Assembly: GCA_964394405.1 (NCBI GenBank)
Contig: CAYMVY010000001.1
Location: 166,546-230,545, forward strand
Source of the DNA: an uncultured Gammaproteobacteria bacterium
Lineage (GTDB): Bacteria > Patescibacteriota > Patescibacteriia > Magasanikbacterales > UBA922
DNA: 64,000 nucleotides
Reading direction: 5' to 3'
Each line of letters opens with the position of its first letter. Position 1 is the stretch's first letter. Shown here in pieces: positions 1-64,000 of the stretch. Both the position numbers and the translations under genes were made by a program. The notes under the pieces were generated by a model that ran no database searches, was not told the origin of the DNA, and saw nothing but the letters and a program-made list of their open reading frames with translations.

Positions 1-211
1 CCAGAAATCCGTTGGCAAAGACTGGTTGCGAGAAAAGAAAATCCGGGTGATAGTGAAAAAACATTTGAGCAGTTTTTACATGATGAAGAAGCAGAAGCAG
101 ATCGTATGATCAAAGAACTTGGGGCGACTGCAGAGAAAAAAATAGAAAATGATAAAGGATACGAAGAATTTTATAGAGCACTTGATGAACTAGTAGCAAG
201 CTATGGAAATT
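1..211 (+). CDS. C-terminal 69 codons of an upstream gene, hypothetical; open frame from window edge to TAA at 209-211
   Basis: Uninterrupted frame from position 1 (…EEFYRALDELVASYGN*), overlapping the dut start by 9 nt; no recognisable motif. Confidence 0.35.
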
Positions 212-637
212 AACATCAGACGAATCGATACTTCCCTACCTCTCCCTGAATACAAGACTAAAGGAGCAGTGGCATTCGATCTCTATGCACGAACAAATGA
301 TGCAATCGCACCAAAAGAAATAAAACTAATCCCTACAAACCTTATTATCGAGACGCCCGAGGGATACATGCTTATGATTGCTGCTCGATCGAGTCTTGCA
401 AAGAAAAAAGGACTCATGATGGCAAATAATGTAGGAATTATTGATCAAGATTACTGTGGTGAAAATGATGAATTAGGGTTATTACTCTATAATTTTACTG
501 ACAAAGAAGTAGCGATTGAAAAAGGTGAACGACTCGCTCAAGGGATTTTTGTAAAAATAGAAAAAGGAAATTGGAATGAAGTTAATAAAATGGCTGATGA
601 AAGCCGTGGCGGATTTGGAACTACCGGACAATTTTAA
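203..637 (+). CDS. dut: dUTP diphosphatase (dUTPase)
   Basis: 144 aa; dUTPase fold motifs including C-terminal GGFGTTG motif 5 and the IIDQDYCGE region. Confidence 0.85.
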   Translation: MEINIRRIDTSLPLPEYKTKGAVAFDLYARTNDAIAPKEIKLIPTNLIIETPEGYMLMIAARSSLAKKKGLMMANNVGIIDQDYCGENDELGLLLYNFTDKEVAIEKGERLAQGIFVKIEKGNWNEVNKMADESRGGFGTTGQF

Positions 638-646
638 TTTTCTTAA

Positions 647-697
647 CCCTCCCCTAAGAGGGGAGGGAAGGGTGGGGTTGAGTGCAAAAACAAAAAC
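647..697. repeat. G-rich REP-like hairpin element (ccctcccct-aag-aggggaggg + ggtggggtt + aaaaacaaaaa), copy 1
   Basis: Perfect 9-bp stem hairpin seen directly; near-identical copy at 27366 with the 3-nt loop inverted. Confidence 0.6.
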
Positions 698-721
698 TAT
701 CCTAAACAATCTCAACAAATT

Positions 722-1595
722 TATGAAAACCTATCTCGACCTCGTACAAAAAATCCTTAGTGAAGGGGTTCTCAAATCAAACCGTACTGGTACTGACGCC
801 TACGCTATCGCTGGAGCAATGTTTGAGCACGACATGTCGACTGGATTTCCCCTGCTCACTACCAAAAAAGTTCCCTTTCGTTTGATCGCAAGTGAACTAG
901 AATTTTTTATTAATGGAATCACTGATAAAGAATGGATGAAAGAGAGAAATAATCATATCTGGGATGAATGGGCGAGACCAAGCAAAGCTCCCTATGGACA
1001 TGATGAGGCAAGTAAAAAAAGAATGGCAGAAGAGCGAGATCTTGGACCCATTTACGGTTTCCAATGGAGACATTTCAATGCTCCGTATATTTCCTATGAT
1101 ACCGACTATACAGGACAAGGGGTAGATCAACTAAAAAATGTGGTAGAAAAACTAAAAAGTAATCCGAATGATCGACGTATGATTGTCATGGCATGGAATC
1201 CTAGTATGCTTTCTGACATGGGTCTCCCTCCGTGTCACTATGGATACCAGGTAACCGTAATTGATGGCAGACTAAATTTATTATGGAACCAACGTTCAGT
1301 TGATGTAATGCTCGGTCTCCCTTTTAATATCGCAAGCTACGCGCTACTTCTCCATCTCCTTGCCAAAGAAACTGGTCTAAAAGAAGGAAAGCTAGTAGGT
1401 TTTCTTGCTGATGTGCATATTTATGAAAATCATGTTGAAGGAGCCAGAGAACAACTCACCCGTGACCCAAATAAGTATCCACTTCCGAAAATAGAAACTC
1501 CTCAATTTACGTCAATTTTTGATTGGAAATATACTGACTCAACAATCACAGGTTACGAAAGTTATCCGACCATTAAATTCCCTATCGCAGTATGA
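722..1595 (+). CDS. thyA: thymidylate synthase ThyA (start moved from the track's 576 to MKTYLDLVQKIL at 722)
   Basis: Conserved ThyA motifs: RTGTD, DRRMIVMAWNP, LPPCH active-site Cys, HIYENH; the 576 start would overlap dut and the hairpin. Confidence 0.85.
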
Positions 1596-2059
1596 TCGCT
1601 CTCATTGCTGCAATTTCAGAAAACAATTGTATTGGCAAAAACAATACTTTACCTTGGCATATTCCCGAAGACATGAAGCATTTTCGTAAACTCACCAATG
1701 GAAAAACAGTCGTAATGGGAAGAAAAACCTGGGAATCAATTCCTGAAAAATTTCGTCCGCTCCCCAATCGAAAAAATGTGGTGATTACCAGAAATCTGGA
1801 CTACACAGTCCCTGATTCAGTTATGCTGTACCATTCGGTCAAAGAAGCGCTCGAGCATGAAGGTGGTGATGTCATGGTAATCGGAGGAGCAGAAATCTAC
1901 GTGCAATCGATCGAGCTCGCAGACACACTATACATTACTCACGTACACACCTTTATCGAAGACGGAACTGCATTTTTCCCTACAATTGATAAAAATATTT
2001 GGAAAGAAGCGGAGCGAGAAGATCATGAACATTTCTCGTTTGTTACGTATAAAAAATAA
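1592..2059 (+). CDS. folA: dihydrofolate reductase
   Basis: MIALIAAISENNCIGKNNTLPWHIPEDMKHF… classic DHFR N-terminus; ATGA overlap with thyA (thyA-folA operon). Confidence 0.85.
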   Translation: MIALIAAISENNCIGKNNTLPWHIPEDMKHFRKLTNGKTVVMGRKTWESIPEKFRPLPNRKNVVITRNLDYTVPDSVMLYHSVKEALEHEGGDVMVIGGAEIYVQSIELADTLYITHVHTFIEDGTAFFPTIDKNIWKEAEREDHEHFSFVTYKK

Positions 2060-2067
2060 GCCGATAT

Positions 2068-2655
2068 ATGTTTATCGTTCTCTACGGCATCAACAATCTA
2101 GGCAAAAGCACTCAAGCAAAAAAACTAGTCGAACGCATGAATAGGGAAGGTTATACTACCGAGTACCTCAAATACCCTCTCTACACGGAAGAGCCTGCAG
2201 GTCCGATTATCAATAACTACTTACGTGAAGGAAACACCTACAATTTAACCCCGCGTGAAGCACAACTTCTGTACGTTCTCGACCGCACCCAATATGAACC
2301 AACACTCAAAGAAAAGTTAAGTCAGGGAATTCATGTGGTTGCTGAAGATTATACAGGTACGGGTATTAGTTGGGGTATTGGTGCAGGAGTGGATGAAGCA
2401 TTTCTCAAACGAGTCAACAGCCACCTCTTGAAAGAGGATATCGCATTTCTCTTTGAGGGTGAGCGATTTACCGAGGCAACTGAGCAGGGACACAAACATG
2501 AGACAGATAACACACTCATCGAAACAGTCCGCAGAGCACACGATACACTAGGAACTGAAAATGGCTGGATACGAATCAATGCAAATGAAACAATCGAGGC
2601 AATTCATGAAAAACTCTGGAACACAGTTATTCTACGAATAAACCAAGGAGAATAA
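2068..2655 (+). CDS. tmk: thymidylate (dTMP) kinase-like P-loop kinase
   Basis: P-loop YGINNLGKST, size about 195 aa, position directly after dut-thyA-folA; family assignment from motif and context only. Confidence 0.55.
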   Translation: MFIVLYGINNLGKSTQAKKLVERMNREGYTTEYLKYPLYTEEPAGPIINNYLREGNTYNLTPREAQLLYVLDRTQYEPTLKEKLSQGIHVVAEDYTGTGISWGIGAGVDEAFLKRVNSHLLKEDIAFLFEGERFTEATEQGHKHETDNTLIETVRRAHDTLGTENGWIRINANETIEAIHEKLWNTVILRINQGE

Positions 2656-2735
2656 ACCAAAATCTCTATCTATGTTATACTAAACCCTAGAATTTTCTTT
2701 TGCCTTTTTACCTTTTACTTTTAACTTTGTAAAAT

Positions 2736-3509
2736 ATGCTTCTCCCCGTCTCAGACCTGTTCAAACGAGCATTCACCCCCTATCACAAATTTCCAAAACT
2801 AATCACTGGTTTTATTGTATTAATGTGTCTTCCAATACTATTCTTCGGAATCGCAAAATTTTCTTTTGATCTAATCGGTCTTGTGTACGGTACCATGGTT
2901 CCAGCTGCATATCTACTAGGCATTGGATCGCTTATTGTCTCAATACTCTCTCTATGGTTCACCCTCACCTATATTTTAGCAGTCGTCGATATTGATAGCG
3001 GGGTTGCACCACAAAAATTATCAGGATACCTCAAAAAATCTCGTATATATATCATCCCCGCAATTGGATTAACTCTTCTTGGAGGATTGATTGTGCTTGG
3101 AGGATTAATACTTCTCATCATACCAGGAATCATATTCAGTATTTGGCTCATGTTTACCCTACACGCCAGAGTTATAGATGAAAAAAAAGGATTAAGTGCT
3201 CTATCGTGGAGTAAAACCTTGGTAAGTGGAAATTGGTGGGGAGTATTTGGACGTAGTATATTGAGCGTCCTACTCGTTTCAATCCTTATGTCTGCCCTAG
3301 GAAGTATCCTAGGAGCGCTTTTCCAGGTAGACCTCGAGAATCTGACATTCCAAAAATTGACTATCGTAAACTTCATTTTGACAGTACTCATTGCACTAAT
3401 GCAGGCTGTATTTACCCCATTTGCCTCTGCTATCCCTACCATCCTTTACCTCGACCTCAAACGGTCAAAATCTGGGTCCCCTGACCCTCTTGAGCCACCG
3501 AAGGCATAA
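2736..3509 (+). CDS. multi-pass membrane protein, hypothetical
   Basis: 257 aa, at least 6 hydrophobic helices, no recognisable catalytic motif. Confidence 0.45.
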   Translation: MLLPVSDLFKRAFTPYHKFPKLITGFIVLMCLPILFFGIAKFSFDLIGLVYGTMVPAAYLLGIGSLIVSILSLWFTLTYILAVVDIDSGVAPQKLSGYLKKSRIYIIPAIGLTLLGGLIVLGGLILLIIPGIIFSIWLMFTLHARVIDEKKGLSALSWSKTLVSGNWWGVFGRSILSVLLVSILMSALGSILGALFQVDLENLTFQKLTIVNFILTVLIALMQAVFTPFASAIPTILYLDLKRSKSGSPDPLEPPKA

Positions 3510-3619
3510 ACTTTCTCTTAAATCAATCACATACCACCGGCTAAACACCGGTGGTTTTGTTCTACCGCATAACATGATAAAGACAAAGCCAAGATAAAGC
3601 GAGAGTATAGGGAATCAAA

Positions 3620-3679
3620 GGGGGTTCGAGGGTGACAACTGTCTGTCCCGACTCAGTCGGGATTGGTTACAAAAAGTAC
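3620..3679. repeat. 60-nt structured element (gggggttcgagggtgacaactgtc…cccgactcagtcgggattggttacaaaaagtac), copy 1
   Basis: Contains hairpin cccgac-tca-gtcggg; second copy at 18018-18137 shares both halves and carries a 55-nt internal insertion. Confidence 0.55.
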
Positions 3680-3757
3680 GGAAAAGAGTACAGATTTTCC
3701 CCTCTTTTCTTTTAGGATAAACAATGGTACGCTATTTTCATTATCAAAGAAAAAACT

Positions 3758-5278
3758 ATGCCAAAACTTATCCCAATTATTGGAATGGAGGTACATATAG
3801 AATTGAACACCGAATCAAAGATGTTTTGTTCCTGCCCGAATAACCCAGATGAAACAACGCCAAACAAAAACATTTGTGAAATCTGCACGGCACATCCAGG
3901 TACACTGCCAGTGCCCAATAAAGCAGCCATAACCTCTACGGTCAAAATTTCAAAAGCACTTGGTGCAACTGTTCGTGAACTCTCAAAATTCGACCGAAAA
4001 CATTATTTCTATCCTGATCTTCCCAAGGGATATCAGATTTCCCAATATGATGAACCTATCGGGGAACATGGGACGATCACTCTTGAATTCGAACCAGAAA
4101 GCAATATTCGAGATACTGCAAAAATCGGAGTGAGACGAATACATCTGGAGGAAGATACTGCAAAATTATTTCATGGAGAGAGTGGGACACTGGTTGATTT
4201 CAATCGCGCAGGAACACCGCTCGTGGAAATCGTGACTGACCCAGACTTTATGTCAGCACTTGAGGCAAAAACATACTGCCAAGAACTCCGAACTCTTATT
4301 CGTGCCCTAGGAGTCAGCGAAGCTGATATGGAAAAAGGTCACATGCGCTGCGAAGCCAATATTTCAGTGCAAACTGTAGGTACATTTGAAATAGTTGATG
4401 GCGAAGTCAAACCGCTCAGACACGCGACACTAAATCCAAAAGTTGAACTCAAAAATCTCAATTCTTTCAAGGCAGTAGAAAAGGGTATTGAATTTGAAAT
4501 CAAACGACAAACTACCATGATCGAAAAAGGAGAAAATTGGGTACAACAGACACGAGGCTGGAATGAAGACGAAGAAATCACAGTGCTCCAGCGAACCAAA
4601 GAAAATGCCGCAGACTATCGTTACTTCCCTGATCCAGATATTCCCCCATTTCATCCAATAAAAATCGCAGGTAATCTTTCCCTGCCCGAGCTACCTCAGG
4701 CAAAGCGAAAACGATTTAGAGAAGAATATGGGCTGTCATTTGCAGACGCTTCTTTGCTATCACAAGACAAGGCTTGGGCTCATTTTACCGAAGCAGTCAT
4801 GAGTGAAGTATCTGAGTGGATCACTGATGACGAAGAAGTACGACCAAAAGTTGCTCGTCTTGTAGGTGGCTGGATTACAAGTAAACTTATGGGCGGATTA
4901 ATCGAAAGAAAAAAAGAAATCAGTGATATACAATTCACTCCTGAAAACTTTGCTGAATTAATCTCACTTATTTATACTGAAAAAGTAAACTCGACCAATG
5001 CACAAAAAATTCTGAATATCATGCTAGACCATGATCGAGATATTGACCCAAGTCATATCATGGAAGAACAAGGTTTGGGGCAAGTGAGGGACACCGAAGC
5101 ATTGGGTGCCGTAGTTGACGAAGTTATCAAAAGCTATCCAAAACAAGTTGCTGATTTCAAAGCAGGCAAAGAACCAATTCTCAAATTCCTGATCGGTATG
5201 GCCATGAAAGCAACCGAAGGAAGTGCTGACCCAAAGATGCTTGAGGCATTATTCAAAGAAAAAATTAGTGTTCTCTAA
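3758..5278 (+). CDS. gatB: Asp/Glu-tRNA(Asn/Gln) amidotransferase subunit B
   Basis: 506 aa; N-terminus IGMEVHIELNTESKMFCSCPN and C-terminal GatB/YqeY domain are typical. Confidence 0.9.
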   Translation: MPKLIPIIGMEVHIELNTESKMFCSCPNNPDETTPNKNICEICTAHPGTLPVPNKAAITSTVKISKALGATVRELSKFDRKHYFYPDLPKGYQISQYDEPIGEHGTITLEFEPESNIRDTAKIGVRRIHLEEDTAKLFHGESGTLVDFNRAGTPLVEIVTDPDFMSALEAKTYCQELRTLIRALGVSEADMEKGHMRCEANISVQTVGTFEIVDGEVKPLRHATLNPKVELKNLNSFKAVEKGIEFEIKRQTTMIEKGENWVQQTRGWNEDEEITVLQRTKENAADYRYFPDPDIPPFHPIKIAGNLSLPELPQAKRKRFREEYGLSFADASLLSQDKAWAHFTEAVMSEVSEWITDDEEVRPKVARLVGGWITSKLMGGLIERKKEISDIQFTPENFAELISLIYTEKVNSTNAQKILNIMLDHDRDIDPSHIMEEQGLGQVRDTEALGAVVDEVIKSYPKQVADFKAGKEPILKFLIGMAMKATEGSADPKMLEALFKEKISVL

Positions 5279-5281
5279 ATT

Positions 5282-5713
5282 ATGAATAGTGTACAACTCT
5301 TCGTCGCAACCAAAGCCTTCATTGTTCATGAAGGAAAAGTATTAATCATCCGTGAATCAGGTACATACACCGATGGAACCAATTCAGGAAAATACGACGT
5401 AGTCGGTGGCAGAGTAAAACCAGGTGAAAAATTCGACGAAAGCCTCAAAAGAGAAGTAATGGAAGAAACTGGACTAATAGTAACGGTTGAAAAGCCAGTG
5501 CATGTAGGTGAATGGAGGCCTGTGGTGCGAGAGGAACAGTGGCAAATTATAGGAATTTTCTTTGTATGTAGAGCAAAATCCTCTGAAGTCACATTGAGCC
5601 AGGATCACGCAGAATACCAATGGATTGACCCAAAAGAATATATGAATTATCCGCTCATCGATAATTTAAAACCCGCCTTTGAAGCCTACCTCGAATATGA
5701 AAGAAAACAGTAA
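5282..5713 (+). CDS. NUDIX hydrolase
   Basis: Nudix box GGRVKPGEKFDESLKREVMEETGL (GX5EX7REUXEEXGU). Confidence 0.8.
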   Translation: MNSVQLFVATKAFIVHEGKVLIIRESGTYTDGTNSGKYDVVGGRVKPGEKFDESLKREVMEETGLIVTVEKPVHVGEWRPVVREEQWQIIGIFFVCRAKSSEVTLSQDHAEYQWIDPKEYMNYPLIDNLKPAFEAYLEYERKQ

Positions 5714-5843
5714 CACAGAAGCATGTTCCTACTGCTCAAACCCAAAACAAATAGTCTGGGTCCACGGACACGGACAATGCGCGCACTGTGGAATCAATAC
5801 TGACGAATGTTGCAGAGGAGAATCATGCGAAAATAAAACATAA
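5697..5843 (+). CDS. possible 48-aa Cys-rich zinc-ribbon peptide (MKENSNTEACSYCSNPKQIVWVHGHGQCAHCGINTDECCRGESCENKT), not in ORF track (<60 aa)
   Basis: CxxC…CxxC…CC…C pattern, ATG start, ends 1 nt before a strong rho-independent terminator; overlaps the Nudix 3' end by 17 nt. Confidence 0.3.
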   Translation: MKENSNTEACSYCSNPKQIVWVHGHGQCAHCGINTDECCRGESCENKT

Positions 5844-5873
5844 AAAAATCCCCGATGTGGGGATTTTTAATTA
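5844..5873. terminator. bidirectional rho-independent terminator (atccccgatgtggggat + T-run)
   Basis: 8-bp GC stem followed by TTTTTAATT; serves convergent genes 5282..5843 (+) and 5871..6488 (-). Confidence 0.7.
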
Positions 5874-6488
5874 ATATCCTGCTCCTGGTAAATCATTGAT
5901 CAAACTCTCCATATCTTTACTATCCGATCTCGACTTTACGATCCCCGCTCTCCTATCTTTCCATAATTGGCGCTTAATACGAAGCTTAGTGTTGTTACTA
6001 AATCCTCCGCCAGTTTTCAGACTTTTTGCATGCCCGGCTATCAAATTTTCAAAATATTTCAAATCCTCTGCACTCAAATTTTTATATTTATCCAGACGTC
6101 CATATTTCATATGGATGAGGCCTTTGCGCAATTTCTTTCTACTAAATGCTCCTCCAGTGCCTACTGCTCCAGGGTCAATATCACCCTTGGCAGCCTCGAG
6201 AGCGCGTTTCTCCTGCATCTTCCGTTGAATATATCGATACCTCATGCGATCCCTTGCTTCATCTGAATCAGCATCACTAGATGCCACAGGAGCAGCGCCT
6301 GGATGAAAAATCGAAGTCGATGCCGGAGTTCGGAGAGCACCTACGCGCGAGATAGAAGTACTTGGACCAGCACCAGATCCCTGGGATATATGTGAAATTG
6401 ACGAAGATACGTGTGACTGAGTAGAAAAAATACTACTACTCGTAGGACGTGTCTGATTGATTGAAGAAATAGGATTAACGACAGGCAT
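5871..6488 (-). CDS. hypothetical protein with Ser-rich low-complexity N-terminus
   Basis: 205 aa ORF ending at the shared terminator; no recognisable domain. Confidence 0.4.
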   Translation of the reverse strand: MPVVNPISSINQTRPTSSSIFSTQSHVSSSISHISQGSGAGPSTSISRVGALRTPASTSIFHPGAAPVASSDADSDEARDRMRYRYIQRKMQEKRALEAAKGDIDPGAVGTGGAFSRKKLRKGLIHMKYGRLDKYKNLSAEDLKYFENLIAGHAKSLKTGGGFSNNTKLRIKRQLWKDRRAGIVKSRSDSKDMESLINDLPGAGY

Positions 6489-6493
6489 AGTAT

Positions 6494-7435
6494 CTATGAT
6501 GCAAGAAAATTTTTAATTTCTTTGCGCGCTTCATCAATAGTATGGCACCAATGGATTTCTTGATCGCGTTTGAACCAGGTCATCTGACGCTTTGCATATC
6601 TCCGAGTATCTCGCTTGAGCTGTTCAATCACCGCACCAAGTGTTGCAGTACCTTCAAGCAATGGTCTGAAATGACGATACCCAATACCACTCATACTCGG
6701 CAAACTCCATCCATACTTTTGCTTTACCAAATATTTTACCTCATCTTCGAGTCCATCTGCAATCATCATGTCCACGCGCTTTTCAATGCGCGTATATAGT
6801 TCATCTCGCGGAACAGAAATTCCAATTTTTAATATATTAAAAATTTTATCACCTTTTTTCTTTTGTTTTGAAAATTGTTTTCCAGACAAAATACAGACCT
6901 CGAGTGCTCGAATAAGTCGGCGCTTATTATGTATATCAATCGTAAGCGCCATATCAGGATCAAGATTCTGAAGCCAGGAAAAAAGTTCCGGAGCACTTTT
7001 TTCCTCAAAACTAGCCCGTAACTTTTTATTCGGTGGAATGCGGGGAATATGAAAATTATCAGTCAATGCCTCAATATAGAGACCTGTACCCCCGACAATT
7101 ATAGGAAGTTTTCCTGCCCGTACAATTGTTTTAATATGCTTCATGGCACGATCTCGAAATTCGGCTGCAGTAAATACTTTCCCTGGATTTAAAAAATCAA
7201 TTAAATGATGTGGTATACCATCAATCATATACACTCTCCGAAGACCTGTATACTTCCATTCTCCTTGTGGTTTTGCCGTACCAACAGTCATGTGTTTAAA
7301 TATCTGACGCGAATCAGCGCATATTACCTCGCCATCAAATTTCTTCGCCAGCTTAATACCCCACTCGGTTTTCCCAGATGCAGTAGGGCCAACGAGAGCA
7401 ATAATTTTGGGGAGTGTGGAGGTTTCAATTCGCAT
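6494..7435 (-). CDS. miaA: tRNA dimethylallyltransferase
   Basis: P-loop GPTASGKT, ADSRQIFKHMTVGTAKP, typical MiaA length. Confidence 0.85.
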   Translation of the reverse strand: MRIETSTLPKIIALVGPTASGKTEWGIKLAKKFDGEVICADSRQIFKHMTVGTAKPQGEWKYTGLRRVYMIDGIPHHLIDFLNPGKVFTAAEFRDRAMKHIKTIVRAGKLPIIVGGTGLYIEALTDNFHIPRIPPNKKLRASFEEKSAPELFSWLQNLDPDMALTIDIHNKRRLIRALEVCILSGKQFSKQKKKGDKIFNILKIGISVPRDELYTRIEKRVDMMIADGLEDEVKYLVKQKYGWSLPSMSGIGYRHFRPLLEGTATLGAVIEQLKRDTRRYAKRQMTWFKRDQEIHWCHTIDEARKEIKNFLAS

Positions 7436-7577
7436 ATAGAGGGTAGAGTGTCAGAGGAAGACTCTAAATATAAAAATAAGATACCCCCCTTGTTGATCTT
7501 ATGTTCAAAAGCTATACTTAGGTTTGTCTGAACTGTACGTGAAATAATAAATAAAATCAAGAAACAAAAAGCAACCT

Positions 7578-8069
7578 ATGTACATCATCCTAAACAAACC
7601 GGTAGGCTATAACACATCTCAAATCACCCCATCATTATTTGAATTACTAGATGAGACACACTGCATTTCAAAACCAATTCCAGACATTCCAGACACTCTT
7701 TTCTCAATTGATGAACTGGAACAGAGTTCAGAGGGATTGATAGTGATTACAGATATACAGCACAATACAGAAGGATATGAAAGTGAGTATGAAATCACTA
7801 TTGATAAATACTTATCACCCCAAGCAATGACCATACTCAAAAAAGGTATGAATATAGAGGGAAAATTATACGCTGGTATTTCAATTATTGAAGAAAAACA
7901 CAAGGGAAAACGTTCAGTAGTACGAATCAATTCAAGAAAAACAAATGATAACGGAATACGTACCATGTTTGAGGCTATCGGATATCATGTAGTCGGATTA
8001 CGACGAATTAGAATAGAAAATTTCAAACTGGGAGTACTGTCTATTGGAAAATGGAAATATGCAGCGTAA
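7578..8069 (+). CDS. RsuA/RluB-family pseudouridine synthase lacking the S4 domain
   Basis: LNKPVGY start; catalytic-Asp region (SID…SEGLIVITD) aligns to RLD…SEGLLLLTND; C-terminal IRTMFEAIGYHVVGLRRIRI matches RsuA family. Confidence 0.55.
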   Translation: MYIILNKPVGYNTSQITPSLFELLDETHCISKPIPDIPDTLFSIDELEQSSEGLIVITDIQHNTEGYESEYEITIDKYLSPQAMTILKKGMNIEGKLYAGISIIEEKHKGKRSVVRINSRKTNDNGIRTMFEAIGYHVVGLRRIRIENFKLGVLSIGKWKYAA

Positions 8070-8143
8070 CCCAAAAAATACGCATGTGTTTGCAACCACA
8101 GCCCACTCCTGATACTATATATTCAAATATTATCCTCTCTATT

Positions 8144-9217
8144 ATGCCAAAAAATTCGACTAGATCGAATGTGAGCTTTGATCGAATACGAGCTATTTTC
8201 TTTTTTGGAATGCTCGGAATCTTAAGTCTCGGAATGCTCTATCTCTTCCGTCCATTTGCATTCCCAATATTTTGGGCAGCAGTTACGGCCGCAGTGTTTT
8301 ACCCCATGTATAAAAAAATTTTAAAAAGCACAAAAGAGCGTGAGGGCGCCAGTGCTTTAATTTCGGTATTCATCATCATTGTTATTATTTTTATCCCCCT
8401 TGTCACACTTTCAGCATTAGTAGTCAATGAGTCAGTAAGTTTATACCAAAAAATTTCACAATCAGGGGTATTTGATAGTCCACAAAACGTCTCTTCATGG
8501 CTCGAAGGAACGCCATTGGCACCTTATCTCGACACTATTCGCACCAATTGGACTGCATATGCCAGCAAAATCACACAAACAGTGAGCTCCCTCCTCTTCA
8601 ATGGACTCAAAAATGTGACACAAAATTCTGTTACATTTGTTATCATGGCAATTATCATGCTCTACACACTGTACTACTTCTTCAAAGATGGTAAGCGCAT
8701 GTTGAAGAGACTGGGTCATATCTCGCCTATTAGCGGAGAATATGAAGACATGTTGTATGATCGATTTACCTCAACAGTCCGATCAACACTAAAAAGTACA
8801 GTCATTATTGGTGGTATCCAAGGACTACTTGGTGGAGCACTATTCTGGATCACAGGAATTGAAGGAGTACTAGTCTGGAGTGTCATCATGGTGATTATTG
8901 CCATTCTCCCAGCTATGGGAACTCCACTCATCTTGGTTCCTGCGGCAATTATCATGTTTGCACTGGGTAATTTCTGGCAAGCAGTAGTACTTCTCATTGG
9001 TACAGGGGTGATCAGTGTCGTGGATAATTTCCTCCGTCCAATGCTTGTCGGACGAGATACACAGATGCACCCATTGATTATTTTCTTTAGCACACTTGGA
9101 GGAATATTTATCTTCGGAGTTTCTGGATTCGTCATTGGCCCGGTTATTGCAGCACTCTATATCTCAGTACTTTCAATCTACGACCACTACTACAATAAGC
9201 AGTTGAATGAAGAATAA
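8144..9217 (+). CDS. AI-2E family transporter (UPF0118/PerM-like permease)
   Basis: 8 TM helices; conserved GGIQGLLGGALFWITGIEGVLVWSVIMVIIAILPAMGTPL segment; start moved to internal Met at 8144. Confidence 0.7.
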   Translation: MPKNSTRSNVSFDRIRAIFFFGMLGILSLGMLYLFRPFAFPIFWAAVTAAVFYPMYKKILKSTKEREGASALISVFIIIVIIFIPLVTLSALVVNESVSLYQKISQSGVFDSPQNVSSWLEGTPLAPYLDTIRTNWTAYASKITQTVSSLLFNGLKNVTQNSVTFVIMAIIMLYTLYYFFKDGKRMLKRLGHISPISGEYEDMLYDRFTSTVRSTLKSTVIIGGIQGLLGGALFWITGIEGVLVWSVIMVIIAILPAMGTPLILVPAAIIMFALGNFWQAVVLLIGTGVISVVDNFLRPMLVGRDTQMHPLIIFFSTLGGIFIFGVSGFVIGPVIAALYISVLSIYDHYYNKQLNEE

Positions 9218-9220
9218 TAA

Positions 9221-9252
9221 AAAAAGACTCCCGATCGGGAGTCTTTTTTTAT
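9221..9252 (+). terminator. rho-independent terminator (gactcccgatcgggagtc + T7)
   Basis: 9-bp perfect stem followed by TTTTTTT. Confidence 0.75.
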
Positions 9253-9254
9253 TG

Positions 9255-9337
9255 TACCGCGGGTGGGAGTCGAACCCACACGACCTTGCGATCAAGGGAT
9301 TTTAAGTCCCTCATGTCTACCATTCCATCACCGCGGC
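9255..9337 (-). tRNA. tRNA-Leu(UAA), type II with long variable arm
   Basis: Reverse complement folds as a cloverleaf: acceptor gccgcgg, anticodon stem aggga/tccct with loop cuUAAaa, T-arm gtggg-ttcgact-cccac. Confidence 0.75.
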
Positions 9338-9579
9338 GTATTATTTTTTCTACTTCGTATCAAACCTATAATAGCAACAAGTCCCCAAAAAACTTGTAAT
9401 GCAGCAGCTGGCCAGGCTTTCTGATGCACCACGCTAACTCCAATACCTATTGCTCCTAATAAATTTGTTATCTGATACCATCGACTATCCCCTTTTACAG
9501 TCCCAGTGGAAACTAGAATATACGACACTCCAATGAGAAAAGTGCCGACCCAACCTATTATTTGAATAGTAAGTTCCAT
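9328..9579 (-). CDS. small membrane protein, hypothetical (2-3 TM)
   Basis: 83 aa hydrophobic ORF; 3' end overlaps the tRNA-Leu 5' end by 10 nt, which lowers confidence. Confidence 0.3.
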   Translation of the reverse strand: MELTIQIIGWVGTFLIGVSYILVSTGTVKGDSRWYQITNLLGAIGIGVSVVHQKAWPAAALQVFWGLVAIIGLIRSRKNNTPR

Positions 9580-9619
9580 ACAAAAGTCTGCTAAAATGTA
9601 CCACGCGCAAAGCCAAAAA

Positions 9620-10204
9620 TCAAGCCTTCTTGCGTTTTTTGATGGTAGTACGAGGTTTTTCCCATTGGATCTCCTTAATACCCTCCTTGAGGTTAAACCA
9701 GCGTGCTAGAGTGAATAAAAAGTCGCTCAGTCGGTTGAGATATTGGACCGCAATGGGACTAAGTAGTGCATTCTCTTTTTTGAGCTCCACTACCCTACGC
9801 TCCGCACGCCGACATATTGCCCGTGCAAAGAAAGCTGCCGTTGCACACTCTCCCCCGCCAGGCAAAATAAACTGAGTAAGTGGCGGGAGCTCATCAGTCA
9901 TCACATCAATCCATTTTTCTAATTTTGTAATATCTGCTTTGATGAGCATGGGAATTTTTACCACAGTTGTCTGAGCTGCAGCGATCATTGAACCAAGAGT
10001 AAATAGATTATGCTGAATTGAGAGTAGTCTATTACGTACTCGCGCATATGATTCATCTTGTGCTTCCTCTACCAATATTCCGATAAAACTATTCAGTTCA
10101 TCCACCTCACCAATCGCATCAATTTCCATACAATCTTTGTCTACTCGAGTCCCGCCAAGAAGCGACGTTTTCCCTGTATCTCCAGTTTTAGTATAAATTT
10201 TCAT
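9620..10204 (-). CDS. ATP:cob(I)alamin adenosyltransferase, PduO type
   Basis: MKIYTKTGDTGKTSL N-terminus and …LSDFLFTLARW C-terminus typical of PduO/MMAB family. Confidence 0.8.
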   Translation of the reverse strand: MKIYTKTGDTGKTSLLGGTRVDKDCMEIDAIGEVDELNSFIGILVEEAQDESYARVRNRLLSIQHNLFTLGSMIAAAQTTVVKIPMLIKADITKLEKWIDVMTDELPPLTQFILPGGGECATAAFFARAICRRAERRVVELKKENALLSPIAVQYLNRLSDFLFTLARWFNLKEGIKEIQWEKPRTTIKKRKKA

Positions 10205-10281
10205 ATGAGTGTATAATCTTGATTTTAGCAGTAGAGCACTATATAGTAATAAAACAGTCTACACAGTATATCACCCTAACT

Positions 10282-10959
10282 ATGGAACACAATATCAGGC
10301 ATTTGGCATTAATTGTAGATGGAAATCGCACCTGGGCAACCCAAAAAGGTTTGCCCAAATTTTTGGGACACACAGAGGGTGTAAAAATGCTCAAACGGAT
10401 AATCAAAGCTGCGTCTAAAAAAAATATTCCCTACCTCACCGCATGGTTGCTTTCAACTGAAAACTTACAAAGAGCAGAAGACGAACTCAAACATTTATTT
10501 TCATTATTCATCACATTTAACGACAAAGAATTAACGGAAAACAATGTACAACTGAGAGCAATAGGCGACCTTTCTCGCGTACCCGAAAACGTTCAAAATA
10601 AAGTGAAAGAATTACAAGAAAAAACAAAAAATAATACAGGCATGGTTCTAAATCTCGCAATTGCGTATGGGGGTCGAGATGAAATCGTTCGTGCTACAAA
10701 AAAAATTATCGAAGCGGGGCTACAACCTGGAGAAATAACCGAAAATACATTTGAAAAATTTCTCGATACCGCAGGAATACCCGAAGTCGATCTAGTCATT
10801 CGTACTGGCGGCCATCAACGCCTCTCAGGATATTTCCCTTGGCAATGCACGTATGCTGAGCTTTATTTCACAGACACTCGATTTCCTGATTTTTCACCAG
10901 AAGAACTAGATAAAGCAATTGAATGGTTTAGTCAGCAAGAAAGAAAGAGAGGGAAATAA
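10282..10959 (+). CDS. uppS: undecaprenyl-diphosphate synthase (cis-isoprenyl transferase)
   Basis: HLALIVDGNRTWA, AYGGRDEI, IRTGG…RLSGYFPWQCTYAELYF motifs; start moved to Met at 10282. Confidence 0.85.
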   Translation: MEHNIRHLALIVDGNRTWATQKGLPKFLGHTEGVKMLKRIIKAASKKNIPYLTAWLLSTENLQRAEDELKHLFSLFITFNDKELTENNVQLRAIGDLSRVPENVQNKVKELQEKTKNNTGMVLNLAIAYGGRDEIVRATKKIIEAGLQPGEITENTFEKFLDTAGIPEVDLVIRTGGHQRLSGYFPWQCTYAELYFTDTRFPDFSPEELDKAIEWFSQQERKRGK

Positions 10960-10978
10960 TTAACACAAACCTTTTACA

Positions 10979-11039
10979 CGTCATTCCCGCGAAAGCGGGA
11001 ATCTAGAGTTTTTAAGATCCCCGTTTTCACGGGGATGAC
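10979..11039. repeat. two-hairpin element (cgtcat-ttcccgcGAAAgcgggaa-…-atccccgttttcacggggat-gac), copy 1
   Basis: Second copy at 42864-42930; first stem differs by a compensatory pair (cgc/gcg vs cac/gtg) with GAAA loop preserved. Confidence 0.6.
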
Positions 11040-11042
11040 AAC

Positions 11043-11068
11043 CAAAAAACCGGCAGGTTGCCGGTTTA
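11043..11068 (+). terminator. terminator-like hairpin aaccggcaggttgccggtt downstream of uppS
   Basis: 8-bp stem, A/T flanks. Confidence 0.5.
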
Positions 11069-11173
11069 ATCATTGGTTACTGACTTTTAGCAATATCAAT
11101 GTTTGTCATTGTACAGTGCTTCTCCACATATCAATTTCTCTACAGTTATCAGCATCTTTAGATTTTAAACACT

Positions 11174-11407
11174 TTAACCTTCGGGAGGAAACGGATCTTT
11201 CTTACCGTACGTATTCTTCTCTCGTATTTTTCCATCTTTGCCATGTAAGATAAGTTCACCGCCACTTTTTTGCAAACGTTTCCTAAATTCCTCAAAAGCT
11301 AAGCCTTGGATATTATAAACCGCAGAAACTCTTTTTGAATGAGGACGTCTTGCAGCCCATCTATCCTTATAAGGAACTATATGAATGCTTTCCATAGTAT
11401 TTATCAA
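11174..11407 (-). CDS. DUF2188-family small protein
   Basis: …ELILHGKDGKIREKNTYGKKDPFPP matches the conserved DUF2188 C-terminal signature. Confidence 0.5.
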   Translation of the reverse strand: MINTMESIHIVPYKDRWAARRPHSKRVSAVYNIQGLAFEEFRKRLQKSGGELILHGKDGKIREKNTYGKKDPFPPEG

Positions 11408-11517
11408 CTTCTAAAACCTTTCGGTTATTTAAAAATAAATGAATCTTAGGACTTACGACGATACTCCATAATTCAATAGAGCTACCAAATATTGGCAGCT
11501 CTATGATCTATTGAGTT

Positions 11518-14500
11518 TTAACTACACCCGAGACTATCTCCACAATTCAGACACTTATAGCACGCACCATTGCGTACCGTGATGTGGCCACAGGTTGGGC
11601 ATGCTGGAGCATCGCCCATCATAGTTCCCAGCGCTGCATCAGACTGATTCACCGGACCACTTATTGCTTCATCCTGAAGCAATTGAGGCTGAGCTTCTAC
11701 CACAGCAGATGCTTTTGCAGGAACTGTTTCAAGAGGCATTGTCTCCTGAAGAGGTTGCGTAATGCGAGCGAGATTCTCAAATTTATTTTTCTGAATTCCC
11801 TTTGGTGGAACCTGGACAAAATCAGTTCGTCCGAGATATTCCATACCCAATACGCGGAATACGAAGTCGATTATTGAAGTACAGTTCTTGATATTTGGAT
11901 GATCAGTAAATCCACTAGGTTCAAATCGGGTGAAGACAAAGTTTTCTACATACTTTTCCAGTGGTACTCCATACTGTAATCCCATAGATACTGAAACCGC
12001 AAACATATTGAGAAGACTTCTGACAGCCGCACCCTCTTTGTACATGTCAATAAATATTTCAGCGAGCTTTCCATCTGGATATTCACCAGTTCGAAGCCAC
12101 ACCTGTTGATTTCCCACTTTTGCAGCGACCGTAATTCCACTTCTCTTTGCTGGCAATCTTCGTTTCTCACCATGGAGATACACACGTCTCTCAGCTACTT
12201 CTCCATCTCTCGTATAGGATTCGAGTGGAGTATGTATGCCCGCGTGCTTACTCAATATCTGACTTGCCTGTTCTAGAGCCGTCGTCATAGGAACTGACTC
12301 TGTTTGTGTGACTGGAGATGGTACTACAGGAGCTTCTGCAACAACTTCTTTTTGTGGTACATCTTCCTTTTTCTCTTCCTTCTTTGAACTAGTTGATGAT
12401 AATGGTTGAGATAATTTGCACCCATCACGATAAATTGCAACTGCTTTTAGTCCCACTCTCCACGATTCTTCGTAGGCATGTTTCACTTCGGCAATAGTCA
12501 CCTCATTTGGCATGTTGATCGTCTTTGAAATTGCACCAGAAAGAAAAGGCTGTACTGCTGCCATCATCTTCACATGACCCATGTAGTGAATAAATCGCTT
12601 TCCTTTCTTTCCATTTTTATTTGCAGTATCAAATACAGGATAATGCTCTTTTTGTAGATGTGGTGCACCTTCAATAGTCATGGTTCCACAGGTATAATCA
12701 TTTGCTTCTTCAATTTCTTTATCAGTGAATCCAAGTGCCTTGAGCATGTTGAATTTAGGATCATTGTATTGTGCTTCACTAAATCCTGCACGCTTCATCG
12801 CTTCTTCGCCAAGTGTCCAGACATTACATGCAAACTTGATATCAAAGGCTCCTTCAAGTGCTTTATTAATTGCGAGAATATCACTATCCACAAATCCTTT
12901 TTTCTTGAGTGTCGCCGCATTGATATGTGGAGCATTCGTAATATCTGCAGTTCCACGCATGTAGTTGAGAATATCTTGCATCTGACTTGGAGTATACCCG
13001 AGCTGTTGCAATGCCATCGGTACTGCATCGTTTACAATGCGGAAATATCCTCCCCCAGCAAGTTTTTTGAATTTTACCAAAGCAAAATCTGGTTCAACTC
13101 CAGTCGTAGCACAGTCCATCAAAAGTCCGATAGTGCCTGTAGGAGCAAGAAGTGTGGTCTGAGCGTTCCGATATCCGTATTTTTCTCCCATTTCTACAGC
13201 TTCATTCCAACTCTCACGCGCTGCAGCAAGAAGATACGCAGGCGCATGTTGCGGATTGATTCCAATCGGTTTTACGACTAATTTTTCATATTCATTGTCT
13301 GGAGCATCAAACGCTGCTCGACGATGATTACGCATCACACGAAGCATGTGTTCACGATTGAGTTCAAATTTGGGGAATGTGCCCAAAAACTTTGCCATCT
13401 CAGCTGATGTCTTGTAACTCTCTGCAGTCATAATTGCAGTCACTGATCCTGCAAATGCATACGCTTCTTCTGATTCGTAGGGAATACTTGAAGTCATGAG
13501 TACTGAACCAATATTTGCATATCCCAGTCCGAGTGTTCGGAAATCAAAACTTCCTTGCGCAATCTCTTTACTTGGGAACTGTGCCATGAGTACGCTAATT
13601 TCAAGTACCACCGTCCACACACGGACACCATGTTTGAATCCATCTACATCAAAAGTGCTCGTATGGGGATCAAAAAAGTGCTTGAGATTAAGTGAGGCAA
13701 GATTACATGCAGTATTGTCGAGGAACATGTATTCAGAACAAGGATTTGATCCATTGATTCTGCCTGATTCTGGACAAGTGTGCCATTCATTAATGGTACC
13801 GTCATACTGAACACCAGGATCAGCACATGCCCATGCAGCAAATGCAATTTTATCCCAGAGATCCCGAGCTTTCAGTGTCTTACATACACTACCATCAGTT
13901 CTCCAGGTCAGATTCCATGATGAGCCATTCTTCACTGCATCCATAAACTTGTGTGGAACACGAACAGAGTTATTTGAATTCTGTCCTGCAATAGTCTGAT
14001 AGGCCTCACCTTCATAGTCAGATGGATACCCTGCAGCAATAAGCGCTGCGACTTTTTGTTCTTCTTTTACTTTCCAGTCAATAAATGTCTCAACATCTGG
14101 ATGATCCAGGTCAACAATTACCATTTTTGCAGCGCGTCTCGTCGTTCCACCAGATTTGATTGCACCAGCCGCGCGGTCGCCAATTTTCAACCAACTCATG
14201 AGTCCACTTGATCTTCCACCACCAGAAAGCGGTTCTCCTGAACCACGAAGATTAGAAAAATTAGTACCAGTTCCTGATCCGTATTTGAAAAGTCGTGCCT
14301 CACGCGTCCAGAGATCCATGATTCCACCCTCTCCGACCAAATCATCTTTTACCGATTGAATAAAGCATGCGTGTGGCTGTGGATGAGAATACGCATCTTT
14401 GGCACGTGTCATGACTCCTGTGTCTGGATCTACATAATAATGTCCTTGTGCCCCACTATTGATGTTATACGCCCAATGCAAGCCCGTATTGAACCACTGT

Positions 14501-14997
14501 GGAGAATTTGGCGCTGCCATCTGACGAAGAAGCATGACCACAAGTTCATCATAAAAAATCTCCGCATCCTTGGGGGTGGCAAAATATCCGTAGCGCTCAC
14601 CCCAATATCTCCAGGTTCCTGCCAATCGATGGATCGTCTGTTTCGCTGAGGTTTCGGGTCCAAGCATGGGAGACCCGTCAGCATTCTTTTTTGGCGAACC
14701 ATCCGCGTTTATCTGAGGAACACCAGTTTTTCGAAAATATTTTTGAGCAATAATATCAGTTGCAACCTGTGACCAGCTCTTTGGAATTTCGATATCTTTC
14801 ATTTCAAATACAACCGTTCCATCTGGTTCTCGGATAATGGAAGTTCGTTTTTCGTATTCAATCAAATCAAATGGACTCTTGCCTTCCTCACTAAATACGC
14901 GTTTAAATCGCAGACCATTTTCATTATAAAAAAATTGAGTATCAGTGCTTTGGCCGAGTTTTAAACCCTGGACAAATTTAGAGTCAGTGGGACCCAT
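11518..14997 (-). CDS. nrdJ: adenosylcobalamin-dependent ribonucleotide reductase, class II
   Basis: 1159 aa; class II active-site block SNPCSEYMFLDNTACNLASLNL and C-terminal CPTCG…CYKCLNCG zinc ribbon; no intein blocks seen. Confidence 0.9.
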   Translation of the reverse strand: MGPTDSKFVQGLKLGQSTDTQFFYNENGLRFKRVFSEEGKSPFDLIEYEKRTSIIREPDGTVVFEMKDIEIPKSWSQVATDIIAQKYFRKTGVPQINADGSPKKNADGSPMLGPETSAKQTIHRLAGTWRYWGERYGYFATPKDAEIFYDELVVMLLRQMAAPNSPQWFNTGLHWAYNINSGAQGHYYVDPDTGVMTRAKDAYSHPQPHACFIQSVKDDLVGEGGIMDLWTREARLFKYGSGTGTNFSNLRGSGEPLSGGGRSSGLMSWLKIGDRAAGAIKSGGTTRRAAKMVIVDLDHPDVETFIDWKVKEEQKVAALIAAGYPSDYEGEAYQTIAGQNSNNSVRVPHKFMDAVKNGSSWNLTWRTDGSVCKTLKARDLWDKIAFAAWACADPGVQYDGTINEWHTCPESGRINGSNPCSEYMFLDNTACNLASLNLKHFFDPHTSTFDVDGFKHGVRVWTVVLEISVLMAQFPSKEIAQGSFDFRTLGLGYANIGSVLMTSSIPYESEEAYAFAGSVTAIMTAESYKTSAEMAKFLGTFPKFELNREHMLRVMRNHRRAAFDAPDNEYEKLVVKPIGINPQHAPAYLLAAARESWNEAVEMGEKYGYRNAQTTLLAPTGTIGLLMDCATTGVEPDFALVKFKKLAGGGYFRIVNDAVPMALQQLGYTPSQMQDILNYMRGTADITNAPHINAATLKKKGFVDSDILAINKALEGAFDIKFACNVWTLGEEAMKRAGFSEAQYNDPKFNMLKALGFTDKEIEEANDYTCGTMTIEGAPHLQKEHYPVFDTANKNGKKGKRFIHYMGHVKMMAAVQPFLSGAISKTINMPNEVTIAEVKHAYEESWRVGLKAVAIYRDGCKLSQPLSSTSSKKEEKKEDVPQKEVVAEAPVVPSPVTQTESVPMTTALEQASQILSKHAGIHTPLESYTRDGEVAERRVYLHGEKRRLPAKRSGITVAAKVGNQQVWLRTGEYPDGKLAEIFIDMYKEGAAVRSLLNMFAVSVSMGLQYGVPLEKYVENFVFTRFEPSGFTDHPNIKNCTSIIDFVFRVLGMEYLGRTDFVQVPPKGIQKNKFENLARITQPLQETMPLETVPAKASAVVEAQPQLLQDEAISGPVNQSDAALGTMMGDAPACPTCGHITVRNGACYKCLNCGDSLGCS

Positions 14998-15321
14998 ACG
15001 ACAGGAAAATTAATAAGGTTGTTAAAATGGTGTCTCGCACAAAAATGTTTCTTTCCCGAGCTCTCGATTCCTGAAAATACTAGAACGAATAGCTTAGGAA
15101 GATGCCCCCTTCATTTTCTACATCTTGTGTCTTAAAATATTTTTGACCACAAGCTGTTGTGTTTTTGTAGCGACAATACACAGTATAGCACAGTTAAAAA
15201 ACATGACCAAGCATGACTATCCCGATAGTACTGACAGGTTATCCACACATGTATAAAAAAATAAAAACACAAAAAAATTTTCGTGTACTAAATCTAAAAA
15301 AATATCCATAAAAATCAGAAT

Positions 15322-15350
15322 CCCCGCACCAGCCTAAAGCCAATGCGGGG
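15322..15350 (-). terminator. terminator for the GC-island gene (ccccgca…tgcgggg then T-rich on minus strand)
   Basis: 7-bp GC stem; minus-strand downstream sequence ttctgattttt. Confidence 0.5.
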
Positions 15351-15427
15351 TAAGTGCCCATAGCCGGGACCAGCATTTTCCAATGATTCATGCGTTACAT
15401 TGGATCGCCATAAGTTTTTGCCACGCA

Positions 15428-15733
15428 TCAGCTTTGTCTCGAAAGCCGATGTTTTCTGCGACACCTCCAGTCTCGAAGATCGAGAATACAAAAGAGGATG
15501 AAGAGGACGGTCCCCTTGGTGCCGAGCACCGCGATGAGAAGCCCGAACCCGATGTTGTCGTCCAGGTACCTTCCGTCCATGGTATGCATGGCCAGACCAA
15601 AGACGGTCAGACCAAACAAAAGTCCGCACACCCACCCGAACCACGAGCCCACAAGCATACGCACTCCTTCTAAACAAAGAACACACCGTAATTGGTAACG
15701 GATGAGAATAACACAAGGGAGGGGTTGTGTCAA
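15428..15733 (-). CDS. small hydrophobic protein encoded in a GC-rich island, hypothetical
   Basis: 101 aa; local GC far above flanks; own terminator; competing ORFs on both strands make frame choice uncertain. Confidence 0.3.
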   Translation of the reverse strand: MTQPLPCVILIRYQLRCVLCLEGVRMLVGSWFGWVCGLLFGLTVFGLAMHTMDGRYLDDNIGFGLLIAVLGTKGTVLFILFCILDLRDWRCRRKHRLSRQS

Positions 15734-15798
15734 TACAAACTCCCCACTTTTGACTTTTTACTTTCGACTTTTAACTTTTTTGTGTACACTATCCTCAT

Positions 15799-16866
15799 AT
15801 GTCTACGCTCCAACCCGAAGAACAAGACTGGTTCACTCAACAAGACGAAACCGAACGAATCGTGCAGCCAGAAACTCTCGAGAATACTCCAGAGGTTGAA
15901 TTTGATGTAACCCTCCGACCACAGTCACTAGGCGACTTTGTGGGCCAAGAACATATCAAGAACCCCCTCTCAATCTCTATCGAAGCTGCAAAAAAACGAG
16001 AAGAGCCACTAGAGCATGTCCTACTCTATGGCAACCCGGGATTAGGAAAAACAACACTTGCAACGATTATTGCCCGCGAGATGAACGTGGATATCAAAGT
16101 GACTGCGGGACCAGCGCTTGAACGCGTAGGCGACCTCGCAGCAATATTATCTAACCTGAAACGAGGTGATGTATTATTTATTGACGAAATTCATCGTATC
16201 AATAAATCTGTCGAAGAAGTCTTATATAGTGCAATGGAAGACTATGCGCTTGATATTATTATTGGAAAAGGTCCCGCAGCGCGTACCCTCCGCATGCCAC
16301 TCGAGCGATTTACATTAATTGGCGCGACAACAAAATTGAATTTACTCTCTCCCCCACTTCGCGACCGATTTGGACATGTGTTCCATCTCAATTTTTATGA
16401 AAATAGTGACATTGCAAAAATAGTTTCGAGAAATGCAAAACTTCTTGAGGTAGAAATAGATGCAGACGCGACCACACTTATTGCAGAGCGATCACGCCGA
16501 ACTCCTCGTGTTGCAAATCGACTACTCAAACGCGTTCGTGATTATGCTGAAGTAAAACACAGTGGTATAATAAACAAAGAGATAGCGGCTTCAGCTCTCG
16601 AAATGCTGAATGTTGATCATTATGGATTAGATGAAGTAGATCGAAAAATTCTGGTATCCATTATTACTCTATTTGAAGGTGGTCCAGTAGGCTTGAACAC
16701 ACTTGCAGCAGCAGTTGCCGAAGAAATGGAAACAATTGAACAAGTGTACGAACCCTACTTGATCCAAATCGGCATGCTCGAGAGAACTCCTCGCGGAAGA
16801 AAAGTCACGATCAAAAGCTACGAACACTTGAAATTAAATATCGTAAACCCAAATAAACTTTTGTAA
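15799..16866 (+). CDS. ruvB: Holliday junction branch-migration ATPase
   Basis: Walker [12 protein letters not shown], sensor motifs, RuvB C-terminal winged helix. Confidence 0.9.
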
Positions 16867-16903
16867 TTTAATTTGAGCTTTGACATTTGAATTTTGAACT
16901 TTT

Positions 16904-17146
16904 ATGATCGCCTTCCCTCTCTACATTTTCCTCTTCATTTACCTCGCGTTCTTGTGCATTTTTGTTATATTCTCATGTATCAATGCCTATCACATATTTT
17001 CAGCCGGTGTTTTTACCATCGCTAGTTTTACCATGACAGCAATCGTGACCATACTCACACTCGCTACACTCTATTTTACCTGGCAACATGTCTCAGTAAT
17101 TGATTGGAGACAGCCGTTTATTCTATTTGAAGGTGCAAATTTCTAG
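16904..17146 (+). CDS. small membrane protein, hypothetical (possible YdbS-like partner of the next gene)
   Basis: 80 aa, 2 TM; 4-nt gap to next gene. Confidence 0.35.
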   Translation: MIAFPLYIFLFIYLAFLCIFVIFSCINAYHIFSAGVFTIASFTMTAIVTILTLATLYFTWQHVSVIDWRQPFILFEGANF

Positions 17147-17150
17147 TAGT

Positions 17151-17705
17151 ATGCATATTTCTCATTTTATCAAACAAAAAAATTACGAAAAAATCATTCA
17201 CATACTAAGGCGTCACCCGATAACGTTTGTGCCAACCATACTACTATTTATTACTCTGTTTGCGATTCCGATTGTCTTATACATGATTATCAAAAACGCA
17301 TTTCCTGATTTTGTGTCAGGTACACAGATGTATCCTCTATTTGTCCTAGGAGGAAGTATTTACTACCTCTCGACCTATCTGTTTCTCTACGCGCATTTTA
17401 TTGATTATTATCTTGATATTTGGATAGTTACCAATGACCGTATTATTGATAATGAGCAACACGGACTATTCCACCGCACCACGACTGAGCTTGAATTACA
17501 CAGTATCGAAGATGTCACTTCACAGGTAAGCGGAATCTTGGGTACCGTATTCAAATACGGTGATCTCACGATCAAAACTTCATCAGTCACCACCACAATT
17601 GTATTCCGACAAATCCCACATCCGGAAAAAATCCGTGGTGAACTCATCCGTCTGGCAGATGAAGATCGAAAATACCACGATATCTCAACTACTCCAAAAC
17701 CATGA
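17151..17705 (+). CDS. bacterial PH-domain (bPH_2) membrane protein, YdbT-like
   Basis: N-terminal TM hairpin followed by a PH-like beta region (…VFKYGDLTIKTSSVTTTIVFRQIPHPEKI…); track start 17100 is a TTG, first ATG at 17151. Confidence 0.45.
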   Translation: MHISHFIKQKNYEKIIHILRRHPITFVPTILLFITLFAIPIVLYMIIKNAFPDFVSGTQMYPLFVLGGSIYYLSTYLFLYAHFIDYYLDIWIVTNDRIIDNEQHGLFHRTTTELELHSIEDVTSQVSGILGTVFKYGDLTIKTSSVTTTIVFRQIPHPEKIRGELIRLADEDRKYHDISTTPKP

Positions 17706-18007
17706 TCAATTTTTCAATTTTCAATCCTATCAACCTTCTCTTCACATATCTCATAGTGATTAACCTGATCACTATTTTATTTTTTTCATTTGATAAATCA
17801 CGTTCAAAGACTAATGGGAGAAGAATTTCTGAAAAAACATTATTACTACTTGCCCTGGTTGGCGGCTCACCAGCAGCGATCTATGCAATGAACACATTTC
17901 GCCATAAAACAAAAAAATATTCATTCCAATTACCACTATATCTGATTATATTGTTCCAAATAATTTTAGTATTTTGGATTTTGCATAATTTGAATTTAAA
18001 ATTTTAG
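17702..18007 (+). CDS. DUF1294 membrane protein
   Basis: ISEKTLLLLALVGGSPAAIYAMNTFRHKTKK is the DUF1294 signature. Confidence 0.55.
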   Translation: MINFSIFNPINLLFTYLIVINLITILFFSFDKSRSKTNGRRISEKTLLLLALVGGSPAAIYAMNTFRHKTKKYSFQLPLYLIILFQIILVFWILHNLNLKF

Positions 18008-18017
18008 AGGCACACTT

Positions 18018-18137
18018 GGGGGGGGGGTTCGGGGATGGAAACTGTCCGAGCTACGAATGTAGAATCACTAACAATACTTAAGAAGGCGAGTTTTTTGACC
18101 CCCGTCCCGACTCAGTCGGGATTGGTTACAAAAAGTA
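18018..18137. repeat. structured element copy 2 (same family as 3620-3679) with 55-nt insertion at 18047-18101
   Basis: Shares ggggttcgRgg…aactgtc and cgtcccgactcagtcgggattggttacaaaaagtac with copy 1. Confidence 0.55.
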
Positions 18138-18159
18138 CAAAATATCTCCACTAAAACAA

Positions 18160-18198
18160 AAAGCACCCCGCCCTTCGCGAAGGGCGGGGTGCTTTTTT
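18160..18198. terminator. bidirectional terminator (gcaccccgcccttcgcgaagggcggggtgc + T6)
   Basis: 13-bp stem between convergent genes. Confidence 0.75.
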
Positions 18199-18213
18199 AA
18201 AATCTCTGTAGAC

Positions 18214-18780
18214 TTATTCCTGCGCTCGTCCACCGTACTCACCAGTCTCAGTATTTACGACAATTTCCTCACCGTCAGTGATAAATATAGGCGCCTGAAT
18301 TTTGAGTCCATTATCAAGCTCAATCTCTTTGGTCACGTTTCCACTACTACTATCACCCTTTACAGCAGGAGGTGCAGATTTTACGGTGTAGGTTACTTTC
18401 TTAGGAAGTTGAATCGCAACCACCGCACCTTCATGCAATGAAGCAACTACCTCAAGACCTTCCTTGAGATATGCCGCATCGTCCCCAAGAATATCTTTCG
18501 AAACATCGACAGTTTCATAACTATCTTTATTCATAAAAGAATAAAATTCTCCATTCTGATAGAGAAACTGCAAATTATCGTGGAATACTTCAACCACATC
18601 AACACTTTCTCCGCTTTTGAATGTAAGTTCAGTTCCTTTGGTCCCATCAATAGATTTGAGCTTTGTTTTTACAAATGCTTGCCCCTTTCCAGGGTTTACA
18701 AACTGACATGCTGTCACAACAAAAAGATTGTTATTATGTCGGATGACCGCGCCCTTTTTAATATCTGTTGTATCTGCCAT
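18214..18780 (-). CDS. efp: elongation factor P
   Basis: 188 aa; conserved loop VNPGKGQAFVKTK with the modifiable Lys. Confidence 0.9.
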   Translation of the reverse strand: MADTTDIKKGAVIRHNNNLFVVTACQFVNPGKGQAFVKTKLKSIDGTKGTELTFKSGESVDVVEVFHDNLQFLYQNGEFYSFMNKDSYETVDVSKDILGDDAAYLKEGLEVVASLHEGAVVAIQLPKKVTYTVKSAPPAVKGDSSSGNVTKEIELDNGLKIQAPIFITDGEEIVVNTETGEYGGRAQE

Positions 18781-18789
18781 AGATAATAA

Positions 18790-19821
18790 TTAAAAAATTT
18801 TCTTCATGGGCAATACTAACACGTCTTCGACATTTTTGCAACCCGTGAAGGCCATGACCAATCGATCGACCCCGAGAGCAATTCCCGAGGATTCTGGCAT
18901 ATGTCGGAGAGCCTCAATAAATTCCTCGTCAATATCATAGACTGGTTTTCCATATTGTTTTCGCTCTTCTTGCTCTCCTACAAATCGCGCTCGCTGCTCG
19001 TCTGCGTCCGTAAGTTCCTCAAATCCATTGGCCAGCTCAATTCCATCTATATACACTTCTACTCTTCGTGCGTATTGCCCGTCTGGTGTGAGACGTGAGA
19101 GGGATGCCATGGGCGCTGGATAGTTATAAATCATAACCAATCCCATATCAACTAATTTTGGCTCAATTTCTTGCAAAAATATTCGATAAAATATTTCTTC
19201 ATATTGCTCAGCATCTTTCACGTCATACCCACGAGCCTTAGCAACGGCAACAAATTCTTCTCGCGTGACTATTGTATCAAGATCAATTGAAACAGTTTGA
19301 AGCCACAGATCTCGCATCGTAATTCGTTTCCATTTTTCTGTAGTAAACCGTTTTGCAAATTTTTCAAACTGAGGATATTGAGTAATCAATCGCTCAGCCG
19401 CAGTTTTGCTCAAATTTTCAATATCGTTCATTAAATCATCGAGTGTTGCACCGACTCGATACCACTCAGCCATCGTAAATTCAGGATGATGCAAATCAGC
19501 CATGCTTTCCTGATTACGAAATACTTTCCCAAGGTAAAATATCTTTTCAAATCCAGCAGCAAGCATTTTTTTCATAGTATATTCGGGTGACGTATGCAAA
19601 TATCCTTGAAACTGCTGTTTCTGGCTATCCTGTATAGAGATAGACATTACATCGATATTCGGCTCTTGTCCGGGATGTCGGACAATAATTGGAGATTCAA
19701 TTTCCAAAAAATGTTCCGACCAAAAAAACTCACGAATACTCCGGAGAATTTCATAGCGCGCAGAAAGAACAATTTTGTGCGCAGAAACATGATAAAGTTG
19801 TTCACCTTTCCCGATAGTCAT
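18790..19821 (-). CDS. epmA: EF-P beta-lysyl ligase (class II LysRS paralog, PoxA/GenX)
   Basis: Class II aaRS core motifs (FRNQE…, GIALGVDRLVM) without anticodon-binding domain; adjacent to efp. Confidence 0.8.
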   Translation of the reverse strand: MTIGKGEQLYHVSAHKIVLSARYEILRSIREFFWSEHFLEIESPIIVRHPGQEPNIDVMSISIQDSQKQQFQGYLHTSPEYTMKKMLAAGFEKIFYLGKVFRNQESMADLHHPEFTMAEWYRVGATLDDLMNDIENLSKTAAERLITQYPQFEKFAKRFTTEKWKRITMRDLWLQTVSIDLDTIVTREEFVAVAKARGYDVKDAEQYEEIFYRIFLQEIEPKLVDMGLVMIYNYPAPMASLSRLTPDGQYARRVEVYIDGIELANGFEELTDADEQRARFVGEQEERKQYGKPVYDIDEEFIEALRHMPESSGIALGVDRLVMAFTGCKNVEDVLVLPMKKIF

Positions 19822-19942
19822 AATAGTCGGGAGAATATAAGAAAAAAGGCTCTATGTCAATCTAGCATGTGTCCCACTTGAGCTTCTTGACTTTTATTAG
19901 CATCATTGTTATACTTGTCTTCGTTATTTTGTCCCAACTATG

Positions 19943-19995
19943 GGCCAGTAACCTGGCTGGTTAGAGCGATCCGATGTACATCGGATAGGTAGGGT
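19943..19995 (+). pseudogene. truncated tRNA-Ala-like copy (acceptor 5' half, D region, anticodon arm, variable region; T-arm replaced by GIY-YIG start)
   Basis: gggccagta-acctggctggttagagcg-atccgatgtacatcggat-aggtagggt parallels the tRNA-Ala at 20256 (gggccagta-gctcacctggtagagcg-…-aggtaggggg). Confidence 0.45.
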
Positions 19996-19998
19996 TTT

Positions 19999-20265
19999 AT
20001 GAAAGGATATCTCTACATTCTCCAGAGTAACAAAAACGGTCGATATTATATTGGAAGCACGAATAATCCAGATCGACGTTTAGAAGAACACAACGGAAAA
20101 CTCGTCACAACCACACAATATCTTGTGCCACTTAAAATGGTATTTTGCAAAGAATACCAAGAACTAAGCGAGGCACGAAATATTGAACGAAAATTAAAAA
20201 GACAAAAAAGTAGGATCTTGATAGAAAAGATAATAAAAGATCAAAATATATTCATGGGCCAGTAG
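19999..20265 (+). CDS. GIY-YIG domain protein (UPF0213-like), copy 1
   Basis: GYLYILQS…GRYYIGSTNNPDRRLEEHN = GIY-YIG motif; stop codon overlaps first 10 nt of tRNA-Ala. Confidence 0.7.
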   Translation: MKGYLYILQSNKNGRYYIGSTNNPDRRLEEHNGKLVTTTQYLVPLKMVFCKEYQELSEARNIERKLKRQKSRILIEKIIKDQNIFMGQ

Positions 20266-20331
20266 CTCACCTGGTAGAGCGCCTCGTTTGCACCGAGGAG
20301 GTAGGGGGTTCGAGTCCTCTCTGGTCCACCA
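20256..20331 (+). tRNA. tRNA-Ala(UGC) with encoded CCA
   Basis: Cloverleaf with G3:U70 identity pair, anticodon loop uuUGCac, T-loop GGTTCGAGT, 3' CCA. Confidence 0.85.
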
Positions 20332-20394
20332 GGCTTCATCCTGATTACATCAGGATTTCGCCCGGCAAGCCGTTTACATAACTTTGGAGGGAGT

Positions 20395-20679
20395 ATGTAC
20401 TACGTTTACATTTTATTGTGTAGTGATCGTACTTACTACACCGGGTATACAACTAACCTTAAGCGGAGGTTACAGGAACATGAACTGGGTCAAAATGAAA
20501 GTACGAAATACAAAAGACCGGTTCGACTCGTCTTTTTTTGTTCTTTTTCAAACATGGACAAAGCAATCCAGTTTGAAAAATATTTAAAAACAAATTCAGG
20601 ACGGGCATTTAGAAACAAACATCTGATAAATAATTCGTTATCCGAGCCTGCTCGGCGTAGCGAAGCGAAGCCGAGGTAG
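20395..20679 (+). CDS. GIY-YIG domain protein (UPF0213-like), copy 2
   Basis: MYYVYILLCSDRTYYTGYTTNLKRRLQEHE; C-terminal 10 nt overlap the tRNA-Phe 5' end. Confidence 0.65.
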   Translation: MYYVYILLCSDRTYYTGYTTNLKRRLQEHELGQNESTKYKRPVRLVFFCSFSNMDKAIQFEKYLKTNSGRAFRNKHLINNSLSEPARRSEAKPR

Positions 20680-20741
20680 CTCAGTGGTAGAGCAGAGGCC
20701 TGAAGAGCCTTGTGTCGCCAGTTCGATCCTGGCTCTCGGCA
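20670..20741 (+). tRNA. tRNA-Phe(GAA)
   Basis: gccgagg acceptor, anticodon stem gaggc/gcctt with loop cuGAAga, T-arm gccag-ttcgatc-ctggc; close to bacterial tRNA-Phe consensus. Confidence 0.8.
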
Positions 20742-20759
20742 CGGGTAAAATCGAACAAT

Positions 20760-20836
20760 CGGAGTGTAGCTCAGTTGGCTAGAGCATCTGGTTTGGGACC
20801 AGAGGGTCGAAGGTTCAAGTCCTTTCACTCCGACCA
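20760..20836 (+). tRNA. tRNA-Pro(UGG) with encoded CCA
   Basis: C1:G72 start typical of tRNA-Pro, anticodon loop uuUGGga, 3' CCA. Confidence 0.8.
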
Positions 20837-20845
20837 AAAACACAA

Positions 20846-20876
20846 AACCCTGTACCATTTCGGTGCAGGGTTTTTG
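20846..20876 (+). terminator. terminator (accctgtaccatttcggtgcagggt + T5) ending the plus-strand tRNA set
   Basis: 8-bp stem plus TTTTT. Confidence 0.65.
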
Positions 20877-20965
20877 CGTTGGCCATACAGTAGGGGACTT
20901 TTGTAATCCCATGTGTATGAGTAATATGTTGCCATATCACTCGTGAACTGTCAAACAGTTCACTG

Positions 20966-21039
20966 AGCGGTAAACCAGATTCGAACTGGCGACCTTCTCC
21001 TTGGCAAGGAGACGCTCTAACCAACTGAGCTACTACCGC
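20966..21039 (-). tRNA. tRNA-Gly(GCC)
   Basis: Reverse complement gcggtagtagctcagttggttagagcg-tctcc-ttGCCaa-ggaga…gccag-ttcgaat-ctggt-ttaccgc. Confidence 0.8.
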
Positions 21040-21122
21040 ACGTCTTCGCTACACTACACCATGCACACACCTTTGAGGTGAGCATGCTCGGCATAGTCCT
21101 CCGAAGGAGGGCGAAGTCTGAG

Positions 21123-21196
21123 TTGCGGGGGAGGGATTTGAACCCCCGACCTTCGGGTTATGGGCCCGACGAGCTGCCTGGCTGCTCTACCCCGCG
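21123..21196 (-). tRNA. initiator tRNA-fMet(CAU)
   Basis: Near-identical to E. coli tRNA-fMet: C1·A72 mismatch, three G:C pairs in anticodon stem, loop cCATaa. Confidence 0.85.
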
Positions 21197-21231
21197 ATAT
21201 ACTGAAACTATGTTAGTGGAAACTATTCCCG

Positions 21232-21303
21232 AGCGGGTAGCGGGAGTCGAACCCGCGTCATCAGTTTGGAAAACTGAGATAATAGCCGTTATACGATACC
21301 CGC
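21232..21303 (-). tRNA. tRNA-Gly(UCC)
   Basis: Reverse complement gcgggtatcgtataacggctattatctcagttTTCCaaactgatgacgcgggttcgactcccgctacccgct closely matches E. coli glyT. Confidence 0.85.
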
Positions 21304-21384
21304 GTACCATAAGTAGGACCATAATACGTGATTTTCAACGTATTGTCAATTATTAAGCACAATAGAACACGACGCAACAAGAGA

Positions 21385-21414
21385 TTGACAGTACGACGAG
21401 AGTAGTGCTAGTAT
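21385..21414 (+). promoter_or_regulatory. sigma-70-like promoter TTGACA-18-TAGTAT for the downstream plus-strand gene
   Basis: Consensus -35 hexamer and near-consensus -10 read directly. Confidence 0.4.
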
Positions 21415-21566
21415 CTATATACTATGAATTATAGAAATCAGCACTCACACACCATGATGATGCGCATGACTCTTTCTTGCGAAGGCTGATATTGTATTTA
21501 GAATCAACATCTGGCCCTCGCTACCCGAGGGTCATTTTATTTTTAAGACTGTATCGAATCACCCAT

Positions 21567-22340
21567 ATGTTTGTCACTATAATCAACGACTGCCGAGATG
21601 CAAACGCATTTGGAAGACAAGTAACACGAGTAGTAGCGCTCCTGTCATGCCCTGTATCAACCGTGGGCGTACAGAGTGATATTGAAGCTTCGGGGATGCT
21701 TGTGGATATACTTGACGCGTCACTAGGAAAAAAAGGAGTGATACTAGTAAATGTCGCGCCTCGTGAAAAAACAAAAAATAAATGGGAAAACGGCACCCCT
21801 TTTGGATATTTTTCTGTAGGAAATACAATTGTATGTTCTTCAATTGCCGGAGAAACACTACGTTTGGTTTATGAACTAGGTATCACCAATTCAATAGAGG
21901 TATTCGATATCCCAAAAGTGATGAAAAGCGCACAAAAACAAGGACTCGCCACAAAAAAAGAAGTGGAACATATTATTCATACACAATTTAGAAGTTATGA
22001 ATTCTTGCCACGCATTGCTTCATGGGTCACACAAGGATATTCATTCCCCACTCGCACTCTTAATCTAAAAAAACAATTCTCTTCTAAGCAACCAAAAGTA
22101 TGGTGGGTTGATTGTTTTGGAAATTGCAAAACTACGATTATCTCTTCAAAAACAAATGGTAAAATAAAAACAAAATTCGGAACATTTCCTCTCTTCAATC
22201 GATTAACCGATGTGCCAGACCACACCATTGCCTATGTGAAAGGAAGTTCAGGATACGGAGAAAAAAGATTTATAGAAATTGTGGTACAGGGCGATAGTGC
22301 TGCAAGAAAGCTAAAAATTGAATCTGGCAATCTACTCTAG
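21567..22340 (+). CDS. SAM hydroxide adenosyltransferase / SAM hydrolase family (DUF62) protein
   Basis: C-terminal VWWVDCFGNCKTTI…GSSGYGEKRFIEIVVQGDSAARKLKIESG matches the DUF62 C-terminal beta domain; start moved to Met at 21567. Confidence 0.45.
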   Translation: MFVTIINDCRDANAFGRQVTRVVALLSCPVSTVGVQSDIEASGMLVDILDASLGKKGVILVNVAPREKTKNKWENGTPFGYFSVGNTIVCSSIAGETLRLVYELGITNSIEVFDIPKVMKSAQKQGLATKKEVEHIIHTQFRSYEFLPRIASWVTQGYSFPTRTLNLKKQFSSKQPKVWWVDCFGNCKTTIISSKTNGKIKTKFGTFPLFNRLTDVPDHTIAYVKGSSGYGEKRFIEIVVQGDSAARKLKIESGNLL

Positions 22341-24031
22341 ATTCCGTGTGTGGAGTAGCGCATCTTGAGCTCATTATCCTGATCTTTGCGTAAATGAGAA
22401 AACGTTCGAGCTGTCCAAGGCTTTTTGAGTAATACTTCAGAAATCCATTGCCCTCCAAGCAGATGAGGCATCATCACAAATGTAGCACCCGAACGATACA
22501 TTTCTTTTGCCCGATCCATATCATACAAATTTCCAATAATGCACGTTTGCGATGAACTTCTCCGAACATGAGAAATCAACGCAAGCTGATCTTCAAAACT
22601 AGGAATAGTGGAAATAATAATTTTGGATTTTTCCAAATGTAAACTTTCCAAAAACTCCACATCTGCAGCATCACCAAAATATGCAGTAATTCCTTGGCGT
22701 CGGAGCTTAGTAATCGTCTCAGGATTATAATCAACTACAGCAAACGAAATCTTTTGTGAGATAAGCACCTGGGCTATTTTCCACCCAATTCGATGATACC
22801 CAAATATCCATGCATCGACTTTCTGTGGATGAGTCTCTCTCTGTTGATACTTATCACGACCAAATAATGTAAAGACAGGGAGCAACAGGCGGTATAATTG
22901 CTCACTATACGTAATCATATATGAGGATACAAAGATGGTGGTGAGGGCTACTATTGTAAACACAGGTAATTCTCTCCCATCAATATGACCCAATTTAATA
23001 CCCGTGAGAAGTAGAATAAAACCAAACTCACTCACCTGTGCCGCCGTCACTCCCGCAAGAAAACTATTTCGTCTCGTAAATTTAAGTTTTCTGAATGTGT
23101 AATACAAAATAAAAGGATTGCCGAAGAGTATAAACAGTGAAAAAATAATTCCTGGTAATGCGACGGCTCGCACATCGGTTATAATCATTTGAGCTCCGAG
23201 AATGATAAAAAATAATACAATAAAAAAATCGCGCAATGGCTTGATACGACTAATAATTTCAGGCTGGTATTTGGAAGAACCAAGAGTAAGTCCTGCAATA
23301 ATTGCACCAATCTCCAGTGAAAAACCTGCCCAATACAACAAACTAGCGAGCCAAAAACACCACGAGAGGGTAAAAATAAACAAAAATTCAGCCGACCGAG
23401 CGACCTGATCCAATATCCACGAAAGTGCATATTTACTCAATACATACACCAAAGCAATAAGCGCAAACCCTTTAAGAATTAAAGCACCAAAATGTTCAGT
23501 GACAGAACCCGATGTTTCTCCAAATGTCGCAAGAGCAACCATGATAATAATTGCAACAATGTCTTGTACGATCATGAGCCCAAACACATGTCGCCCATAC
23601 ACTGTCTCGGTATCTTTTTTATCAGTAAGCAATTTGACGATAATAATCGTACTAGAGAATGTGAGTGCAACTGCCAAATATGTAGATGAAACCCACGAAA
23701 AGCCCAGTAATCGCGCAATCACTACGCCAATACTTGCAGTAAACACTACTTGCGCAAGCCCAGTAATCGCTGATGATTTTCCAATAGCCTTAATGTGCGA
23801 CATATTAAGACTAAGTCCGACCATAAAGAGCAAAAGTATTACCCCAAACTCTGCAAATGTTTTAAACGTAGTACTCCCCTCTCCAATCAATCCAAAAACC
23901 AGCGGGCCAGCAATAATTCCTGCCATGATATAGGCAATAAGCATGGGTTGTCGTAAAAACCTGACAACGCATGCAATGGTCACGGTAATTCCCAAAAGTA
24001 TAGATATTTCAAAAAAAATATTGTGTGGCAT
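22337..24031 (-). CDS. CPA2-family monovalent cation:proton antiporter with C-terminal TrkA-N (RCK) domain
   Basis: 12-13 TM Na/H-exchanger domain followed by a Rossmann RCK domain (FAVVDYNPETITKLRRQGITAYFGDAAD). Confidence 0.8.
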   Translation of the reverse strand: MPHNIFFEISILLGITVTIACVVRFLRQPMLIAYIMAGIIAGPLVFGLIGEGSTTFKTFAEFGVILLLFMVGLSLNMSHIKAIGKSSAITGLAQVVFTASIGVVIARLLGFSWVSSTYLAVALTFSSTIIIVKLLTDKKDTETVYGRHVFGLMIVQDIVAIIIMVALATFGETSGSVTEHFGALILKGFALIALVYVLSKYALSWILDQVARSAEFLFIFTLSWCFWLASLLYWAGFSLEIGAIIAGLTLGSSKYQPEIISRIKPLRDFFIVLFFIILGAQMIITDVRAVALPGIIFSLFILFGNPFILYYTFRKLKFTRRNSFLAGVTAAQVSEFGFILLLTGIKLGHIDGRELPVFTIVALTTIFVSSYMITYSEQLYRLLLPVFTLFGRDKYQQRETHPQKVDAWIFGYHRIGWKIAQVLISQKISFAVVDYNPETITKLRRQGITAYFGDAADVEFLESLHLEKSKIIISTIPSFEDQLALISHVRRSSSQTCIIGNLYDMDRAKEMYRSGATFVMMPHLLGGQWISEVLLKKPWTARTFSHLRKDQDNELKMRYSTHGI

Positions 24032-24089
24032 AAAAAATACTATAGTGCATCAAAGTATACCACATAACACATTTTACGTACTACGTATC

Positions 24090-24218
24090 AAAAAAATCTC
24101 AAAACTTAAAATTCAAAACTAAAAACTATAACTCAAATTTTAAAACTTTATCTTGAGCTTACCGAAAGATTTTAATTTTTAGTTCCAGTTTTGCGTTTTG
24201 AGATTTGAGTTTTAACAT
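24090..24218. repeat. long imperfect inverted low-complexity element built from caaaact units (…ctcaaaacttaaaattcaaaactaaaaact… / …agttccagttttgcgttttgagatttgagtttt)
   Basis: A-rich arm switches to complementary T-rich arm around a central region; same architecture recurs at 47076, 53214 and 53985 with different unit sequences. Confidence 0.5.
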
Positions 24219-27200
24219 TTATGTAAACTTATTCTTCAATATCTCCTTAATTCTTCCCCCATACAATTTAACTCCCAAAATAACCGCAAGTCCTGCAAGC
24301 AAAAGCACGACAGCGCGTATGATTTCAATTCGAGAATAACCTTCCCCTTCTTCTACCATTTCTACCATCGCAACTTTCTCCCCTTTTATCACCCCCTCGA
24401 TCCGCACATCTTTCATATCACGCGGAGAAACCATATACCCACTCTTGGTTTCCTGCACGATTCCAGTTACCGAAACACGTGCCCCTTCAGTAAAAAGTGA
24501 TTTATCAATTCCAGATCCTCCACGAATATAGAGTCGCACTTCATCAGTACCATCATCAAGATATACATATGAACCTTTGATGCCCGTCACCTCCCCTGTG
24601 ATCTCGGTTAGCCAGCCCTCATACGGCTCATCAATATCAGCAATAGCAAGCTCAAGCGGAGTGTAGGTCTCGCTCTTTCCCACAATTGATATATCAGTAG
24701 CCGCATCAATTTTCAATCGCGCTTCCCCAGAAGTTTCAGCTAGTTCGCCCGTGATTTTTACCTTATCTCCACGAGCAAGTGTAGGAAAATCTTTTTTATA
24801 TGAATAAATCTGCAATCCCGGAGATCCTGCAATATAAAAATACTGCGAACTCATGACACCAGGCTCTACAACCACCGTTCCAGTTAAAGATACAACCGTT
24901 CCCACATCAAAATTCCGCACGTCAGTAAGTGTCGTCTCTACTTTTGGTTTTGTAGCAATTGTCTTCACCTTCGACTTTACAACCTCGACTGTTGGAACCA
25001 GTGGATTCTTCTCCCCTGGAGTAAGTTCCGCAGTCCAGAACCACATATCACCTCCATACGTATATGACTTCCCTTCTTTTGAAGAAGCATATTCTATTTC
25101 GTACAAAACCAATCCATCAGAATCGATAATCCATACACTCTCTCCAGAATTAGTAAGCGAAAGTTTTGTGTCTTTTGAATAAAACGCTCGATATTCCCCT
25201 TTTTTCAGAATTGTTTCTTCTGGAAATAGATATGGCTTTGAACCACCCTCACCATCATCCAGTGATAATCCTGCCAAATAAATATCTCGATCATGCGGAT
25301 TAAAAAGTTCAATGTATTCATTCTTCGTATCGCTTCCTAGAGGATTAGGTAATATTTCCACAATTACCGGAATAAACTCCGGAGAATAACTATGTTCAAT
25401 AATCCCAAAACCAACTTCTTCTACTGACGACGAAGAAGTTGAAATCGTAGTGGTAGTAGACACGCGGGAAATTATTTTTTCTGTTTTAAAAAAAATATTT
25501 TCACCACCCTTGGTGATCGTCTCAGTAATGATAAAATCTTCTTCATAATTCCCCGAATCTTTGCCTGATATACGCATGAGAGAAGTTCCCTTCGGAGGAG
25601 CTTTAGCAGCCACATCTTCACCATTCCATTCTCCATATACCACTCGATCAATTTCTGTACCGCTCGGATCAGTAAGGGTAAGCAAATCACCAGAATTATT
25701 CAGACTACCTTTGGGTTTTTCTATGACAAAAAATTGTCTCGAAGCAATCGTGCCAGTTAATGTAGTTTTTGCAAGACTTCCGTCCTGAAAAATCCAACCA
25801 TCAAGAGAAATAGACGAACTTGTTATATTTAACAATTCCACAAACTCAGTCTGGTTATCAGAAGGAATTGAGACAAATTCATTAATCAGAATACTCCCTT
25901 CGGCAAATGCTGGCTTAGGTGTTTCAAGAGTTACCACAGATGAATTATTCCCGCCTGTCTGAATTGGTGAAGAAACTACTACTTTTGGAGTAATATTATT
26001 TGGACTTCCGGGTGTCGGAGTAATTGTATAGGCAAAATCTGTGTGATCAATAGTAGTATCTTCCCCATCACTCACCCGAGCGACCGAATGTCCTTTACTG
26101 GGTATTGGAGCCGCACTATTGTCTTCCCCATAAACTACTGCATCAATAATTTCTTGTCCTGCATTTTTTAGTACAATCGAATCGCCCGACTGATTCAGCT
26201 TACTTGAAGATAAATAAACTAACCGGAATCCTGATGTTTCAATCGTTCCAGTAACTGTGGCAATTTTACCCACACCATCATAGAGTGTACATCCATCAAG
26301 CAACACATCTTCTTCTCCTGCATTATACAATTCAATCCACTCTTTCTCTCCGGAATTCGGATCACTCAAAAATTCATTAATAACAATTTTTAGTGTACTA
26401 CTCGGCGCTTCGTCACCACCCCCCTCCTCTTCATCTTCTGGTTCAGGAATTACAGATGGCAGAATTTCAATGGTATGGAAAACCGTACTCGAAGCCTGCT
26501 CTGTATCATACACAGTGAGTATTACCTGTTTAGTCCCCGTAGTTGCAAATGCATATACGACACTCACACCCTCATACATCTCATTTTCAATTATCCATAC
26601 ATACCGCTCAATACCACTCTCGAGATCAGATGAACCAGAAGCATCAAAAAATATTGATTCATCTACCAGTACACTCTGTGGTCCATCAATACGGGCACTC
26701 GGGGCATGATTTACAATCTCTTCCTCAGAATCAGTCCACCAATAATTTTGCGTGCCTGGAGTCGAGGAGACTGGATGTTCTTTCCATTGGAAAATATCAT
26801 CAGACTCGCCTATGTCACTAATCCGCTCAAGTGAATTATTGTTTACACCAGCGTATACAAATTTTTCTACAAAATCATCACTACCACTTCCCTTCTTAAT
26901 CCCAATTTCTTCTCCAGTTTTAGTAAGCGTAGTCCACACACTATCGAATACAGTTGAAGTAGTGTCTGGATGATCTGCAAAAAATACCCTATCGTTTTGT
27001 GCAATAACTGCATAAGTACCTGGAAGAAGAATGGTCGAAGTAATCGTACTGCTCGGACTTATCGTGAGTCCATGATTCGCCCCTCCCTCCCAAAATTTCC
27101 ATCCAGTTAAATCTACAGCCTCAGCGCTTTTATTATAAATCTCAATCCACTGATGATCACTCGAGGCACATCCGCTCGGACATATTTCAGTGATGATAAT

Positions 27201-27296
27201 ATTCTCCGAAACTGTCTTTACATTTTTTGTGAATAAAAAAATACTTAATGCAATCACAAATACAATAAGTACTATTTCCCTCCATTGTTCTTTCAT
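24219..27296 (-). CDS. large cell-surface protein with multiple lamin-tail-domain (LTD) repeats, N- and C-terminal membrane anchors
   Basis: 1025 aa; N-terminal signal/TM; repeated LTD signatures INEFLSDPNSGEKEWIELYN, EFVELLN, EYIELFN; C-terminal TM IIRAVVLLLAGLAVILGV. Confidence 0.65.
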   Translation of the reverse strand: MKEQWREIVLIVFVIALSIFLFTKNVKTVSENIIITEICPSGCASSDHQWIEIYNKSAEAVDLTGWKFWEGGANHGLTISPSSTITSTILLPGTYAVIAQNDRVFFADHPDTTSTVFDSVWTTLTKTGEEIGIKKGSGSDDFVEKFVYAGVNNNSLERISDIGESDDIFQWKEHPVSSTPGTQNYWWTDSEEEIVNHAPSARIDGPQSVLVDESIFFDASGSSDLESGIERYVWIIENEMYEGVSVVYAFATTGTKQVILTVYDTEQASSTVFHTIEILPSVIPEPEDEEEGGGDEAPSSTLKIVINEFLSDPNSGEKEWIELYNAGEEDVLLDGCTLYDGVGKIATVTGTIETSGFRLVYLSSSKLNQSGDSIVLKNAGQEIIDAVVYGEDNSAAPIPSKGHSVARVSDGEDTTIDHTDFAYTITPTPGSPNNITPKVVVSSPIQTGGNNSSVVTLETPKPAFAEGSILINEFVSIPSDNQTEFVELLNITSSSISLDGWIFQDGSLAKTTLTGTIASRQFFVIEKPKGSLNNSGDLLTLTDPSGTEIDRVVYGEWNGEDVAAKAPPKGTSLMRISGKDSGNYEEDFIITETITKGGENIFFKTEKIISRVSTTTTISTSSSSVEEVGFGIIEHSYSPEFIPVIVEILPNPLGSDTKNEYIELFNPHDRDIYLAGLSLDDGEGGSKPYLFPEETILKKGEYRAFYSKDTKLSLTNSGESVWIIDSDGLVLYEIEYASSKEGKSYTYGGDMWFWTAELTPGEKNPLVPTVEVVKSKVKTIATKPKVETTLTDVRNFDVGTVVSLTGTVVVEPGVMSSQYFYIAGSPGLQIYSYKKDFPTLARGDKVKITGELAETSGEARLKIDAATDISIVGKSETYTPLELAIADIDEPYEGWLTEITGEVTGIKGSYVYLDDGTDEVRLYIRGGSGIDKSLFTEGARVSVTGIVQETKSGYMVSPRDMKDVRIEGVIKGEKVAMVEMVEEGEGYSRIEIIRAVVLLLAGLAVILGVKLYGGRIKEILKNKFT

Positions 27297-27365
27297 ACCC
27301 CTCCGTATGTTAGAAATAAATTGTTGATAAATTCAATATACCACACTCAGAAAGCAACGTAAACT

Positions 27366-27420
27366 CCCTCCCCTCTTAGGGGAGGGCCAGAGTGGGGTTA
27401 AACCTATAAAACAAAAAAAC
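27366..27420. repeat. G-rich REP-like hairpin element copy 2 (ccctcccct-ctt-aggggaggg + agtggggtt + aaaacaaaaaaa)
   Basis: Same stem as copy 1 at 647; loop is the reverse complement (ctt vs aag) while flanks keep orientation. Confidence 0.6.
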
Positions 27421-27528
27421 ACCTTTCGGTGATCTATTTTTCAGAATTGAGTCAGACGGGCCACGCGAAATGCGCAGCCCGCCCGTTCATCTACGACCCC
27501 CGAATTAGGGTCGCAGGTTCGACATGGT

Positions 27529-28491
27529 TCATTTATCGGCAGTCGTCGGCAGCTTGATTTTACTAAACCACGGACAACGCACAAGGAAAGATTCCTCATG
27601 CTCAGCCCAGGTACAGTCATCGAACGCCGGGTCCCCTTCGTCAATACGACCATCACAGTCGTTGTCGCCCCCATCCTGGAAGTCGTACCCTTCTCGATGC
27701 GGCCCAACGAGTATGGACTCACCAGTCTGCATGAGAGAGATCCCGTAGGGACAAACAAGGCGGTCCAAGAAGAGAAGCCTCTCCTCATGAAACTCACAGA
27801 GCACAGCCGCGTGCCCCAGCCTAGGGTCATCAGCGCAGTCGCAAGTTGTCTGACCAAGTGCAGGCAGACCATCGCATGCAGGATAGCCATCGCGGTCGCA
27901 GTCGTTGCCAGGCAGAGAATAGCACTCAACAAAGAAGAGGGTAGCCGGGGAATTCAGTGTGGAGTCGTTAGCTTCCTCTTCTTGACCGACGGTACCCAAA
28001 CCGAGAGCTCCATCAACCACCCCATCGCAGTTGTCACCTTTCCAGTCTGTAGCGCCAGGATGGTTGAGATTACTCCCATCCATCTTGAACGCACCGCTAT
28101 CAGACCCAACAGTGGGGCGTTCACCATCGCTCGGATTGTCATCGCAGTCGCCGCCACGAAGTTCGTTGACCTGGAAGACGGGATTCAGTGATCCGACGCA
28201 GGGCGCCGTCTCGCAGAACCCATCTCCATCGTCGTCGTAGTTGTCGGCGGTCATGTCTGCCATGAGCCCGCCGTCAGAGCCAGAAGCGCCGATCGGAACT
28301 CTGCCATGACGATCGACGAAGAGGTGGCACATGCCCGTGCTAGGGATGCAGTAGTGCCCGTTGTCACAGTCCGAGTTCACGGAACAGCTCTTCGCCTCTC
28401 CACCAGACTGACGCTCGATGAGCAGGTAGACGGCGGTCGCGAGGAGGACAGCGGCGAGCGAGAGGAGAGCGATCAGAGAAAACTTCTTCAT
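27529..28491 (-). CDS. secreted Cys/Asp-rich repeat protein (MopE-like putative metal-binding motifs), GC-rich island gene
   Basis: Signal peptide MKKFSLIALLSLAAVLLA; repeated DGDGFCE, DCDRDGYPACDG, DNDCDGRIDEGD motifs; SD aagga 7 nt upstream; local GC about 58%. Confidence 0.55.
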   Translation of the reverse strand: MKKFSLIALLSLAAVLLATAVYLLIERQSGGEAKSCSVNSDCDNGHYCIPSTGMCHLFVDRHGRVPIGASGSDGGLMADMTADNYDDDGDGFCETAPCVGSLNPVFQVNELRGGDCDDNPSDGERPTVGSDSGAFKMDGSNLNHPGATDWKGDNCDGVVDGALGLGTVGQEEEANDSTLNSPATLFFVECYSLPGNDCDRDGYPACDGLPALGQTTCDCADDPRLGHAAVLCEFHEERLLFLDRLVCPYGISLMQTGESILVGPHREGYDFQDGGDNDCDGRIDEGDPAFDDCTWAEHEESFLVRCPWFSKIKLPTTADK

Positions 28492-28734
28492 CTCATTTTC
28501 CTTTTCTGTGTGTGTTTACCCCACTTCAAGCCGGGGTGCATAGCATTTCACATACCAAATTTGATATGCACAATGCTACGCACCCGCATATAAACCATGT
28601 CGAATTGTAATGAACTATTTTATTTTCTTTTTCGGATTTCGTCCTAATTTTCAGGACTCATCAGTGCCGATTTAATCGACAGATCCTTTGGAGCCAGCTC
28701 GACCTAGTGTCGAGTCTGGCTCCGGTTGAGAACG

Positions 28735-29577
28735 TTACTGCTGCGGAGGCAGGGCAAACCACCAGGTGATCTGATAGGTGTTGCCCGACTCAACGTCTGT
28801 CACGTTGATGCTGACGGACATTTGGATCTCGGCAGCCTGAGCTTCAGTAATATCGGGGAGATACACCCCAGCCAAAATTTCCATTTCGGCGCTCGGCGGA
28901 ACGGTATACCCGCCCATCTCGCAGGTTGCGAAGACTGTGTGCTCGAACGTCGTCTCATCGCACGAGCGTGGAAAGAAAGCGGCACGTCCCACATCTCCGA
29001 GATACAGCGAGACCTGATCATCGTCTGCATCACCCTGAGTGGGAATATTGTGACCCTGCACGATGACGTGATTGATCACGACTCCGTATCCGCAATTGTC
29101 TTCGATCGCGACCCTCATCTCAACCCACATATTCGCAATACCCGGAGCGGTGTTGATCATCAGATCACTGGTCCATGTCGTTTCAATGAGCGAGCTGATG
29201 TACGCGCCACGCTGAGGGTAGTCGGTGTACGGCTCGCACAAGTCTTCCTCAGCCTGCCGATCGCCGAGCGGCAAGCTGGTGCCGTCCGGACACACGAGGT
29301 TCGCTGTACCGTCACCATTGTCGACGAGAGTACAACTCTCTCCATCCTCACCATCCTGCCCCGGGATTCCCTGCGGACCCTGGGGCCCCATGGCACCGTC
29401 GGTACCATCTTCCCCATCGATCCCGCTCTTGCCCGGGTCTCCTCGGTCCCCCTTGTCACCCTTCTCACCCGCCGGACCCTGGGGGCCCGGTTCTCCCTCG
29501 ACGACGTACGTATCGCACGCGAAGAGGAAGAGGTTGAAGAACGAGACGAGAACGACGAGAAAACGAATCGTGGCCAT
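28735..29577 (-). CDS. secreted collagen-like (Gly-X-Y) repeat protein, GC-rich island gene
   Basis: Signal peptide then GEPGPQGPAGEKGDKGDRGDPGKSGIDGEDGTDGAMGPQGPQGIPGQDGEDG; SD ggaggtg upstream. Confidence 0.55.
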   Translation of the reverse strand: MATIRFLVVLVSFFNLFLFACDTYVVEGEPGPQGPAGEKGDKGDRGDPGKSGIDGEDGTDGAMGPQGPQGIPGQDGEDGESCTLVDNGDGTANLVCPDGTSLPLGDRQAEEDLCEPYTDYPQRGAYISSLIETTWTSDLMINTAPGIANMWVEMRVAIEDNCGYGVVINHVIVQGHNIPTQGDADDDQVSLYLGDVGRAAFFPRSCDETTFEHTVFATCEMGGYTVPPSAEMEILAGVYLPDITEAQAAEIQMSVSINVTDVESGNTYQITWWFALPPQQ

Positions 29578-29928
29578 GATACACCTCCATAGGCGTAGTT
29601 GATCCCTTCAGCCGGCCAGGCCAAAAGGATAGTTGTGTATGGTACTAGTCAACGTGACTACCCATTGGTGTGCCAAGCATTTAGCAGACCAATATGTAGT
29701 CACGTTAGTAAAAATCAATTGGAAAGGACTATTATTTTAACGAGCTAGTATAACATATATGCGCAAATTTGTCAAGGTAATTGGGTAATATTTTGGCTAA
29801 TTTTAGCAAAATTTGCTTAACTCAGTATACTATTTTTCTTCTGCTCAATGTTATATACCCCAGTCTTCATGTTTTCCCCAACCTATCCCCCACCAAAAGC
29901 CCTAATTTGTATACAATATTCTACACAT

Positions 29929-29969
29929 TGTGGATAATTATGTGGAAAAGTACGCACATATGTGGATAA
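29929..29969. promoter_or_regulatory. DnaA-box cluster distant from dnaA: tgtggataa (x2, perfect reverse complement of TTATCCACA) plus tgtggaaaa
   Basis: Boxes at 29929-29937, 29941-29949, 29961-29969, all same orientation; flanked by palindromic ttttggctaaNtttagcaaaat copies at about 29786 and 30022. Confidence 0.45.
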
Positions 29970-30066
29970 ACTATGCTTGTATACACTATTATATACAAAC
30001 AAAAAAAGAAAAAACAAGATAATTTTGGCTAAAATTAGCAAAATAAAAACAGTTTTGGTCAAATCC

Positions 30067-30095
30067 TTGACGATATGTTCAAAAAATGCTATACT
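30067..30095 (+). promoter_or_regulatory. strong sigma-70 promoter TTGACG-17-TGcTATACT
   Basis: Near-consensus -35, 17-nt spacer, extended -10 TG, read directly. Confidence 0.5.
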
Positions 30096-30101
30096 GTATT
30101 T

Positions 30102-30428
30102 GTTGATCTTTGACATATTGAGATTCTCCCCCTAGTGGGAATTGGAATCTCCTACACCGATTGCACTACTCACCGTCCGGCCAAGGCCGGATAAACACCA
30201 ACATCAAAAACAAACACGGTCTGAATGTGGCACCTCGCCCTTTCAACACCCTTTGAGTGGTCAATCAGGTACTATTTTCCAGGGAATATCTGGCGTTTCC
30301 CAAGCGATCTCAGTCGTTATCAACGAAGACGATTGAGACAGCTTGGGGAAAACCGAACCCTAGAAAACTACCGGCTTTCCAGCCATAAAATATTATTTCA
30401 TGGGTCTCGGACAGCCGGTTTTTATATT
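30102..30428 (+). ncRNA. candidate structured non-coding RNA (about 330 nt) downstream of the promoter, unknown family
   Basis: No convincing ORF (only 64 and 84 aa overlapping frames). Stable hairpins: gagattc…gaatctc, tccggcc-aa-ggccgga, 10-bp stem tctcagtcgt…acgattgaga. GC higher than flanks. Ends at a weak hairpin + T5 near 30419. Confidence 0.3.
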
Positions 30429-30534
30429 TACAATAAAAAATTTGCTTTCTTTATTCTTTTTGGTATAATTTGTGCATAATTGATTTTTCTTGAAATACTC
30501 CTCGCAAGCCCCCTCTCTCATAAGCACCCATCCT

Positions 30535-30933
30535 ATGATCAAAGTACATCCTGATTCTGGACTTACCGAACAATTCATACTAGAAATGAAAGATCTTTTG
30601 ATACAAGAGAGGGAAAAACTCGAAGAAGATTTGAGCACCTTTACCGTCAAAGATGAACACGTACCGAATAATACCAACACGGTTTTCCCTGACTACGGTA
30701 CTGAGCCAGAAGATAATGCGCACGAAGTTGAGGATTTTATCACCAACAAATCTCTTGAAGAAGTTTTAGAAAAACAACTCCGCGATATCGAATCAGCGCT
30801 CAAACGGATTGAAAATGGTACTTACGGTATCTGCAAATTTACTGGGAAAGCGATCGGGGAAAAACGTCTCCGCGCACGGCCTACATCTAGCACAACCGTG
30901 GAAGCAAAAAAATTCCTCACCGATGAAGCATAA
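30535..30933 (+). CDS. DksA/TraR-family protein lacking the C4 zinc-finger cysteines
   Basis: Coiled-coil then ENGTYGICKFTGKAIGEKRLRARP (DksA C-terminus with only one Cys). Confidence 0.45.
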   Translation: MIKVHPDSGLTEQFILEMKDLLIQEREKLEEDLSTFTVKDEHVPNNTNTVFPDYGTEPEDNAHEVEDFITNKSLEEVLEKQLRDIESALKRIENGTYGICKFTGKAIGEKRLRARPTSSTTVEAKKFLTDEA

Positions 30934-31387
30934 TCTCTATACAGTATTTCAAAATATCTCTAGACGCCATTGGCTCAGTATATTCAGTGGCGTTTTTTGT
31001 ATTACGATCGATCAGATAGCAAAATTTGGCGCACGAGCTTTTCCCGAATACACGCTCTATATAATTCCAAACCTAGTGGGGTGGGAATATTTTGAAAACC
31101 CTGGTATCGCATTTGGAATCCCCCTACCACAATTCATTGTAATTCCACTAAGTATAGTAATCATACTTGCCGGAATCATATTTCTCAAAAAAGAAAACAT
31201 ACATAAAACACAAATACTTGGGTGCTCTCTGCTTATCGCAGGAGCTATCTCGAACCTATATGATCGCATGATGTACGGGATAACAATTGACTATATCCGA
31301 ATATTTACCTCAATTTTCAATCTAGCTGATAGTGCGATTGTACTCGGAGGAATTTTACTTCTCAAAAAAAATAAAATTAAAGATTAA
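30923..31387 (+). CDS. lspA: lipoprotein signal peptidase (signal peptidase II)
   Basis: 4 TM; conserved LYDRMMYGITIDYI and FNLADSAIVLG blocks with catalytic Asp residues; start overlaps previous gene by 11 nt. Confidence 0.75.
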   Translation: MKHNLYTVFQNISRRHWLSIFSGVFCITIDQIAKFGARAFPEYTLYIIPNLVGWEYFENPGIAFGIPLPQFIVIPLSIVIILAGIIFLKKENIHKTQILGCSLLIAGAISNLYDRMMYGITIDYIRIFTSIFNLADSAIVLGGILLLKKNKIKD

Positions 31388-31482
31388 AAATTGGAAAATT
31401 TGTAATGTAATCTCCAGTCTTCAATCTTCATTTTTTTCTCTTCTGTGTTATACTGACTATATTATCCTTAAGGAGGGACAAT

Positions 31483-33003
31483 ATGTTTACTTCGGTTCCA
31501 TCAGCCGCTGTACTCGGTCTTGACTGTACATCAATTAGTGTTGAAGTAGATATCTCTGGCACCTGGCCAGGATTTACCATCGTAGGACTCCCCGATGCTG
31601 CGATACAAGAAGCACGCGAGCGTATTCGAACTGCATGGAAAAATAGCAACATCTCTTTCCCAAACAATAGTCGAATCATCGTCAATCTCGCTCCAGCAGA
31701 CGTACGAAAAGAGGGTTCATCATATGATCTCCCAATTGCTCTTGGCATGTACCTGTCTGTAGAAAAAATTGAACTTGATATCTCAAAAATGCTTTTTGTC
31801 GGAGAATTGGCGCTCGATGGTACACTCCGGCATACAACAGGAATTCTACCCCTTGCAATATTTGCAAAAGAAAAAGGAATACGTGCATTATTTATTCCCG
31901 AGGTAGATGCTCCTGAGGCTTCGATAATTGAAGGAATTACCATCTACCCAGTACGATCATTTCAAGCATTACTTGATCATCTGCGTGGAATAAAACCAAT
32001 ACCCCCACAACCAACCTTAGATATTTCCACCTGGACTGAGCAGTACATGAGCGATATGGATATGTCTCTAGTCAAAGGTCAAGAATTTGTAAAACGTGGG
32101 TTAGAAATAGCGGCAAGTGGTGCACACAATATTCTCTTAAGTGGTCCTCCCGGTTCAGGAAAAACACTCCTCGCACGCACGCTCCCCTCAATTCTTCCAA
32201 AAATGACAGTGGATGAAATGATTGAAGTCACCAAAATCTACTCGGTTGCCGGATTACTCCCAAGTAATCGACCTATTGTTACGACACGTCCTTTTAGATC
32301 ACCACATCATAGTGCGTCTGGTGTTGCCCTCGTAGGTGGAGGAAAATTTCCAAAACCAGGTGAAATCTCTCTCGCGCACCGAGGAGTTCTATTCTTAGAT
32401 GAATTCCCTGAATTTCCTCGATTAGTACTAGAAAATTTGCGCCAACCTCTGGAGGATGGTGTCATTAGTATCTCTCGAGCACAGGGTACCGTTGCATTCC
32501 CAGCGCGCTTTTCACTGGTCGCGAGCCAGAATCCCTGTCCATGTGGGTATGCAACTGACCCAGGAAGATCATGTTCTTGCTCGCCTATCCAAGTGGAACG
32601 ATACAAGAAAAAAATTAGTGGTCCACTGATTGATCGTATTGACTTGCATGTTGAAGTGCCAAAAGTACAATTCGAAAAACTTTCAAATAATGAAATTGGA
32701 GAAACTTCCGACTCTATCAGAGCACGCGTTGAAGAAGCCCGTGCACGACAAACTCGCCGTTTTAAAAATGTACCAATAGAAACAAATGCTGAGATGAAAA
32801 ATAGAGAATTAAAAGAATTTTGTATATTAAATGAAACCTCAATTGAGTTGATGCGTCAGGCAGTGACTCATATGAATTTGTCAGCAAGAAGTTATTATCG
32901 AATTATCAAAGTCGCACGCACGATTGCAGATCTCGGTGCACATGATGACATTCAAACTGAACATGTTGCGGAAGCACTACAATACCGAACCAAAGCCGAA
33001 TAA
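31483..33003 (+). CDS. YifB/ComM-family Mg-chelatase-like AAA+ ATPase
   Basis: Lon-like N-domain, Walker A GPPGSGKT, sensor motifs, C-terminal Mg-chelatase subunit ChlI domain. Confidence 0.85.
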   Translation: MFTSVPSAAVLGLDCTSISVEVDISGTWPGFTIVGLPDAAIQEARERIRTAWKNSNISFPNNSRIIVNLAPADVRKEGSSYDLPIALGMYLSVEKIELDISKMLFVGELALDGTLRHTTGILPLAIFAKEKGIRALFIPEVDAPEASIIEGITIYPVRSFQALLDHLRGIKPIPPQPTLDISTWTEQYMSDMDMSLVKGQEFVKRGLEIAASGAHNILLSGPPGSGKTLLARTLPSILPKMTVDEMIEVTKIYSVAGLLPSNRPIVTTRPFRSPHHSASGVALVGGGKFPKPGEISLAHRGVLFLDEFPEFPRLVLENLRQPLEDGVISISRAQGTVAFPARFSLVASQNPCPCGYATDPGRSCSCSPIQVERYKKKISGPLIDRIDLHVEVPKVQFEKLSNNEIGETSDSIRARVEEARARQTRRFKNVPIETNAEMKNRELKEFCILNETSIELMRQAVTHMNLSARSYYRIIKVARTIADLGAHDDIQTEHVAEALQYRTKAE

Positions 33004-33104
33004 CATGCAATATACGTAGAAAAAAATACAAGATTCTGTCTTGTATTTTTGTATATTTTCCCCTGCCTACCAGGCAGATTTACATGTATATTGTATGTTA
33101 CAAA

Positions 33105-34487
33105 TTATTTTCGCACGTATGACAATGGATTCTGGTATTTATTGTTAACTCGGATCTCAAAATGTACGTGAGGTCCTGTAGTTCGCCCCGTCAACCCAAT
33201 AAGTGCTATGGTTTGACCCTGAGTTACGGTATCTCCTACCTCTACGTACATCTGCCCAGCATGCGCATACCACGATACCACACCACCTCCGTGATCTACT
33301 TTGATATAACATCCATACCCACCATTATACCCACACTGCGAGGTGATGACGGTACCTGCTTTTATTGCGTAAATTGGTGTGCCGAGCGGACCGGCGATAT
33401 CAAGACCTGTGTGGCGAAGACCGAAATACTGGGTAATGGTTTTTGCTCCAGTTGGCCAAATGTACCCACCTCCAGCAGGAACATCGACTGAAGGTGGAGG
33501 TGCGGTCACCCCATCAATCACATCAGGTTTACCAATAATAGCAGGGGTCTGAGTGATCACTGGCTTTGGACGTGGTTTTACTCCACCTGGTACAATAAGC
33601 TTCTCACCCACAGTTAATACTGCACCAGTCTCTCCCAGATCATTAAATTCAGAAATATTTTCAGTATTTGCAGCATAAGTACGGGCAATTTTTGAAAGCG
33701 TATCCCCTTTTACAACTGTATGCACCACACCGTCAACAGGAAGAATGATTAATTTCTGACCAGGTCGAATATATGAGCGTGCAGTCATGTTGTTTGCAGA
33801 CAAAATTGTTTCCATAGTAAGTCCAAATTGCGCAGCAATTGAGCCAAGCACATCACCGGACTGGACTTCGTAAGTTATAATGTCAGTACGGGCGTCACTA
33901 GGTCCTGACTGTTGAGGATCCACCAGACCAAAATCTACTCCAGGCATAATAATTGGTTTGGTAAGAGCAGTTCCGCCTGCCACAATACTCGTGAATTCAA
34001 TTGGATTAGTGCGCAAAGACTGTGTATCACCACTATAGAGGGCTACCTGTCTCCATGAATCAGCAGGAGTGATGGTCGACACATCCATTGTATTCAGAAT
34101 CTCGTCAGACTCATACGCCTGATCACCTGGTCCAACTAGTGCATACAGCATGGTATGACGGCCCGCAATCTCATCATAGGCTCGTGTATATAGCCTACTG
34201 TGAGGAAGCATAATACATAACGCTACAATAAAAAGTACTATTTGTAATACACCCCTTCTCCCAAAGACATCAAGCGGTCCTTGCTGTTTGGTGAGTGAAA
34301 ATTTTTGAAATCTTTTTTTTATTCGATCAATCCCACGATAGATATAAAAGCCGAGTGTCCGTGAGTAGAGATAATTGATAGAGAGGATAACATTCCATAA
34401 AAAATGTAATATCCAAAAAACAAACCTTTTGATATATATGGCCACCCGAAGCAATGCTAACCCAATTGTATACCAGTTGATTTTCAT
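33105..34487 (-). CDS. M23 family metallopeptidase with two LysM domains
   Basis: LysM (YTVKSGDTLSKIA; YEVQSGDVLGSIA) and M23 active site HxxxD…GTTGPHVHFEI. Confidence 0.75.
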   Translation of the reverse strand: MKINWYTIGLALLRVAIYIKRFVFWILHFLWNVILSINYLYSRTLGFYIYRGIDRIKKRFQKFSLTKQQGPLDVFGRRGVLQIVLFIVALCIMLPHSRLYTRAYDEIAGRHTMLYALVGPGDQAYESDEILNTMDVSTITPADSWRQVALYSGDTQSLRTNPIEFTSIVAGGTALTKPIIMPGVDFGLVDPQQSGPSDARTDIITYEVQSGDVLGSIAAQFGLTMETILSANNMTARSYIRPGQKLIILPVDGVVHTVVKGDTLSKIARTYAANTENISEFNDLGETGAVLTVGEKLIVPGGVKPRPKPVITQTPAIIGKPDVIDGVTAPPPSVDVPAGGGYIWPTGAKTITQYFGLRHTGLDIAGPLGTPIYAIKAGTVITSQCGYNGGYGCYIKVDHGGGVVSWYAHAGQMYVEVGDTVTQGQTIALIGLTGRTTGPHVHFEIRVNNKYQNPLSYVRK

Positions 34488-34600
34488 ACAGATGTACTGT
34501 CTATCATACCTTAAAATCCGACTTTTTTCAACGGGTACAGTCGTGCTTGAAAAATAGACTTTGCTATGATATTATATGGCTGAGTTATCATGTTCTACAC

Positions 34601-34671
<71 letters not shown>

Positions 34672-34695
34672 CTAATACATTATCTTAAAAATGTA

Positions 34696-34752
34696 AGACA
34701 GAGGTCTGCAACCCCGCACCGTTCGGATGCAGGGCGATTCCCATCGGTACCT
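34696..34752 (+). pseudogene. partial duplicate of tRNA-Cys 3' portion (agaggtctgcaa…attcccatcggtacctc) with replaced middle
   Basis: 12 nt of anticodon region and last 17 nt identical to the tRNA 25 nt upstream; no acceptor 5' half or D-arm. Confidence 0.45.
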
Positions 34753-34761
34753 CAAAATAAA

Positions 34762-34792
34762 AAAGAGCCGCATTACAATGCAGCTCTTTTGT
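34762..34792. terminator. bidirectional terminator (agagccgcattacaatgcagctct + T4)
   Basis: Hairpin between tRNA-Cys locus and convergent minus-strand gene. Confidence 0.55.
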
Positions 34793-34799
34793 ATTTATG

Positions 34800-35336
34800 T
34801 TATTTCGAGTAAATTTCCATAGTCACCTTCTTCACACCAAATTGTTTTGCCTCTGCTTTGGTAGGCATCCAAATATCTCCTCTACCCACACCATACCGAG
34901 CATTCATACGATCACGTACCGTGAACACCTTATCACCGTAGAGATCAGGAAAACGTACTTTGGTCCCTAGAGGTAAAAAATTTGCCGCAATAGTATCTCG
35001 TTCCCCATATTTCTCATACTGTTCACAGAGATTGTATTTCCAATCTGCAGGAATACAAGGGGTTGCGTCAGTCTGAGCAACTTCACTTGAGTATGCAGTC
35101 ATAACTGCAGCAATAACACGAGTTGGCTTACGATCTTCTACTTCAGGAAATGAATTTTCTTGAGTTTCGACGATGGCTTCATTTGAAGAAAAAAAGTTCG
35201 CTATACCCTTGAGAGCCGAAGAAACCGCACCGGCCTGAGCATGTACAGGAGTGGCTACAAAAACTGAGGCTACAAAAAGACTAATCATGACAACTAAAGC
35301 CCCACGAGACACCCTACTATAGATAGTATTAATCAT
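34800..35336 (-). CDS. 3D-domain (MltA-like/YuiC-like) cell-wall-associated protein
   Basis: Signal peptide; VMTAYSSEVAQTDATP … DRMNARYGVGRGDIWMP matches the 3D domain signature. Confidence 0.55.
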   Translation of the reverse strand: MINTIYSRVSRGALVVMISLFVASVFVATPVHAQAGAVSSALKGIANFFSSNEAIVETQENSFPEVEDRKPTRVIAAVMTAYSSEVAQTDATPCIPADWKYNLCEQYEKYGERDTIAANFLPLGTKVRFPDLYGDKVFTVRDRMNARYGVGRGDIWMPTKAEAKQFGVKKVTMEIYSK

Positions 35337-35455
35337 AGAGTCTGCAGTTTGATTACTGTGAGGGTACACCCCTCTCCAGGGCCACTGAATCAAAAAGATA
35401 CCGTGTATGGTATCTTGCGTTCAGTAACGGCATATAGTACCATATAAAAGAAGTT

Positions 35456-38407
35456 TTGTCAAGGGTAACGGGCCAAAAAACCCGTATTTTAGCCAAATTT
35501 TGTCTGTCTATGCCTATTCCAAGTCTCAAGACCCGCTCATACGGATATCTGACGGGTAGAGGTGGTGCCGCCCCAAACACACGGGACACTGGGAGACCCC
35601 CCCGACCGAGAAATCCCAAACATAAGAGATTCTTTAGTAAAAAAAACATTTTTCTTGCTCTTTTTACATTTGCGGTGATGGGATTCTTGGGAGGTACTAT
35701 TCTAATTGCATGGGCAAGCAAAGATTTACCTGATCCAAACCGACTTACCGACCGAGAAGTAGCAGAAAGCACCAAAATATACGATCGTACAGGCACCCAC
35801 CTACTCTATGAAATTTTTGCTGATGAAAAACGCACACTGGTTAGATTAGAAGATATCCCAAAGGATCTGGTTAATGGACTCATAGCAACTGAAGATAAAA
35901 CCTTCTACGAACACAAAGGAATCAGACCACTCAGTATTCTGAAAGCCCAAATTCAGGGTATTTTCAGTACAGAAAGAACCCGTGGTGCCTCGACAATCAC
36001 CCAACAGCTAGTTAAAAACGCGATCCTCACCGATGAACGTTCGTATGTACGAAAAATTAAAGAAGCTATCCTCTCAATAAGACTTGAACAAAAATATACC
36101 AAAGACCAGATTCTCCAAATTTACTTTAATGAAATCCCGTATGGTTCAACAAATTATGGGGTACAGTCTGCTGCACAAAGCTATTTTGGCAAAGATGTAA
36201 AAGACCTGACACTCGCTGAGTCTGCTGCGCTTGCAGGTATGCCCCAATCCCCATCAAGATTTCTAAACAACATCGAAGCTTTTACAGAACGTCGAAATTT
36301 GGTTTTACATGAAATGTATAAAGAGGGTCATATCACTGAAGAACAAAAAAATGAGGCGCAAGCAGAGGAGCTTGTCATAAAACCAATAGCCTATAATATC
36401 AAAGCGCCCCACTTTGTACTGTATGTAAAACAACTCCTCGTTGATAAATACGGCGAGGCGCTCACCGAACGTGGGGGATTAAGCGTCATCACAACACTTG
36501 ATTGGGATAAGCAACAAATCGCAGAAGAAGTGATCGGTGGAGCTGCTGGCCAAAAAACACTCGCAGATGCAGATGCAGATAATGCAGCGCTCGTGGCTTT
36601 AGATCCAAAAACTGGACAAGTGCTCGCAATGGTTGGATCACGCGACTTTTACAATGAAGAAATCAGTGGTCAATTCAATGTTGCAACCCAGGGCAAACGT
36701 CAGCCAGGATCTTCATTTAAACCTATTATTTATGCTGCTGCATTTGAGCGCGGATATACACCTGATACCATTCTATACGATGTACTCACCAATTTCAGCA
36801 CCACCGAAGGAAAGCCGTACATCCCAACAAATTATACACTCAAAGAATACGGACCACTCACCATGCGCCAAGCACTCGCTGGCTCACTGAATATTCCCGC
36901 AGTCAAAACAATGTATTTACTCGACCCAAAGCGAGGAATTGATTTTGCCAAGCGACTTGGCTACACCACCCTGGATAATCGAGAAAATTGCGGTCTCGCT
37001 CTTGTTCTTGGGTGCGGAGAAGTAACCGTACTAGAACACACAAATGCATATGCGACATTTGCAAATAAGGGTATCCGCTATGAACCCGTGAGTATACTTA
37101 AAGTGGAGGACAGTACTGGAAAAATACTTGAAGAGTGGAAACGAGAAAAAGGAATCGAGGCAATAAAGCCAGAACTCGCCGCAACCATTACCAATGTCCT
37201 CAGTGATGATGGAGCTCGATCTTTTATATTCGGAAGTGGTGGAGTACTCACGCTCCCAGGACGACCTGTTGCTGCAAAAACTGGAACGACCAATAATTAT
37301 ATTGATGCCTGGACAGTCGGCTATACACCTAGCTTAGCAACGGGAGTCTGGACAGGGAACACTTCAAACACTCCGATGAAGTCTGGTTCAAGTGGAAGCA
37401 TGCTTGCAGCAAAACTTTGGAATCTATTTATGCGTGATGCGGTAAAAGGCATGCCCGTGGAGCAATTCCCACCTGCACCACCAAACACCGCTGAGAAGGC
37501 TGTTTTACGCGGCTCAAGCGGTGGTGGAGTAACACTCAAAGTTAACAAAATAACCGGTAAACTGGTATCAAGTTCAACACCTCCAGATCTTATTGAAGAG
37601 CGAACGTACATGCAACCACACGAAATTCTTCAGTACGTGGACAAAAATAATCCGCGAGGACCAATTCCTGAACATCCTGAGAATGATCCTCAATATTACG
37701 CATGGGAAAAAGGAATCCAAGAGTGGATTATACGGAAACAAGAATCAGACCCTACGTGGGTTCCAAATTTTGGAGAGCCTCCTACAGAGTATGATGATGC
37801 GTATTCAATTGAATTAATTCCAACACTAGATGTTTCCTATCCACAGCAAAACTCAACACTTACCTCTCGTTTTATCACCACAAACATCTCTGTGTCTGCT
37901 CCAAGAGGAGTAAGTGAGGTACTATACAAAATTGATGGAACATTAATCGAAACCAAGCGTTCACAACCATTCAACCTCTCGTATAATGCTGAAACATTAG
38001 ATTCAGGAGAGCACACACTTACCATCATAGTAATGGATGATATTGGAAACCGCATAGAAAAAAACATTCCTTTCTCACTCGATGTTCCCCCTCTCCCTCC
38101 AGGAGTACGTTTCAAAGAACGATCGTACACAACACCAAAAAATAATTTCCCTCTGGGAATCCTACTCTCATACCGGAGATTAGAGGAACTAGCAAAAGTA
38201 TCGATTTTCTTTCAACCATCAATGGGTGGTGAAAAAAAACTCATAGCTTCAATCACTGATTTCGACAATGCAACATACTTTAATAACCTACTCTCGATTA
38301 TCTGGTATGATGCGCCAAGTACAGGAAATTATCTCCTGAGCGCCGAAGTAGAATTACGGTCTGGATCTATTAATACACTCGACCAAATCACAATTGAAGT
38401 GAAATAG
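35456..38407 (+). CDS. class A penicillin-binding protein (PBP1A: GT51 transglycosylase + transpeptidase) with about 230-aa C-terminal extension
   Basis: GT51 motifs EDKTFYEHKGI, RGASTITQQL; TPase SSFKP, SLN, KTGT. Confidence 0.85.
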   Translation: MSRVTGQKTRILAKFCLSMPIPSLKTRSYGYLTGRGGAAPNTRDTGRPPRPRNPKHKRFFSKKNIFLALFTFAVMGFLGGTILIAWASKDLPDPNRLTDREVAESTKIYDRTGTHLLYEIFADEKRTLVRLEDIPKDLVNGLIATEDKTFYEHKGIRPLSILKAQIQGIFSTERTRGASTITQQLVKNAILTDERSYVRKIKEAILSIRLEQKYTKDQILQIYFNEIPYGSTNYGVQSAAQSYFGKDVKDLTLAESAALAGMPQSPSRFLNNIEAFTERRNLVLHEMYKEGHITEEQKNEAQAEELVIKPIAYNIKAPHFVLYVKQLLVDKYGEALTERGGLSVITTLDWDKQQIAEEVIGGAAGQKTLADADADNAALVALDPKTGQVLAMVGSRDFYNEEISGQFNVATQGKRQPGSSFKPIIYAAAFERGYTPDTILYDVLTNFSTTEGKPYIPTNYTLKEYGPLTMRQALAGSLNIPAVKTMYLLDPKRGIDFAKRLGYTTLDNRENCGLALVLGCGEVTVLEHTNAYATFANKGIRYEPVSILKVEDSTGKILEEWKREKGIEAIKPELAATITNVLSDDGARSFIFGSGGVLTLPGRPVAAKTGTTNNYIDAWTVGYTPSLATGVWTGNTSNTPMKSGSSGSMLAAKLWNLFMRDAVKGMPVEQFPPAPPNTAEKAVLRGSSGGGVTLKVNKITGKLVSSSTPPDLIEERTYMQPHEILQYVDKNNPRGPIPEHPENDPQYYAWEKGIQEWIIRKQESDPTWVPNFGEPPTEYDDAYSIELIPTLDVSYPQQNSTLTSRFITTNISVSAPRGVSEVLYKIDGTLIETKRSQPFNLSYNAETLDSGEHTLTIIVMDDIGNRIEKNIPFSLDVPPLPPGVRFKERSYTTPKNNFPLGILLSYRRLEELAKVSIFFQPSMGGEKKLIASITDFDNATYFNNLLSIIWYDAPSTGNYLLSAEVELRSGSINTLDQITIEVK

Positions 38408-38409
38408 AA

Positions 38410-38440
38410 AAAAATCCCTCCGAGCTGGAGGGATTTTTTT
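38410..38440. terminator. bidirectional terminator (atccctccgagctggagggat + T7)
   Basis: 8-bp stem; between PBP1A and dnaN ends. Confidence 0.75.
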
Positions 38441-39566
38441 ACTGTCTGATCGGCATCACAATATACTTGAAAGTTTCATCTCCATCTACCGTAAACAAAC
38501 ACGGAGAGTCAGGAGAATTGATATGCATCTGTGCTTCCTCTTTTTCGATCTGCTGTAGACCATCCAATACATACCGGTGATTGAGTAGTACGGTCATTTT
38601 TTCCCCGACCACCTCGCCCTCCACGTATGACGAATGTTCACCCGTTTGTGCACTTACCGAGGTTACACCGATTTGTTTTTTCTCAGGATCTAATTCAAAA
38701 GAAATCGAATTAACTCCAGCAATAGTAAATAAACTCGCTGCTTTTATTTTATTACTAATCTCTGAAACAGAAAAAGTCGCTGTGTTTTTGAAAGTAGTGG
38801 GTATAATCTGTGTATAATCTGGATAGCGTCCTTCAATAAGTCGACTAACCATTTCAAATTTATCATACCGAATTGCAATTTGATTTTGACTCACGGTCAC
38901 TCGTACGTTTTCCTCCCCCTCATGTTGTCGTCCGAGTTGTATGAGACGTGCCATTTCATAAGCCACTCTCCCAGGCACAATACAGGTTACCTCAGCATCT
39001 TCGCCTTGTGCGATAGGAACCCGCGCTTCAGAAAGTCGGTACGAGTCAGTTGCTGCCATTAGCAAACCTTCGTAACGCTCGCTTTTGAATCTACAAAAAA
39101 TACCAGAAAACTCAGGACGTATTTCATTTTTTGCACAGGAAATTACCACTTTCCCAATCTGATCTTTGAATGTTTGAGCGTGTATCAAGTAGGTGTGTCC
39201 TTCCTCAATCGCAGGAATTACTGGGTACTCTTCTGCAGGGAATCCTTTTATTTTTGTCTGAGATCCGGAAGAGTGGATAACGAGCTCGTTTGACTCAAGT
39301 GTGAGCTCCACCTGATCATTCGTGAGAAGTCGCACGTATTCAGTCAGCGTACGAGCAGGGACAGTAAAAGTTCCTGGTTCATCCACCTTTGCTCGTATGT
39401 GTGTTTTGACTGAGACTTCAAGATTGGTAGCACTTATCTCTACTCCAGACTCATGTGCACGTATAAGCACATTCTGTAGTATAGGGAGATTTACATGTTT
39501 ACTTGCAAATGCATTTACAATCTCTAGACTATATAATAAATTTTCACGTGTGGATGTTAGTTTCAT
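38439..39566 (-). CDS. dnaN: DNA polymerase III beta sliding clamp
   Basis: 375 aa, three-domain clamp; N-terminus MKLTSTRENLLYSLEIV typical. Confidence 0.9.
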   Translation of the reverse strand: MKLTSTRENLLYSLEIVNAFASKHVNLPILQNVLIRAHESGVEISATNLEVSVKTHIRAKVDEPGTFTVPARTLTEYVRLLTNDQVELTLESNELVIHSSGSQTKIKGFPAEEYPVIPAIEEGHTYLIHAQTFKDQIGKVVISCAKNEIRPEFSGIFCRFKSERYEGLLMAATDSYRLSEARVPIAQGEDAEVTCIVPGRVAYEMARLIQLGRQHEGEENVRVTVSQNQIAIRYDKFEMVSRLIEGRYPDYTQIIPTTFKNTATFSVSEISNKIKAASLFTIAGVNSISFELDPEKKQIGVTSVSAQTGEHSSYVEGEVVGEKMTVLLNHRYVLDGLQQIEKEEAQMHINSPDSPCLFTVDGDETFKYIVMPIRQ

Positions 39567-39813
39567 ATGTATTTCTCTTTTTATATTATAATCTAGTAGA
39601 TAATAATAGAGGCTGTGAATGGAGGGGATAAATCGTTTTTATTGCTAACTGTAGATATTTTTTTGATTTTATTGTGTGCACAAGTCAGGGATACTTTTTG
39701 AACAGAGGGTGAATAGGTTTTGGTATGTGTGTGGGGTGTGTGCAAAACTTTTAGTTAGTACCAGTTTATTAACCCACTTAAATACAGGTATTGGGCTAAG
39801 TTATGCACAGAAA

Positions 39814-41202
39814 TTAAATTTTATTTGAGTATAAACGTTGTTTGATAAGTTCAATATCCTGCTTTAATTTAAGATCATTATCAACTTCTTTTACAATCTT
39901 TGAGTGTGCGTGCATAGCAGTAGTGTGATCACGTCCACCAAGCTCTTCTCCAATACTTGGGTAGGAAAGCTTGAGCTCTTCTCTCATAAGATACATAATA
40001 ATCTGTCGAGGGAACGCAAAGCGCTTCTCTCTGCTTTTGCCCACAATATCTTCCATTTTAATATCATAAAATTTTATAATCTCCTCAATCAGGTCTTTAG
40101 GAGTAAGCGAGCGACGCATATTCTGTTCTTGAAAGCTTGAGAGAATGTGTCGGATCGATTCTTCTGTCGGGGTCGCATTTTTGAGCTCATGAAAAGCAAT
40201 AATCTTGTTCAAAGCGCCCTCGAGCTCACGAATATTGCTCTGGATACTCACTGCAATGAGGTTCTGAATATCAGGGGAAATAGGAAATTGGCGTTCTGCA
40301 GCCTTTTTTTGGATGATGGCCATGCGAGTTTCCAAATCAGGAGCCGAAATATCAGCAATCATCCCCCACTCAAACCTGCTGCGAAGACGATCTTCGAGAG
40401 CAGGAATAGCTTTTGGAGGTCGGTCACTCGTCATTACCACCTGCTTTCCCTGCTGATGGAGCTCATTGAAGGTGTGGAAGAATTCTTCCTGGGTCTGTTC
40501 TTTACCCCCGATGAATTGAATATCATCAATAAGTAGTAAATCAACATTGCGATAACGATCCTTAAATTCTTTTGCACGACCTTCTTTGACTGAGGAGACA
40601 AACTCATTGGTAAACTTTTCAGAACTTACGTACAAGATTTTTACATTTGGGTCAGCCGCAAGCATGGTGTGGCCAATCGCCTGGATAAGGTGTGTTTTGC
40701 CAAGACCGACGCCTCCATAGATAAAGAGAGGGTTATACGCATCTCCAGGTCGAGAAGCTACAGCCTGAGCCGCAGCATGTGCCAATTCATTACCTTTTCC
40801 GACCACAAAAGTCTCAAAAACGTATTTGGAATTAAGACCGAATTGTTGAACTAGAAGCGCTTTCTTTGGTAAGGGGGCAATAGACGGGTGGATAATAGGA
40901 GCTCTCTGAGCATCAGAAGTATTGGGAGTACACTCCTGTTCTTTGATATTCCGGACATTATCAACCACATAATCAGTTTTTTTGACTGGTTTTCCGGTTA
41001 CACGCTCCAATATTTTTACGATGGTTCCGTGGTATTTTTTTTCAAGCCAGCTTTTGGTAAATGCATTGGGTACACAGACCACCACCTGACCATTCTCATA
41101 GCTAGCAATTCCAGTATTTTTGAACCAGGTTGTGAAGTTGGCTTTTGAAAGAGTGAGTTCAAATTCAGCCAAAACTGCCTGCCAGATTTCGTAATTAGTC
41201 AT
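39814..41202 (-). CDS. dnaA: chromosomal replication initiator
   Basis: AAA+ Walker A GGVGLGKTHL, DnaA signature, C-terminal DNA-binding HTH. Confidence 0.9.
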   Translation of the reverse strand: MTNYEIWQAVLAEFELTLSKANFTTWFKNTGIASYENGQVVVCVPNAFTKSWLEKKYHGTIVKILERVTGKPVKKTDYVVDNVRNIKEQECTPNTSDAQRAPIIHPSIAPLPKKALLVQQFGLNSKYVFETFVVGKGNELAHAAAQAVASRPGDAYNPLFIYGGVGLGKTHLIQAIGHTMLAADPNVKILYVSSEKFTNEFVSSVKEGRAKEFKDRYRNVDLLLIDDIQFIGGKEQTQEEFFHTFNELHQQGKQVVMTSDRPPKAIPALEDRLRSRFEWGMIADISAPDLETRMAIIQKKAAERQFPISPDIQNLIAVSIQSNIRELEGALNKIIAFHELKNATPTEESIRHILSSFQEQNMRRSLTPKDLIEEIIKFYDIKMEDIVGKSREKRFAFPRQIIMYLMREELKLSYPSIGEELGGRDHTTAMHAHSKIVKEVDNDLKLKQDIELIKQRLYSNKI

Positions 41203-41282
41203 AGTTTGTGTTTATGAGGGGAATTGTAACACAGTTTATAAATCCAAAAAATGCTCTAAATTAAGCGAAAAGTGTATATTAT

Positions 41283-41310
41283 GTGGATTACCTGTGGATG
41301 GTGTGGATAA
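41283..41310. promoter_or_regulatory. three tandem DnaA boxes upstream of dnaA (tgtggatta, tgtggatgg, tgtggataa)
   Basis: Perfect and 1-2-mismatch reverse-complement TTATCCACA boxes read directly; candidate oriC / dnaA autoregulation site. Confidence 0.55.
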
Positions 41311-41455
41311 TACATAGAAAACAAGCATACGCGAAAACAAAATAGTTGACAATACATACTTTTTCATGTTTACTATCACCCGTCTCTTGCGAACACTGCA
41401 CGCGCAGTTATGTAGGCGACGCAACCACCGTCAACAGCTTCAGGAGGAATTCCGC

Positions 41456-41746
41456 ATGATGGATCTGAGTATCGCGCTCAAGGGTCGTGCTCACAAGAGC
41501 AAGAAGCCGAAGAAGCAGGTCGTCAAGGGCATGCTCGAGGTCATCGAGACCAATGCCAGGGGGCGTGGCGGTAGGCCGCGCTGCCAGGTGGTCACGGCCC
41601 GGAACACCTCGGCCAACCTCATGGACGTCACCCTCACGGGAGACGGCAGCCTGCTGATGACGGCCGTGCTCAAGCGGGGCGAGCAGCGCTCGTTCAGCGT
41701 GCCCCCGGGCACCGTCGCGAAGAAGATCGACATCATCGCGTTCTAA
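41456..41746 (+). CDS. small basic protein encoded by a GC-rich island in the dnaA-rpmH interval, hypothetical
   Basis: 96 aa from ATGATG with strong SD caggagg 9 nt upstream; about 62% GC; followed by an 11-bp-stem terminator. Confidence 0.45.
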   Translation: MMDLSIALKGRAHKSKKPKKQVVKGMLEVIETNARGRGGRPRCQVVTARNTSANLMDVTLTGDGSLLMTAVLKRGEQRSFSVPPGTVAKKIDIIAF

Positions 41747-41761
41747 CGCGCGTACGCTAGA

Positions 41762-41806
41762 GTACCGTCTCGCACCATCCCACACGGGCTCTGGTGCGAG
41801 ACTTTC
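41762..41806 (+). terminator. terminator hairpin gtctcgcacca…tggtgcgagac + tttcaaatt
   Basis: 11-bp perfect stem. Confidence 0.6.
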
Positions 41807-41833
41807 AAATTCACTAAAATTAGAGATTTTTTC

Positions 41834-41862
41834 TTGACAAAACACAAAAAATAGTGTATAGT
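41834..41862 (+). promoter_or_regulatory. sigma-70 promoter TTGACA-17-TGTATAGT for rpmH
   Basis: Consensus -35, 17-nt spacer, extended -10, 36 nt upstream of rpmH ATG. Confidence 0.5.
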
Positions 41863-41897
41863 ATCTATATTATATAACTTCTTAAGGAGCAATCTGT

Positions 41898-42074
41898 ATG
41901 CCAAAACGCAAGTATCAACCAAAAAAACGAAAACGAGCAAAAACCCATGGGTTTTTGAAAAAAATGAGAACAAAAAATGGTCGCGATGTATTGAAACGTC
42001 GTCGTGATAAGGGACGAAAGAAACTTACCGTAAGTAGTGAACGAAAAGGTAAACGAACACGAAAGACAAGATAA
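41898..42074 (+). CDS. rpmH: 50S ribosomal protein L34 (with short basic C-terminal extension); not in ORF track (<60 aa)
   Basis: [45 protein letters not shown] matches L34 consensus; SD aaggag upstream. Confidence 0.85.
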
Positions 42075-42084
42075 TTTTTTCATC

Positions 42085-42133
42085 AACAAAATAACCCCGC
42101 CCACTTCGACTTTGCTCAGGGCGGGGTTATTGT
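42085..42133 (+). terminator. terminator/attenuator hairpin aaccccgccc…gggcggggtt + ATTGTTT between rpmH and rnpA
   Basis: 10-bp GC stem. Confidence 0.6.
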
Positions 42134-42165
42134 TTATACTGTGTGTACATAGCTTATCACGTTCT

Positions 42166-42543
42166 ATGCTTCCCCAGGAAAATCGTCTCAAACGTATGAA
42201 AGATTTTGAAATCCTTTTTTCCGAGGGTAGATTTGTGTCAGGCAATCTGCTCAATGCAAAAGTGTGGAAAATAGAACCGGCCAAGTATCCAAAACGTGGA
42301 TACAGTGTCGATGATTTAAAGATTGGATTTGTCGCAAGTGTGAAGCATGAGAAGAAGGCTGTTGGGCGCAACCGTGCCAAGCGGCAGATGAGAGAAGTGG
42401 TACGATTACTTTTGAAAGATGCAAAAATCAAACACGGATATATGATAGCGTTTCTTTCCACTCCAAAAGTTTTTGGTGCTGAGTATGGTGAGATTGCAAA
42501 GGATATTGAATCAATTCTCAGGAAAGCGCGGTTACTTACCTAG
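42166..42543 (+). CDS. rnpA: RNase P protein component
   Basis: Start moved to [18 protein letters not shown] (RnpA N-terminus); basic RNR-like motif KRQMREVVR. Confidence 0.8.
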
Positions 42544-42568
42544 TGTCATTCTCAAACTAAATAACGAT

Positions 42569-42829
42569 ATGCGTTTTTTTCGCTTCCTAATTAATATTCC
42601 CAAAAACATCCTTCTTTTGTTAATTCGTTTGTATCAAAAAACTCTTTCTCCAGACCATGGTCCCATGAAAACAAAATTTCCTTATGGATATTGCAAATTC
42701 TACCCCACGTGCAGTGAATATGGATATCAGGCAATCAAAAAATATGGCGTAATTCGAGGCGTTCCCAAAACAATCTGGCGGATTATACGATGTAATCCGT
42801 GGTCGAAGGGTGGGATAGACAAACCATAA
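42569..42829 (+). CDS. yidD: membrane protein insertion efficiency factor YidD
   Basis: [15 protein letters not shown]…[19 protein letters not shown]…RIIRCNPW is the YidD signature; start moved to Met at 42569. Confidence 0.8.
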
Positions 42830-42831
42830 AA

Positions 42832-42862
42832 ATAAAACCGCCATACGGCGGATTTTTTTATA
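42832..42862 (+). terminator. terminator (aaccgccatacggcggatt + T7)
   Basis: 7-bp stem plus T-run. Confidence 0.7.
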
Positions 42863-42863
42863 T

Positions 42864-42930
42864 CGTCATTCCCACGAAAGTGGGAATCTATAATTACAAA
42901 TAAAAAGATCCTCATTTTCACGGGGATGAC
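42864..42930. repeat. two-hairpin element copy 2 (cgtcat-ttcccacGAAAgtgggaa-…-atcctcattttcacggggat-gacg)
   Basis: Same family as 10979-11039, with compensatory stem changes. Confidence 0.6.
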
Positions 42931-42933
42931 GCA

Positions 42934-44007
42934 TTAAGCTATGTGGAAATAGCAAACATCTCCATCTTTCACTTCATAATCTTTTCCTACCAATTGCATC
43001 TTTCCTTTTTCTTTCACCCCTGGCCAGCCACCCAGCGCTACAAAATCTGCAACACTCGCAACATCAGCTTTCACATATCCTTTGACAAAATCAGTATGGA
43101 TTACACCGGCAGCTTCAGGTCCTAGTGTCCCACGAGTTACGGTCCATGCGCGAGTTTCTTGTTCTCCGGAAGTAAAATAGGTAATGAGATTGAGTAATTT
43201 GTATCCAGCTACAATCAATCGGTCAAGCCCAGTCTCTTTCATTCCCAAATCTTCCATAAACATTTTCGCATCCTCAGAAGAAAGTTCTGCAATTTCTGAT
43301 TCTATCTTTGCACTGATTTCAATATATGGAGTGGTACCAAAAATTGGGGAGAAATCTGCCTTTCCGATCATGTCTTCTTTTACATTTACTACATACATCA
43401 TTGGTTTCATGGTAAGTAAATGCAAATCGCGCACGATAAGTTTTTCTTCTTCATTGAATTCCAACTCTCGAGTTGCTTTTCCAGCTTCGAGTTGCGCATT
43501 GAGTTTCTCTAGTACTGCAATTTCGATTTCTTTTCCTTTTGCAGCCGCACCTTTTGCATCACGTTTTGTTTTGTCTAATCGTTTTGAGACAGTTGCGAGG
43601 TCTGCGAGTGCAAGTTCAAGATTGATTACATCGCTATCATCTTTCGGGTCCACTTTTCCTGCCACATGAATAATATTTCCATCTTCAAATGCACGAACCA
43701 CTTGTACAATCGCATCAGCTTCACGAATGTGTGTGAGAAATTTATTTCCCAATCCTTCTCCTTCTGAAGCACCTTTTACAATTCCCGCAATGTCAACGAA
43801 TTGGATCGCAGTCGGAATGATTTTTCCAGATTTTGAAGTAGTGGCCAGTGGTGCGAGTCGTGCGTCTGGAACCTCAACAACACCAACATTGGGTTCAATG
43901 GTACAAAAAGGGTAGTTTGCAGCCTCAGCCAGCTTACTTTTGGTGAGTGCATTGAAGAGTGTTGATTTTCCTACATTAGGGAGTCCGACAATTCCGATAG
44001 ATAACAT
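42934..44007 (-). CDS. ychF: ribosome-binding ATPase YchF (Obg-family GTPase)
   Basis: [19 protein letters not shown]1 motif, TGS C-terminal domain. Confidence 0.9.
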
Positions 44008-44148
44008 AGCAACAAGTTAGTTTTGTACTGCGGAGTGTAACAGAAGAATGATAAAAAATCAACCGTTAAAATAAAAAAGAAAGAGGGGTGGTCTTTCAAA
44101 AGTTGACGTGGAAGGGGGTCTCTGCGTGCGCAGGGACCCCCTTCTTCC

Positions 44149-44826
44149 TCATGCAGCCCCATCGTCATTTCCGCCTCGGTAGAGACGAAGATGTGGTGGA
44201 GGGGGCGATCGGGGGTTGTGTCGGGAATGATAACCTGTCCCATATTTGCCGCCATGAATGCAGCGTAGAGGTGCCCTATGTGGAGGTGGAATTTGAGCAG
44301 GTTGTGCTAGCGGCTGAGCAATCGGGGCATCTGCATTCGACACCTCACTCATTACAGACCCGAACAATTCTTCACGCAAGATAGAGAGCACTTCAAGTCT
44401 GAAGAAGAAGTGTCCGTTTTCATGTGAAGTCGATCGGATTGCCCACTCCAGTTCGTTGCGGACTCTCGGTGAAGAGAGGATCGCGTCAACGGGGTATTTT
44501 CCGATAGTTGTTCGGATGGGGGCAATGAGGTCAAGGGTTGATCGGAAGTTTACCCTTTGAAACTCAGTCCAGTCGACCGCGATTCGCACGTGGACACGAG
44601 CACCATCTCGAGACGATACGCAGTAGGTCTGCTTATCCGAGTTGTAGAAGTGGAAGTCGTGCCTCTCGAAGTGCTGCCAGGGCCATCGGAGGTGGATTCC
44701 AGGGGCAAGTCCGCGGAAATGATTGTGAGTCTTTCGGACCGCAATCGTACCTGCAGGAACCATGATGATCAGACGTGCGGCCAGAAAGAGGACGCACAGA
44801 CACAGTACAATGATACCGTACAACAT
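44149..44826 (-). CDS. SPFH/band-7-like domain protein with Pro-rich tail, GC-rich island gene
   Basis: N-terminal TM then VPAGTIAVRKTHNHFRGLAPGIHLRWPW… resembling SPFH; SD aagga upstream of Met at 44826; perfect 11-bp terminator hairpin at 44106-44144. Confidence 0.4.
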   Translation of the reverse strand: MLYGIIVLCLCVLFLAARLIIMVPAGTIAVRKTHNHFRGLAPGIHLRWPWQHFERHDFHFYNSDKQTYCVSSRDGARVHVRIAVDWTEFQRVNFRSTLDLIAPIRTTIGKYPVDAILSSPRVRNELEWAIRSTSHENGHFFFRLEVLSILREELFGSVMSEVSNADAPIAQPLAQPAQIPPPHRAPLRCIHGGKYGTGYHSRHNPRSPPPPHLRLYRGGNDDGAA

Positions 44827-45230
44827 GTGCAATCCTTGGTAAGGGTGGGGAGAATGAACTGTGTACAACATAGCATAAAGAATAAAAAAAATAAAGGCAC
44901 AACATAAAATATTGTACGACGTTAAAAATTATTAATATTAAGCTATTTTATTACTGTTTTATAAAAAATGTTAGAAAATGGGTAAGATCTTCTCTCTATT
45001 ATTTTAATAAATACTATCCCCGCTCATTTGATTCTGATTTCTAATACAGAAAACAAACACGGACTGTAAATCCGTGTTTAGTAAAGAGTCTGTGTTTGTT
45101 TTTCCCGACAGGAACCAATCTACATCCTTCGATGGACAGATAGAACCTTATGTATTGTGCCCCCCCCACCGCGAATCGAACGCGGATCTAGACGTGATTG
45201 AGTGTCTTGTTCCCCGCCTGCCATCGCCTG

Positions 45231-45302
45231 TACCCTCGACAGGAATCGAACCTGTATCTAGACGTTAGGAGTGTCTTGTTCTATCCATTGAACTACGAGA
45301 GC
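45231..45302 (-). tRNA. tRNA-Arg(CCU), argW-like
   Basis: Reverse complement gctctcg-ta-gttcaatggatagaac-a-agaca-cuCCUaa-cgtct-agata-caggttcgattcctg-tcgagggt-a parallels E. coli argW; two G·U pairs in acceptor and A·C at 31-39 lower confidence. Confidence 0.55.
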
Positions 45303-45351
45303 ATAGGCCATGGCGGGCAGGTAACCATTGAACTATGGGAGCTTGTTAATT

Positions 45352-46119
45352 TTAAGTCGTTTCATGTGAAACATCTCTCTCTGTATTAATTAAAGTATAC
45401 ATTAGTGTGTACATTCCGCTCACTGTAGCTTGATGAGTAATGATATCAGCGTATAATTCTCCATATTTATTACTAATAGTGTAGATCGTATCCTCTGTTA
45501 CGATCGTTTCAATATTTTTGTATACATCTGTATGTACTTCTGGAGCCTGTATCCACTGGAACTCAGGAGCTTTAGAAAGTTGTAGCAAAGATTGTCTATT
45601 TGCAGGAGTATCAAATACACAACAAGTACTGCTAGAGGCTGTAGTGATTTTAATGTCACAAAAATCTTTTAAAGTTTCCTGATCAATAGCACTTGGATTA
45701 AAGAGAGATAAAAGAGAAACTTTATTTGTATACAGTGTTCTATACAAATCCAAAATAGCTTCTTTTCCTACTCGATTTGAAAGAAATGGGTGCCCGAGCA
45801 TTGTATATGACGACTCAAGTTTTGGCAAGAGATTTTCCGCGTCATTTATGCGACTATTCCACAAGTTTTTTTGTCGTTCTGCATACTCAATTATTTTTCG
45901 CGGGTGTTTCACGTGGAACTCTGCGGGTTGTGAATTCTTTTTTTGTTCAATCAAATCTAATTCAATTAATCGATCAAGTGAGTGGTAGCCAAGGGTGCGG
46001 GTAATACCAGCTCGGTGGGTGATTGATGTCACAGTTCCTGATCCAAGTTCAAGAAGAGCAAGATAGGTCTTTGCTTCAGTTTCCGCTAATCCAATTTTTA
46101 TAAGCTCCTCAATCTGCAT
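45352..46119 (-). CDS. TrmB-family transcriptional regulator (N-terminal winged HTH)
   Basis: LAETEAKTYLALLELGSGTVTSITHRAGITRTLGYHSLDRLIELDLI matches TrmB HTH. Confidence 0.6.
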   Translation of the reverse strand: MQIEELIKIGLAETEAKTYLALLELGSGTVTSITHRAGITRTLGYHSLDRLIELDLIEQKKNSQPAEFHVKHPRKIIEYAERQKNLWNSRINDAENLLPKLESSYTMLGHPFLSNRVGKEAILDLYRTLYTNKVSLLSLFNPSAIDQETLKDFCDIKITTASSSTCCVFDTPANRQSLLQLSKAPEFQWIQAPEVHTDVYKNIETIVTEDTIYTISNKYGELYADIITHQATVSGMYTLMYTLINTERDVSHETT

Positions 46120-46297
46120 AATTGTAAATATAAATTTACAATAGATAATAATTAAGCATAAATATAGTATATATTAGTAAATATAAATTTACAAGATAGT
46201 TCTAAAACAAAATAAACACACATTATTTAACCTTGACAAAACAGGTGTTTTGTGATACAATTTTTGGTCCTCACAACCAAGGACACTGGAGAGTCTC

Positions 46298-46765
46298 ATG
46301 TTTACGATCATTCTGTCGTTCCTTCTCCTCGTTACTCTCGTGACCGCCATCTTCCTCGCGAAGGAACTCGTGAAGAAGTTCACCTTCCTCAAGGGGTACA
46401 CAGACGGTAACAAAAACTGTATCCGTTGGCACTACCGAGGGAGCGATGTGGAGGGGCATAAACCGGGCATGTACACGATCGTGCTCCACAACACCAGGGG
46501 CGGTGAATTCACGGCCGTGGCCGCGTTTGAACTCCTGCTCCCGTTCGGGATCAAGGGGGTGGACCAGTTCGGACTCATCAAGAGTAGAGGGGCTGGTGTG
46601 GTCGCGTTCTCGACGTATCTGGGCAAGGGGGAGTGTGAATTCATTTTCCTCCTCAACGGGGCAAAGCCCGAACAGGTCGAGCGCTCGATCGACGTGACCG
46701 GCGAGATCACCCCAACCCAGACATATCCGCCGCACTGGTGGCAGCGACTCGGATTCTGGGGCTGA
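46298..46765 (+). CDS. N-terminally anchored hypothetical protein, GC-rich island gene
   Basis: 155 aa; TM helix MFTIILSFLLLVTLVTAIFLA; about 60% GC; followed by 10-bp-stem hairpin at 46811-46838; antisense ORF also open. Confidence 0.35.
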   Translation: MFTIILSFLLLVTLVTAIFLAKELVKKFTFLKGYTDGNKNCIRWHYRGSDVEGHKPGMYTIVLHNTRGGEFTAVAAFELLLPFGIKGVDQFGLIKSRGAGVVAFSTYLGKGECEFIFLLNGAKPEQVERSIDVTGEITPTQTYPPHWWQRLGFWG

Positions 46766-47075
46766 ACGCCTGAGCGCATCGCGCGCTCCTTCCAATGGCA
46801 CGGAAGTAAAGCCTGTACAAACTGCGGAGTTCTGCCAAAGAACTCCGCCCAAACCAAAAGTACATCACACACGTGGTGTCTTTTTGTTTTACCCCCCTCC
46901 TGTCCTCCCCCTTGTGAAGAGGGGGGAACCTACTTACGCAAGGATGACACAAAGTAATGCTTGTGTTACTATGAATAATACTATGGATGGATTTTTATCA
47001 ATTCTTATTCTTATCGTTGGTACAGTAGGAGCTGTGCTTATTGCTTTTTTCTTTGGTAAGATTGGGAAGAAATAA

Positions 47076-47152
47076 CTGAAGAATAAAGATTAAAGATTGA
47101 AGATTATCAAAACATTCTGATCTTTAATCTTTAGTCTTCAATCTTTTATTGT
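47076..47152. repeat. inverted low-complexity element built from aagatt units (gaagaataaagattaaagattgaagatt…aatctttaatctttagtcttcaatctt)
   Basis: Arms are nearly perfect reverse complements around the center caaaacattctg; directly upstream of rmuC. Confidence 0.55.
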
Positions 47153-48244
47153 ATGCAGACAGGACTCCTGATTCTATTCGCTATATTACTCCTCGCCATG
47201 TTTGGAGTAATTATATTAATGTATAAAAAATTAAGTGAGGCGGGGAAGAAAAATCCAGATGAAGAAAAAGGGGTGTTTCTCATGTTGCAACAGCAATTGC
47301 AAGATATGCAGAAAACCATGGACATGAAAATTTCAGAAACATATAAAATTGTCGGAGATGGTCAGCAGAATTTGCATCACACACTCCAAACACAATTTGC
47401 ACAAAGTTCAAAAATTATTACCGACATTACTGAAAAATTAACCACCCTTGATAAAACCAATCAACAAGTAATTGGTTTTTCTGCGCAATTGAGTGATCTT
47501 GAAAAAGTATTAAAACACCAAAAACAGAGAGGAAATCTGGGCGAAGTAGGGCTTAATTTACTTTTAGAAAATATTCTATCTCCCAATGATTTTAAAACTC
47601 AACATCGTTTTAATAATGGAGATGTGGTAGATGTCGCGATATTTACCAAAGAGGGGATTATTCCGGTGGATGCAAAATTTTCACTGGATAATTATGAACG
47701 CTTGATCCATGAACCAGACGGTCTTCAGCGTGACAACCTAGAAAAAGATTTCAAAAATGATTTGAAAAAACGAATTGATGAAACAGCAAAATATATCAAG
47801 CCTGATGAAGGGACACTTGAGTTTGCATTCATGTATATCCCATCTGAAGCAATCTACTACGACCTTCTTGTAAACGAAGTGGGAGCAGTGAAGGTGAATA
47901 CTCGGAATCTGATTGATTACGCGTTCAATGAAAAGAAGGTGGTAATAGTATCACCGACAACTTTCTCAGCATATCTCCAGACCGTACTCTTTGGTCTTCG
48001 AGCCCTGAAGATTGAAGAAGGTGCTAAAATGATTCGAAAAAACGTGGAAATGCTCGGGAAGCATATCAATGCCTATGATGAGTATATGAAGAAGCTGGGA
48101 CTGAGTATGTCGACCACGGTAAATCACTTTAATACTGCATATAAGGAGCTCGGTAAAATTGATAAAGATGTAGTACGGATCACCGGGGCGAGCGAGAAGG
48201 CAATTGTACCTGATCTCCTTGATAAGCCTCAGCTTGACAATTAG
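47153..48244 (+). CDS. rmuC: DNA recombination protein RmuC
   Basis: N-terminal TM plus coiled coil, C-terminal RmuC nuclease-like domain (…VIVSPTTFSAYLQTV…). Confidence 0.85.
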   Translation: MQTGLLILFAILLLAMFGVIILMYKKLSEAGKKNPDEEKGVFLMLQQQLQDMQKTMDMKISETYKIVGDGQQNLHHTLQTQFAQSSKIITDITEKLTTLDKTNQQVIGFSAQLSDLEKVLKHQKQRGNLGEVGLNLLLENILSPNDFKTQHRFNNGDVVDVAIFTKEGIIPVDAKFSLDNYERLIHEPDGLQRDNLEKDFKNDLKKRIDETAKYIKPDEGTLEFAFMYIPSEAIYYDLLVNEVGAVKVNTRNLIDYAFNEKKVVIVSPTTFSAYLQTVLFGLRALKIEEGAKMIRKNVEMLGKHINAYDEYMKKLGLSMSTTVNHFNTAYKELGKIDKDVVRITGASEKAIVPDLLDKPQLDN

Positions 48245-48313
48245 GCTACGCTTAGCTATACTTCGCTACACTCTCACATATTTATTTAAAAACCGAAGAA
48301 TTACATAATATTT

Positions 48314-48583
48314 ATGCCAATTTTACGAAATGCGAAGAAAGCTCTTCGCCAGTCAAAGAAGCGTGAAGCTGAAAACCTGGTTTTCAAGCGCGCGTACAAG
48401 GAAGCCCTGAAAAAGGCTCGAAACGCAGTAGAAAAAGGTGAAAAAGACGTGGTAGAAAAAATCAAGCTTGCTCAGAAGAAGCTGGATAAGGCAGTAAAGA
48501 AAGGTGTACTGAAGCAGAATGCTGCATCACGATACCTCTCTCGCATGACCTCAAAAGCTGCAAAACTTGTAAAGAAAGTGTAA
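48314..48583 (+). CDS. rpsT: 30S ribosomal protein S20
   Basis: 89 aa basic helical protein, MPILRNAKKALRQSKKR start. Confidence 0.85.
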   Translation: MPILRNAKKALRQSKKREAENLVFKRAYKEALKKARNAVEKGEKDVVEKIKLAQKKLDKAVKKGVLKQNAASRYLSRMTSKAAKLVKKV

Positions 48584-48646
48584 ACGAAATATAATCCCTA
48601 CATGAAATACGTGTGGGGATTATTTTTTTACTTTAAACTATTTTTT

Positions 48647-49747
48647 ATGACGAGAGAAAGAGGTAATAACCCTGGGTTGGAGGAGGCGGCGGAAAAAAAA
48701 CCACGGGGAGTGCGTAAAAAAGTTACGACTGAAGTATTGGTGCCAGGTAAAAGTTCTGAAGAAGAACAGGTTTTTGTAGCTTCATCTGAGGTACCGAGAA
48801 CAGTTGAAGAAATAGTAGAATCAGCAAAGAAAATCTTACCTGCAGAAGTGGTAGTAAATATCACAGATCAGTATGAGCGGGCGATTACCCGTGGAATGAA
48901 AAGTATTGAAGAGATGCGAACAGCTGATTTAGAGTATGATGCCTCTAAGGCTCGAGGAGCACTCTATTCAGCAAAATTAGAAATGTTGGATCATTTGATA
49001 AAAAGCGCCATACAAAATGTCATGAGTAAAGAAACAGAAGATCGGTTGATACCAGAACTTTTTAATCGGAGCCGTGCACGTACGGAGTATATAAAACTAG
49101 TTGGAGAACTAGAAGAGGGCGAAGAAATTATCTTTGTATCAATGGATTTGGATGGCTTTAAAAGGGTAAACGATATTTTGGGGCATGAGGCAGGTGATCG
49201 AGTACTCCGATCCTTTGGCACATCCCTGATTCGCGCAACACGTCCCGGAGATGTAGTGGTACATTTTAGCGGAGATGAATTTGGTCTTATCCTGAAAGTT
49301 CCGAAACAAGAAAATATTAATATTCAAAAAATTCTTGAGCGTGTTATTGGAAATACTCAGGCAGAAGTAGTAAAAATAGGACAGAAAAATGGAGGTACTC
49401 AGGAAGTAAGTACCGGATATACACGTATTGAATTTGGTGATAAAGATCAAATAGATTTTGAAAATGCGCGGGATCGATCTGACCAGGCTTCAAGCTTATC
49501 GAAATTGGTTGATATTTTGTCTTATATGAGGCAAGATACGGTAGGATCTACTGGACGTATTGTGGCACATGAAAAAATATCAGAAATCTTGTCGCAATAC
49601 TCAGATGAAGAAATTGAAACAGCAAAAATTATTAGAGGTATCCATCGGGAGATGCAAGGAAAACTTACGATGCAAGAGATGGTAAAGCTCGCGAAACTCT
49701 TGCAGAATGGGGAAATGAAAAAAATTCTTGCTACGATAGCAGGCTAA
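48647..49747 (+). CDS. GGDEF-domain protein with SGDEF active-site variant
   Basis: IIFVSMDLDGFKRVNDILGHEAGDRVLR … HFSGDEFGLIL. Confidence 0.6.
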   Translation: MTRERGNNPGLEEAAEKKPRGVRKKVTTEVLVPGKSSEEEQVFVASSEVPRTVEEIVESAKKILPAEVVVNITDQYERAITRGMKSIEEMRTADLEYDASKARGALYSAKLEMLDHLIKSAIQNVMSKETEDRLIPELFNRSRARTEYIKLVGELEEGEEIIFVSMDLDGFKRVNDILGHEAGDRVLRSFGTSLIRATRPGDVVVHFSGDEFGLILKVPKQENINIQKILERVIGNTQAEVVKIGQKNGGTQEVSTGYTRIEFGDKDQIDFENARDRSDQASSLSKLVDILSYMRQDTVGSTGRIVAHEKISEILSQYSDEEIETAKIIRGIHREMQGKLTMQEMVKLAKLLQNGEMKKILATIAG

Positions 49748-50718
49748 GCAACAGAAATCTTTCCAACCAACAGATCAATTTCGACCGGCATACTACCTTT
49801 GCCGGTTTTTGTTGCAATGTCGATTGATAAGAGTTTTTGGTAAATAGACTTGAGATCATCGAGACTATATTGGCGGAGCAATGGAATGGTTTTTTTGACC
49901 ACAAACGGGTGAATTCCTAGTGCTTTTGCGAGGATATCCGGGGGAGTGGTTGGAGCAGTGTTCAGTGCATCTTTCAGCTCAAGCATAATTCGAAATTGTC
50001 TCACCAGCATTGCAAAAATATAATGTGCATCCTGACCTTGTTCATATTGTTCACGGATCATCGCATATACTTTTTCGGGTTTCTTGGCAACGATTGCATC
50101 AATGAGGTTAAAAATATTATCGTCAGTTGTCTCATTGAGAAACAGACGGACGGTCTCAGTCGAGCAAGTCACTTCTTTGCAGTAACTAGCCAACTGCTGG
50201 ATCAACGAATGAATAAACCACGTGTCACCCTTGGAATGGTTGGTGATAAAATCAAGTGCTGGCAAATCAAGGGTGAGTCCGTGGTCTTTTGCATGCTCAG
50301 AAATCCATTTTTTGAGATTCATTCCCTCGAGAATATCAAAATATTGAGCATATTTTGTTTCTTTGAGTTTTTTTAGTAAGTCTTTTTGTATTTTTGTCTT
50401 GTATGTGTCAGTTCGCTCAAACAATATACAAATGGTAGTCGAAGGCAGGAGGTTTTCATTGGAGACTATCGCATCAATTTTTTCATGAAGTTCAGTGTGT
50501 TTTGACTCAAGCGCATACTCAATAATAACCATGCGTTTTTCAGCGAGAAAAGGTGCGTTTTGTAGTTCGGTTAAAATAGTGCCAGGCTTTTCATTGAGTG
50601 CATCAAGACGAATTACGTTGTAGCCTGAAGGATCGCGGTCTATTTTGAACTTTTCAATCATTTTGCGCAGGCGTTCACGACTTCGGAACGTGTCTTTGCC
50701 ATACAAAAATATAAGCAT
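49744..50718 (-). CDS. holA: DNA polymerase III delta subunit
   Basis: MLIFLYGKDTFRSRERLRKMIEKF start and overall helical delta architecture; start moved to internal Met. Confidence 0.6.
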   Translation of the reverse strand: MLIFLYGKDTFRSRERLRKMIEKFKIDRDPSGYNVIRLDALNEKPGTILTELQNAPFLAEKRMVIIEYALESKHTELHEKIDAIVSNENLLPSTTICILFERTDTYKTKIQKDLLKKLKETKYAQYFDILEGMNLKKWISEHAKDHGLTLDLPALDFITNHSKGDTWFIHSLIQQLASYCKEVTCSTETVRLFLNETTDDNIFNLIDAIVAKKPEKVYAMIREQYEQGQDAHYIFAMLVRQFRIMLELKDALNTAPTTPPDILAKALGIHPFVVKKTIPLLRQYSLDDLKSIYQKLLSIDIATKTGKGSMPVEIDLLVGKISVA

Positions 50719-50840
50719 ACTACTAGGTGTCTTGGGGTAAGTATAATATCTTACGATAGATGGCATTGTACCTGTTTTCTAGGCGATACTCAATCCTTAA
50801 AAAAAATGCTATACTAAGCATGTATTTTAATTGTGCAACT

Positions 50841-51257
50841 ATGAATCCATTACACAAACCAAACTCTGCAAGCTTTCATTACGAAGTGCTAAAGAAAAGA
50901 AAAGCAACTATAGGGGAACGAGCAGCAGACCGAATGACTGCCTTTATTGGGAGTTGGAAATTTATTATTAGCTTCATATTATTCATAGTAATTTGGATTT
51001 TGATAAATATTTTTGCATGGTGGACACGATGGGATCCGTTTCCTTTTATTTTGCTTAATCTCACTCTTTCCTCTCTCACTGCGTTGCATGCTCCGATAAT
51101 TATGATGAGTCAAAATCGCCAGACTGCGCGTGACCGACTACAGGCGGGGTATGATTATGCGATTGATAAAAAAGCTGAAAGAGAGATTGAGGAAATTCAG
51201 GCAGAATTACAAGAAATAAAGGCGCGATTAGATGTGCTTATTTCATCAAAGAAATAA
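50841..51257 (+). CDS. DUF1003 membrane protein
   Basis: …GSWKFIISFILFIVIWILINIF…ILLNLTLSSLTALHAPIIMMSQNRQ is the DUF1003 signature. Confidence 0.65.
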   Translation: MNPLHKPNSASFHYEVLKKRKATIGERAADRMTAFIGSWKFIISFILFIVIWILINIFAWWTRWDPFPFILLNLTLSSLTALHAPIIMMSQNRQTARDRLQAGYDYAIDKKAEREIEEIQAELQEIKARLDVLISSKK

Positions 51258-51343
51258 ATTGTTCACATACTTGAAGAAAAAAGAATCTTCAGGTACACTA
51301 GCAACCGCACTATAATAATTTATGTAAACTAAAAGAATAGTCT

Positions 51344-51838
51344 ATGTGGAAACATACTCCAGGAAAATGTGTAAATTGGGGACTTTTGGCCCTCCGCGTT
51401 GCGGTTGGTGTTGTATTTATCTACCATGGCTGGACAAAATTGATTGGAATGGAAGGGGTGGTAGGGATGATGGTAAGTATCGGTTTGCCTGTACCACTAT
51501 TCTGGGCATGGTTAGTCGCTCTAGTTGAATTCGTTGGAGGTATTGCACTCATTCTTGGCCTCTGCACTCGAACAGTAGCCGTACTTCTCGCGATTGATAT
51601 GGTCGTAGCATTGCTTGCTGTGCATACCAAAATGCCATACAAGGCAGCAGAACTCCCCATCATGCTCCTCGGGGCAACTATAGCACTCTACACTACCGGA
51701 GCTGGAAAATTTGCTCTTATGGGAAGAAAAAGTGGTGATTGTATGTGTGACGGGGCATGTGGCGCGAATGCAAAGGACGGATGTTGTGGTGGCGACGGTG
51801 GTCATGAACACGAGAGGGAAGAAAAAGATGAAGTATAA
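51344..51838 (+). CDS. DoxX-family membrane protein with Cys/His/Asp-rich C-terminal tail
   Basis: DoxX helices (LLALRVAVGVVFIYHGWTKL…); tail CMCDGACGANAKDGCCGGDGGHEHE. Confidence 0.7.
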   Translation: MWKHTPGKCVNWGLLALRVAVGVVFIYHGWTKLIGMEGVVGMMVSIGLPVPLFWAWLVALVEFVGGIALILGLCTRTVAVLLAIDMVVALLAVHTKMPYKAAELPIMLLGATIALYTTGAGKFALMGRKSGDCMCDGACGANAKDGCCGGDGGHEHEREEKDEV

Positions 51839-51845
51839 TTATTCT

Positions 51846-51885
51846 AAAAAAGAAAAACTCGCCTTGATTCATTAGGCGAGTTTTG
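51846..51885 (+). terminator. terminator (aaactcgcctaatgaatcaaggcgagttt family hairpin + T)
   Basis: actcgcc…ggcgagt stem followed by tttggttt. Confidence 0.6.
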
Positions 51886-51977
51886 GTTTAATACCCCACT
51901 AATCAAGACACTGTGTTATCTAGGCAATACACCAGAGACCCTGCTATACTATTGGAGTCTTTTAGACATTCAAAATT

Positions 51978-53213
51978 ATGAAAAAAATATTCAAAACAGA
52001 TATCGTAATTCTAGGTGCAGGAATAGGTGGGTATGAAGCATTTCGTACACTAAACCGAATATTAAAACGAAGGGGAATTGGGGCACACATCACCATTATT
52101 GACCAAAATAATTATTTCACTTTCGTGCCACTCCTCCATGAAGTCGCAACTGGGTCAGTAGAACCTACACATGCATCAATTCCTTTGCGTGAATTAGTCT
52201 ATGGGACACCGCATAATTTTATTAAAGCAAAGATTGAGAAATTGGATCGATCAAAAAGAGAAGTACACACGTCTGCAGGTATTGTGTCATACACGTATTG
52301 TGTTATTGCGCTTGGGAGCACTACGAATTTTTATGGAGTACCTGGGGCGGAAAAATACGCATATCATGTACGAAATTTAGAAGATGCATTAGTGCTTAAA
52401 CACTCTTTGGTAAGTAAATTAGAAACATGTGTTTCAGACGAGTTTGTGATCACTATTGTTGGAGGCGGTTTTGTGGGAGTTGAGATTGCAGGACAATATG
52501 GAACTCTAAAGAAAGGCGATATTCAAAAATTATATCCAGAAAAAAAACTTCGAATTCAAATAATTGAACCTAATGCATCAATTCTCTCGACTCTGGGGGA
52601 AAAAGTACAATCGCATGTGAAAAAAAGATTGGAGAGTATGGGTATTGAATTCATATTCAATTCCTCAGCCTCAGAAGTAACAGCAGATACAGTAGTTCTG
52701 AGTACAGGAGAGAAAATACAAAGTGATATCACTATATGGGCAGCAGGTTTTGCAAACATGGGCACAGAATTTGTAGAGACCGAGGCGTGCGAAAGAGGGC
52801 GGATAAAGGTGGAAAAAAATTTACGCATGGTAGACGATACACATTGCTATGCAATTGGGGATATTGCGCATGTTCAAATTGCTGGGAGCAGCAGACCGTT
52901 ACCGCAATTGGCAGAAGTTGCACATAGGCAAGGAAGATATGTGGGGAGACACATTGCAGATATGTTGTCAGAGAAAAAAACAAAACCTTTTGTGTTTAAA
53001 TCAAAGGGGCAATTAATGCCGGTAGGTGATTGGTACGGAGTTGCGATAATGGGCACTATTACTTTTTATGGTTGGTTTGCATGGTGGATTCGTCGCACGG
53101 TGTATGTGATGTATATGCCAGGAATTCTCCGGAAACTTCGGATTGTATTTGATTGGACGGTACATAGTCTTGGATTTGGGCATTTTATATATATTGAAAA
53201 AAGTAAAAAGTAA
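51978..53213 (+). CDS. ndh: type II NADH dehydrogenase (NDH-2)
   Basis: Two Rossmann dinucleotide-binding motifs (VILGAGIGG; VGGGFVGVE) and NDH-2 length. Confidence 0.8.
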   Translation: MKKIFKTDIVILGAGIGGYEAFRTLNRILKRRGIGAHITIIDQNNYFTFVPLLHEVATGSVEPTHASIPLRELVYGTPHNFIKAKIEKLDRSKREVHTSAGIVSYTYCVIALGSTTNFYGVPGAEKYAYHVRNLEDALVLKHSLVSKLETCVSDEFVITIVGGGFVGVEIAGQYGTLKKGDIQKLYPEKKLRIQIIEPNASILSTLGEKVQSHVKKRLESMGIEFIFNSSASEVTADTVVLSTGEKIQSDITIWAAGFANMGTEFVETEACERGRIKVEKNLRMVDDTHCYAIGDIAHVQIAGSSRPLPQLAEVAHRQGRYVGRHIADMLSEKKTKPFVFKSKGQLMPVGDWYGVAIMGTITFYGWFAWWIRRTVYVMYMPGILRKLRIVFDWTVHSLGFGHFIYIEKSKK

Positions 53214-53330
53214 AAAGTAAAAGCGCAAAAGGCAAAAGAAAATACACGACAGTGAGTCCGTGTATTTTTTGTATTATGTATTTGCATTATCTTTTTACTT
53301 TTAACCTTTTACTTTTTATATGCTATAGTC
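53214..53330. repeat. inverted low-complexity element built from aaaagt units (gtaaaaagtaaaaagtaaaagcgcaaaaggcaaaag … ctttttacttttaaccttttacttttt)
   Basis: A-rich arm and complementary T-rich arm flank acacgacagtgagtccgtgt. Confidence 0.55.
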
Positions 53331-53453
53331 GAAATACAGCCCGCCGATAAAGGAGCGGCGGGCGTAGGCTTACGTTTGTCTCAGGATACGGAACAAAAGT
53401 TCGGTGGACTATTGTTCCAACGAGCATGTGCTTTTCTGACGCATACGTGAGAA

Positions 53454-53909
53454 ATGAGGGTCAAGGTGTTTGAGATGATTGTGACATTCGGGACTGTGCC
53501 GGAAGTGCCGGCAGGTCATAGAAAGTACAAGCGTCACGACGAGACGCTCGTGGTGCATTCGTACGAGAGAAAGTCGGATGAATGGGATGACCCGGAACTC
53601 ATCTACCGATACCTCACTCGTCACGAGCTCACTCGGGCCGATACGGTGTATGTCTACGTCGGAGACGTGGAGCAGGCATGCGCAACGCGAGAGCAATCAT
53701 GGCTTCTGGTTCGCCGGATCCTCAAGGACCTCAATGGTCGCAGGAAAGAGGTTGCGGTGGTGACCAGCTTCGAAGGACTCGATCCCGAAGTTCGGGAAAA
53801 GGAGAATCGCGAAGCAGAACAACTCGGAGTTCGGGTGGTCGAACTGAAGGGCGTGTCGGCGGAGAAGTTCTTCGCAGACATTGTTCGGAAGTATCGACCG
53901 GCAGCCTGA
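53454..53909 (+). CDS. hypothetical acidic protein, GC-rich island gene
   Basis: 151 aa spanning the island (about 57% GC); frame choice uncertain because antisense ORFs of about 100 aa also exist. Confidence 0.3.
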   Translation: MRVKVFEMIVTFGTVPEVPAGHRKYKRHDETLVVHSYERKSDEWDDPELIYRYLTRHELTRADTVYVYVGDVEQACATREQSWLLVRRILKDLNGRRKEVAVVTSFEGLDPEVREKENREAEQLGVRVVELKGVSAEKFFADIVRKYRPAA

Positions 53910-53984
53910 ATTCATCTTCGCCAGGGACACTGACGGCGCAATAGCGCTTTCATGTACCCTGGCCGTTTCATTTAAAGGAAACAT

Positions 53985-54100
53985 AAACTGAAAACTCAAA
54001 TGTCAAAACGAAAAACTACAACTCAAAATGCAAAACTAAACCTCGTATTAGGGTTTTTAGTTTTAAGTTTCGGTTTTTAGTTTTGAGCTTTACGTTTTGA
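53985..54100. repeat. inverted low-complexity element built from caaaact/aaaacg units between convergent genes
   Basis: aaactgaaaactcaaatgtcaaaacgaaaaactacaactcaaaatgcaaaactaaacc … ggtttttagttttaagtttcggtttttagttttgagctttacgttttgac. Confidence 0.55.
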
Positions 54101-54104
54101 CTCT

Positions 54105-56789
54105 CTACTTCATTTCTCCCCACCGATCTCCAATTTCTACTCCCACCTCAATTGGCACTCTAAGTTTTGCAACATTTTGCATTTCATTTTTTACAATCTC
54201 CGCAACTGCTTCTGCATATTTTTCTTCAACCTCAAGGACTAATTCATCATGTATCTGTAAGGTCATTCGAGTATGGGTATCAAGCATTTTTTCTTTTTTG
54301 AGTGCGTGGTAGACTGCAATCATGGCCATTTTCATAAGATCCGCCGCAGTTCCCTGAATTGGCATATTGATTGCCATACGTTCGCCTGCAGCAGCAATTT
54401 GTCTATTGGGTGATTGTAATTCAGGTACATATCGTTTGCGTCCAAATAGTGTTTCTACATATCCAGTTTTTTTTGCTTCTTCGAGTGTGCTATCCAAATA
54501 TGCTTTTACACCAGAAAATGTTTCAAAATATTTTTTTATAAAATCTTTTGCTTCAAATTGACTTATACCAGTTCGAGAAGCTAGGCCAAAGGCACCCATA
54601 CCGTATAAGACTCCGAAGTTAACTTCTTTTGCTGATCTTCGAATGTCTTTGGTAACTTTATCCAGTGGAATATTGTGAATTGCAGCTGCGGTAGCTGTAT
54701 GAATATCCTCACCTTTTTTGAAGATTTCAATCATTTTTTCATCTTCAGCGAGGGATGCTACAATACGCAATTCAATTTGAGAATAATCAGCTGAAATCAG
54801 TTTATTTCCCTTATCTGCAATAAAGGCTTTACGTACATCTTTCCCAAGCTCAGTTCGTATTGGAATATTTTGTAAATTCGGGTCAATACTTGAAAGTCGT
54901 CCAGTTGCAGCAATTGCTTGATTGAAGGTCGTATGGATTCTCCCCGTTTTCGAATTAATCAAAGTAGGTAATACATCAATATAGGTATTTCGAAGCTTTT
55001 CTACTTCACGGTATTCTTCAATAAAAGGGATAATAGTATGCAGTTCTCTCAGTTTTTCAAGTTCGCTCGCTGCGGTCGAGTATCCAGTTTTACCTTTTTT
55101 GATCATGTCAGTCGGGAGCCCTAGATCTACAAAAAGAATGTCTCTCAATTGAGTTGAGGAAGATACATTGAACTCTTTTCCTGCTTCTTTCCAGATTTTC
55201 TGCTCGAGTTCTTTGATTGTTTTGGCAATTTTTTCTGATAATCTGCCCAAGAGTGGAATATCAATCGCAACCCCTGCAAGTTCCATATGCGCGAGTACGG
55301 GGATTAATGCCATTTCCACATCTTCGAATAATCCTTTTTCTGATTCACGTACTAATTGTTTTTCGTATTTCTCTTGTACCCGGAGCATGGCAGCAAGTTC
55401 GGTCGCAATAATTTGTGGGTCTATGCCAAATAATGATGACTGGTCAGTATTGGGTAATTCAATTCCCAATTCCCGAATCGCAATCGACTCCATATCATGC
55501 GCGCGAGTGCTCGAATTAAGCAGATACGACGCGATCATGACATCAAATAATTTTGCTTTAAATTCAGTTCCAGCATGCATGTACAGTTTCACCAATTGTT
55601 TCACATCATGCCCGACAATAGTTACATCTTTAGAATTAAAGGGAATTTTTTCGAGCATTGAAAATGGGATCATCCACGATGTATCCCCAATTACACACAC
55701 AATTCCAGTACAGGTTGAGGTGAGCACATTCCCATTTTCTTGCTGGAAACAAGGCCTGCACGCTACAACTTTGTATTTTTTGATGAGCGAACTTAATTCA
55801 GAAATATTTTTGGCATCAACATGTATCACTTCACCAACTTTCATTTTCTTTTCTTTCTTTTTAGAATTAGTGGTTTTTTCTTCAGTCGCTTCCGTGCCTC
55901 CTGATACACGTTTTACAAGAGAGTAAAAACCAAATTTCTTGAATAACTCAATAACATCTTCTCGTTTGTACGAAGTAGTCTCCATTTCTGGAAGCGAGTA
56001 ATCAATATTAGGAACATCAGTATCAATCGTTGCAAGTTTTTTACTCATGAGTGCTGACTCATGTCCTTCACTTAATTTCTTTTTTACACTTGCAGTAATT
56101 TTGTCACTATCTTTTCTGAGAGCATCGTAAATTTTTTCTAATGTTCCAAAATTCGTGAGTAATTCAGTTGCAGTTTTTTCTCCAATTCCTTTGACACCTG
56201 GAATATTATCAGAAGTGTCTCCGCGAAGAGATTTGTAGTCAATCATTTGTGCTGGAGAAAATCCAAATTTCTCCTGCATATGTGCTTCATTGAATAATTC
56301 AAAATCAGACATTCCTTTTTTCAATAAATACACTTCGATTTTATTATCATCAACGAGTTGAAGTAAATCTTTGTCACCAGTTACTACAATACAGGTAATA
56401 TCTTTGTGACTATCAGTAATTTTTTTTGCCAGTGTGCCGATCAGATCATCAGCCTCAAATCCTGTCTTCGTATAAATAGGTACATTAAAACCTTTCACTA
56501 GTTCATGTACGAGTGGAATCTGATCATAGAGTGCCTGATCAGTTTTTACTCGAGTAGCTTTGTATTCAGTATAGATTTCATCACGGAATGTTCCGCCGGC
56601 TACGTCAAATGTAGTCACCAGGTAGTCAGGCTTCAGATCTGCCATGACTTTGAGGAGCATGGACGCAAATCCGTAGACAGCATTAACCAGAGTTCCATCT
56701 GGAGCTGTGAGCGGGGGGAGTGCGTGGTACGCACGATGGATGATAGCGTTTCCGTCTATTATGACGACTGTTTTATTGGTTTTTGGCAT
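54105..56789 (-). CDS. polA: DNA polymerase I
   Basis: 5'-3' exonuclease domain, family A polymerase motifs (DYSQIELR, KRRSAKAINFGLIYG-like, QIHDELVLEV); start moved to MPKTNKTVVIIDGNAI. Confidence 0.9.
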   Translation of the reverse strand: MPKTNKTVVIIDGNAIIHRAYHALPPLTAPDGTLVNAVYGFASMLLKVMADLKPDYLVTTFDVAGGTFRDEIYTEYKATRVKTDQALYDQIPLVHELVKGFNVPIYTKTGFEADDLIGTLAKKITDSHKDITCIVVTGDKDLLQLVDDNKIEVYLLKKGMSDFELFNEAHMQEKFGFSPAQMIDYKSLRGDTSDNIPGVKGIGEKTATELLTNFGTLEKIYDALRKDSDKITASVKKKLSEGHESALMSKKLATIDTDVPNIDYSLPEMETTSYKREDVIELFKKFGFYSLVKRVSGGTEATEEKTTNSKKKEKKMKVGEVIHVDAKNISELSSLIKKYKVVACRPCFQQENGNVLTSTCTGIVCVIGDTSWMIPFSMLEKIPFNSKDVTIVGHDVKQLVKLYMHAGTEFKAKLFDVMIASYLLNSSTRAHDMESIAIRELGIELPNTDQSSLFGIDPQIIATELAAMLRVQEKYEKQLVRESEKGLFEDVEMALIPVLAHMELAGVAIDIPLLGRLSEKIAKTIKELEQKIWKEAGKEFNVSSSTQLRDILFVDLGLPTDMIKKGKTGYSTAASELEKLRELHTIIPFIEEYREVEKLRNTYIDVLPTLINSKTGRIHTTFNQAIAATGRLSSIDPNLQNIPIRTELGKDVRKAFIADKGNKLISADYSQIELRIVASLAEDEKMIEIFKKGEDIHTATAAAIHNIPLDKVTKDIRRSAKEVNFGVLYGMGAFGLASRTGISQFEAKDFIKKYFETFSGVKAYLDSTLEEAKKTGYVETLFGRKRYVPELQSPNRQIAAAGERMAINMPIQGTAADLMKMAMIAVYHALKKEKMLDTHTRMTLQIHDELVLEVEEKYAEAVAEIVKNEMQNVAKLRVPIEVGVEIGDRWGEMK

Positions 56790-56968
56790 AAGAATATTAG
56801 GTAGGGATAGTATAGCAGGTTTTTTGGAACACGTAACACATATCACATATCAAAAAACAAGTCTAGATTAAGTAAATTTTGCTAAATTAAGACAAAATGT
56901 TTATGAAAATAGTTGACAAATCAATCTATGTATGGTATCTGAGTTACAAACTGCCAAAGGAGGCATAC

Positions 56969-57340
56969 GTGTACAAAGTGCTGATCGTCGTAGTTCTGTG
57001 GTTGGTGGAAACAATGGCCTGTACCCCCACACAGCCACCGCAGCCATGCCCACCCCCGACACTGGAGAAGGGTCCAGAGCCAGTGGTGTCCGCGCACTTC
57101 AGGCTGGAGTTCAAGACTGTCGCAGGCGTAGAAGGTGTCAGGTTTTACGACCTACAGATGGCCACTGTGTGTCCTGGTGGAAGGACGTACGTGGCTGAAC
57201 TCGACACTCTCTACGAATCAACACAGTTTACATGGGCCGAATACAGGCGGTGGATGGAAAAAGTGGTGGCACAAGCGTGTCGTCTACCATCAGGGGCCCC
57301 CATACCACCCCTCGATAGCGGTACTGACCGGCTGCACTGA
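56969..57340 (+). CDS. small putative lipoprotein, GC-rich island gene (GTG start)
   Basis: Strong SD aaggagg 6 nt before GTG; N-terminus (M)YKVLIVVVLWLVETMAC with Cys after hydrophobic segment then Pro-rich linker; about 58% GC. Confidence 0.4.
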   Translation: MYKVLIVVVLWLVETMACTPTQPPQPCPPPTLEKGPEPVVSAHFRLEFKTVAGVEGVRFYDLQMATVCPGGRTYVAELDTLYESTQFTWAEYRRWMEKVVAQACRLPSGAPIPPLDSGTDRLH

Positions 57341-57397
57341 CGTGCTTCGCCCAATTAGACCGTTGGTCTTTATGCTCGGCAATTCGGCCGACGCAGA

Positions 57398-57440
57398 ACA
57401 AGCCCCCGCACCACAAGTGCGGGGTTCATGATTTTTATAG
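57398..57440 (+). terminator. terminator (ccccgcaccacaagtgcgggg + ttcatgattttta)
   Basis: 8-bp GC stem plus T-rich tail. Confidence 0.65.
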
Positions 57441-57453
57441 AGTAAAAGCACCT

Positions 57454-57482
57454 TTGACATTTTCCTCCTTTTCCACTATAAT
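57454..57482 (+). promoter_or_regulatory. consensus sigma-70 promoter TTGACA-17-TATAAT for tig
   Basis: Both hexamers perfect with 17-nt spacer; about 60-nt leader containing a UUCG tetraloop hairpin and a ggcaagcc motif. Confidence 0.55.
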
Positions 57483-57544
57483 CTCCAAACCCGTCTACGT
57501 CCTTCGGACTTCGCCGGGCAAGCCATTACACATAAATTACGACT

Positions 57545-58849
57545 ATGGAACACACAAGTAAAAAACTCAAAAACTCAGAAATCGAGTTGACGATTACCGT
57601 GACCCCTGCTGAATATGAAAAACATTTGCGAAAAGCAGCAGAGCGGATTTCAAATAGAACCACCATCAAAGGATTCCGCAAAGGACATGCTCCGTTTGAC
57701 ATGGTAAAGCGAGAAATCGGAGAAATGCATGTAATGAATGAAGCACTCGAGAGTATTCTCCAGGAAACATTCTATAATGCAGTCATGGAAGAAAAGCTTG
57801 ATACGATTGGAATGCCAAAAGTGAGTGTAGAAAAAATCGCTCCAGGCAATGATCTAGTCTATAAAGCTGTTGTTGCGCTCTTGCCAAAAGTTGAACTTCC
57901 AAAACTTGAAAAAATTAAGGTAGAGCACAAAGCAAAACCAGTGACTGAGTCTGATATTGACGCAGTTATCGAAAACCTTACTAAAATGCAGGCAACAGAA
58001 GTGATAAAAGAAGGTAAGGCTACTAAGGAAGATAAGGTGGTTGTCGACATGAACCTTTTTCTTGACGGAGTACCGATCGAAGGTGGCCAGGCAAAAGATT
58101 ACCAGGTGTATCTCTCAGAAAATCAACACATTCCTGGATTCAATGATGCACTTGTAGGTGTTTCAAAAGATGAAGAAAAAGAATTTGATATTCCATTTCC
58201 AAAAGACTATTACAACAAAATGCTTGCAGGAAACACGGGCCATTTTAAGATCAAAGTAAAAGAAGTATATACCCGTGTGTTCCCAGAAGTGAATGATGAG
58301 TTTGCAAAAAAAGTAGGACAAGAAAGTGTGATCAAACTCCGTGAGTTGTTGCAGCACAATATGGAGCATGAAGCGCTTCATAAAGCTGATGAAGTAGCTG
58401 AGATTGAAATGTTTGATACATTAATCGACAAATCAAAGTTCGATAGTATTCCAGAAGTATTGATTGATGCCGAGCGAAAGAAAATGTTCTATGAATTAAA
58501 ACGTGATCTTGAGAAAAATGGAATCACGATTGATCAATATCTTGCAGATTTGAAAAAGAGTGAAGAAGATATTCAGAAAGATTTTACTGAACAAGCAGAG
58601 AAACGAGCAAAAGCAGCGCTCGTGTCTCGGCAGATTGCAAAAGATGAAAGTATCACCGTAGATGATCAGGAACTCAAAGCAGAAATTGAAAAAATGAAAA
58701 AAGAGTATAAAGATCATCCAGAATATCTCGAGAATCTAAATAAAGCAGAAGTACAAGACTCAGTTCGAACGTACTTGGTAAATCGAAAAGTGATCAATTT
58801 CCTGCATGAGAAAATTCTCACTGGTAGACCAGAACACAAGCACGAATAA
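57545..58849 (+). CDS. tig: trigger factor
   Basis: 434 aa; N-terminal ribosome-binding motif region GFRKGHAP, PPIase and C-terminal arm domains. Confidence 0.9.
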   Translation: MEHTSKKLKNSEIELTITVTPAEYEKHLRKAAERISNRTTIKGFRKGHAPFDMVKREIGEMHVMNEALESILQETFYNAVMEEKLDTIGMPKVSVEKIAPGNDLVYKAVVALLPKVELPKLEKIKVEHKAKPVTESDIDAVIENLTKMQATEVIKEGKATKEDKVVVDMNLFLDGVPIEGGQAKDYQVYLSENQHIPGFNDALVGVSKDEEKEFDIPFPKDYYNKMLAGNTGHFKIKVKEVYTRVFPEVNDEFAKKVGQESVIKLRELLQHNMEHEALHKADEVAEIEMFDTLIDKSKFDSIPEVLIDAERKKMFYELKRDLEKNGITIDQYLADLKKSEEDIQKDFTEQAEKRAKAALVSRQIAKDESITVDDQELKAEIEKMKKEYKDHPEYLENLNKAEVQDSVRTYLVNRKVINFLHEKILTGRPEHKHE

Positions 58850-58852
58850 AAT

Positions 58853-58888
58853 AAAAAACAGATGGCGAGAGCTATCTGTTTTTTTATA
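58853..58888 (+). terminator. terminator (aacagatggcgagagctatctgtt + T7)
   Basis: 8-bp stem plus T-run. Confidence 0.7.
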
Positions 58889-58966
58889 GTAAGTTCATGG
58901 AACACAGATTTAAATCCTGGATTATCCTGGCAATCATGGTAATCTGTGTACTATTATTTTAGACAT

Positions 58967-59188
58967 ATGCATCTCACTATTACCGTAAAACCACGGTCAT
59001 CAAAAACAGAGGTAATAAAAATATCAGAAACAGAATATCAAGTTCGTCTCACTGCATCGCCAGTCGATGGGGAGGCAAATGAGCAACTTATTAAAATTTT
59101 AAGTGAGTATTTTAGTGTTGCAAAATCAAATATTTCAATTCGCAAAGGAAAAAAAGGAAAGAAGAAAATTATTGAAGTAAATCAATAA
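58967..59188 (+). CDS. DUF167/YggU-family protein
   Basis: …[10 protein letters not shown]…[36 protein letters not shown] matches DUF167. Confidence 0.6.
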
Positions 59189-59194
59189 ACAAAA

Positions 59195-59262
59195 CGCCGC
59201 CACATCTCCTTTGCTGCTCCGAAGTATTTCGGCCCAGCAAAGGCATGTGGCGGTGAATGGTA
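59195..59262. terminator. long near-perfect hairpin (ccgccacatctcctttgctgctccgaag-tatt-tcggcccagcaaaggcatgtggcgg), bidirectional terminator at a GC-island edge
   Basis: About 28-bp interrupted stem read directly. Confidence 0.55.
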
Positions 59263-59312
59263 GTGTTCGCTCGTAGGTTGTGTGTCGACCGCGACATGCC
59301 AGAAACGAATCT

Positions 59313-59678
59313 TCATGGTCTCGAGACATGGCTTGCCAGAGGGTCAGAGTCGAGGAAGCGCCAGTCGTGGCAGTGGTTCTGGTGGTCGCCATAGACAGCA
59401 ACGGGCCGATCGCGTACGAACTCCTTCATCCGAGGGCAGTCGGTGAACCAATACACCTCGTGGATGTCGAAGTTCGTGATGAAGATGGTGCGCACGCCGG
59501 GGAAGAATGGGTATCCGATGGCAGGTCGCCGACTCAGTTCATCCAGAGCAACATGTTGCTGCTCTGCACTCACGATGAGTAGACTCCCGAACACCGTGAT
59601 CAGGGAGATCATCCAGATGATGGCCTTATTTCGAAGCCTCCTGAGTTTTGTTTGGGCGATGTCGATGTGTACAGTCAT
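59313..59678 (-). CDS. signal-anchored hypothetical protein, GC-rich island gene
   Basis: MTVHIDIAQTKLRRLRNKAIIWMISLITVFGSLLIV… with SD gagg upstream; antisense ORF 59280..59582 also open. Confidence 0.3.
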   Translation of the reverse strand: MTVHIDIAQTKLRRLRNKAIIWMISLITVFGSLLIVSAEQQHVALDELSRRPAIGYPFFPGVRTIFITNFDIHEVYWFTDCPRMKEFVRDRPVAVYGDHQNHCHDWRFLDSDPLASHVSRP

Positions 59679-59768
59679 GGTGGACCTCTGTGGTACAAAA
59701 GAGCGAACACTAGTATCTAGTATTCTCAAAAAGGTTGAATGTTGTCAAGAAAATTTAAATAGACAAGT

Positions 59769-60896
59769 TTATTGTGCATGCCTAAATTTCCAAATTTCTC
59801 GTCCGACGTATTGGTTATCCCGAGAATAGAGAAGCGAAGTATGTTTTTCTGAAAAAGGGATGATGGTGAATCCAAGTTTTTCTATTTCTATATGCGCATT
59901 AGTCTTCACCCATTCTTTCCCTGTCTTGAAAATAGGAATGATAAAAATAATAACTCCATCAGGCGCAAGGATTGTTTTGAATACTTCAAAACTTTTCACA
60001 TATAATTCTCGGAGTTCTCGCGCCTGGGTTTCGAGGGTAATTTTGCTCTCGTGCCCCCGCAAGGGTTGGCCCATATAAGGCTCGGAAATAATCGCATCAA
60101 TACTTCCTGCAGGAAATACACGACCAAGGTTGGTAGCTGATACGAGGTGGACAGAGGTTTCAACTGTATTTCCAGGAAATTCTTTGAGAAACCAATTGAT
60201 ATTTTCAACAGAATCTTCGACAGCTTTTTCTGAGTTATCTGATCCCGTCACTTGGGTATATCCGAGTGACAATGCCTCGACAAGTACAGTCCCCGAACCG
60301 CAGAATGGATCGAGTATGTGAGAATCGAGTGACATCTCAGAGAGGTTTACCATAATTCTTGCAAGTTTGGGTGGGAGCATACCACTCTTGCTATCAATTC
60401 GTGGACGTTGGTAATCACGAGTGGAAAATGACTCAATGTCCTGAACTGCTAGGGTGACAAACCAGTCAGAACCAATTTTGGAAATATCACTTTTTCGTTC
60501 TACTAGATTATTATGTATGATGGTTGCAGCATTTTTTGACTCGATATATCTCACTGATCGTCCACGGGATTTAAGTTGTTTTTTGACCTCTAATGCAAGA
60601 GACTTTGTACTCGCCCCTGAGAGGGAAAAATGAATTTTACCTTCTGTTGTTTTTTCGAGATGATCAACGATAGTTGCGACATCTCCTCCCTTTTTTTCAA
60701 GAGCCTCTGCAATTTTGATAGTGCCCCCGAGAATTTTCATTAAGTCAGATGCAGGTAAATCATGTGAATATTCGATAATAAAATGTGAATCAGTTGATTT
60801 TATTTCTTGGTAGGAAAACACAAGACGCCGAAGCACAGATACTATCTCAGCTCGCGAGACATGCGGCTGATGTCCAAGCTCGAATGCATATATCAT
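59769..60896 (-). CDS. THUMP-domain RNA (guanine-N2) methyltransferase, UPF0020 family
   Basis: SAM-binding LDPFCGSGTVLVEA and motif IV-like DAIISEPYMG; N-terminal THUMP-like region. Confidence 0.65.
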   Translation of the reverse strand: MIYAFELGHQPHVSRAEIVSVLRRLVFSYQEIKSTDSHFIIEYSHDLPASDLMKILGGTIKIAEALEKKGGDVATIVDHLEKTTEGKIHFSLSGASTKSLALEVKKQLKSRGRSVRYIESKNAATIIHNNLVERKSDISKIGSDWFVTLAVQDIESFSTRDYQRPRIDSKSGMLPPKLARIMVNLSEMSLDSHILDPFCGSGTVLVEALSLGYTQVTGSDNSEKAVEDSVENINWFLKEFPGNTVETSVHLVSATNLGRVFPAGSIDAIISEPYMGQPLRGHESKITLETQARELRELYVKSFEVFKTILAPDGVIIFIIPIFKTGKEWVKTNAHIEIEKLGFTIIPFSEKHTSLLYSRDNQYVGREIWKFRHAQ

Positions 60897-61285
60897 AATT
60901 GTGTGGATGAAGGAGAAAGAGAATCGGAAGATTGGGTGGAAGAGGTACTGATAGCCATGTTCTCAGTTGAGGTGATAGATCGGTTATAAAAAGCATCTCT
61001 AGTGAGAGGGGGTAGAGTGAATGTCCGTTTTTTCTCATCGATACTCATAACTTGCTCAAATAGGGAAAAATCAAGAGGTGCGACTTTGCGCATGACAGTC
61101 TCAACTCCAAGCGGGTTTTCATAAAGTGCGATGCGATTGGACATGGTGTATACGACCCAGGTCGCATAGGCACTAAGTAACAGACAGATTATTCCCACAA
61201 TAACTGTGATCATTTTTAGGATGAAGACATTTGCGTATTCTGGGGGTATTGGATTGTGAATTTTTTTTGGTACAAGGTTCGCCAT
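60893..61285 (-). CDS. membrane protein in the pilus cluster, hypothetical (PilP-position)
   Basis: One TM helix then Ser/Thr-rich tail; start uncertain. Confidence 0.3.
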   Translation of the reverse strand: MANLVPKKIHNPIPPEYANVFILKMITVIVGIICLLLSAYATWVVYTMSNRIALYENPLGVETVMRKVAPLDFSLFEQVMSIDEKKRTFTLPPLTRDAFYNRSITSTENMAISTSSTQSSDSLSPSSTQL

Positions 61286-61289
61286 ATTT

Positions 61290-61844
61290 TTATAATTCAG
61301 AAGAGCTGTTAAGAGCCGCACTGAAACTAATGGTAACCATATTCTCACCTAGTTTTGGTGATTTTTCAATGGTAACGCGTCTGATATCTAGATAAAAAGG
61401 GAGTTTTTCGAGCTCTGCAAAGTATGCCCGAACCTGTTCGAGTAATCCTGCAGCGGTAAAACTAAATAAATAATAACCCGGGAATTCACTCGTGTCAGTA
61501 TGCGCTCGATATGATACCGACAAAACTTGATCAACTCCATGTTTATAAGCGATTGCTTCAACTTCCTCAATCAATTCTTCTTCCTCGTGCTTAGTTGCAG
61601 CTATGCTAGTCACCGTATCAAGACTTTTTTTGATAGTGCCAATTTCGGTGAGTGATCGACGGAGCAGTCGAATTCGCTCAAATTCATCATTTTCAGACTG
61701 AACATGTTTGGACATAGCGTTGCTCACTTCGGTAATCGATCTGAGAGAAGGTACTATGACTAAAAAGATGATACCAATACTACATACAATAAAGATAAGT
61801 ATAGTGATCGTTAATTTGTGGGTGATCGTTAATCGCATAGGCAT
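61290..61844 (-). CDS. pilO: type IV pilus assembly protein PilO-like
   Basis: N-terminal TM, coiled coil, C-terminal ferredoxin-like region; position after pilN. Confidence 0.5.
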   Translation of the reverse strand: MPMRLTITHKLTITILIFIVCSIGIIFLVIVPSLRSITEVSNAMSKHVQSENDEFERIRLLRRSLTEIGTIKKSLDTVTSIAATKHEEEELIEEVEAIAYKHGVDQVLSVSYRAHTDTSEFPGYYLFSFTAAGLLEQVRAYFAELEKLPFYLDIRRVTIEKSPKLGENMVTISFSAALNSSSEL

Positions 61845-62374
61845 TATTTTAATATCGCATCAACAGTAAAAGGAATATCTTCTTTTCGGGTAAGTTCACC
61901 GAGGGGAATTCTCACAGACTCAAGCGAGGGGAGTGCTTTTAATCTTTGTTCACACAATGCAAGAGCTTCACGTGTTTTTGCAATACCAGCAATCGCCAAT
62001 GCTTTTGCCTCTCGATCAAAAATAAGTGAATGAATTTCTGTGTCTGCGGGTAGTACTGAAAGTATCTCATCAATGAGGGGAGACCATAAGGTGAATTCTT
62101 GTTGAACCTGGTCAATTTTTTTGAGTTTTTTATTCGCCTCCTCAATGTATGTGATATCCACGTGATATGATACATGTCCTGAGGGGGTACTGTAGGTAAA
62201 TGCAGACTGATAATCAATGAAATAATTTTTTGAAACAGCAAGAAGTGCGGCAAGAATTGAAACTAGGGAAAATATAATTGCGCAAGCGCCTTTAAGATAG
62301 GTAAAAAGAGTGAGCCGTTTAAGGTGCGTTTTTTTTGACTTGGATAATACATTGATTCTAATTGGGAACATCAT
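61844..62374 (-). CDS. pilN: type IV pilus assembly protein PilN-like
   Basis: Short cytoplasmic N-terminus, single TM, periplasmic domain; immediately downstream of pilM. Confidence 0.5.
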   Translation of the reverse strand: MMFPIRINVLSKSKKTHLKRLTLFTYLKGACAIIFSLVSILAALLAVSKNYFIDYQSAFTYSTPSGHVSYHVDITYIEEANKKLKKIDQVQQEFTLWSPLIDEILSVLPADTEIHSLIFDREAKALAIAGIAKTREALALCEQRLKALPSLESVRIPLGELTRKEDIPFTVDAILK

Positions 62375-62378
62375 AGTA

Positions 62379-63485
62379 TTAGATAGTATCGCGCGTATTA
62401 AACGGATTATCAGCTGCTCTAAGGGCAAGTCCGATAGCTGTTGCATATGACAGTGCGACAGCATTGTCGATTGTTACTTCCTTTGGATCAATGCCAAGAT
62501 TTTTCCACACATTACCCTTAACACACTCAACCCCGAGCATTTCACCAAGAACAGTATCAAGATGTTTGAGATTACAGGTACCGCCACATAGAACAATTCG
62601 AGTTATTCGATTTGCCGCATTATTATGTCCATAATACGAGGAGAATGTACGCTCAAGTTGATGTGCAAATTCTTTTACATGTTTGAGGAGTGCGGTTGAA
62701 ACTTTTTTATCTTTTCCGATTTCAAGTCCAGTTTCTTTTTTTGCTTTTTCAGCATCTGGAATTGATAAATGAGCTTCTTTTGAAAGCGCTATCGTGAGTA
62801 ATTCTCCTGAAAATGGGAGTACGGTACTAAACTGTATCACGTCACGATCATAGATGATAACTTGTGTCCGAGTTGAACCAATGTCGATGATTGCACGTGC
62901 TTCTGCCTTATACTCTTTGTGTGCAGTCACCATAGAGCGAGCAATGGCGACTTCTTCAATTTCAAGTGCCATAACTCCGAGTCCAAGACTTTCAAGTAGG
63001 TAGGTGTAGCTGTCACCAATTCTTTTTGAAGTTGCACCCACGAGTACCTGTATATTAGTATCAGTGCTATTTGGCTGCACAATATGCCAATCAATTGAGT
63101 AGAGGTTCAAATCATCGACAGGTAAAAATTTTGATATATAAGGTGTGGGATCAAAATTTTCCACATCCCCCATTTGAGATTCAGGGATTGAGATAAGTTT
63201 AAGGAAGCTGTGATTCTCGGGGACTGAAGCCACTACCCATGGGCTTTTGATTGGGTGTTCACCTTTTTTTGCACCTTTGAGTAATTTTTCAATTTCCTTG
63301 CGGACCAGTTCAGGCTGTTCGATAACCCCATTTACTACCAATCCTGGCGCAAGAAAACAGGCGCGCATAGCGATAGGTTCAAATGTGGTACTGCGGATTT
63401 TTTCACGATTTTTAAGCTGCACCAGTTTGACAGACCGGTCTCCAATATCGATACCAAACGCATGTGGAAAAGGATGGGTAAGCAT
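62379..63485 (-). CDS. pilM: type IV pilus assembly ATPase-fold protein PilM
   Basis: Actin-like fold motifs (FGIDIGDRSVKLV; IDIGSTRTQVII; VLCGGTCNLKHL). Confidence 0.8.
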   Translation of the reverse strand: MLTHPFPHAFGIDIGDRSVKLVQLKNREKIRSTTFEPIAMRACFLAPGLVVNGVIEQPELVRKEIEKLLKGAKKGEHPIKSPWVVASVPENHSFLKLISIPESQMGDVENFDPTPYISKFLPVDDLNLYSIDWHIVQPNSTDTNIQVLVGATSKRIGDSYTYLLESLGLGVMALEIEEVAIARSMVTAHKEYKAEARAIIDIGSTRTQVIIYDRDVIQFSTVLPFSGELLTIALSKEAHLSIPDAEKAKKETGLEIGKDKKVSTALLKHVKEFAHQLERTFSSYYGHNNAANRITRIVLCGGTCNLKHLDTVLGEMLGVECVKGNVWKNLGIDPKEVTIDNAVALSYATAIGLALRAADNPFNTRDTI

Positions 63486-63494
63486 GTATGATCT

Positions 63495-64000
63495 TTAAAA
63501 TGCTTGAGTAAGTGAATACATGGGCATGATAATTGAGACGGCAATTCCTGCAACACCGACACCAAGGAGGATGATAATAACCGGCTCAATGATAGTTGAA
63601 AAATTTTTCATGGTTTTATCCACCTCATCAGAATAAAAAGATGCAAGTTCTTGGAGTAATCGGTCAATTTCACCGGTTTTTTCTCCCACCATAATCATTT
63701 CAGTAACCATGGGTGGAAATAACTTTGGATTTTTCGATAAAATGTCGGATAATTGTTCACCTTTTGAGAGAGTGTCAGTTGCACTGAGTAATGCATTTTT
63801 ATAATGAACATTTTTGCACGTTTCACCAGCAATACGTACGGCCTCCACAATAGGAATAGTACTTTTGAGAAGGGAAGAAAGGGTCATGGAAAACCGAGCA
63901 AGGTTTATTTTTTTTATGATAGATCCAAAAATAGGAAGTCGGAGAAGAATACCGTGGATGAGATGTCTAAACCCTACGTTTTTTTTGAGTCCAAAAATGA
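63495..64000 (-). CDS. pilC: type IV pilus platform protein PilC/GspF, C-terminal part (gene continues beyond window end)
   Basis: T2SS-F domain; the frame stays open upstream of the annotated Met through position 64000 (…LARFSMTLSSLLKSTIPIVEA…). Confidence 0.7.
   Translation of the reverse strand, partial: IFGLKKNVGFRHLIHGILLRLPIFGSIIKKINLARFSMTLSSLLKSTIPIVEAVRIAGETCKNVHYKNALLSATDTLSKGEQLSDILSKNPKLFPPMVTEMIMVGEKTGEIDRLLQELASFYSDEVDKTMKNFSTIIEPVIIILLGVGVAGIAVSIIMPMYSLTQAF

Follow-up and report, generated by a model that had tools for sequence, protein, structure and literature searches.

Nested tRNA-Arg(CCU) genes and their anatomy

The DNA analysed here, a stretch of 64 kb called the window below, belongs to the genome of an uncultured member of the Magasanikbacteria (CPR) and has a GC content of 41.6%; dnaA, dnaN, rnpA and PBP1 among its genes mark the genome as bacterial. 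Read from 45342 to 45158, its minus strand carries positions 1-21 of a tRNA, a 19-nt arm, a whole tRNA-Arg(CCU), an 18-nt arm and tRNA positions 22-76, so that a palindromic insert of 109 nt splits the D-loop of a resident tRNA-Arg(CCU) between A21 and G22. We refer to the complete gene within the insert as the inner tRNA and to the two separated pieces as the outer tRNA. The locus comprises the following features.

45054-45080, minus strand: intrinsic terminator-like hairpin with a T-run; homologous hairpins lie 3' of the tRNA in the related loci L001, L002 and L008
45158-45212, minus strand: outer tRNA-Arg positions 22-76 (D-stem 3' strand, anticodon arm, T-arm and 3' acceptor strand), detected by nhmmer and as repeats D1 and D3
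45213-45230, minus strand: right arm of the insert, 18 nt, CAGGCGATGGCAGGCGGG, pairing with the left arm
45231-45302, minus strand: inner, intact tRNA-Arg(CCU), detected by ARAGORN and Rfam
45303-45321, minus strand: left arm of the insert, 19 nt, GC-rich, CCTGCCCGCCATGGCCTAT, pairing with the right arm
45322-45342, minus strand: outer tRNA-Arg positions 1-21 (acceptor 5' strand, D-stem 5' strand and D-loop), GCTCCCATAGTTCAATGGTTA, detected as repeat D2 and by profile match
45352-46119, minus strand: TrmB-family HTH regulator gene (Pfam PF01978, E = 7.5e-12)
45359-45372, no strand assigned: palindrome GTTTCATGTGAAAC immediately upstream of the tRNA locus, with two copies in the window

The inner tRNA-Arg(CCT), placed at 45230/45231-45302 by ARAGORN and Rfam (RF00005, 62.2 bits against a gathering score of 29), is the sole intact gene of this kind that ARAGORN reports within the window. 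It has the features of a canonical bacterial tRNA-Arg(CCU), namely a cloverleaf scoring above the Rfam threshold, the anticodon CCU and A20, together with the discriminator A73 and the D-loop AATGGATA; CCA is not encoded. Its oddities are a G1-U72 wobble pair and an A31-C39 mismatch, the latter shared with the intact tRNAs of relatives. Judged from its sequence, the inner copy is presumably the working gene of the locus. The AGG codon is rare, accounting for 6 of 4026 codons in the core genes of the window. A permissive Rfam cmscan (E up to 10) of the region 44800-45500 returned tRNA and nothing else.

The 5' outer piece (45342-45322) shares 86% identity with the first 21 nt of the inner tRNA, and the 3' outer piece (45212-45158) has the repeats D1 and D3 in common with it. 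Against a tRNA-Arg(CCT) profile, the 3' piece matched model positions 22-70 (E = 8e-8) and the 5' piece positions 1-21, the latter with E = 2.1, being too short for significance alone. Because the profile matches split in this way, we read the two pieces as complementary halves of one tRNA. The halves are exact, with zero overlap (1-21 and 22-76), and the 109 nt between them consist of two arms and one tRNA without further sequence. When this insert was removed in silico, the outer sequence folded into a cloverleaf, which ARAGORN reported as a tRNA with the four-base anticodon CAAT. The arms form 15 base pairs, interrupted by two single mismatches (duplex energy -29.3 kcal/mol), and a region of 201 nt is predicted to fold into the outer acceptor stem, the arm helix and the inner cloverleaf, with -75.5 kcal/mol and z = -4.8. 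An earlier note on this DNA had described the full tRNA with a 5' acceptor and D-arm fragment before it, an anticodon-arm, T-arm and acceptor fragment after it, an eight-nucleotide anticodon-like loop, partly complementary connecting sequences and a TrmB-like regulator, all of which our results bear out. Both junctions, the odd loop and the run of eight G discussed below were also recovered in the Logan assembly of run SRR12404947 (contigs L007 and L101), the sample of which is possibly identical to that of the window genome.

The resident gene and its neighbourhood in relatives

The outer sequence exists as a single uninterrupted tRNA-Arg(CCT), GCTCCCATAGTTCAATGGATAGAACAAGACACTCCTAACGTCTAGATCCGCGTTCGATTCGCGGTGGGGGCA or near variants, in seven syntenic loci of Magasanikbacteria (L001, L002, L008, L013, L015, L018 and L227), where the gene order is RmuC, small ORF, TrmB, tRNA, small ORF and YchF. 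Since these related loci hold the outer sequence as one intact tRNA, we consider the outer pieces to be the resident gene of the locus; the comparison with uninterrupted relatives proposed in the earlier note thus upheld its suggestion of a split or disrupted second tRNA. The junctions read ...AATGGTTA / CCTGCC...GGCGGG / GAACAAG, and the empty site in the orthologs is AATGGATAGAACAAG. A comparison of the two for duplicated bases revealed no target-site duplication.

A20 is an identity element for ArgRS in E. coli. Within the first 21 nt, the outer copy differs from the intact tRNAs of L001 and L015 solely by A20T. Two further lesions lie in the 3' piece: the anticodon loop CTCCTAA has become the 8-nt CTCAATCA, and five G in the 3' acceptor strand have become eight, by which G1 faces G and C72/A73 are displaced. 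The outer copy is nevertheless identical to its orthologs at 68 of 72 positions, despite heavily diverged intergenic flanks, and the lesions concern functional sites in every case while the stems carry no substitutions. This pattern fits a very recent insertion, though residual constraint could equally be its cause. Because of the interruption, A20T, the altered 8-nt loop and the 3-nt G expansion, we read the outer copy of the window as most likely a pseudogene. The 8-nt loop might have suggested a frameshift-suppressor or quadruplet-decoding tRNA, which we rejected since the outer gene is not contiguous and its acceptor stem is broken by the three extra G. To the eye, L001 and L008 are similar to the window downstream of the 3' outer piece, terminator included; the alignment, which placed the inner copy against the orthologs, did not reveal this.

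The TrmB-like gene, which ends with its stop codon 10 nt before the outer tRNA, is a conserved syntenic neighbour and served to locate relatives. The palindrome GTTTCATGTGAAAC, with 0.13 copies expected by chance in the window, may be a regulatory site, and a similar motif precedes tRNA-Arg(CCU) in many CPR loci. The hairpin at 45054-45080 probably ends the tRNA transcript. Two flanking ORFs are GC-rich (53% and 57%, compared with 41.6% for the window), which confirms the GC-rich part of the 'SPFH-like GC island' of the earlier note and its second island; the SPFH part found only a sub-threshold Band_7 match (E = 0.033). An exact-sequence look-up of the 225-aa ORF returned no record. Relatives with an intact tRNA keep the TrmB-like gene, orf155, orf225, YchF and RmuC in syntenic positions, and the flanking GC-rich ORFs occupy the same places and are GC-rich in these insertion-free relatives too, for which reason we rejected the GC islands as cargo of a genomic island.

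Arms, hairpins and interrupted tRNA genes in other loci

The same architecture was found in two further loci, which come from separate projects and datasets (L014 from NCBI and L038 from JGI). L014 represents the same locus in a sister genome and has the same arms and the same inner tRNA (71 of 72 positions identical), its outer 3' piece being decayed (local alignment P about 0.005). L038, from an unrelated contig with 50% GC, has arms identical to those of the window at 34 of 37 positions, enclosing a different tRNA-Arg(CCT). Its insert, too, separates A21 from G22 of an outer tRNA-Arg(CCT). Apart from this interruption the outer gene is intact, and it becomes a clean tRNA-Arg(CCU) upon removal of the insert; an intact outer tRNA could thus be derived from L038 and not from the window or L014. 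The neighbourhood of L038 differs, with an adjoining 689-aa ORF that resembles 2-oxoacid:ferredoxin oxidoreductase by eye. The left arm recurs in both loci, and the right arm is identical in L038 and matches at 16 of 18 positions in L014. Across the three sequences, changes in the arms add mismatches and none is compensatory; with so few sequences, the covariation is uninformative to mildly negative for a constraint on RNA structure. In the comparison of the window with L038, conservation is higher in the arms than in the stems of the inner tRNA, an odd pattern if the cassette drifted passively.

The arm core CCTGCCCGCC recurs in plain hairpins of L059 and L072, the latter reading CCTGCCCGCC-GATT-GGCAGGCGGG. 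In L059 the arm bases of the cassette, joined by a short loop instead of a tRNA, occupy the same insertion site, and L081 has a double hairpin directly after A21. The arm motif CCTGCC[CT]GCC...GGC[AG]GGC[AG]GG and double hairpins of about 30 nt occur at many sites in CPR contigs, including the inside of structural-RNA genes, and several members of this GC-hairpin family in other fetched contigs lie near or within tRNA genes. Within the 64-kb window, the arm sequence was found nowhere else, and a search for double-hairpin motifs yielded only ordinary terminators and chance matches. When hairpins were deleted from the candidate loci, ARAGORN recovered a tRNA in the window and L038 only, so we rejected hairpin-interrupted tRNAs in general as spliced genes. 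The tRNA-Gly hits of this survey in L028 and L064 represent intact genes that overlap a hairpin at the 5' end; the other few hits seem spurious.

Eight further fetched loci (L009, L011, L031, L034, L053, L059, L067 and L081) contain a copy or fragment of tRNA-Arg(CCT) disrupted by a GC hairpin beside an intact one; L047 and L087, inspected less closely and kept outside this count, look similar. Disrupted tRNA-Arg(CCU) scars beside an intact copy are found in many related and unrelated CPR loci. The integration hotspot suspected in the earlier note therefore stands as far as tRNA-Arg(CCU) is a hotspot of insertion, and lacks support as far as it meant the boundary of a classical integrative element. 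L225, the relative with the most similar upstream flank, contains one tRNA of the inner-like type and lacks any remnant of the outer one, from which we conclude that allele replacement by homologous recombination has also been at work. The history of the locus may be more complicated than a single insertion.

We also looked for the cassette in viral sequences. Among IMG/VR viral contigs, an arm 15-mer gave only random matches in GC-rich coding sequence, the 5' junction pattern three matches, all coding, the 3' junction pattern none, and the nested D-arm pattern two phage tRNA arrays with truncated tRNAs and without the arms. A blastn search of GenBank phages gave matches restricted to the inner tRNA against phage tRNA-Arg genes. 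In the literature on CPR tRNA introns and insertions, palindromic elements in tRNA genes and nested tRNAs, we found no description of such a cassette.

Origin of the nested arrangement

These observations suggest with good probability that a self-compensating, tRNA-bearing cassette was inserted into the D-loop of the resident tRNA-Arg(CCU), rather than that the locus is the edge of a genomic island. The ancestral locus would have held one tRNA-Arg(CCU), the outer sequence, into which a cassette of 109 nt, with GC-rich, imperfectly complementary arms of 19 and 18 nt around a complete tRNA-Arg(CCU), would have entered precisely between A21 and G22. The insertion would have broken the resident gene, and the cassette-borne inner tRNA would then have taken over as the working gene. 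Transcription, together with the TrmB-like gene or directly behind it, would run to the terminator at 45054-45080, and in the precursor a 15-bp helix of the two arms would prolong the acceptor stem of the inner tRNA; its release would fall to RNase P and 3'-end processing, followed by the addition of CCA. Such an insertion would cost little because the cassette supplies what it destroys, and tRNA-Arg(CCU) is in addition a dispensable isoacceptor for a rare codon.

The cassette might be mobilised in trans, via some enzyme or via recombination. No transposase, integrase or homing endonuclease was identified at the locus; as there is also no target-site duplication and one arm copy in the window, the recurrence in other loci is what points to mobility. 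The codons of tRNA-Arg(CCU), tRNA-Ala(CGC) and tRNA-Ala(GGC) can also be read by a tRNA with U34. We tentatively propose, as an idea that could well prove wrong, that the arm-tRNA-arm unit is an addiction-like 'tRNA replacement cassette' that is mobilised in trans and homes to the A21/G22 site of tRNA-Arg(CCU) in unrelated CPR-type bacteria, and that it belongs to an undescribed family of GC hairpins targeting the genes for these three tRNAs and causing tRNA genes to die and be replaced in recurrent cycles.

A classical integrase scar, in which the outer pieces are attL/attR-type remnants of a deleted tyrosine-integrase element (prophage or island) and the GC-rich ORFs leftover cargo, corresponds to the 'decayed boundary of an integrative element' of the earlier note. 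In its favour, tRNA genes commonly serve as integration targets, the surveyed loci L081, L084 and L065 show the tRNA 3' end in att-like direct repeats, and the flanking ORFs have an odd composition. An integrase would, however, duplicate the 3' part of the tRNA, whereas the pieces here are non-overlapping halves split in the D-loop with only 109 nt between them. The search for further copies of the 3' end that the note had proposed found none in the window with up to three mismatches, no integrase was noticed among the ORFs at 38-52 kb (a handful of which were scanned against Pfam), and the GC-rich ORFs are syntenic and equally GC-rich where the tRNA of relatives is undisturbed. We regard this explanation as very unlikely. 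Local rearrangement without a mobile element is unlikely as well: two ancestral tRNA-Arg genes in tandem, the inner type preceding the outer, would have been scrambled by palindrome-mediated template switching or illegitimate recombination, to which GC palindromes are prone, with the arms as a by-product. It would agree with the inner-type tRNA followed by outer-type 3' remnants in L009, L011 and possibly L004, and with the mosaic-looking combinations of acceptor and T-arm among relatives. Yet L038, of another lineage, locus and pair of tRNAs, has the same arms, order and A21/G22 junction, the arm-only hairpin of L059 occupies the same site, and the conserved upstream flank directly adjoins the outer 5' piece, which would have had to be moved across the inner gene if the ancestor was a tandem pair.

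The nested unit might instead be designed at the RNA level as one functional precursor from which RNase P and 3' processing free the inner tRNA, while the outer halves, paired by the 15-bp arm helix or ligated, work as a second, split tRNA, with the 8-nt loop of the window serving altered or quadruplet decoding. The whole region folds as a nested structure in both the window and L038 (z = -3.4 in the latter), the insertion falls at position 20/21, a D-loop site of variable length in tRNAs, removal of the insert leaves a clean outer tRNA-Arg(CCU) in L038, the outer stems of the window are free of substitutions and the arms are strongly conserved. Against this, the window copy has lost A20 and its anticodon and gained three G in the 3' acceptor strand, L014 keeps the arms and inner tRNA while its outer halves have decayed, the junctions lack a bulge-helix-bulge, the arms of L038 and L014 only add mismatches without compensation, and the hairpin-interrupted copies of L031, L034 and L053 have non-complementary acceptor strands. 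Such a design seems decidedly unlikely, and it is highly improbable that the outer halves work as a two-piece tRNA. That strain variants in the metagenome were chimerically joined at a shared tRNA core is hardly credible, even though a 40-nt tRNA core is identical among many co-occurring lineages and the Logan contigs break within the inner tRNA with a 30-nt overlap, indicating a branch in the assembly graph. The junctions traverse unique, non-tRNA arm sequence that a second assembly reproduces, two datasets of other projects (L014 and L038) contain the same architecture, and mutually complementary arms would not arise from chimeras.

If the cassette reading is true, selfish DNA has here a minimal means of residing in an RNA gene, namely to bring along a spare of the gene that it breaks. 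It would account for the strings of tRNA-Arg(CCU) fragments beside an intact copy in streamlined CPR genomes with normally single-copy tRNAs, for the mosaic-looking acceptor and T-arm sequences among close relatives, and for tRNA finders reporting one gene here and leaving the interrupted copy unseen. Such loci can mislead annotation through missed pseudogenes and apparent four-base anticodons, and may also cause breaks in metagenome assemblies, of which the Logan contigs are an example. The site specificity apparent from the A21/G22 junction shared by unrelated genomes points to an enzyme or a recombination mechanism, and the nested precursor might be a natural test case for how RNase P and 3'-end processing handle a tRNA within a long helix.

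Among known systems, tRNA-Arg(CCU), argW in E. coli, is an established integration target. The cassette is like tRNA-targeting integrative elements in that the incoming DNA supplies tRNA sequence and a scar of the old gene stays. Integrative elements use the anticodon loop, T-loop or 3' end and supply a 3' segment, whereas here the crossover lies in the D-loop and a whole tRNA is supplied; the old gene consists of two non-overlapping halves without a direct repeat, and the insert has 109 nt and no integrase. With MITEs, REP/BIME sequences, Rickettsia palindromic elements and mitochondrial GC clusters it shares being short, GC-rich, hairpin-forming and non-coding, as well as inverted repeats, the core of which (CCTGCCCGCC/GGCAGGCGGG) is common to L059 and L072. 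It differs from such elements in carrying a complete tRNA gene at the hairpin tip and in lacking a target-site duplication; the 64-kb window contains one copy, and related hairpins are numerous across other CPR contigs.

In Nanoarchaeum, the leaders of split tRNAs are complementary sequences that unite two tRNA halves. As in archaeal BHB introns and split tRNAs, the interruption here lies outside the anticodon loop and complementary flanks join the halves; in contrast, the host is bacterial, the outer tRNA is damaged (and decayed in L014) and the insert holds a full tRNA of the same isoacceptor. We rejected an archaeal-type BHB intron or split tRNA because the predicted fold contains no 3-4-3 bulge-helix-bulge, its 5' junction lying in an 8-nt unpaired D-loop and its 3' junction abutting the D-stem. 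Non-canonical introns of archaeal tRNAs and split and permuted tRNAs are among the subjects reviewed in PMC4090602 and PMC3978253. A second RNA nested within a tRNA gene is also what the locus has in common with the tRNA-Trp gene of Haloferax, with the difference that the Haloferax host tRNA is spliced, functional and modified by the nested RNA, whereas here a tRNA is nested and the host gene is apparently dead. In Haloferax and other Euryarchaeota, the nested RNA is a box C/D sRNA that is released from the tRNA-Trp intron by processing. Group I introns interrupt bacterial tRNA genes including the tRNA-Arg(CCU) of Azoarcus and Agrobacterium, where they lie in the anticodon loop, measure about 200 nt or longer and are self-splicing. 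The isoacceptor, the bacterial host and the intervening sequence within a tRNA gene are shared, and a group I intron was excluded by the 109-nt length, the D-loop position and the Rfam result. Finally, the arms resemble the RNase III processing stems of rRNA operons as long complementary flanks around a structural RNA in a precursor, except that the enclosed RNA is here a tRNA within another tRNA gene.

Anatomy of the nested tRNA locus

The window is bacterial, encoding DnaA, DnaN, RnpA/YidD, PBP1, YchF, RmuC, S20, and HolA, and the sources of the homologs of its TrmB-like protein are named Candidatus Magasanikbacteria, of the CPR/Patescibacteria lineage. The order RmuC, small ORF, TrmB-like gene, tRNA-Arg(CCU), small ORF, YchF is kept in all relatives fetched (comparison loci are designated L plus a number). 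Reading the sequence, we delimited a nested unit at 45342-45158 on the minus strand, consisting of an outer tRNA in two pieces and, between them, a 109-nt insert with two arms and an inner tRNA.

45342-45322, minus strand: 5' piece of the outer tRNA, GCTCCCATAGTTCAATGGTTA
45321-45303, minus strand: left linker (arm), CCTGCCCGCCATGGCCTAT
45302-45231, minus strand: complete inner tRNA-Arg(CCU), called by ARAGORN and Rfam
45230-45213, minus strand: right linker (arm), CAGGCGATGGCAGGCGGG
45212-45158, minus strand: 3' piece of the outer tRNA, GAACAAGACACTCAATCACGTCTAGATCCGCGTTCGATTCGCGGTGGGGGGGGCA
45054-45080: terminator-like hairpin downstream of the outer tRNA

The inner tRNA is the sole ARAGORN and Rfam call (62.2 bits), and a permissive Rfam threshold adds none. 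A repeat finder aligned the flanking pieces with it over 21 nt at 86%, 23 nt at 87%, and 13 nt at 100% identity. Against a tRNA-Arg(CCT) profile built from 76 distinct sequences, the upstream piece matched positions 1-21 and the downstream piece positions 22-70 (E = 8e-8); the flanking pieces are therefore two halves of one tRNA. This single tRNA is cut between A21 and G22 with no base duplicated and none lost. Deleting the insert in silico restored a cloverleaf, which ARAGORN reported as a tRNA with the 4-base anticodon CAAT. The linkers form a 15-bp helix interrupted by two single mismatches (duplex energy -29.3 kcal/mol), and the 201-nt region is predicted to fold into the outer acceptor stem, the arm helix, and the inner cloverleaf (-75.5 kcal/mol, z = -4.8). 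An earlier note, made from the sequence alone, had described the tRNA, the flanking fragments, an 8-nt loop, and partly complementary linkers, and ARAGORN/Rfam, repeats, profile, and folding bore it out in all these details; Rfam scores one tRNA only, yet the flanks are tRNA-like by the profile match.

The TrmB-like ORF of the window runs through a palindrome near its end (45352-45375), has the C-terminal sequence ...DVSHETT, and leaves only 10 nt between its stop codon and the outer tRNA downstream. In the relatives checked, this gene stops ahead of the palindrome, most clearly in L225. The palindrome GTTYCAYRTGRAAC has only two copies in the window, 45359-45372 and 45906-45919, at the 3' end and in the interior of the TrmB-like gene. 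Many CPR loci (L027, L031, L070, L078, L020, L059, and L067), some of them apparently lacking a TrmB-like neighbour, have it directly in front of tRNA-Arg(CCU); there it reads TGTTCCACGTGGAACA. This motif may be an operator or promoter element that travels with tRNA-Arg(CCU).

The damaged resident gene

One unbroken tRNA-Arg(CCT) occupies the same position in the syntenic relatives L001, L002/L003, L008, L013, L015, L018, and L227, the uninterrupted locus that the earlier note had proposed to seek in related genomes. These intact tRNAs share the acceptor stem (GCTCCCA/TGGGGGC or near variants) and the T-arm (CCGCG/CGCGG) with the outer pieces, and by eye what follows the outer 3' piece, terminator included, looks like the corresponding stretch of L001 and L008. 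The suggestion of a split or disrupted second tRNA thus held: halves 1-21 and 22-76 make one resident tRNA, intact in orthologs.

The outer copy carries five lesions compared with these orthologs. A20T adjoins the insertion site, the anticodon loop has two substitutions and one inserted base (CTCCTAA to CTCAATCA), and the 3' acceptor strand has gained three G, which place a G opposite G1 and displace C72 and A73. In E. coli, A20 and the anticodon serve as the identity elements for ArgRS. Because both are lost and the acceptor is defective, the outer copy is, judged by its sequence, most likely non-functional. It is still identical to orthologs at 68/72 positions, with heavily diverged flanks and all lesions at functional sites, which implies either that the insertion is recent and was joined by a complex mutation, or that some constraint persists. 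In L001 and L008, long A9-G11 homopolymer junctions lie downstream of the tRNA, and the window has a G/C-run hairpin (CCCCCCTC...GAGGGGGG) at 46893-46925, downstream of a 155-aa ORF. Homopolymer G runs seem common around the tRNA locus, which is relevant to the change from G5 to G8 in the outer tRNA.

Recurrence of the arms and related hairpins

The inner tRNA differs from the outer in its acceptor stem (GCTCTCG) and T-arm (ACAGG/CCTGT). Its type is that of the single tRNA of the more distant relatives L004, L006, L017, and L019, and of L225, the closest locus by upstream flank, which has a plain inner-like tRNA without scar; whole-allele replacement therefore also occurs at the locus. A sister Magasanikbacteria genome (L014) has the same locus with the same arms and an inner tRNA identical at 71/72 positions. 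Its outer pieces are decayed: an alignment to the 3' part of the resident tRNA survives in the 3' flank (P about 0.005 by shuffling), and the 5' flank has lost its alignment. The third case, a 78-kb JGI contig (L038), has a gene neighbourhood unlike that of the window in the 9.9-kb stretch fetched (50% GC), including a 689-aa ORF that by eye resembles 2-oxoacid:ferredoxin oxidoreductase. Its order is GCCCCCGTAGTTCAATGGATA / CCTGCCCGCCCTGGCCTGC / tRNA-Arg(CCT) / CAGGCGATGGCAGGCGGG / GAATAGATCC...CGGGGGCA, with arms identical to ours at 34/37 positions and the same A21/G22 junction. The L038 inner tRNA is unlike the window's, its outer tRNA-Arg(CCU) is different again, and removing the insert leaves a clean tRNA-Arg(CCT). 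Comparison of the window, L014, and L038 indicates that the arm-tRNA-arm unit entered the same tRNA-Arg(CCU) position at least twice. An awkward point is that, from the window to L038, the arms differ less than the stems of the inner tRNA do.

Close relatives (L027, L031, L070, L078, and Magasanikbacteria loci) combine the acceptor-stem and T-arm variants of tRNA-Arg(CCU) in every way, and about 80 metagenomic loci listed all have the same 40-nt core (positions 8-47). Either tRNA alleles may have recombined, or assemblies may be chimeric across the core that they share.

Hairpins of the form CCTGCC[CT]GCC...GGC[AG]GGC[AG]GG are present in many other contigs, and by sequence the window arms are members of this GC-hairpin family. 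The Magasanikbacteria-type locus L059 carries CCTGCCCGCCATCGCAAGC-CTAGA-GCTTGCGATGGCG-TTGC-GGGCGGG at the same AATGGATA/GAAC site of a tRNA-Arg remnant, without an inner tRNA, and L072 carries CCTGCCCGCC-GATT-GGCAGGCGGG. A related class is a GC-rich double hairpin of ~30 nt, T-SSGCC-NNN-GGCSSA-CCNGCC-NNN-GGCNGG (L009, L011, L031, L034, L042, L053, L059, L072, L081, and L087), foldable as two short hairpins or one long one.

Insertion sites of the double hairpin
TAGTT/C, D-arm: L031, L034, L053, L059, L067, L087
GGTTC/GATTC, T-loop: L009, L011, L059
A21/: L081
tRNA-Ala(GGC) copy: L031
Intergenic DNA: L042, L072

Two GC hairpins cut a tRNA-Ala(CGC) copy within the anticodon in L087. Hairpin-cut tRNA-Ala(CGC)/(GGC) copies with an intact copy nearby make up a set (L087, L031, L070), and in L070 a tRNA 3' fragment carries the hairpin CCTGCCCGCC...GGGTTGCGG, placed after a TTCGCA loop. 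In the hairpin-disrupted loci fetched, every disrupted tRNA-Arg copy adjoins an intact tRNA-Arg(CCT), and deleting the hairpins from these copies regained no foldable tRNA because the 5' acceptor strands mismatch. The hairpins hit the isoacceptors Arg-CCU, Ala-CGC, and Ala-GGC, whose codons can each be read by a U34 tRNA, and their loss is therefore tolerable. Downstream of tRNA-Arg(CCT), L081, L084, and L065 have 100-290 nt segments bounded by an inverted T-arm copy (..AGGAATCGAA..) and a direct repeat of the tRNA 3' end (TGTGACCGATTCCTGGCAAGGGCA in L081), which resemble scars of the classical att type or small integrated elements.

Alternative explanations and possible mechanism

The earlier note had also proposed the boundary of an integrative element, with flanking GC islands. 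Three small GC-rich ORFs, at 44149-44826 (minus strand), 46298-46765 (plus strand), and 41366-41845, have 53-61% GC against 41.6% for the genome, and AGG is far commoner in such ORFs (7/509 codons) than in core genes (6/4026). Against island cargo, two of the three have orthologs at the same syntenic places, equally GC-rich where the relatives' tRNA is undisturbed (0.47-0.54, compared with 0.40-0.43 in the locus); the 225-aa "SPFH-like" ORF has a sub-threshold Band_7/SPFH match only (E = 0.033). A search of the 64-kb window found no direct repeat of the tRNA 3' end and there is no element body, so the boundary and a classical integrase scar were rejected. The insert has no target-site duplication, and IMG/VR and GenBank phages matched ordinary tRNA-Arg genes only. 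The predicted structure lacks the BHB motif of an archaeal-type intron, and a permissive Rfam scan excluded a group I intron. Elsewhere in the window, 27400-29600 is GC-rich (0.48-0.55); an ORF at 28735-29577 (minus strand) has a collagen-repeat match and an overlapping long antisense ORF, and the adjoining 1025-aa ORF (24219-27296, minus strand) has LTD, PKD, and OB-fold domains.

An assembly artefact is very unlikely. In Logan contigs of SRR12404947, a second assembly, possibly of the same sample, L007 contains the 5' junction and L101 the 3' junction, complete with CTCAATCA loop and G8 run. The two contigs share 30 nt within the inner tRNA, where the assembly graph therefore branches; another sequence in that sample has the same 30-mer and may come from a co-occurring relative or from another allele of the locus. 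Both junctions cross unique arm sequence despite the branch, and the nested architecture recurs in two unrelated datasets (L014, L038).

We consider it probable that a palindromic cassette with its own tRNA-Arg(CCU) inserted at A21/G22 of the resident gene, which would have become a pseudogene as the cassette copy took over. The inner tRNA might be cut from a transcript starting at or upstream of the end of the TrmB-like gene and stopping at the 45054-45080 terminator, and in this precursor the arms would form a helix lengthening the acceptor stem. More tentatively, the cassette may be a site-specific mobile element, which we rate at somewhat less than even odds; it might move by a transposase in trans, by homing through break repair via the universally conserved 40-nt tRNA core, or by hairpin-copy recombination. 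The literature searched does not describe the nested tRNA-Arg arrangement. The arrangement is an unusual form of tRNA-gene insertion, apparently not described before, in which the insert replaces the gene that it has broken.
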